Positions 1-8,583 of a stretch of DNA of 8,583 bases are shown piece after piece. Position 1 is the first letter of the stretch, and each line of letters begins with the position of its first letter. The DNA comes from a virus. Its lineage: Duplodnaviria; Heunggongvirae; Uroviricota; Caudoviricetes. The stretch is taken from the IMG/VR virus record IMGVR_UViG_2663762939_000005; one strand, 5' to 3'. Position numbers and translations under genes: made by a program. A model generated the notes under the pieces. The model was not told the origin of the DNA and searched no databases. It worked only from the letters and a program-made list of their open reading frames with translations.

Positions 1-322
1 TTTTCCAGAGGCGGTCGAACTCCGCCTTCGCAAAATAAGCGGAAGCCTGGCGAAGGATATCGTTACTGCGGCGCAGTTCACGATTTTCACGTTCCAGCTC
101 TTTCAGACGCTGACGTTCAGCGGTGGTGAGCCCTCCATCACCGCCCCCGGTATCCCGCTCATGCTGGCGAACCCAGACACGCAGAGTCTCCGGCGTACAG
201 CCAATCTTTGGAGCAATGGAACAAATTGTCGCCCATTGTGAGTCATATTCGCTCTGACTTTCCAGAACCATACGGACTGCCCGTTGACGGACTTCGGGGG
301 AAAAACGAGTATTTTTAGTCAT
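1..322 (-). CDS. IS629 OrfA (transposase N-terminal HTH protein), 3' end truncated by the window edge
   Basis: ATG at 322-320 on the minus strand, preceded by GAGG. Translation reads [107 protein letters not shown] (107 codons in window), an IS3-family OrfA with HTH and leucine-zipper region. Stop codon and orfB lie outside the window. Confidence 0.9.
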
Positions 323-351
323 CCTGTTTACCTCTTTCTCAGGAAGTTTAG

Positions 352-376
352 TCTCCAGGATTCCCGGGGCGGTTCA
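352..376. repeat. IS629 terminal inverted repeat (left IR), outer end at 376
   Basis: 25-nt sequence tctccaggattcccggggcggttca; its reverse complement begins TGAACC as expected for an IS3-family end. The partner IR is outside the window. Confidence 0.75.
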
Positions 377-1567
377 AATCAACAGAATGCGTTACTAAGT
401 TCACAAACTGAATTAACCGTTAAATTAAGTTCCTCTGAACAGGAACTGGTTAAGTGGCGTCAGCAGATTGCCGACCTGGAGTCACGACCGTCATCGAAAT
501 TAACCAAGGATCAGAAATCGCTTCTCTTACACCGGGAAGAAATAACCGCGTTGATGGAGAAAAATGTTGCGATTGAAAAAAATAACAGGCTAATCAAGGA
601 ATCCGCCGAAATAGCTGCATGGCGTGATTCATTGCAGGCTTCGATTGATAATCGTCAACAGGGGTATGATATTCAGATTGCTGGTTATGGGGTTGGCGAT
701 AAAAATCAGCAACGCCAGCAGGAATTACTGCGGATTGAACGTGAATATAACAATCAGCGTCTGCAACTTGAACGTGACTATGCAGATAAATCCCGTGGGA
801 TGTCAAATCATGTTTTTCAGGAGAAAATGCAGGCTCTGAATGATGCTCTGGAACGAGAAAAAGAAATTGTCAGACAGAAAAACGAGCAGCTCGATATTCA
901 GGCAGGAGACTGGGTTAGTGGTGCCTCCCAGGGATTCAATAACTGGCTGGATGACACTAAGGATATCAGTGAGCAGATAAAATCAACCACGACTCAGATG
1001 TTTGATGGAATGACCGATGCGCTGGGTGATTTTGTCACGACAGGCAAAGCAAATTTTCGTTCTTTCGCTACTTCCGTGATTTCGGATCTTAGTCGAATAG
1101 CATTAAAGGCTTCAATTACTGGGATTTTCGACAGCATTAGTAACAGTTCTTCTGGGGGGATTTTAGGAACTATCGGGAGTGCTATTAGTAAATTTATTCC
1201 GAATGCAAAGGGCGGTGTTTATGAGTCTCCGTCATTGAACACGTATTCGAACGGTATTTATGATTCCCCGCAATTTTTTGCTTTTGCAAGAGGGGCTGGT
1301 GTTTTTGGTGAGGCTGGTCCGGAAGCCATTATGCCATTAACACGAACTTCCGATGGTTCTCTTGGTGTCAGAGCTGTTAATAGTAAAAGTGGTAATGGAG
1401 GCGGAGATATTACCTATGCCCCTGTATACCAAATCACTATTCAAAATGACGGCCAGAATGGAGAGATTGGCCCTCAGGCAATAAAAGCACTTATGGGGAT
1501 GGTTGATCAGCGGGTGCAGGGCAATCTGTTAAATATGCGACGTGATGGGGGAATGTTAAGTGGCTAA
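377..1567 (+). pseudogene. H: Tail tape-measure protein (lambda gpH-like), C-terminal ~396 codons; 5' part separated by the IS629 insertion
   Basis: Open frame runs from the IS junction at 377 to TAA at 1565-1567. Coiled-coil-like Q/E/R-rich stretch, then a Gly-rich C-terminal region (FAFARGAGVFGEAGPEAIMPL) typical of lambdoid tape-measure C-termini. Position immediately upstream of M matches lambda order. No plausible native start; the ORF-track start at 284 is a TTG inside the IS. Confidence 0.85.
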
Positions 1568-1898
1568 TACGGAAGAATTTCACTGGTTACCAGAGGATGG
1601 AATGAAAACAGAAAATAAACCATCGATAAAAACTGTAAGATTTGGCGATGGTTATGAGCAACGAAGTCCAAATGGACTTAATCATTCTCTGCGCGTTTTC
1701 ACCTGTGATTTCAAAGTTGAGGCGAATGAACGTGATTCATTTGAAAAATTTTTAGCCCGGCATGAAGGCTATAAATCTTTTTTTTGGCGCCCGCCGGGTA
1801 TTAACAGAAAAATCAGAGTGGTGTGTCGAACGTGGTCAGCGACAGAACATATCACCTATACCGATTTTTCGTGTCAGTTTGACGAAGTGGTGATCTGA
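1560..1898 (+). CDS. M: Minor tail protein M (lambda gpM-like)
   Basis: 112 aa with the conserved VRFGDGY motif and a lambda-M-like C-terminus (FDEVVI). GTG start at 1560 overlaps the H stop; the N-terminus aligns residue-for-residue with remembered lambda M (F-x-W ... RFGDGY). Alternative in-frame ATG at 1602 with AGAGGA upstream. Confidence 0.85.
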   Translation: MANTEEFHWLPEDGMKTENKPSIKTVRFGDGYEQRSPNGLNHSLRVFTCDFKVEANERDSFEKFLARHEGYKSFFWRPPGINRKIRVVCRTWSATEHITYTDFSCQFDEVVI

Positions 1899-2596
1899 TG
1901 CAGGACATACAACAGGAAACGCTGAATGAATGCATTCGTGCGGAGCAGTCGGCCAGCGTGGTGCTCTGGGAAATCGACCTGACCGAGGTAGGCGGGGATC
2001 GCTACTTTTTCTGTAATGAGCAGAACGAAAAAGGTGAGTCTGTCACCTGGCAGAGTCGGCAGTATCAGGCCTATCCCATTCAGGGGAGTGGATTTGAGAT
2101 GAACGGCAAGGGCAGTGCTGCCCGTCCGACACTGGCGGTCTCTAACCTGCACGGCATGATCACCGGGATGGCGGAAGATCTGCAGAGTCTGGTCGGCGGA
2201 ACGGTGGTCCGGCGTAAGGTTTACGCCCGCTTTCTGGATGCGGTGAACTTCGTCAACGGAAACAGCGAAGCCGATCCGGAGCAGGAGGTGATCAGCCGCT
2301 GGCGCATCGAGCAGTGCAGCGAACTGAGCGCGGTCAGTGCCTCTTTTGTACTGTCCACGCCGACTGAAACGGATGGCGCTGTTTTTCCGGGACGTATCAT
2401 GCTGGCCAACACCTGCACCTGGACCTATCGCGGCGATGAGTGCGGTTATAGCGGTCCGGCGGTCGCGGATGAATATGACCAGCCGACGTCCGATATCACG
2501 AAGGATAAATGCAGCAAATGCCTGAGTGGCTGTAAGTTTCGCAATAATGTCGGCAACTTTGGCAGCTTCCTTTCCATTAACAAACTTTCGCAGTAA
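1898..2596 (+). CDS. L: Minor tail protein L (lambda gpL-like)
   Basis: 232 aa, begins MQDIQQETLNEC and ends FLSINKLSQ, near-identical to remembered lambda L, with the C-terminal Cys cluster (CSKCLSGCKF). ATG overlaps the M stop in a TGATG arrangement as in lambda. Confidence 0.93.
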   Translation: MQDIQQETLNECIRAEQSASVVLWEIDLTEVGGDRYFFCNEQNEKGESVTWQSRQYQAYPIQGSGFEMNGKGSAARPTLAVSNLHGMITGMAEDLQSLVGGTVVRRKVYARFLDAVNFVNGNSEADPEQEVISRWRIEQCSELSAVSASFVLSTPTETDGAVFPGRIMLANTCTWTYRGDECGYSGPAVADEYDQPTSDITKDKCSKCLSGCKFRNNVGNFGSFLSINKLSQ

Positions 2597-2601
2597 ATCC
2601 C

Positions 2602-3345
2602 ATGACAGAGACAGAATCAGCGATTCTGGCGCACGCCCGGCGATGTGCGCCAGCGGAGTCGTGCGGCTTCGTGGTGAGAACGCCGGAGGAGGAAAGATAT
2701 TTTCCCTGCGTGAATATCTCCGGTGAGCCGGAGGAGTATTTCCGGATGTCGCCGGAGGACTGGCTGAGTGCAGAAATGCAGGGAGAGATTGTGGCGCTGG
2801 TCCACAGCCACCCCGGTGGTCTGCCCTGGCTGAGTGAGGCCGACCGGCGGCTGCAGGTACAGAGTGATTTGCCGTGGTGGCTGGTCTGCCGGGGGGCGAT
2901 TCATAAATTCCGCTGTGTGCCGCATCTCACCGGGCGGCGCTTTGAGCACGGGGTAACGGACTGTTACACGCTGTTCCGGGACGCTTACCATCTGGCGGGA
3001 ATTGAGATGCCGGATTTTCATCGCGGGGATGACTGGTGGCGTAACGGTCAGAATCTCTATCTGGATAATCTGGAGGCCACAGGGCTGTATCAGGTGCCGT
3101 TGTCAGCGGCGCAGCCGGGCGATGTGCTGCTGTGCTGTTTTGGTTCATCGGTGCCGAATCATGCCGCCATTTACTGTGGTGACAGCGAGCTGCTGCACCA
3201 TATTCCTGAACAACTGAGCAAACGAGAGAGGTACACCGACAAATGGCAGCGACGCACACACTCCCTCTGGCGTCACCGGGCATGGCACGCATCTGCCTTT
3301 ACGGGGATTTACAACGATTTGGCCGCCGCATCGACCTTCGAGTGA
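2602..3345 (+). CDS. K: Tail tip assembly protein K (JAB/MPN metalloprotease-like N-terminal domain plus NlpC/P60-like C-terminal domain)
   Basis: 247-aa ORF starting 6 nt after the L stop. Contains HSHPGGLPWLSEAD (H-x-H-x7-S-x2-D JAMM-like motif) with a candidate upstream Glu in APAESCG, and a candidate Cys/His set (TDCYTL, NHAAIY, LLHHIP). The classical lambda annotation corresponds to the internal ATG at 2746 (GAGGAG RBS at 2731-2736), but the JAB-like domain extends upstream of it, so the 2602 start is preferred. Confidence 0.82.
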   Translation: MTETESAILAHARRCAPAESCGFVVRTPEEERYFPCVNISGEPEEYFRMSPEDWLSAEMQGEIVALVHSHPGGLPWLSEADRRLQVQSDLPWWLVCRGAIHKFRCVPHLTGRRFEHGVTDCYTLFRDAYHLAGIEMPDFHRGDDWWRNGQNLYLDNLEATGLYQVPLSAAQPGDVLLCCFGSSVPNHAAIYCGDSELLHHIPEQLSKRERYTDKWQRRTHSLWRHRAWHASAFTGIYNDLAAASTFE

Positions 3346-3884
3346 AAACGGGGTCCGAAGCCATCCGGGCGCTGGCCATGCAGATCCCGGCATTTCGTCA
3401 GAAACTGAGCGACGGCTGGTACCAGGTACGCATTGCCGGGCGTGATGCAGGTGAAACCGAATTGTCTGCCCGTCTTAATGAGCCGCTGGAAAATGGTGCC
3501 GTGATCCATATCGTGCCGCGTCTGGCAGGAGCCAAAAGTGGCGGTGTGTTTCAGGCTGTGCTGGGGGCGGCTGTTATGGCGGTTGCTATATGGATGCCGG
3601 GGGTAGGAATTATGGCGAGTAATCTGCTGTTTTCTCTCGGTGCCAGTATGACGCTTGGCGGTGTTGCACAGATGCTGGCCCCTAAACCCAAAACCCCCCG
3701 CACACAGACAACGGATAACGGCAAACAGAACACCTATTTTTCTTCACTGGATAACATGGTTGCCCAGGGCAATGTTCTGCCGGTTCTGTACGGTGAAATG
3801 CGCGTGGGGTCACGCGTGGTTTCTCAGGAGATCAGCACGGCAGACGAAGGGGATGGTGGTCAGGTTGTGGTGATTGGTCGCTGA
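3243..3884 (+). CDS. I: Tail assembly protein I (lambda gpI-like)
   Basis: 213 aa, begins MAATHTLPLASPGMARICLYGDLQRFGRRIDLRV and ends GDGGQVVVIGR, matching remembered lambda I. Start overlaps the 3' end of K by 103 nt in another frame, as in lambda. GAGAGAGG upstream. Confidence 0.9.
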   Translation: MAATHTLPLASPGMARICLYGDLQRFGRRIDLRVKTGSEAIRALAMQIPAFRQKLSDGWYQVRIAGRDAGETELSARLNEPLENGAVIHIVPRLAGAKSGGVFQAVLGAAVMAVAIWMPGVGIMASNLLFSLGASMTLGGVAQMLAPKPKTPRTQTTDNGKQNTYFSSLDNMVAQGNVLPVLYGEMRVGSRVVSQEISTADEGDGGQVVVIGR

Positions 3885-3902
3885 TGCAAAATGTTTTATG
3901 TG

Positions 3903-3922
3903 AAACCGCCTCCGGGCGGTTT
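3903..3922 (+). other. Intergenic hairpin between I and J (8-bp stem aaaccgcc/ggcggttt, loop tccg)
   Basis: Perfect inverted repeat read directly, followed by tatcgttt (weak U-tract). It sits inside the late operon, so probably a conserved RNA structure rather than a full terminator. Confidence 0.45.
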
Positions 3923-3944
3923 TATCGTTTATGGAGCATGACGA

Positions 3945-6900
3945 ATGGGTAAAGGCAGCAGTAAGGGGCATACCCCGCGCGAAGCGAAGGACAACCTGAA
4001 GTCCACGCAGCTGCTGAGTGTGATCGATGCCATCAGCGAAGGGCCGGTTGAAGGTCCGGTGGATGGATTAAAAAGCGTGCTGCTGAACAGTACGCCGGTG
4101 CTGGACAGTGAGGGGAATACCAATATATCCGGCGTCACGGTGGTGTTCCGGGCCGGTGAGCAGGAGCAGACACCGCCGGAGGGATTTGAATCCTCCGGCT
4201 CCGAGACGGTGCTGGGTACGGAAGTGAAGTACGACACGCCGATTACCCGGACCATCACGTCGGCAAACATCGACCGTCTGCGCTTTACCTTCGGTGTGCA
4301 GGCACTGGTGGAAACCACCTCAAAGGGGGACCGGAATCCGTCGGAAGTCCGCCTGCTGGTTCAGATACAGCGTAATGGTGGCTGGGTGACGGAAAAAGAC
4401 ATCACCATTAAAGGCAAAACCACCTCACAGTATCTGGCCTCGGTGGTGGTGGGTGACCTGCCGCCGCGTCCGTTCAATATCCGGATGCGCAGGATGACGC
4501 CGGACAGCACCACAGACCAGCTGCAGAACAAAACGCTCTGGTCGTCATACACCGAAATCATCGATGTGAAACAGTGCTACCCGAACACGGCACTGGTCGG
4601 CGTACAGGTGGATTCGGAGCAGTTCGGCAGCCAGCAGGTGAGCCGTAATTATCATCTGCGCGGGCGTATTCTGCAGGTGCCGTCGAACTATAACCCGCAG
4701 ACTCGGCAATACAGCGGTATCTGGGACGGAACGTTTAAGCCAGCATACAGCAATAACATGGCCTGGTGTCTGTGGGATATGCTGACCCATCCACGCTACG
4801 GCATGGGGAAACGTCTTGGTGCGGCGGATGTGGACAAATGGGCGCTGTATGTCATCGGCCAGTACTGCGACCAGTCAGTGCCGGACGGCTTTGGCGGCAC
4901 GGAGCCGCGCATCACCTGTAATGCGTACCTGACCACACAGCGCAAGGCGTGGGATGTGCTCAGTGATTTCTGCTCGGCGATGCGCTGTATGCCGGTATGG
5001 AACGGGCAGACGCTGACGTTCGTGCAGGACCGACCGTCGGATAAGGTGTGGACCTATAACCGCAGTAATGTGGTGATGCCGGATGATGGCGCGCCGTTCC
5101 GCTACAGCTTCAGCGCCCTGAAGGACCGCCATAATGCCGTTGAGGTGAACTGGATTGACCCGGATAACGGCTGGGAGACGGCGACAGAGCTTGTTGAAGA
5201 TACGCAGGCCATTGCCCGTTACGGTCGTAACGTCACGAAGATGGATGCCTTTGGCTGTACCAGCCGGGGGCAGGCACACCGCGCCGGGCTGTGGCTGATT
5301 AAAACGGAGCTGCTGGAAACGCAGACCGTGGACTTCAGCGTGGGCGCAGAAGGGCTTCGCCATGTACCGGGCGATGTCATTGAAATCTGTGATGATGACT
5401 ATGCGGGTATCAGCATCGGCGGGCGCGTGCTGGCGGTGAACAGCCAGACGCGGACGCTGACGCTCGACCGTGAAATCACGCTGCCATCCTCCGGCATCAC
5501 GCTGATAAGCCTGGTTGACGGACAGGGGAATCCGGTCAGCGTGGAGGTTCAGTCCGTCACCGACGGCGTGAAGGTAAAAGTGAGCCGTGTTCCTGGCGGT
5601 GTTGCTGAATACAGCGTATGGGGGCTGAAGCTGCCGACGCTGCGCCAGCGACTGTTCCGCTGCGTGAGTATCCGTGAGAACGACGACGGCACGTATGCCA
5701 TCACCGCCGTGCAGCATGTGCCGGAGAAAGAGGCCATCGTGGATAACGGGGCGCACTTTGACGGCGACCAGAGCGGCACGGTGAATGGTGTCACGCCGCC
5801 AGCGGTGCAGCACCTGACCGCCGAAGTCACCGCAGACAGCGGGGAATATCAGGTGCTGGCGCGATGGGACACGCCGAAGGTGGTGAAGGGCGTGAGCTTT
5901 ATGCTTCGTCTGACCGTGGCAGCGGATGACGGCAGTGAGCGGCTGGTCAGCACGGCCAGGACGACGGAAACCACATACCGCTTCACGCAACTGGCGCTGG
6001 GAAACTACAGGCTGACAGTCCGGGCGGCAAATGCCTGGGGGCAGCAGGGCGATCCGGCATCGGTATCGTTCCGGATTGCCGCACCGGCAGCGCCGTCGCG
6101 GATTGAGCTGACGCCGGGCTATTTTCAGATAACCGCCACGCCGTATCTTGCCGTTTATGATCCGACGGTACAGTTTGAGTTCTGGTTCTCGGAAAAGCGG
6201 ATTGCGGATATCAGGCAGGTTGAAACCACAGCCCGCTATCTTGGCACGGCGCTGTACTGGATAGCTGCCAGTATCAATATCAAGCCGGGCCATGATTATT
6301 ATTTTTACATCCGCAGTGTGAACACCGTTGGCAAATCGGCATTCGTGGAGGCTGTTGGCCAGCCGAGTGATGATGCATCCGGCTATCTGGATTTTTTCAA
6401 AGGCGAGATAGGGAAAAGCCATCTGGCTCAGGAGCTGTGGACGCAGATTGATAACGGTCAGCTTGCGCCTGACCTGGCGGAAATCAGAACGTCCATCACG
6501 GATGTCAGTAATGAAATCACGCAGACCGTCAATAAGAAACTGGAAGACCAGAGTGCAGCGATCCAGCAGATACAGAAGGTTCAGGTTGATACAAATAATA
6601 ACCTGAACAGCATGTGGGCTGTGAAGCTGCAGCAGATGCAGGACGGACGCCTTTATATCGCGGGTATTGGTGCCGGTATTGAAAACACCCCTGACGGCAT
6701 GCAGAGTCAGGTGCTGCTGGCGGCAGACAGGATTGCGATGATTAATCCTGCGAATGGCAACACAAAGCCGATGTTTGTTGGGCAGGGCGATCAGATATTC
6801 ATGAACGAAGTGTTCCTGAAATATCTGACGGCTCCCACCATTACCAGCGGCGGTAATCCTCCGGCATTTTCCCTGACACCGGACGGGCGGCTGACGGCGA

Positions 6901-7424
6901 AAAATGCCGATATCAGCGGTAACGTGAATGCGAACTCCGGGACGCTCAACAACGTCACGATTAACGAGAACTGCCGGGTTCTGGGAAAACTGTCCGCGAA
7001 CCAGATTGAAGGCGATCTCGTTAAAACAGTGGGCAAAGCTTTCCCCCGGGACTCCCGTGCACCGGAACGGTGGCCATCAGGGACCATTACCGTCAGGATT
7101 TATGACGATCAGCCGTTTGACCGGCAGATTGTTATTCCGGCGGTGGCATTCAGCGGCGCTAAACATGAGAGAGAGCATACTGATATTTACTCCTCATGCC
7201 GTCTGATAGTGCGGAAAAACGGTGCTGAAATTTATAACCGTACCGCGCTGGATAATACGCTGATTTACAGTGGCGTTATTGATATGCCTGCCGGTCACGG
7301 TCACATGACGCTGGAGTTTTCGGTGTCAGCATGGCTGGTAAATGACTGGTATCCCACAGCAAGTATCAGCGATTTGCTGGTTGTGGTGATGAAGAAAGCC
7401 ACCGCAGGCATCAGTATCAGCTGA
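3945..7424 (+). CDS. J: Central tail fibre / host-specificity protein J (lambda gpJ-like), 1159 aa
   Basis: Begins [34 protein letters not shown] and follows remembered lambda J for most of its length. GGAG RBS 8 nt upstream of the ATG. Stop TGA at 7422-7424. Confidence 0.95.
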
Positions 7425-7443
7425 ATTTTATAACCCCAATACG

Positions 7444-7467
7444 GGCGTCAGAAATGACGCCTTTTTT
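7444..7467 (+). terminator. Rho-independent terminator candidate downstream of J
   Basis: Stem ggcgtca (7444-7450), loop gaaa, stem tgacgcc (7455-7461), then T6 (7462-7467). Confidence 0.6.
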
Positions 7468-7491
7468 ATTGCAGAAAAGCGAGAGGTAATT

Positions 7492-8091
7492 ATGCGTAAA
7501 TTATGTGCTGTTATTCTGTCCGCAGTAGTCTGGCTGGTTGCTGCTGGTACGCCAGCGAGCGCAGCAGAGCATCAGTCCACACTAAGCGCCGGGTATCTTC
7601 AGACCCATACTGATATGCCCGGCAACGATGACCTGAAGGGCATTAACGTGAAATACCGTTATGAATTTACGGACACGCTGGGGCTGGTGACGTCATTCAG
7701 TTATGCCAATGCCAAAGATGAGCAAAAAACGCATTACAGCGATACCCGCTGGCATGAAGATTCAGTGCGTAACCGCTGGTTCAGCATGATGGCGGGGCCG
7801 TCTGTACGCGTGAATGAATGGTTCAGTGCTTATGCGATGGCAGGTGTGGCTTACAGCCGTGTTTCAACGTTCTCCGGGGATTATCTCCGCGTAACTGACA
7901 GCAAGGGGAAAACGCACGATGTGCTGACTGGAAGTGATGACGGTCGCCACAGCAACACGTCTCTGGCGTGGGGGGCTGGCGTGCAGTTTAACCCGACCGA
8001 ATCCGTGGCCATTGATATTGCTTATGAAGGCTCCGGCAGTGGTGACTGGCGCACTGACGGTTTCATCGTGGGTGTCGGTTATAAATTCTGA
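7492..8091 (+). CDS. lom: Lom-like outer membrane protein (Ail/Lom/PagC family beta-barrel)
   Basis: 199 aa with an N-terminal signal peptide (hydrophobic core, ASA-AEH cleavage-like site), alternating aromatic/hydrophilic beta-strand pattern, and a C-terminus AYEGSGSGDWRTDGFIVGVGYKF matching remembered lambda Lom, ending in Phe. GAGAGG RBS at 7481-7486. Position just after J as in lambda. Confidence 0.9.
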   Translation: MRKLCAVILSAVVWLVAAGTPASAAEHQSTLSAGYLQTHTDMPGNDDLKGINVKYRYEFTDTLGLVTSFSYANAKDEQKTHYSDTRWHEDSVRNRWFSMMAGPSVRVNEWFSAYAMAGVAYSRVSTFSGDYLRVTDSKGKTHDVLTGSDDGRHSNTSLAWGAGVQFNPTESVAIDIAYEGSGSGDWRTDGFIVGVGYKF

Positions 8092-8117
8092 TTAGCCAGG
8101 TAACACAGTGTTATGAC

Positions 8118-8146
8118 AGCCCGCCGGTTCAGGCGGGCTTTTTTGT
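8118..8146 (+). terminator. Rho-independent terminator downstream of lom
   Basis: Stem gcccgcc (8119-8125), loop ggttca, stem ggcgggc (8132-8138), then T-run 8139-8145. Confidence 0.7.
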
Positions 8147-8156
8147 GCACAGAAAA

Positions 8157-8175
8157 CCCCCAGCTAGGCTGGGGG
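8157..8175 (+). promoter_or_regulatory. IS200 left-end perfect palindrome (8-bp stem cccccagc/gctggggg, loop tag)
   Basis: Read directly. Matches the subterminal left-end hairpin that IS200/IS605 elements carry for TnpA recognition, reported for IS200 to block read-through transcription. Confidence 0.55.
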
Positions 8176-8212
8176 TTCCGGAAAGCTTTCAGCTTTAAGC
8201 CAGTTATTAAAA

Positions 8213-8281
8213 CCCCTTTTGATTTGTTAAAACACCTTGCGGTCTGGCAACTGCAAGTGTCAAACAAGAAATCAAAAGGGG
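8213..8281 (+). promoter_or_regulatory. IS200 tnpA leader stem-loop sequestering the ribosome-binding site
   Basis: 8213-8224 (ccccttttgatt) pairs perfectly with 8270-8281 (aatcaaaagggg), which contains the AAGGGG Shine-Dalgarno 7 nt before the ATG. Further inner pairing: acaccttgc (8232-8240) with gcaagtgt (8253-8260). Confidence 0.6.
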
Positions 8282-8287
8282 GTCCCA

Positions 8288-8583
8288 ATGGGGAACGAAA
8301 AGAGCTTAGCGCACACCCGATGGAACTGTAAATATCACATAGTTTTTGCGCCAAAATACCGAAGACAGGTGTTCTACAGAGAGAAGCGTAGAGCAATAGG
8401 CAGTATTTTGAGAAAGCTGTGTGAGTGGAAAAGTGTACGGATTCTGGAAGCTGAATGCTGTGCAGATCATATCCATATGCTTGTGGAGATCCCGCCCAAA
8501 ATGAGCGTATCCGGCTTTATGGGATATCTGAAAGGGAAAAGCAGTCTGATGCTTTACGAGCAGTTTGGTGATTTGAAATTCAA
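8288..8583 (+). CDS. tnpA: IS200-type transposase TnpA (Y1 HUH transposase), N-terminal 98 codons; continues beyond the window end
   Basis: Translation MGNEKSLAHTRWNCKYHIVFAPKYRRQVFYREKRRAIGSILRKLCEWKSVRILEAECCADHIHMLVEIPPKMSVSGFMGYLKGKSSLMLYEQFGDLKF contains the HUH motif (HIHML) and closely matches remembered IS200 TnpA. Confidence 0.9.
   Translation, partial: MGNEKSLAHTRWNCKYHIVFAPKYRRQVFYREKRRAIGSILRKLCEWKSVRILEAECCADHIHMLVEIPPKMSVSGFMGYLKGKSSLMLYEQFGDLKF

Follow-up and report, generated by a model that had tools for sequence, protein, structure and literature searches.

Does an insertion sequence split the tape measure gene of this prophage and, if so, what became of the DNA at the break and of the tail that the gene should help to build? 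The question arises at the left end of an 8,583-nt stretch of Caudoviricetes DNA (IMG/VR record IMGVR_UViG_2663762939_000005; this whole stretch is hereafter called the window), where a piece of an insertion sequence (IS) directly adjoins coding sequence of a tail length tape measure protein (TMP). An earlier note on this DNA had proposed an IS629-type element lodged in the tape measure gene of a tail-defective prophage. Our analysis argues strongly for an insertion combined with a small IS-associated deletion in the TMP gene of a Rac-type lambdoid prophage, which very probably makes no tails.

The features on which the argument rests are listed below with their coordinates in the window and their strand; the last one lies outside the window.

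1-376, minus strand: left-end 376 bp of a 1310-bp IS629 element (IS3 family), the remainder lying past the window's left edge, in a scaffold gap
2-322, minus strand: IS629 orfA, 107 of 108 codons (Pfam HTH_Tnp_1, E 7e-13)
352-376, minus strand: IS629 left terminal inverted repeat, 25 bp, with 23 of 25 first positions matching the opposite IS end
377-380, plus strand: AATC, right-hand copy of a 4-bp direct repeat, equivalent to nt 2044-2047 of the intact TMP gene
377-1567, plus strand: 3' part of the TMP gene, 396 codons and a stop, no start codon (Pfam TMP_4, E 2e-19; Tape_meas_lam_C, E 8e-27)
1560-1898, plus strand: minor tail protein M homologue, intact (Pfam Phage_min_tail, E 1e-31), with 0 amino acid differences from that of the relative Z1002
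1898-2596, plus strand: minor tail protein L homologue, intact (Pfam Phage_tail_L, E 1.5e-97)
2602-3345, plus strand: tail protein K homologue with JAB and NlpC/P60 domains, intact (Pfam Prok-JAB, NLPC_P60)
3282-3884, plus strand: tail assembly protein I homologue, intact (Pfam Lambda_tail_I)
3945-7424, plus strand: tail tip attachment protein J homologue, intact, 1159 aa (six GpJ-specific Pfam domains and a sub-threshold fn3 match)
7492-8091, plus strand: Lom/Ail outer-membrane protein gene, intact (Pfam Ail_Lom, E 9e-127)
L010 2409-3739 (about 4.8 kb upstream of IS629 and 5.7 kb left of window base 1): IS2, 1331 bp, 100% identical to K-12 IS2A

The IS629 element and the edges of the window

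Two E. coli assemblies contain the window letter for letter: GCA_001032735.1 (scaffold KQ088931.1, locus L003) and GCA_964050845.1 (loci L005 and L010; the window spans 6057-14639 of L005), the latter being a gap-free 4.6-Mb contig. In KQ088931.1, N runs bound the window on both sides. Its left edge is an assembly gap within IS629 and no biological boundary: L003 5144-6056 is an N run inside the element, and window base 1 falls on the orfA/orfB slippery site (…CTGGAAAA, minus strand). The right edge is another scaffold gap.

An element whose interior is an N run, in a window that begins at the gap, could owe its place in the TMP gene to a scaffolding error at a repeated sequence. However, gap-free L005 contains the complete IS and both junctions, identical to the window. 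An independent assembly, GCA_014143265.1 (L006), has the same structure, with 3 differences from L005 across 23.5 kb, and GCA_030200675.1 (L014) also carries the junction, which is thus present in four assemblies. We therefore consider an assembly artefact extremely unlikely. The exact junction of the window was absent from the 5,426 complete E. coli genomes searched; three complete-genome records that span the whole 1-1567 query join the IS to the TMP gene at different positions. A J protein identical to that of the window is encoded on five public contigs.

ISfinder-style naming of an element calls for at least about 90-95% identity to a reference. The complete copy in L005 (5123-6432, 1310 bp) is 99.5% identical over 1310 of 1310 bp to the element deposited in LC567824.1 as "insertion sequence: IS3 family IS629" with OrfA and OrfB, and many plasmid-borne IS629 copies are 100% identical to the window's element. 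Window positions 352-376 are the reverse complement of the IS629 left inverted repeat (TGAACCGCCCCGGGAATCCTGGAGA...). The termini (TGAACCGCCCCGGG...) form imperfect 25-bp repeats (TGAACC...GGTTCA; 23 of the first 25 positions agree), as in an element of about 1.3 kb with 5'-TG...CA-3' ends. In addition, the L005 copy has the two-ORF organization of the IS3 family, in which an HTH-containing orfA and an orfB with the DDE rve domain are linked by a -1 frameshift: orfA encodes 108 aa (HTH_Tnp_1), orfB 296 aa (rve, rve_3, HTH_21), and the two overlap by 4 nt. The window itself holds orfA only, whose final codon, stop and frameshift site lie at or past the window edge. The frameshift pseudoknot is mostly past that edge as well, and an Rfam scan of the window gave no match in 1-1567, its sole match being the IS200-associated STnc490 at 8155-8278. 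For an identical IS629 in strain MS 196-1, PGAP gives an intact transposase made by programmed frameshift and marks an AL1L pseudoknot. IS629 is common in E. coli; the copy in the TMP gene is full-length and apparently active, in an orientation antisense to the phage late genes. The assignment to an IS629-type element of about 1.3 kb, made earlier from its 376-bp end, is borne out by the full-length copy.

The two parts of the tape measure gene

Base 377 is a codon boundary of the TMP frame. From there, the plus strand reads NQQNALLSS... (NQQNALLSSQTEL...) up to the stop at 1565-1567; the open frame extends back to a TTG at 284, but 284-376 is IS sequence. The earlier reading that the terminal repeat ends at 376 and that TMP sequence resumes at 377 without a start codon is therefore correct, given the inverted repeat at 352-376 and the TMP domains found from 377 onwards. 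The 3' part differs by 1 amino acid from the intact 1077-aa TMP of Z1002 (L008). The 28 bp starting at 377 are 100% identical in 648 of 5,426 complete E. coli genomes, and the segment 377-1567 shows 99.9-100% identity in the best-matching records.

The 5' part lies on the far side of the element, as had been predicted. Extending the window leftwards in L005 reaches the other IS629 end, where TMP codons 1-649 abut the element and share the frame of the 3' part (Pfam TMP_2, E 5e-81; 1 amino acid difference from the 1077-aa allele). The intact allele matches PHROG phrog_24, "tail length tape measure protein", with 1105 bits. Both its domains and its position, between tube/chaperone genes and the M-L-K-I-J series, are those of a lambda H-type tape measure gene. 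In L005, tube, terminator, neck and head genes stand upstream of the TMP gene; tail fibre genes and then chromosomal sitABCD follow lom. The reading frame is, however, broken: codons 1-649 run on for 53 codons into IS629 before a stop, codons 683-1077 follow beyond the element, and 33 codons are absent. No consensus promoter that could express the C-terminal fragment was found on the plus strand near 300-560, around the IS/TMP junction, and the interval between the capsid gene and sitABCD, where the prophage ends on the right, holds no second TMP gene.

These flanks also bear on a more drastic history, in which a large IS-mediated deletion or rearrangement would have left DNA other than TMP sequence to the left of the IS. 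Such an event did happen in the near-identical prophage of MS 196-1 (L001), where TMP nt 1390 is fused through an identical IS629 to a replication gene resembling ydaU; a large deletion has occurred there, and the target is not duplicated. In the assemblies that contain the window, by contrast, TMP codons 1-649 stand on the left, preceded by tube, terminator and head genes. For the window's lineage this history has practically no chance of being correct, and L005, L006 and L003 rule it out.

A separate observation concerns the metagenome scaffold ERZ28617504 (L012, 1340-4554), in which the TMP is called as two ORFs (730 and 337 aa) with no IS between them. This split may reflect a nonsense or frameshift mutation, or a sequencing error.

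The AATC repeats and the history of the junction

In L005, the flanks of IS629 read ...AATAATC on the left and AATCAACAG on the right (at greater length, ...GAATATAATAATC and AATCAACAGAATG...). TMP sequence breaks off at nt 1948 on the left of the element and resumes at nt 2044 on its right. The intact gene has AATC at both places, at nt 1945-1948 and 2044-2047, 99 bp apart. The 95 bp between the AATC copies are absent in the window's lineage, giving a net loss of 99 bp or 33 codons, in frame; the residues lost are LIAQINERYKGPKQPKAKGYSDDAAQRMIDHLN. The 95 bp are present in the intact alleles of Z1002 and of L007, the closest IS-free relative found, which has an identical J and DNA about 99.9% identical over the shared part.

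A target duplication of 3-4 bp had been expected in the earlier note. AATC does stand on both flanks of the IS, but in the intact alleles seen the two copies are separate sites 99 bp apart. In O157, target duplications of IS629 are of 3-4 bp and prophages hold 62% of the IS629 copies (PMC3271280). Flanking repeats of this kind are what a real insertion leaves, since other IS629 copies in the loci compared show clean 3-bp duplications (GAT, ACC). The repeat may be a true duplication followed by a deletion, or it may consist of two different target copies.

With the IS identified, both junctions read, the 95 bp seen to be missing and no deletion junction in the IS-free alleles searched, the history that we favour is as follows. 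IS629 would have inserted at either AATC (TMP nt 1945-1948 or 2044-2047), duplicating 4 bp. A later event, either a deletion next to the IS or recombination involving a pair of neighbouring IS629 copies, would then have removed the 99 bp that separate the repeats. As the gene stands, TMP codons 683-1077 lack a start codon, codons 1-649 run on into 53 IS codons and 33 codons are gone. Deletions adjacent to IS elements are documented for IEE-dependent IS excision (PMC9943667). This order and mechanism of the two steps is the most likely one, and insertion followed by loss is the most economical account because the 99-bp loss is seen only together with the IS.

An alternative route would be a simple one-step insertion of IS629, with a genuine AATC duplication, into a TMP allele that was already shorter by 99 bp (33 codons) in frame. 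AATC at both IS ends is what a simple insertion would leave. If the IS and one AATC are taken out, the remaining 3135 nt form an open frame whose only stop is at the end, the loss being in frame as a functional short allele would require, and TMP length variants are found in phages generally. The IS-free junction of such an allele would read ...GAATATAATAATCAACAGAATG... (as a 30-mer, GAATATAATAATCAACAGAATGCGTTAC). A 46-nt probe for it was matched contiguously in none of the 5,426 complete E. coli genomes, 648 of which carry the segment and match the right half only. The corresponding 38-nt exact pattern was absent from JGI metagenome contigs (0) and GTDB representative genomes (0), whereas the long-allele pattern, used as a positive control, was found in 42 metagenome contigs. 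The closest IS-free relative, L007, also carries the long allele. We rate this route as unlikely, because the IS would need to have landed exactly on the 4-bp junction of the earlier deletion.

For insertion followed by loss, the progenitors would carry IS629 at one AATC site only. Their junctions would read GATCATCTGAATCTGAACCGCCCCGGG on the left of a site-2-only insertion and CCCGGGGCGGTTCAAATCTTATCGCTC on the right of a site-1-only insertion, and neither kind of progenitor junction was found in complete E. coli genomes.

The same TMP gene has been disrupted independently elsewhere, by IS elements in L001, L002 and L063 and by a deletion from TMP to lom in K-12 (L061). In WP7-S18-ESBL-09 (L002), IS629 sits at TMP nt 2011-2013 in the same orientation, with a clean 3-bp GAT duplication; the site falls inside the 95 bp missing in the window's lineage, and the IS629 variant differs at 21 nt. 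In FDAARGOS_1249 (L063), the gene has accumulated ISKpn26, IS629 and a member of the IS5 family. Together, four independent IS events are seen in this TMP gene, including two same-orientation IS629 insertions within one 99-bp stretch. That the Rac-type TMP gene is a recurrent, possibly selected or preferred, target of IS inactivation is a doubtful proposition at present. If it held, the window's junction could have arisen by recombination between two IS629 copies inserted close together, and the region could be an IS629 hot spot, or selection could favour tail-less prophages that keep lom and the tail fibres.

State of the prophage and comparison with known systems

In phage lambda, gpH is needed to initiate and gauge the polymerization of the tail tube. 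By analogy with gpH, the prophage should make no tails, because its TMP would have to start and gauge tube polymerization. A second inactivating lesion supports a defective prophage: 81 nt ahead of its stop, the head-closure gene (Hc1, phrog_161) of the same prophage is interrupted by the IS2 element, which has a 5-bp CAAGG duplication at its ends. If the IS2 and IS629 lesions are set aside, the late genes from capsid to tail fibres are present, and the genes from M to lom are intact. The term "cryptic remnant", applied earlier to the downstream tail genes and lom, is thus too strong for this stretch. The IS629 event is probably recent, since M, L, K, I and lom are open and 0-2 amino acids from their Z1002 counterparts.

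The same conservation relative to IS-free Z1002, with the downstream tail genes intact, would be expected if the prophage were still tail-proficient, through excision of IS629 or through a compatible TMP supplied by another prophage. Moreover, the gene would be in frame after excision, and IEE-promoted excision of IS629 is documented (PMC9943667). Yet even a precise excision would leave 33 codons missing, the head-closure gene is truncated by IS2, and the interrupted TMP gene is the only one in the late region. As for a TMP from elsewhere, such a protein generally fits the tube and tip proteins that belong with it. Tail proficiency by either route is very unlikely, and a tail-less prophage remains our reading.

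J stands out among the tail genes, with 35 amino acid differences from Z1002 against 0-2 in the neighbouring genes. In L004 (CP164275.1), a J 100% identical to that of the window follows a tail module of another kind, which is lambda-like and has gpU/V/G/T homologues and a TMP of 853 aa. This arrangement suggests that prophages of different types have exchanged the tail-tip module. Inside J, a 515-aa antisense ORF (window 4875-6422, minus strand) is probably a by-product of codon composition. At the right end, IS200C sits immediately behind the lom terminator; its left part fills window positions 8148-8583, with STnc490 at 8155-8278 scoring 146 bits and tnpA (Y1_Tnp) starting at 8288 and running off the window. 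This IS200C is present in Z1002 and absent from L007.

By the sequence and flanks of its relatives, the prophage is probably Rac-type, the source genome itself being seen on the right side, up to sitABCD. The ydaY-ynaA segment of K-12 Rac is 98.5% identical to the intact relative Z1002, whose prophage has sitABCD-uspF-ompN after it; the right-hand neighbours of K-12 Rac are likewise uspF-ompN. On the left, the near-identical MS 196-1 prophage adjoins the flanking gene ttcA and has int-xisR-recET-kilR-sieB. The earlier note had likened the split gene to IS629 insertions in prophages of enterohaemorrhagic E. coli and Shigella; nothing found here shows an EHEC or Shigella host, and the closest relatives retrieved are mostly human isolates, one of them from blood.

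This is ordinary prophage decay, in which a familiar IS has entered a familiar kind of target in genomes that are public, and the main value of the case is for annotation; an IS629-split TMP gene raises no new biological question. A literature search for IS629 together with tape measure found no related paper. The ORFs at 284-1567 (427 aa) and 554-1567 (337 aa, a gene-caller prediction) are pseudogene fragments and no separate tail protein, and the prophage should be scored as defective. It offers a small example of stepwise decay: the TMP gene has taken up IS629 and lost 95 bp, the head-closure gene carries IS2, and IS200C has entered behind lom, while the tail-tip genes and the lom moron are intact. 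In extent of decay it falls halfway between a Rac-type phage that is still intact and K-12 Rac with its extensive deletions.

Compared with phage lambda, the TMP shares the Pfam domains TMP_2 and Tape_meas_lam_C with gpH and likewise stands directly upstream of M-L-K-I-J-lom, in the lambda order. However, the TMP of the intact relative is 1077 aa long against 853 aa for gpH, and the upstream head, tube and connector genes are not lambda-like (P22-type capsid family, Phage_tube_2, YdaY). The element resembles IS629 (isoforms IS1203 and IS3411) of O157:H7 and Shigella prophages in length, repeats, ORFs and prophage location. Unlike those cases, its host prophage is Rac-type, and its flanks are 95 bp apart in intact alleles, which speaks against a simple insertion. 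WP7-S18-ESBL-09, MS 196-1 and FDAARGOS_1249 have the same TMP gene hit by IS629 in the same orientation as in the window, whose junction is found in none of them. The cryptic prophage Rac of K-12, with its ynaA TMP remnant and lomR, is like the window's lineage in that the TMP is destroyed while lom and the tail fibre genes are kept. In K-12, however, a deletion that begins near TMP nt 935 reaches into lom, and IS5 interrupts lomR, whereas the window's lineage retains the stretch from capsid to tail fibres, with a TMP gene that is only interrupted, by IS629, and has lost 99 bp.
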